16,264 bases of DNA from Elusimicrobiota bacterium (GCA_043819795.1 JBDREN010000112.1:1-16264); one strand, 5' to 3'; positions 1 to 16,264 are shown, counted from the stretch's first letter. The notes: generated by a model from the letters alone, not told the origin. Program-made: numbers and translations.

Positions 1-1
1 G

Positions 2-70
2 ACGGAAGCCAAGGCCGCTAAGGAGCCTAAGGAAACCAAGGCGGCCAAGGAGACTCCGGAGGCGGCATGA
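2..70 (+). CDS. 3' end of an upstream gene, probably 30S ribosomal protein S16 with an Ala/Lys/Glu/Pro-rich tail (partial)
   Basis: Frame from base 2 reads TEAKAAKEPKETKAAKETPEAA* with TGA at 68-70 overlapping the next ATG (ATGA). Identity is inferred only from the usual rpsP-khpA-(rimM)-trmD-rplS order. Confidence 0.55.
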   Translation, partial: TEAKAAKEPKETKAAKETPEAA

Positions 71-294
71 AAGAGCTAGCGCTTTATCTCGCCAAACACC
101 TGGTGGATTCTCCAGCCAAGGTCGAGGTCAACGCGGAGGAAGACGGGGATCTTACCCGTCTGACGATGCGGGTCGCGGATGAGGACAAGGGTAAGATCAT
201 CGGCAAGCAGGGGAAGGTCATCAAGGCGATCCGAGCCGTCGTCGGCGTATCGGCCGCGAAGAGCGACCGTAGGGTGATCCTCGACCTGGAGTAG
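67..294 (+). CDS. khpA: KH-domain RNA-binding protein (KhpA/YlqC family)
   Basis: 75 aa with KH signature GKIIGKQGKVIKAIR and typical position upstream of trmD. Confidence 0.9.
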   Translation: MKELALYLAKHLVDSPAKVEVNAEEDGDLTRLTMRVADEDKGKIIGKQGKVIKAIRAVVGVSAAKSDRRVILDLE

Positions 295-295
295 G

Positions 296-994
296 ATGGC
301 CGTCAGGCGCCGGCCGCGTCTTCGGATCGACATCGTCACGCTTTTCCCGGGGATGTTCGCAGGCCCCCTCTCGGAGAGCATCGTCGAACGGGCTCGGCAG
401 CGGGGGATACTCGAGCTGGGCGTCACCACGCCGCGGGATTTCACCGAGGATCGGCACCGCACAGTGGACGACCGTCCCTACGGCGGCGGGGCCGGGATGG
501 TCCTGATGGCCGAGCCCCTCTACCGCACGATACGTAAGCTGCGGCGGCTCCGGCGGGGCTCGAAGGTGATCCTGATGTCGCCCCAGGGCCGGCGCTTCGA
601 CCAGAAGCTCGCGCGCGGGCTCTCCCGGCAAAAGCATCTGATCCTCGTTTGCGGGCACTATGAAGGCATCGACGAGCGGCTGATGGACTTCGTCGATATG
701 GAGCTTTCCATCGGGGACTACGTGCTCACGGGAGGCGAGATCCCCGCGATGGCGGTCGCGGACGCGGTGACGCGGCTGCTTCCCGGGGTCTTGGCCAAGG
801 AGGAGGCCGCGGCCCAGGAGTCGTTCTCCGAGGGGTTGCTGGATTTTCCTCAATACACGCGCCCCCGGAAGTGGCGCGGCCGGGAGGTCCCGGAGGTCCT
901 GCTCGGCGGGGACCACGCCAGGATCGCCGAGTGGCGGCGCCGGGCGGCGTTGGGGGCGACGCGCCGAAAAAGGCCCGAGCTAGTGAAAAAATAA
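296..994 (+). CDS. trmD: tRNA (guanine-N1)-methyltransferase
   Basis: Motifs TLFP, VDDRPYGGGAGM, SPQG, CGHYEGIDER, SIGDYVLTGGE, PQYTRP, VPEVLLGGDH. Confidence 0.98.
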   Translation: MAVRRRPRLRIDIVTLFPGMFAGPLSESIVERARQRGILELGVTTPRDFTEDRHRTVDDRPYGGGAGMVLMAEPLYRTIRKLRRLRRGSKVILMSPQGRRFDQKLARGLSRQKHLILVCGHYEGIDERLMDFVDMELSIGDYVLTGGEIPAMAVADAVTRLLPGVLAKEEAAAQESFSEGLLDFPQYTRPRKWRGREVPEVLLGGDHARIAEWRRRAALGATRRKRPELVKK

Positions 995-996
995 GC

Positions 997-1002
997 TATA
1001 AT
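997..1002 (+). promoter_or_regulatory. Putative -10 element (TATAAT) 8 nt upstream of the rplS ATG
   Basis: Perfect TATAAT in an AT-rich patch of a GC-rich region; no clear -35. Confidence 0.45.
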
Positions 1003-1010
1003 GAGGCGCT

Positions 1011-1460
1011 ATGGCTGGACAAGTGAAAAAGAATATCCCCGTCTTCAAATCCGGCGACACGATTCGCGTGCACGTCCGGGTCGTTGAAGGGGAGAGCGAG
1101 CGCGTCCAGGTATTCGAGGGCGTCGTGCTTCGTCGGCGCGGGGAGGGCGTTTCCGAGACCTTCACCGTCCGCAAGGTTTCCTTCGGTGTCGGCGTGGAGC
1201 GGACGTTCCCGCTGCAGTCGCCCCGCGTCGCCAATATCGATCTGGTGCGCAGGGGCCGCGCGCGTCGCGCGCGCCTCTACTTCCTGCGCGAGCTCTCCGG
1301 CAAGGCGGCGCGTCTTCCCGAAGACAAGCGGGGCAAGACCCAGGCGGCGGCGGCTCCTAAGGATGAGCCGACGTCGGATTCCGCTCAGGTCTCCGAGACG
1401 GCCGAGGACCAAGCCTCCAAGTCGGTCGAGGCCGCTCCGGCCGTGGCCTCGGATTCCTGA
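1011..1460 (+). CDS. rplS: 50S ribosomal protein L19 with acidic/Ala-rich C-terminal extension
   Basis: [55 protein letters not shown]; follows trmD. Confidence 0.97.
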
Positions 1461-1471
1461 ACGGCCGGGCT

Positions 1472-2122
1472 TTGCCCTCCTTCCGTTTCCATCGCTTCGA
1501 TGAGGCGCTGCGGTCCCGCTACGGGGTCGAGCGCCTCGTGGGCGTGGACGAGGCCGGACGCGGGCCGCTGGCCGGCCCCGTCGTGGCGGCCGCCGTCGTT
1601 CTCCCCCCCGATTCCTGTCCGGATCTCGAGGGCGTGCGCGATTCCAAGCGCTTGGCCCCGAGCCGGCGGGAGGCTCTCTTCCTCCGCATCCGGGCCCGCG
1701 CGGTCCGCGTCGGCGTGGGCTGGTCCCTCCCGGAAGAGATAGACGACCGGAACATCCTGCAGGCCACCTTTTTCGCGATGCGCCGGGCCCTGGCGCGCAT
1801 GTGTCCGGGAGAGCTGCGCGATCCCGCGACGCTCGTGGTCGTCGACGGGGATAAGACGATCCCGGGGCTTTCCGCGCGTCAGGAGTCCTTCGTGGCGGGC
1901 GACGACCGCTCGCTCTGCGTGGCCAGCGCCGGCATCGTCGCCAAGGTGGTTCGCGACCGCTGGATGAGGCTGCTCGACCGCCGGCACCCGGGCTACGGCT
2001 TCGGACGGCACAAGGGCTACGGCACCGCGGCGCATTTCCAGGCGCTCGAGCGCCTCGGACCGTGCGGGGCGCACCGGCGGAGCTTCCTGCGCCGGCGTCT
2101 CGAGCCGGCGGGAGCCCGATGA
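1472..2122 (+). CDS. rnhB: Ribonuclease HII
   Basis: GVDEAGRGPLAGPVVAAAV, DSKRL, VDG, ASAGIVAKVVRD, HKGYGT, HRRSF. TTG start; exact start uncertain. Confidence 0.96.
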   Translation: MPSFRFHRFDEALRSRYGVERLVGVDEAGRGPLAGPVVAAAVVLPPDSCPDLEGVRDSKRLAPSRREALFLRIRARAVRVGVGWSLPEEIDDRNILQATFFAMRRALARMCPGELRDPATLVVVDGDKTIPGLSARQESFVAGDDRSLCVASAGIVAKVVRDRWMRLLDRRHPGYGFGRHKGYGTAAHFQALERLGPCGAHRRSFLRRRLEPAGAR

Positions 2123-2484
2123 CCCTCAGGAGCCAGGCCTTGGGGCGTTCGGGCGAGCGCCGCGCCGCGCGCTTCCTCGAGGGTCTTGGCTGGCGGTTGC
2201 TCGACCGGGGCTGGCGCAGCCGCTACGGCGAGATCGACATCGTGGGGCTCGACGGGACGACCCTCGTTTTCGTGGAGGTCAAGACGCGGTCCTCGGCGCG
2301 ATTCGGGACGCCGGAGGCCGCGGTCGGGCAGGCCAAGCGGGCTCGTCTGGTGCGCTCGGCCCTCCATTACATCGAGGCCAAAGGCGACGGGGGCCGGCCA
2401 CTGCGCTTCGACGTCGTCGCTCTCGAGGGCGACGAGCTGCGGCACATCCCGGACGCGTTCCAGGCGGAGGGTTACACGCGATGA
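2119..2484 (+). CDS. yraN: YraN/UPF0102 family PD-(D/E)XK-fold protein
   Basis: LGRSGE, GEIDIV, LVFVEVKTR, RFDVV, HIPDAF. Start moved to ATG 2119, which overlaps the rnhB stop (ATGA). Confidence 0.92.
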   Translation: MTLRSQALGRSGERRAARFLEGLGWRLLDRGWRSRYGEIDIVGLDGTTLVFVEVKTRSSARFGTPEAAVGQAKRARLVRSALHYIEAKGDGGRPLRFDVVALEGDELRHIPDAFQAEGYTR

Positions 2485-2939
2485 AGTGCCCGGCGTGCGG
2501 CTTCGAGACGCCCGACGCCCAGGGCTGGTGCGATTTCTGCAAGGAGCCGTTCCGCAAGAAGGCGGCCGAGCGGGCCGGGGATCGGACGCCCGCGATCCGG
2601 GAAGCGCCCGACGTCCGCGACGCGGAGGCCGTGATAGCCGTTCCCGATCCGGTCGAGCTCAAGAAGACCGTGCCCGTGCCGCAGCACGTGCTCGAAATGC
2701 TGAAGCGCCAGCGGGCCGAGGCGACTATCCCTGAGAAGGTCGAGATCCCCCCCGAGTTCGCCGATCTCGATCCCGGCGGGCGCGTCCCCCAGGCGCCGCC
2801 GCTCGCGCGCAAGCTCGCGTGGGTGTTCCTGGGCATCTGCGTATTGTGGATCTTCGTGGCGACGATCTGGATGGTCCGCAATAAGGAACGCATCGCGGCG
2901 AGAGCCGTGTCCGGCTCCCTGCAGGGCATCAAGAGATAG
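2481..2939 (+). CDS. Hypothetical membrane protein with N-terminal zinc ribbon
   Basis: CPACG...WCDFC at the N-terminus; hydrophobic segment LAWVFLGICVLWIFVATIWMV near the C-terminus; ATGA coupling with yraN; G/C-ending codons. Confidence 0.75.
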   Translation: MKCPACGFETPDAQGWCDFCKEPFRKKAAERAGDRTPAIREAPDVRDAEAVIAVPDPVELKKTVPVPQHVLEMLKRQRAEATIPEKVEIPPEFADLDPGGRVPQAPPLARKLAWVFLGICVLWIFVATIWMVRNKERIAARAVSGSLQGIKR

Positions 2940-2945
2940 TAGGTC

Positions 2946-3935
2946 CTACCAGACGTTGCGCAGGCAGGCTTCCATGATGTGGCCGGCGGTGAGGCCGTAC
3001 TTGTCGTAGAGCTCCTCGCCCTCGCCAGACTCGCCGAAGTCGCGGGTGCCTAGCCGGACGACGGGACATCGCTCGCGCCGCCCGGCCAACGCCTCGCAGA
3101 CGGCGCTCCCCAGGCCGCCGACGATGTTGTGGTCCTCGACGGTGACGATGCGCTGGCTGCGCGCGGCGGCATAGAGGGCCGCCTCGTCGTCGAACGGCTT
3201 GATGGTCCCGGCATTGACCGCGCGGACGGCGAACCCGCGGCTGACCAGGCCTTTCGCGGCGGCGACGGCGTGGTGGACGGTCGCGCCGGTCGCGAAGACC
3301 GTCGCCTGCACGCGCGCCTTGGCCGTTCGGCGCGGCCCCACGCGCGGCTTTCGCGCGGGCTCGTAGACCGTGTCCGCGACGGAGACGCGGAACCTGTAGC
3401 CGGGCTTATGGACCGCGGGGAGCTTCTGGCGGGTCAGGCGGATGTAGACCGGCCCCTCGCGGCGGATCATCCATTCGACGGCCTGCCGGGTCTCGATCTC
3501 GTCGGCGGGCTGGAGGATCGTCAAGCGCGGCACGGCGCGCAGGGCCGCGAGGTCCTCGAGGGCCATATGGGAGGCGCCGTCCGGGCCGACGCCGAGCCCG
3601 GCGTGCGTCCCGGCCATCTTCACGTTGGCCCGGTTGTAGGCGACGGCGACCCGGATGGTCTCGAGACGGCCGCTCAAAAAACAGGCGAAACTCGTGACCA
3701 CCGGGGTCTTCCCGCAGAGGGCCAAGCCGGCGGCGACGCCGAGCATGTTGTGCTCCGCGACGCCCAGATCGAAATACCGCTCCGGGAATCTCCTCATGAA
3801 CTCGCCGGTCATGGTGGACTTCCCCAGGTCGGCGTCGAGCACGACGAGCTCGGGATGATCCTCCCCGAGCCGGGCCAGCTCTTCTCCGAACGCCTGGCGC
3901 GTGGCCTTAGGCGGCGAGGATTTCCGACACGGCAC
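2946..3935 (-). CDS. Transketolase, C-terminal (pyrimidine-binding) subunit
   Basis: ATRQAFGEEL, LDADL, GVAEHNMLGVAAGLA, GPDGASHMALED, GPVYIRL, TVEDHNIVGGLGSAV. Start reassigned to GTG 3935, 6 nt after AAGGAGGAGG; the ORF-track extension to 4157 overlaps the N-terminal subunit gene. Confidence 0.9.
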   Translation of the reverse strand: MPCRKSSPPKATRQAFGEELARLGEDHPELVVLDADLGKSTMTGEFMRRFPERYFDLGVAEHNMLGVAAGLALCGKTPVVTSFACFLSGRLETIRVAVAYNRANVKMAGTHAGLGVGPDGASHMALEDLAALRAVPRLTILQPADEIETRQAVEWMIRREGPVYIRLTRQKLPAVHKPGYRFRVSVADTVYEPARKPRVGPRRTAKARVQATVFATGATVHHAVAAAKGLVSRGFAVRAVNAGTIKPFDDEAALYAAARSQRIVTVEDHNIVGGLGSAVCEALAGRRERCPVVRLGTRDFGESGEGEELYDKYGLTAGHIMEACLRNVW

Positions 3936-4743
3936 GATCGGCCTCCTCCTTGCCCGGGGCTTTCCCGTGCCACCCCACGGCGTTCTCCATGAACGAGACG
4001 CCTTTCCCTTTGACGGTCTTGGCGACGATGGCCAGCGGGGCCGAGCGCTCCCGTCCGGCGGCCTCGAGCGCCTCGGTGATCTGGCCCAGGTCGTGTCCAT
4101 CGATCGATAGCGTCTCCCACCGGAAGGCGGCGAACTTATCGACGAGCGGGTCGACATCCATGATCTCCTTCACGGGGCCGTCGATCTGCAGCCCGTTCTG
4201 ATCGACGATGGCCGTGAGGTTGCCCAAGGCGAACTTCGGTGCCGACATGGCGGCCTCCCACACCTGGCCCTCCTGCAGCTCTCCGTCGCCGAGGATGCAC
4301 CAGACGCGGTAGTCTTTCCTGTCGAGCCTTCCGGCCAGGGCCATCCCGACGGCGATCGAGAGCCCCTGTCCGAGCGATCCGGTGGATGCCTCGAGGCCGG
4401 GCAGGCTCAGGCGGTCCGGGTGGCCTTGAAGCGGGCTGCCGAGCTTGCGCAGGGTCGCCAGCCGCTCCCTCGGGAAGTAGCCGGCGCGCGCGAGCACGGC
4501 GTAAAGGGCGGGGCAGCAGTGCCCCTTCGAGAGCACGACCCGGTCCCGGTCCGGCCAAGCCGGCTCCTGGGGCCGGTGCCGCAGGTGGCGGGAGTAGAGG
4601 GTCGCCAGGATGTCGATGATCGAGAGCGAGCCGCCCGGATGGCCGGAGCCGGCCTCCTCGATCATCCGGATGATGTCCACGCGGAGGTCCCGGGTGAGGG
4701 TCTTGAGGTCTATCGGGCGCTCGGTTTCCTTCACGGGAGGCAC
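3907..4743 (-). CDS. Transketolase, N-terminal (TPP-binding) subunit
   Basis: SGHPGGSLS, DRVVLSKGH, LQGHP, STGSLGQGLS, TPP motif GDGELQEGQVWEA...N, WHGKAP. Start may be GTG 4734. Confidence 0.95.
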   Translation of the reverse strand: MPPVKETERPIDLKTLTRDLRVDIIRMIEEAGSGHPGGSLSIIDILATLYSRHLRHRPQEPAWPDRDRVVLSKGHCCPALYAVLARAGYFPRERLATLRKLGSPLQGHPDRLSLPGLEASTGSLGQGLSIAVGMALAGRLDRKDYRVWCILGDGELQEGQVWEAAMSAPKFALGNLTAIVDQNGLQIDGPVKEIMDVDPLVDKFAAFRWETLSIDGHDLGQITEALEAAGRERSAPLAIVAKTVKGKGVSFMENAVGWHGKAPGKEEADRAVSEILAA

Positions 4744-4778
4744 ATTCTATCAATAAATGCTAAAATTACGCCAATAAA
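4744..4778. promoter_or_regulatory. Compact divergent promoter between transketolase and nucleoside phosphorylase genes
   Basis: 35-bp AT-rich spacer with TGn-TAAAAT on + (4758-4766) and TGn-TAGAAT on - (complement of 4744-4752). Confidence 0.6.
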
Positions 4779-5624
4779 ATGGGAAACGACAGCTACCTCA
4801 GGTCGGTCAAGCGCGCCGCTTCGTACATTCGTTCCTCCGCCCCCTCCTCTCGCACCCCACGCGTCGCCGTGGTGCTCGGCAGCGGGCTGGCGGGCTCGAT
4901 ACCGGACCTCAAGAAGACACGGACCATCCCGTACAAGGATATTCCCGGCTTTCCCCGGATCACGGTCAGCGGCCATAGCGGCCGGCTGCTGCTCGGCGAG
5001 CACTCCCACCGCGGCCGGCGGCTCGATGTGGCCGTCCTGGAGGGTCGGTTCCACTATTACGAGGGGCACTCGATGTCCGAGATCACGCTGCCCGTGCGAG
5101 CTCTGCGCTCGCTCGGATTGGAGACGCTCGTCTTGACCTCGGCCGTCGGCTCCATGCGCAAGGCCCTCAGGCCCGGCCACATCTGCGTGGTCAAAGACCA
5201 CATGAATTTCATGGGACAGAACCCCCTGCGCGGCCGCCATACCGCCGAGTACGGGGCGATGTTCCCCGACCTCGTCGGCGCCTATACTCCCGAGCTGCGG
5301 AAGCTCGCGCTCGCCGAGTGCCGCCGCCTGCGCATGCCGGCGCGGGAGGGCGTCTACGCGGCCGCTCCCGGGGCGTCCTACGAGACCCCCGCCGAGATCC
5401 GGGCCTACCGGCAGCTCGGGGGCGATGTCGTCGGGATGTCCGTCGTTCCCGAGGCCATCGTGGCCCGGCAGATCGGCTTGAGGCTCCTCTGTCTCAGCTG
5501 GGTCGCCAACATGGCCGCGGGGATCAGCCGGGAGGCCCTCGCTCACCACGACGTGCTGGCCCTCGGGCAGCGCATGGCGGGCCGCCTGCGGTCCCTTCTG
5601 GAATCCCTGTTCCTCCGGCTGTGA
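4779..5624 (+). CDS. punA: Purine nucleoside phosphorylase (trimeric PunA/XapA type)
   Basis: VVLGSGL, GHSGRL, GRFHYYEG, DHMN, YETPAE, VGMSVVPE, VANMAAG; the Asn suggests inosine/guanosine specificity. Confidence 0.93.
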   Translation: MGNDSYLRSVKRAASYIRSSAPSSRTPRVAVVLGSGLAGSIPDLKKTRTIPYKDIPGFPRITVSGHSGRLLLGEHSHRGRRLDVAVLEGRFHYYEGHSMSEITLPVRALRSLGLETLVLTSAVGSMRKALRPGHICVVKDHMNFMGQNPLRGRHTAEYGAMFPDLVGAYTPELRKLALAECRRLRMPAREGVYAAAPGASYETPAEIRAYRQLGGDVVGMSVVPEAIVARQIGLRLLCLSWVANMAAGISREALAHHDVLALGQRMAGRLRSLLESLFLRL

Positions 5625-5627
5625 GTC

Positions 5628-5712
5628 CGCGTCCCTCCCCCGCGGGGAGGGATGCGCAAGTGAGAGGGGGCCGAGTTCTCCCTCTCCTCGCGGGAGAGGG
5701 CTGGGGTGAGGG
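5628..5712. repeat. Intergenic REP-like palindromic element (two hairpins)
   Basis: GCGTCCCTCCCC-CGC-GGGGAGGGATGC (5629-5655) and CCCTCTCC-TCGCG-GGAGAGGG-CTGGGGTGAGGG (5680-5712). The second resembles a widespread CCCTCTCC..GGAGAGGG..GGGGTGAGGG repeat. Confidence 0.65.
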
Positions 5713-5721
5713 ATAATTGAT

Positions 5722-7032
5722 ATGCGCATGCTAGACCTCATCGCGAAGAAACGGGACGGAAGCGCCCACACCGCCGAAGAGATCGCGTTCATCGTCAACG
5801 GCGCCTCCAAGGGCGATCTCCCCGACTATCAGCTCGCGGCTTGGCTGATGGCCGTGGTCCTGCGCGGGATGACCCGGGGGGAGACCGTCGCGCTGACCGA
5901 CGCGATGGGACGCTCGGGACGGTCCCTGGACCTCTCCCGCCTGAGGGCGGCCAAGGTCGACAAGCATTCCACCGGCGGCGTCGGCGACGGCGTTTCGCTC
6001 GCGCTCGCGCCGCTCGTCGCCTCGACCGGCGTCGCGGTCCCCATGATGTCCGGGCGAGGCCTGGGGCACACGGGCGGGACGCTCGACAAGCTGGAGTCCA
6101 TCCGCAGGTTGCGCGTGAATTTATCGGTGAGCGCCGTCGAGAGGCAGGTCCGCTCGATCGGCGTATGCATGTTCGGCCAGTCCCAGGACCTGGCCCCGGC
6201 CGACCGCAAGCTCTATGCGTTGCGGGACGTCACGGGCACCGTCGCGTCCCAGCCCCTCATCGTCGGGAGCATCCTCTCGAAGAAGCTCTCCGAGAGCCTG
6301 GACGCGCTGCTGCTGGACGTGAAGTGCGGCTCGGGCGCGATCTTCCAGGAGGAGTCCGAGGCCCGGGCTCTCGCGCAGGAGCTGATCCGCACGGCGAAGT
6401 CGCTGGGGCTCAAGTGCGTGGCGGTCCTCACCGCCATGGACCAGCCTCTCGGGCGCGCTATCGGCAACGCCCTGGAGCTGCGCCAGGCCATCGATGTCCT
6501 CCACGGGGACGCCTCCTCGTCCGACTACGTCGAGGTCCTCCTGACCCTCGGCGGCTGGATGCTGCACTTGGCCGGCCGGGCCCGGAACTGGGAGGAAGGA
6601 GCCGAGCGCCTGCAGGAGCTCATTCGGGACGGCAAGGCCGCTGCGAAGTTCCGGGCGATGGTGAAGGCTCAGGGCGGCGATCCACGCGTGGCGGACCAGC
6701 CGGACCGCTTCCTGCCGCAGGCCTCTCGGAGCCTGCCGTTCCGGGTGGAGCGAGGCGGCTTCGTGGGCCGGATCGACGCGCTCGCGACGGGCCGGGCCGC
6801 GGTGGCTTTGGGGGCCGGTCGCGACCGCATCGAGGATAAGCTGGACTACGGCGCCGGGATCGTGTTCCGCAAGAAGGCCGGCGACCCGGTCCAGCCGGGC
6901 GAGGAGATCGCCCGCCTGTACGCGGACGACGCGGAGCGGCTCCGTCTTGGACACGACATTCTTTCCAAAGGCGTTCAGACCGTCCCGCGCCGGCCGAGGC
7001 GTACGCCGGTCGTTCGGCGCGTATGGAGGTGA
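5722..7032 (+). CDS. pdp: Pyrimidine-nucleoside (thymidine) phosphorylase
   Basis: IAKKRDG, PDYQLAAWLMAV, VDKHSTGGVGD, MSGRGLGHTGGTLDKLESI, PADRKLYALRDVTGTV, SILSKK, LDVKCGSGA, GAGR. Confidence 0.96.
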   Translation: MRMLDLIAKKRDGSAHTAEEIAFIVNGASKGDLPDYQLAAWLMAVVLRGMTRGETVALTDAMGRSGRSLDLSRLRAAKVDKHSTGGVGDGVSLALAPLVASTGVAVPMMSGRGLGHTGGTLDKLESIRRLRVNLSVSAVERQVRSIGVCMFGQSQDLAPADRKLYALRDVTGTVASQPLIVGSILSKKLSESLDALLLDVKCGSGAIFQEESEARALAQELIRTAKSLGLKCVAVLTAMDQPLGRAIGNALELRQAIDVLHGDASSSDYVEVLLTLGGWMLHLAGRARNWEEGAERLQELIRDGKAAAKFRAMVKAQGGDPRVADQPDRFLPQASRSLPFRVERGGFVGRIDALATGRAAVALGAGRDRIEDKLDYGAGIVFRKKAGDPVQPGEEIARLYADDAERLRLGHDILSKGVQTVPRRPRRTPVVRRVWR

Positions 7033-7040
7033 GCCGGCGC

Positions 7041-7667
7041 ATGCCTCATCGCGTGACGATCTGCGACCACCCGCTGATGCGGGATATCCTGGCACGGCTT
7101 CGGGACAAGAATACCCCTCACGAGGATTTCCGCGCCCTTTTGGCGGACGCCGGGATCATCCTGGGGCTGAAGGCCTTGGAGGACCTTAAGACGCACGCGA
7201 GCCACGTGCGCACGCCGCTGAAGACGGCCGCCGCGCAGCGGATCAGGCAGCCCGTGATCCTCGCGGCGATCCTGCGCGCGGGCGTCGGGCTCTTGCCGGG
7301 GCTGATGCGCCTTCTCCCCCGGGCGCGTGTCGGGCACATCGGCCTTTACCGCAACGAGGAGACGCTGAACCCCGTCCGGTACTACGTCCGCCTGCCGCGC
7401 GGCCTGAGCCGCAGCCTGGTGCTGCTGGCGGACCCCATGGTGGCCACCGGCGGCTCGGCCGCGGAGTCGATCCGGATCCTCAAGACGGACGGCGCCAAGC
7501 AGATCACCCTTGTCTCGCTTCTGGCCACGAAGACCGGCATCCGGCGGGTGCTCCGGGACCACCCCGACGTCCGCATCGTGACCGCCGCGGTCGATCCGGT
7601 CCTCAACGAGAACGGATACATCGTGCCCGGGCTGGGCGACGCCGGCGACCGCCTCTTCGGGACCTGA
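7041..7667 (+). CDS. upp: Uracil phosphoribosyltransferase
   Basis: [25 protein letters not shown] loop [28 protein letters not shown]. Start is ATG 7041, or GTG 7029 overlapping the pdp stop. Confidence 0.96.
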
Positions 7668-7684
7668 CCTCGAGGTATATCGTT

Positions 7685-9013
<1,329 letters not shown>

Positions 9014-9019
9014 GTCGCA

Positions 9020-9199
9020 CCCTTCGCTGCGCTCAGGGCCTGAAGGCCCGCGCGAGAGAGGTTTCGTGCTCGCGCGGGTGCTCCCCCTGGGGGCTGCCGC
9101 CCCCTCGGGCCCGCAAGACCCTCCGGGCCTTGCGGGTCACCCCCACTAAGGTCGGCGGGCCATGCCGCCGGCCTTATAGGTCCCGGCTTTCTTGGCCGG
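9020..9199. other. Cluster of tandem GC-rich hairpins (REP-like or structured RNA candidate)
   Basis: Stems at 9047-9056/9069-9078, 9108-9117/9129-9138, 9147-9158/9165-9176 and 9183-9187/9195-9199, preceded by CCCTTCGCTGCGCTCAGGG (9020-9038). Confidence 0.5.
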
Positions 9200-9201
9200 T
9201 A

Positions 9202-9232
9202 AACGAACAGCCCCCGGGAGGGGGCTGTTGTT
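9202..9232. terminator. Intrinsic terminator between convergent asnS and the peptide gene, possibly bidirectional
   Basis: Perfect 10-bp stem AACAGCCCCC-GGGA-GGGGGCTGTT (9206-9229). Tail TTCGTTT on - and TTGTT on +. Confidence 0.7.
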
Positions 9233-9257
9233 GGGTGGTCGTATGCGTCTTAAAGGG

Positions 9258-9503
9258 CTATATCTGCGGGCTCGCTTCGCCGCAGCTATTGGGCCATACG
9301 CAGGGGCGGACCTTCACGAGGACCGGCAGGGGGCGCGCTGAGTCGCCGCACGTGTTCGGCCAGATGCAGGGGCGGACCGCGGCGGTCTGGATCATCGTCT
9401 GCGAGCTGCACTTGTTGGGAAAGATGCACGGCTTGAATTGGGCGGTCTGCGTTTCCGCCTGAAAGACCGAGGTGAGGGAGAGCATCAAAACCAGTTCGAG
9501 CAT
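9258..9503 (-). CDS. Small, probably exported peptide with three Cys-pair repeats PC(I/V)(F/W)PNxC
   Basis: 81 aa; GGAGG 10 nt before ATG; hydrophobic N-terminus; repeats FKPCIFPNKCS, VRPCIWPNTCG, VRPCVWPNSCG; own -10 upstream and terminator downstream. Confidence 0.8.
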   Translation of the reverse strand: MLELVLMLSLTSVFQAETQTAQFKPCIFPNKCSSQTMIQTAAVRPCIWPNTCGDSARPLPVLVKVRPCVWPNSCGEASPQI

Positions 9504-9550
9504 ACTTCCGTGTCCTCCGTACGGCTTCTCCTTCCTTATCCGACAGGACC

Positions 9551-9628
9551 ATAGTACCTATATGGCGCATGGGACCTTATGACCCGCGTCAAAACGGGAT
9601 GTTGATCCAGGTCAATGACGCGGGTCAA
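9551..9628 (-). promoter_or_regulatory. Crp/Fnr-dependent promoter of the peptide gene: -10 TACTAT plus three FNR-like boxes
   Basis: -10 TACTAT is the complement of 9551-9556. Boxes ATGAC-CCGC-GTCAA (9579-9592), TTGAT-CCAG-GTCAA (9602-9615) and ATGAC-GCGG-GTCAA (9615-9628) resemble the FNR consensus TTGAT-N4-ATCAA. Confidence 0.7.
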
Positions 9629-9647
9629 GCGCCCGCGGTCGGGCGGG

Positions 9648-10361
9648 TCAGGAGAAGTGGCCGGCGACGCTGCGGGCTTTTTCGACGTCTATGATGACGA
9701 TGTCCCTGCCCTTGCGCTGAACCAGACCCCGGGACTCGAAGTCCTTGAGCAGGCGGACCGTGGTCTCGATGGTCAGGCCCGCCATCTCGGCGATCTCCCG
9801 GCGCTTGAAGTTGCACACGGCGGGACGGCCCTTCTTGCCGGAGGGATGGGTCATCATGCGTATGAGCGTGCCCGCCAGGCGCGAGCGCGCCGGCTTGAAG
9901 GCTATGTCGCGGGCCATGGCCTCGCTGCGGCGGACATCCCGGGCCACCTCGTGCAGGAGGGCCAGGGCTCCTTTCGGGTGCTCCAGAAGGAACTTCCACA
10001 GGGCATCCTCGGTGATCATGGACATGACCGACTCCTCCATCGCCTCGGCGCTGCCGGCGTAGGGCCAGCGAGCGAGCGAGGAGATGTGGCCGACCAGGTC
10101 CCCGGGGGACTCGATGCGCACGAGCAGCTGCTGCCCCGTGCGGCTCGCTTTGTATATCTTCACCTTGCCGGTGCAGACGACGTACACCCCACGCGGGGTT
10201 TCCCCCTCGTAGAAGATGGTCTCGCCCGGGCGGAAGCGGTTGGCGATGCGTATCTCCCTCCATGATTTCTTGGAGGGCCTGTCGCTGAGGAGATCGTAGT
10301 AGCAGTTCTTCTTGAACGGGCACCAATCGCAGTTGGGCGCTTCTTTCTTCGAGAATCCCAT
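9648..10361 (-). CDS. Crp/Fnr family transcriptional regulator with FNR-like N-terminal cysteine cluster
   Basis: C11-x2-C14-x5-C20; cNMP-type barrel (GETIFYEG, VYVVCTGKVKI, PGDLVG); HTH RREIAEMAGLTIETTVRLLKDF; GGAG 5 nt before ATG. Confidence 0.93.
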   Translation of the reverse strand: MGFSKKEAPNCDWCPFKKNCYYDLLSDRPSKKSWREIRIANRFRPGETIFYEGETPRGVYVVCTGKVKIYKASRTGQQLLVRIESPGDLVGHISSLARWPYAGSAEAMEESVMSMITEDALWKFLLEHPKGALALLHEVARDVRRSEAMARDIAFKPARSRLAGTLIRMMTHPSGKKGRPAVCNFKRREIAEMAGLTIETTVRLLKDFESRGLVQRKGRDIVIIDVEKARSVAGHFS

Positions 10362-10411
10362 GATCGCTCCGTGGCCTCGGGGAGGACGGACCCCGCCGGC
10401 TAAGGATTATG

Positions 10412-10450
10412 GGGCAATATTACAACATTGCCCTCCGGGCGACAAATGTC
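10412..10450 (-). promoter_or_regulatory. Putative promoter/operator of the Crp/Fnr gene
   Basis: On -: TTGTCG-N17-TAATAT (complements of 10440-10445 and 10417-10422). The -10 is overlapped by the inverted repeat GGGCAATATT-AC-AACATTGCCC (10412-10433, one mismatch). Confidence 0.5.
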
Positions 10451-11675
10451 AGAGGCCGGCTTCGGGATCGTCCGAGTAGGACGTCAGAATCTGCTGGAAG
10501 CGGGGAAGGTCCCAGAGGGGCTCGAACTCGTCGTCGGTTCGAGCGAGCAGCAGCGTTTTGCGCAGCTGCTCGCGCGTGTAAGCGTTCTTGAGGGACTTCT
10601 CGAGGTAGCTCAAGGCGTCGCTCAGGCGGCCGTCCAAAGAGTGGCAGAGCGCCAGCTCGTAATAGGCCGAGGAGCTCGCCGGCAGCTTAGTGAGAGCGTC
10701 CTCGAGCACATCGATGGCTTCGCCGGCCAGGCCCACATGGCGGTAGGAGGCGGCGATGCGCTCGTAGATGCGGGCCTTGGCCCGGCCGTCGAGCGTGCCT
10801 TTTCTCTCGTCGGCCATGAGCGCCGCGTCGTAGTAGTCGATGGCCTCCCGGTAGCGCTGGGAGCGGTAGGCGCTGTCGGCCGCTTCGAGGCGCTCAACCA
10901 CCCGGGGGTCCTTGAGCGGGGCGTCAAGCGCTTCTGATATCGTCTCGGTCGGCACGTCCCGGATCGAGTCGCGCAGCGAGTCGAAACCGCGGATGCGCTC
11001 CTCGGCCTCGTCCTCGGTGAGGGCTCCGGCCTCCACCGCCTCGTAAGCGTCCAGGATGACCTCGTTCTGGGGGATTTCGAGCAGGCCCGAGAAAAGAGAG
11101 TCGCTTCGGATCAGCCTGGCCAGATGCGGATATGCGTCCACGCGCCGTGCGCGTCTAACGCTCACGCGGAGGTTCGCGGAGGCCATGTCCGGATTCTTCA
11201 TCTTGTGGCGGAGCCTGGCCGCGTAGAGGTGCGGCATCGGGTTGCGTGGAGAGGCGCGAGCGGCTTTCCCGATGGCGTTCAGCGCCGGCTTGTAGCGCCC
11301 GAGGGCCTCGTGGCACTGGGCCAGGCTGTGATAAAGCAGGAACGGCTCCTCCAGCGACCCCAGGCGCGGCTCGAGCGCGAGGGCGGTCTCGAAGGCCTCG
11401 ACGGCTCTCCGGGCGTCCTCCTTGTCGGCCTTTTCCGCGCTGCCGCGCAGGAATGCCCGCTGGTAGTGGGCGTAGCCGAGCTGGAAGAAAGCCTCGACGG
11501 AGCCGGCGTCGGCGCGGATGGCCCGCTCGAAGAGCTTGATCGCCCCGGCGTACTCCTCGGAGTTCATCTCCCGTACGCCGCGCTCCACGAGCCGCTCGGC
11601 CTGGCCCGCCAGGGCGGGGACGGCGGTCGCCAGCATCAGCATGATCGTGAGAAGGCGTTTGGACATCTGTCTCAT
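10449..11675 (-). CDS. Exported tetratricopeptide-repeat protein
   Basis: Signal peptide (SKRLLTIMLMLATAVPALA|G); TPR helices (AFFQLGYAHY, YHSLAQCHEALG, AYYELALCHSL); two halves ending in similar DSLFSGL and DDEFEPL motifs; TATAAT at the complement of 11701-11706. Start is 11675 or 11666. Confidence 0.85.
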   Translation of the reverse strand: MRQMSKRLLTIMLMLATAVPALAGQAERLVERGVREMNSEEYAGAIKLFERAIRADAGSVEAFFQLGYAHYQRAFLRGSAEKADKEDARRAVEAFETALALEPRLGSLEEPFLLYHSLAQCHEALGRYKPALNAIGKAARASPRNPMPHLYAARLRHKMKNPDMASANLRVSVRRARRVDAYPHLARLIRSDSLFSGLLEIPQNEVILDAYEAVEAGALTEDEAEERIRGFDSLRDSIRDVPTETISEALDAPLKDPRVVERLEAADSAYRSQRYREAIDYYDAALMADERKGTLDGRAKARIYERIAASYRHVGLAGEAIDVLEDALTKLPASSSAYYELALCHSLDGRLSDALSYLEKSLKNAYTREQLRKTLLLARTDDEFEPLWDLPRFQQILTSYSDDPEAGL

Positions 11676-11866
11676 GGCTCGGCGCTGTTCCTACTTACCC
11701 ATTATACGACGGCTCCCGCCGGGATGCGAGGGTCGCCGGACCCTGGAATTGATGGGTCTATGGGCCTAGGCCGTCCAGTGGTGATCCGCACGCGGCGGGG
11801 CCGGGGCTGCGCGCGAGTGTCCACGTGGACAGTCAGCCCGTTCCTTCAGTGGACTCCTCGTTTGGC

Positions 11867-12140
11867 CGATCGTACGTGGCGTTCGGCAGGGACGGTCGAG
11901 GGCCGCTGGGCGGCCGTACGGGGCGGGCTTTCGACGAGAGATCCGACCGGGGCGAAAGCGTCTTCGAGTCACCTCGACTTCAAGAAGGCGACGGTCGTCA
12001 AGAGCGTCGACGTGGACTTCCCGGCCTGGATGGTGGACTTGCTTGACAAGGAGGCCGTCAAGCTGAACGTCTCCAGGCAGGCCGTCATCAAGATGTGGAT
12101 CCTCGACAGCCTCGATCCGTCTCATCGGGCGACGCGTTGA
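11867..12140 (+). pseudogene. Degenerate BrnT/BrnA-like toxin-antitoxin remnant with a frameshifted CopG/RHH antitoxin
   Basis: FDERSDRGESVFE (11930-11968), one extra T (11969), then HLDFKKATVVKSVDVDFPAWMVDLLDKEAVKLNVSRQAVIKMWI* matches the VNVDFPxWM..LD.EA..L.V.RQ..IK.W antitoxin pattern. Upstream fragments RSYVAFG and GTVEGRWAAV weakly resemble BrnT. No intact start. Confidence 0.7.
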
Positions 12141-12149
12141 TCCGTTTGC

Positions 12150-12178
12150 TTGCCAGCCTCCGTCGAAATGGATACAAT
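12150..12178 (+). promoter_or_regulatory. Sigma70 promoter of tRNA-His
   Basis: TTGCCA (12150-12155), 17 nt, TACAAT (12173-12178), 11 nt before the tRNA. Confidence 0.8.
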
Positions 12179-12189
12179 CTTTCGCTGTT

Positions 12190-12262
12190 GGTGGCCGTAG
12201 CTCAAGGGTAGAGCGCCAGGTTGTGGCCCTGGAGGCTGCGGGTTCGAGCCCCGTCGGTCACC
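12190..12262 (+). tRNA. tRNA-His (GUG)
   Basis: Acceptor GTGGCCG/CGGTCAC; D stem GCTC/GAGC; anticodon stem CCAGG/CCTGG with GTG at 12223-12225; T arm GCGGG-TTCGAGC-CCCGT. G-1 (12190) and C discriminator (12262) are typical of His. CCA is not encoded. Confidence 0.97.
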
Positions 12263-12271
12263 CTTTCGATT

Positions 12272-12304
12272 TGTCTTGACATTTGTCCGGACGTCTGTTA
12301 TCCT
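12272..12304 (+). promoter_or_regulatory. Promoter and periodic operator of the Xre-RES operon
   Basis: TTGACA (12276-12281), 17 nt, TATCCT (12299-12304), overlaid by TGTC-tt-GACA-tt-TGTC-cg-GACG-tc-TGTT. Confidence 0.75.
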
Positions 12305-12322
12305 ATCGTTGAGGGCGCCGTC

Positions 12323-12676
12323 ATGGCAAGAACGCTCGAACGATGGGACAAGATGCTGGCCCGGCTGCAGGAGCGCCTCGGTCTCTCCCAGGAAGAGCTC
12401 GCCCGCATCCTGGGCGTCAGCAGCCGGAACCTGTCACGCTGGCTTTCCGGCGAGATTGGGAATCCCGGGGAGTCGCACTTCCAGAACCTCCTCGCCATCG
12501 AAGAGATCGTCGGGGAAGCGGGTAAGGCCCTCAAGCCCGACAAGATCGCGCTCTGGTTCCGGACCCCGAATCCGGCGCTCGCGGACCTGCGCCCCCTCGA
12601 CCTGCTCGCAAGCCGCAGCGGCCAGGCGCGCGTGAAGAGCCTCCTCGGGCAGGTCCGCTGGGGCATCCCCACCTAA
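12323..12676 (+). CDS. Xre/MbcA/ParS-type antitoxin (HTH plus toxin-binding domain)
   Basis: Start reassigned to ATG 12323 after GAGG. HTH LGLSQEELARILGVSSRNLSRW; C-domain WFRTPNPALADLRPLDLL..G..RV..LLG...WG. Confidence 0.92.
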   Translation: MARTLERWDKMLARLQERLGLSQEELARILGVSSRNLSRWLSGEIGNPGESHFQNLLAIEEIVGEAGKALKPDKIALWFRTPNPALADLRPLDLLASRSGQARVKSLLGQVRWGIPT

Positions 12677-12678
12677 GC

Positions 12679-13200
12679 TTGGCCTCCTCTCTCGCATCCA
12701 AGCTCAAGTCCCTCCCCAGTATCCGCGTCAAAGGCGAGTTCTTCCGCATGGTGCGGGAGGAGGACGCTGATGGCCTTCTCTCGGCCGGGCCCAGCTTCGC
12801 CTTCGGCGGCCGTTACAGCAAGCCCGGCGAGTTCGGAGCGCTCTACCTCAGTGATGACCCAAAGACCTGCGAGGCGGAGAAGCTCAAGCAGGTCGCCGGT
12901 CGGCGCGATCTTCTCCCCCCTCAAGCGCTCGGCCGCTTCGGAGCGGACGTGAGCGGTGTCGTGGACCTCACCGATGACGACAACCTGAAGAAGCTGGGTG
13001 TGTCCATAGGCCAGCTCACGGATCCGCTCGACGTGACGTTGCCGCGGGAGATCGGCGCTGCGGCGCGGAGCCTTGGCATCAGAGCCCTGCTGGTGCGGTC
13101 AGCGGCCGCGCTTGGAAAGAACCTGGCCGTCTTCGAGGAAGGCTTGACGAGTCCGGACTGCACCGTGAAGGTCATCAACACCCAGCGCTGGACCGTATGA
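12679..13200 (+). CDS. RES-domain toxin (MbcT/ParT-like NAD+-consuming enzyme)
   Basis: FFR, GGRYSKPGEFGALYLS, CEAE, VVDLTD, LLVRSAA, NLAVF; starts 2 nt after the antitoxin stop (TTG). Confidence 0.9.
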   Translation: MASSLASKLKSLPSIRVKGEFFRMVREEDADGLLSAGPSFAFGGRYSKPGEFGALYLSDDPKTCEAEKLKQVAGRRDLLPPQALGRFGADVSGVVDLTDDDNLKKLGVSIGQLTDPLDVTLPREIGAAARSLGIRALLVRSAAALGKNLAVFEEGLTSPDCTVKVINTQRWTV

Positions 13201-13597
13201 CGAGGCGACGTCCTCGGCAGAATTCCCAGGCATCGATCCCTGTGCCAAGATAGGGTGAGACAGATGTCGGTCCTGAGATTGGTGTGCAGGGCCGTGGTCC
13301 CAAGCACCTCCGTCAGAGGCGGAGGTGCCAGATCAACCCCCTGGCCGATCTCTACATGGGCCTGGACGAGCACATGACGCCCAACGCCATACCGTAGGGG
13401 CGTCAGTGCGGCGCGCTCCCGCGCGACCGCCCCCCGTCGCGGACTTCCTCCCCGCGTAGCCCCCGCGCGCTTGCCGGAATGCGTGCAGGGACCGGGCGAG
13501 CGGAAAACGGCGGCGCCCGGCCCCCGAGCGCCCGCAGGCTAGGTTTGGGCTTGGCGGGGAGCGGTCCCTCTCCCACGGTCTTCAAATAAGATATTCT

Positions 13598-13861
13598 GCG
13601 GCCGCCCGGACAGCGCCCAATAGCAAGGGCATGGACTTTTTGACGACCGCGGTGGTGTCGGGGGCCCACAAGAGGCGGCTCTGCCGCAGGACGCGCGCGA
13701 TCGCCAAGAGGGACAAGGTGGACTTCTTCGAGCGCGACACCGAGAACATCGAGGGGGCGCCGGTCGTGGTCCTGCTGGGCAAGGGGGTCGCCATAGCGTA
13801 CGGGCTCCCTCTCTCCGTGACGGGCAAGAGCCCGTTCTTCGACCGGGAAAAAAAGAAGTAG
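13598..13861 (+). pseudogene. 5'-truncated, internally deleted DUF2148-like (ferredoxin-domain) gene
   Basis: In-frame AAARTAPNSKGMDFLTTAVVSG...FFERDTENI...VVVLLG joins directly to KGVAIAYGLPLSVTGKSPFFDR. The N- and C-terminal motifs I recall for the family are present, but the central Cys-rich part is missing. Confidence 0.65.
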
Positions 13862-13914
13862 CGGCTTCCGGCGCGAGGTTTCCGGGACTCGCGGCGCGGA
13901 CCCCTTGCGGGCGA

Positions 13915-13939
13915 CAGGAAAATCGAAAGTAGATTTTGA
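13915..13939 (+). repeat. Left terminal inverted repeat of the IS
   Basis: Exact reverse complement of 16030-16054. Confidence 0.95.
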
Positions 13940-13953
13940 TTGACGGGGCTTAG

Positions 13954-13991
13954 GCGGATCCGGCGGATCTTTCCCGGATCCGCTGTTTTTT
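13954..13991 (+). terminator. Intrinsic terminator just inside the IS left end
   Basis: GCGGATCCGG (13954-13963) pairs with CCGGATCCGC (13974-13983), followed by TGTTTTTT. Confidence 0.7.
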
Positions 13992-13994
13992 CGC

Positions 13995-14023
13995 TTGTGT
14001 ATAACACATTAGTATACTATAGT
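13995..14023 (+). promoter_or_regulatory. IS internal promoter, likely giving a leaderless mRNA
   Basis: TTGTGT (13995-14000), 17 nt, TATAGT (14018-14023); ATG follows 7 nt later with no SD. Confidence 0.65.
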
Positions 14024-14030
14024 GTGGTAT

Positions 14031-14399
14031 ATGAACAAGCTCCAACTCGCCAAGCTGCGCCAGCGGATCCGCGAGCTCAAAGCACGCCGCAATACGCTGG
14101 AGGGTATCGCCCAACAGCACCACGCCATGGTCGCCGCCTCGCTCATCGAGCGCCGCTTCCGGCCCGGAGCGCCTCCGGCCTACTACCTATCGATCCCCGG
14201 CCCGCAGAACAGCCGCCATCGCTACGTTCGTAAGCAGGAATTGGAGTTCGTGCGCCGGCATAGCGCGGCTTGGCGGGAGTTCGGCCGAACGATGGCGGAG
14301 TGGACGCGGGCCAATGAAGAGATCGAGCGACTGCTGCGCCGGATCGGAAAGGGCCGGTGTCGAAATGTCGATGCGCTGCTGCGGAGGAAGAAACGGTGA
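14031..14399 (+). CDS. IS accessory protein, DUF6788-like, basic
   Basis: 122 aa from ATG 14031. M..SLIER...YYLS......RYV......VR....W...R......N pattern recalls the small proteins found upstream of DDE transposases. Stop overlaps the transposase GTG. Confidence 0.75.
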   Translation: MNKLQLAKLRQRIRELKARRNTLEGIAQQHHAMVAASLIERRFRPGAPPAYYLSIPGPQNSRHRYVRKQELEFVRRHSAAWREFGRTMAEWTRANEEIERLLRRIGKGRCRNVDALLRRKKR

Positions 14400-15928
14400 A
14401 CACCTGGCACCTGTGGCGTGAAGACAAGCAGGCCGTGGCCCAAAAGCTGGAGCAGGGACAGGACCTCGACGGGCACACCAGCGCCTTTGGCGACAACGAC
14501 CTGGTCATCGGGTTCCTGATGGTGGAGGGGTTCTGGTCGGTGCTCGTCGAGACCGAAGCCGATGGGCTTAAGAAAGATAACGGCTACCCCCCACGAACGC
14601 TCAATGGGCTGTGGGCGCTGTGCGAGTTGGCGGGTGTGGAGCGGATCGCGCAGAGCGGGAAAGTCATCGGGGATGAAGCGCTTCTGCGGATGGTGGGGTT
14701 CCAGGTGGAGCAGATCGAGAGGGCCCGGGCGCAGGGTCGGCTACGCGTGGACCCGGAGACGCTGTCGAACCACTTGGGCCGCATCAGCGAGGCATCGGTG
14801 GAGAAGAGCTGGTGGGAACACGTGCGGCTGTTGAGGTCGAAGAAATGGTACCGGGGCGGGGTCTACGCTGTGGACGGTACGGACATCACCATCCCGTACG
14901 GTGAGAAGGCTAACTACGAGGGGGCTGAGCATCGCGGCGAGGCCGTCGGGTACAAGCTCGTCGTGGTGCTCAACATCGAGGAGGGCAATGAGCGGGTGGT
15001 GGGCTGGATCCTGGGGGGATTGGCGCGCAACGAGAAGACGCTGCTAAAAGAACTCATGTCCCGGTTGCGAGAGCAGTTCGGGCGCTTGGGCGATTGGATG
15101 AAGGTGTTGGTGATGGACCGGGCGTATTGGGGAGCCGAGTTCCTGGGGAATCTGAAGAAGGACGAAGGCGTCGACTACGTCATTAGAGCGAGGAGCGAAA
15201 AAATCGCGGTGGCGCAGGATATGGAAGGGTTGTCGACGCTTGGAAGCACGGTATGGCATGAGGTCGAAGAAGAGCACAGCCGGTTAGGAAGGATGAAAGT
15301 GAAGATGGCGGGATTTCCGGATTTGCCGCTGTGGGATGAGGGGGATGTGGACCATGGGCCGTGCCAGGGAGTGATCGCGGAGGAGTACGATTTGAAAGGA
15401 CGGCGGCTGCCCGAGCGCGATCGGTTCTACTACGTGACGAGCTTGCCGGTCGATCCGAAGTCAGCGGGGTCGGTGCAAAGCGTGCGGACGTACTATCGGC
15501 GTCGCTGGGCGATCGAGAACCAAGGTTTTTGGGTGCTCACCAAGCGGTGGAACCTCGACACGTTGATCGCTCGCAACCTCAATGCCATCCGTGCCCGATT
15601 GAATTTCGCGCTGCAGCTCTACAACGCGGAGAACTGCTGCGCGTGGAAGCATCCGGGGGACTTTGAGGACGAATTTCATCGGCTAAAGAGACCTCCGCAA
15701 GGAGAGCGGCTGGGCCGGCCTTCGATCATGGTCTACACCCCTGAAGGTGAGATCGCAGCGTTCCAGGTCAACGAGTACAAGGATTTGATAACGAAGGCTG
15801 TGACAAAAGAAGTCACACATGAAGTCATGAAAGAAGTGACGGAGACCGTAAAGAAGGAAGTGAAGGACCGGATCCGCGAGGGTCTGGAGCAGGGCCGGCC
15901 GCTGGACGAGGTCCTGGGGGATCTTTGA
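14396..15928 (+). CDS. DDE transposase (IS4-like, DDE_Tnp_1 type)
   Basis: YAVDGT, LVMDRAYW and YRRRWAIE (Y-2-R-3-E signature). Start reassigned to GTG 14396, 8 nt after GGAGG; 510 aa, uninterrupted. Confidence 0.92.
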   Translation: MNTWHLWREDKQAVAQKLEQGQDLDGHTSAFGDNDLVIGFLMVEGFWSVLVETEADGLKKDNGYPPRTLNGLWALCELAGVERIAQSGKVIGDEALLRMVGFQVEQIERARAQGRLRVDPETLSNHLGRISEASVEKSWWEHVRLLRSKKWYRGGVYAVDGTDITIPYGEKANYEGAEHRGEAVGYKLVVVLNIEEGNERVVGWILGGLARNEKTLLKELMSRLREQFGRLGDWMKVLVMDRAYWGAEFLGNLKKDEGVDYVIRARSEKIAVAQDMEGLSTLGSTVWHEVEEEHSRLGRMKVKMAGFPDLPLWDEGDVDHGPCQGVIAEEYDLKGRRLPERDRFYYVTSLPVDPKSAGSVQSVRTYYRRRWAIENQGFWVLTKRWNLDTLIARNLNAIRARLNFALQLYNAENCCAWKHPGDFEDEFHRLKRPPQGERLGRPSIMVYTPEGEIAAFQVNEYKDLITKAVTKEVTHEVMKEVTETVKKEVKDRIREGLEQGRPLDEVLGDL

Positions 15929-16029
15929 GATTTCCGGCCTAGGCCGGAAAAATCGAAAGTAGGGGAAGGCCCCAAAACGGGGCCCGGGCCGGACTATCGA
16001 CGGAAAGTAGCCCGGTGGGGAGAGTCCGC

Positions 16030-16054
16030 TCAAAATCTACTTTCGATTTTCCTG
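16030..16054 (-). repeat. Right terminal inverted repeat of the IS
   Basis: Exact reverse complement of 13915-13939. Confidence 0.95.
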
Positions 16055-16071
16055 GACCGGCATCCGCGGCC

Positions 16072-16100
16072 TTGCCGAGAAGGGAAATGCCTGTTATGCT
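16072..16100 (+). promoter_or_regulatory. Sigma70 promoter downstream of the IS
   Basis: TTGCCG (16072-16077), 17 nt, TATGCT (16095-16100) with a TGn extension. Confidence 0.6.
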
Positions 16101-16116
16101 TGAGGTTGGAGGTTGA

Positions 16117-16264
16117 GTGCCGCTCACCGACAAGGCTCCGGGAAAGCTGGAACAGCGGGTTCTTACGGCCCTTAAGAACCTGCCCCCACCGCGCGAGTCG
16201 CAAGGACTCACGGTCGAACCTCAATTTATCGATGAGGATTCGCGCGTCGTAACGCTGCGCCTGC
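16117..16264 (+). CDS. 5' part of a hypothetical protein running off the window
   Basis: GGAGG (16108-16112), then GTG; open to the end: MPLTDKAPGKLEQRVLTALKNLPPPRESQGLTVEPQFIDEDSRVVTLRL. Not in the ORF track because it has no stop. Confidence 0.55.
   Translation, partial: MPLTDKAPGKLEQRVLTALKNLPPPRESQGLTVEPQFIDEDSRVVTLRL

Follow-up and report, generated by a model that had tools for sequence, protein, structure and literature searches.

An FNR-like regulator and an unannotated family of two-cysteine peptides with FNR-type boxes in one branch of uncultured Elusimicrobiota

What is known of the phylum Elusimicrobiota comes almost entirely from metagenomes. The closest described counterparts of the locus considered here are the oxygen-sensing regulator FNR and two kinds of small secreted peptides, the bufferins and oxazolins and the peptides of the Rap-Phr systems. 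In FNR, the ligands of the cluster are Cys20, Cys23, Cys29, and Cys122 (PMC4672761). The FNR recognition helix is described as having a conserved Glu, Ser, and Arg, and class II FNR sites as being centred at -41.5 (PMC7713065). Bufferins are described as cysteine-containing RiPPs that bear a Sec signal (PMC11626156).

The window, i.e., the whole stretch of DNA that was analysed, is 16,264 nucleotides long and comes from an Elusimicrobiota bacterium (GCA_043819795.1, JBDREN010000112.1:1-16264). On its minus strand, a gene for an FNR-like Crp/Fnr regulator of 237 aa (9648-10361) lies directly upstream of an 81-aa gene with cysteine repeats (9258-9503), and both open reading frames were found as claimed in the original prediction. 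The peptide gene, supported by an ORF call and a family search, encodes a signal-like N-terminus followed by three P-C-x-(W/F)-P-N-x-C units. The putative export signal (residues 1-21; 9441-9503, minus strand) is short and hydrophobic and ends in Q-T-A before Gln22. It is atypical in that it has no basic residue and hence no basic n-region. The three units, also on the minus strand, comprise residues 22-32 with Cys26/Cys32 (9408-9440), residues 42-52 with Cys46/Cys52 (9348-9380), and residues 64-74 with Cys68/Cys74 (9282-9314).

The spacer between the peptide gene and the regulator gene (9504-9647, 144 bp) contains the three boxes that had been predicted, in the form TGA(C/T)-N4-(A/G)TCA (12-mers at 9580-9591, 9603-9614, and 9616-9627). 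Among the 300 such 12-mers in the 4.99-Mb genome, which is 90% complete, this is the sole triple within 144 bp. Boxes were scored as 14-mers out of 10 against TTGAY-N4-RTCAA. By this score the proximal FNR-type box (9579-9592) is 9/10, the middle one (9602-9615) is perfect at 10/10, and the distal one (9615-9628), which overlaps the perfect box by one base, is 9/10. Their centres are at -41.5 (the class II position), -64.5, and -77.5 of the predicted promoter. The peptide gene was also claimed to have its own -10, ribosome-binding site, and terminator. The first two are present: a predicted -10 hexamer TACTAT (9556-9551, minus strand), whose spacing to the proximal box is conserved in relatives, and a Shine-Dalgarno-like GGAGG (9518-9514, minus strand) 10 nt before the peptide ATG. 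The terminator is plausible only. It would be a G+C-rich hairpin of 10 bp with a weak U tail after the peptide stop codon (9206-9229, minus strand), probably common to the peptide gene and the convergent asnS. A generic sigma-70 promoter scan gave no promoter in 8500-11000, as expected if an activator site replaces the -35 element, and Rfam gave no match in 8900-10500.

The conserved upstream neighbour of the regulator is a gene for a signal-peptide-bearing TPR protein (10449-11675, minus strand). Between these two genes there is an inverted repeat, GGGCAAT-N8-ATTGCCC (10410-10431), which is a candidate hairpin or operator. On the other side of the locus, asnS is followed by an intergenic repeat of about 160 bp with multiple hairpins (9014-9180), which is REP/MITE-like and has no Rfam match. 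At least 25 long copies of this repeat are found elsewhere in the genome at 77-92% identity, some of them in tandem. Two other features of the window are on the plus strand. One is a gene pair for an Xre/MbcA-type antitoxin and a RES-domain protein (12221-13200), a probable toxin-antitoxin module. The other (14022-15928), where G+C is lower and the skew is strong, has a DUF6788-like ORF of 125 aa (below the cut-off) followed by a 523-aa ORF labelled from its sequence as transposase-like.

The 81-aa peptide has no match in Pfam, NCBIfam, or PHROG, and the ESM Atlas gave no usable match for it or for the repeat part of P0033. While a word-indexed homology search with the peptide found only three proteins, an exhaustive search found 144 matches at E<=0.001 among 50%-identity representatives. 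These are 141 peptides of 50-155 aa with the same two-cysteine unit and three long unrelated repeats. The ORF is regarded as coding because it is conserved, both in these 144 matches and in the synonymous third-position variation at its Pro, Val, and Asn codons. The unit has the consensus A-Q-(F/V)-x-(P/T)-C-V-W-P-N-x-C over 356 counted units (A in 265, Q in 240, F/V in 283, W in 302, and N in 271), and its core lacks a conserved His, Met, or acidic ligand. There are two to five units per peptide in 142 short proteins, 137 of which have an even number of cysteines, and single-unit members are found beside the regulator in relatives.

When 301 genomes from across the phylum were searched with a profile, the peptide family was detected in 25: this genome, 23 of the 39 others of its order, and the one genome (1/1) sampled in a neighbouring family of the class. 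None was detected in the remaining 260 sampled genomes of the phylum. The species collection gave 71 loci, of which 68 are titled Elusimicrobia/Elusimicrobiota or Endomicrobium, two are titled "bacterium", and one is titled Frankiales. The Frankiales-titled locus (L121, E 3e-4) was rejected as a family member, as the motif is absent, and was left out of the promoter counts. The locus titled GWA2_69_24 (L051) has the regulator-peptide arrangement found here. GWA2_69_24 is an example of lineage IV, groundwater Elusimicrobia that are predicted to respire O2 or nitrate (10.1101/765248). Instead of the one small peptide of the original prediction, there is a multi-copy family. This genome (G000) has a second copy (C157:13174-13479) with four units, boxes, and no regulator alongside. 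Among 41 genomes with a credible peptide match, 26 have one locus, 10 have two, and five have three, and some loci consist of three tandem genes. A literature search, mostly of the main texts of openly accessible papers, found no description of the family. The family is unannotated and without a name, and its members come from a single branch of uncultured Elusimicrobiota and from a few viral contigs.

The peptide is predicted to be exported. A strongly hydrophobic stretch of eight residues is found in 71% of the 142 peptides, and Lys or Arg occurs within the first five residues in only 22 of them. The residue before the first unit is Ala in 102 of the 142 peptides, and most internal units follow an Ala too (177 counts). 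Viral contigs carry three distinct single-unit peptide genes (on four contigs), which encode a basic n-region, a long h-region, A-x-A, and then one unit of 13-14 residues and a stop. Two of the three viral versions have perfect boxes and adjoin terminase small-subunit genes; the third has no box. Another seven of the 11 viral pattern matches have no hydrophobic leader and were judged to be chance matches. No match to a viral single-unit copy was found among GenBank phages. The viral copies combine canonical signals with a single unit, and they provide the strongest case both for export of the family and for a single unit being the part that functions. They would define the active unit, which phages retain along with a box of the host type. 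Export through Sec, with cleavage at A|Q, is predicted with good confidence, and internal A|Q sites may release units of 11-14 residues.

A full-length orthologue of the regulator is found once each in 54 of 61 genomes, at 51-78% identity. The regulator scores over the cut-offs of PF00027 (cNMP-binding) and PF13545 (Crp-type HTH), and fold searches agree. Cys11, Cys14, and Cys20 (C-x2-C-x5-C) and also Cys63 are invariant in the 36 aligned orthologues. All 36 have Ser114 at the column where the Cys-bearing paralogue of this genome has its fourth Cys. From this paralogue and a sequence motif, we take this column to be that of E. coli Cys122. In the recognition helix, E199-x-x-V202-R203, all three named residues are found in 36/36 orthologues, and three paralogues have Ser for Val202. 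Ser114 and Val202 are therefore the positions where FNR has Cys and Ser. An AlphaFold model built with an alignment has a pLDDT of 88.8 (a fold without an alignment, pLDDT 45.7, was set aside). It is closest to the holo-FNR of A. fischeri, which ranks first with Z 19-20 over 211-212 aligned residues (residues 6-237) at an rmsd of about 11 A that comes from domain movement, and this bears out the FNR-like identity first proposed. Sequence (PDB) and Foldseek rankings put CRP/GlxR proteins first, and the NCBIfam Fnr model (NF008365) gives 60.3 bits, below its cut-off of 228.

By its anatomy, the regulator appears to work like FNR, yet it seems to fall outside canonical FNR. We infer that it is an order-wide FNR variant with Cys63 as the fourth ligand in place of Cys122. 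It would probably sense O2 by an Fe-S cluster on Cys11, Cys14, Cys20, and Cys63. As for autoregulation, no box of at least 9/10 was found upstream of the regulator gene here; in relatives, at least one box is found upstream of the regulator among the matches listed. A second Crp/Fnr protein of this genome (L124:988-1746, which is G000:C180:8357-9115) has an N-terminal C-x2-C and a Cys at the canonical fourth-ligand column. Its gene is located upstream of a gene for a very large probable multihaem protein.

Adjacency of the two genes and conservation of the boxes, which had been proposed as checks, were both found. In the 54 genomes with the regulator, the peptide gene is within 400 bp downstream in 30 and within 3 kb in four more; it is found only elsewhere in six (two of them at contig ends) and is not found in 14. 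Conversely, 40 of the 41 genomes with a credible peptide match also have the regulator, and the one that lacks it is 79% complete. The boxes accompany the peptide genes and have the geometry of class II activator sites. In the titled loci, which come from kin genomes so that the counts are not independent, a box of at least 9/10 is within 250 bp of 85 of 87 peptide genes (59 perfect) vs 20 of 570 neighbouring genes, and the distance from a box to a following -10-like hexamer is 36-37 nt in 50 of the 87 and 38-39 nt in 18, vs 0-2 at five other offsets. Peptide copies that are not beside the regulator have a box of at least 9/10 in 31 of 33 cases. In relatives, box centres are at -41.5/-42.5, -64.5/-65.5, -77.5 to -79.5, and -90.5/-91.5, and the half-sites are TTGAC in 70 and TTGAT in 48 cases. 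The regulator very probably binds these boxes, and activation would come from the -41.5 site and be assisted by the upstream ones. At another locus (L027:2247-2330, in G008), three boxes and a -10-like hexamer are still present after the regulator although no peptide gene is left at this place, a promoter relic.

The family, its copy number, the adjacency, and the boxes with their spacing form the established base for explaining what the peptide does. Our preferred explanation, which is tentative, is that the peptide is exported and likely induced at low oxygen by the FNR-like protein, and that its units, as reduced dithiols, act in the periplasm by binding a soft metal or as a redox buffer. 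The disulfide- or metal-active role in the original prediction is likewise a guess. The active unit would be a reduced C-x5-C loop with Trp-Pro-Asn that is used stoichiometrically. It would hold a Cu(I)-like soft metal or scavenge oxidants near low-oxygen periplasmic enzymes, a step to which we give a little less than an even chance. Stoichiometric use would account for the presence of one to five units per gene and up to three loci per genome. That the units are reduced is suggested by the following. DsbB and VKOR were not found in any of the five genomes searched (G000, G013, G034, G055, and G057). Heuristically exported proteins of this genome have an even number of cysteines in 116 of 249 cases (0.47 vs 0.46 expected, in a test that relied on rough gene and signal calls and lacked a positive control). 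On the other side, all five genomes have DsbA-like genes, two to four per genome. With no DsbB or VKOR and no excess of even cysteine counts, a disulfide cannot be assumed by default, which favours reduced units. The conserved Q-F, V, W, P, and N speak against the metal-ligand reading in that they resemble a protein-binding epitope, and so does the core's lack of a conserved His, Met, or acidic ligand. Copper supply to heme-copper oxidases was considered as the core role and rejected: the peptide is found in G008, G012, and G013, which have no COX1 match, and is absent from all five genomes of the genus g15, which have these oxidases. As the peptide does not track heme-copper oxidases, supplying them with copper is not its core job.

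The same regulation and export would also fit a peptide ligand, cut from each unit and closed into a ring by a disulfide, that acts as a low-oxygen signal from cell to cell or that inhibits or blocks an envelope protein, and that phages copied for mimicry or exploitation. We regard this as possible, though somewhat unlikely. For the conserved non-cysteine residues and for the viral copies, it is no worse an explanation than the metal or redox reading. Residues beyond the cysteine pair (A, Q, F/V, W, and N of the 356 units) are conserved across the order, the Ala before internal units is what one would expect if monomers are released, and in each of the three viral versions a canonical signal is followed by exactly one 13-14-mer. 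For Phr, a secreted peptide signal, duplication within the gene is known (PMC5199041). However, kin-specific signals diversify while the core is nearly constant from family to family, and DsbB and VKOR, which could close the ring, were not found. Nor is a receptor or dedicated transporter a conserved neighbour. Recurrent neighbours of the 71 peptide loci are the regulator (40/71), the TPR protein, and nucleoside and pentose-phosphate genes, with no maturase, transporter, or receptor gene among them. The TPR neighbour adjoins the regulator with or without the peptide gene. A complex prediction for the TPR neighbour and the peptide gave a score of 0.01, which is counted neither for nor against this reading.

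A bolder version, which we consider unlikely, is a class of oxygen-gated peptides. An FNR whose fourth cluster ligand is relocated would make multi-unit precursors at low oxygen only; these would be exported and cut to dithiols of 13 residues in cells without DsbB and VKOR, and their ring would close only with oxygen or metal. The product, open or closed, would be an extracellular redox signal or a metal ligand, carried by phages together with the host box to read or spoof the oxygen state.

It is doubtful that the peptide is a multi-core RiPP precursor, modified in trans before Sec export either by a radical-SAM enzyme (a cyclophane or thioether at W-P-N/Cys) or by an MNIO, in the manner of bufferins. 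We take its aromatic-Pro-X and Cys repeats to resemble RiPP cores. Candidate enzymes are available, since proteins with a SPASM domain are found in 60 of 61 genomes, with or without the peptide, and in this genome there are 51 matches to radical-SAM and one to MNIO. However, no maturase is among the conserved neighbours of the 71 loci, for which up to 6 kb on each side contains one CxxxCxxC radical-SAM gene in all. No such enzyme is found near the viral copies in the stretches read, and no RiPP-precursor model matched the peptide. MNIO is found in 20 of the 61 genomes and in only two of 16 family relatives, 15 of which have a credible peptide match. MNIO maturation was thus rejected on linkage and co-occurrence, and a linked radical-SAM maturase was rejected on the single radical-SAM-motif gene across the 71 loci.

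The explanation preferred above, reduced dithiol units induced at low oxygen, takes the regulator to be probably global, and boxes are also found outside the peptide loci. In one genus, the regulator is found without the peptide in 5/5 genomes. Five peptide-less genomes have 10-22 perfect boxes each vs 0-4 for the reversed pattern. Further, 55 of 65 perfect-box sites were read in five peptide-bearing genomes. Intergenic perfect boxes in relatives precede genes for a 2-oxoacid oxidoreductase, PFOR, PEPCK, SDRs, and a coxB-like protein, as well as sdhC, nrfH, hcp, napD/A, dsrA, aprB, and others that are unassigned. sdhC is also boxed in G034 and in the peptide-less G020. G055 (89% complete) is informative as it has two Crp/Fnr matches, this regulator and a CRP/GlxR-like protein. 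Its perfect boxes precede 2-oxoacid oxidoreductase, PEPCK, sdhC, coxB-like, and SDR genes. With only two Crp/Fnr proteins there, this regulator is the likely owner of the boxes at pckA, sdhC, coxB, and the oxidoreductase.

This genome has 13 perfect boxes, 10 of them intergenic vs one in the control. They include those of the two peptide genes and two before sat-aprBA. Others precede genes that, by labels from sequence, we take to be for qNor-like, NifU-like, and ferredoxin proteins. No box of at least 8/10 was found within 350 bp of sdhC, pckA, one oxoacid oxidoreductase gene, or dsrA. The arrangement of a box plus a -10 is found at five places genome-wide vs 2-5 at control offsets, and only the two peptide genes have it at 9/10. 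Three other Crp/Fnr proteins are encoded in this genome, one with N-terminal cysteines, and they could own the other perfect boxes. In view of the unboxed central genes and these other proteins, the regulator may be nearly dedicated to the peptide in this particular genome. No other sites here are as heavily boxed as the peptide promoters, and in G013 three of the six perfect boxes are at peptide genes. Taken over the order, the regulator is probably a global low-oxygen switch, and among its targets the peptide genes would be the most constant and have the heaviest set of boxes, the copy behind the regulator being the ancestral one.

The original prediction of a dedicated two-gene module, with a regulator whose purpose is control of this peptide, draws on the adjacency in 34 of 54 genomes and on the heavily boxed peptide promoters, and is very improbable given that 14 of the 54 genomes keep the regulator without the peptide and that boxes precede respiratory and fermentative genes in relatives. 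Our claim is weaker than the earlier one, as the peptide does not have the regulator to itself.

Two observations were made on the wider genomes. A complete-looking cluster for dissimilatory sulfate reduction is located at G000:C222:37900-62600 (L251 and L252; also L174 and L175), and its sat gene is preceded by two perfect boxes that are separated by 23 bp. Its dsrA scores over the curated cut-off, and the other members are presumably sat, aprBA, qmo-like, dsrAB, dsrD-like, dsrC-like, and dsrMK-like genes, by labels from their sequences. The dsrA and aprB genes of G003 carry boxes. The cluster may be a binning error. One Elusimicrobia assembly is reported to have a basal DsrAB and no DsrK (PMC10504309). 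Separately, G036 (2.9 Mb) has 68 SPASM-domain matches, many of them in ORFs of 700-1300 aa, and no match to the peptide or to a full-length regulator orthologue.

These results give a first regulon sketch for free-living, respiring Elusimicrobiota, which are predicted to respire O2 or nitrate (10.1101/765248). They add an FNR with a different predicted set of ligands and an unannotated peptide family with a short active unit. Should the peptide prove to be an anoxia-specific metal or redox ligand or else a signal, it would represent a novel type of small exported effector. The contributions of this analysis are the test against dedication, the negative results on co-occurrence, and the failure to find DsbB or VKOR.

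Compared with FNR of E. coli and Aliivibrio fischeri (PDB 5e44, 8qto, and 9qly; PMC4672761, PMC7713065), the regulator has the same Crp/Fnr fold, N-terminal C-x2-C-x5-C, and recognition-helix Glu and Arg. TTGA(T/C)-N4-(A/G)TCAA boxes at -41.5 and targets in respiration and fermentation are also shared, with the regulator being the probable owner of the boxes here. The regulator differs from FNR in its identity of about 24%, the Ser at the expected fourth-ligand column, the invariant Cys63, and the Val in place of the helix Ser. Further differences are half-sites that lean to TTGAC, tandem sites at -64.5, -77.5, and -90.5, and a score below the NCBIfam Fnr cut-off. Bufferins and oxazolins, as described in PMC11626156 and PMC11252979, are MNIO-modified, Sec-exported, copper-binding Cys peptides. 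Like them, the peptide is small, Cys-containing, and predicted to be Sec-exported, with a stress-type regulator and a possible metal role. Unlike them, it has no MNIO/DUF2063 partner, no co-occurrence with one, and no sequence match, and its control is of the FNR type, not by SigF. Rap-Phr and other RRNPP systems, as presented in PMC5199041, share with this locus a short propeptide that is secreted there and predicted to be so here, duplicated mature units, a regulator alongside, phage copies, and a TPR gene nearby. In contrast to those systems, the adjacent regulator here is a Crp/Fnr protein predicted to act on the peptide promoter, the TPR gene is one gene away and has a signal-like start, and the two-cysteine unit hardly diversifies.
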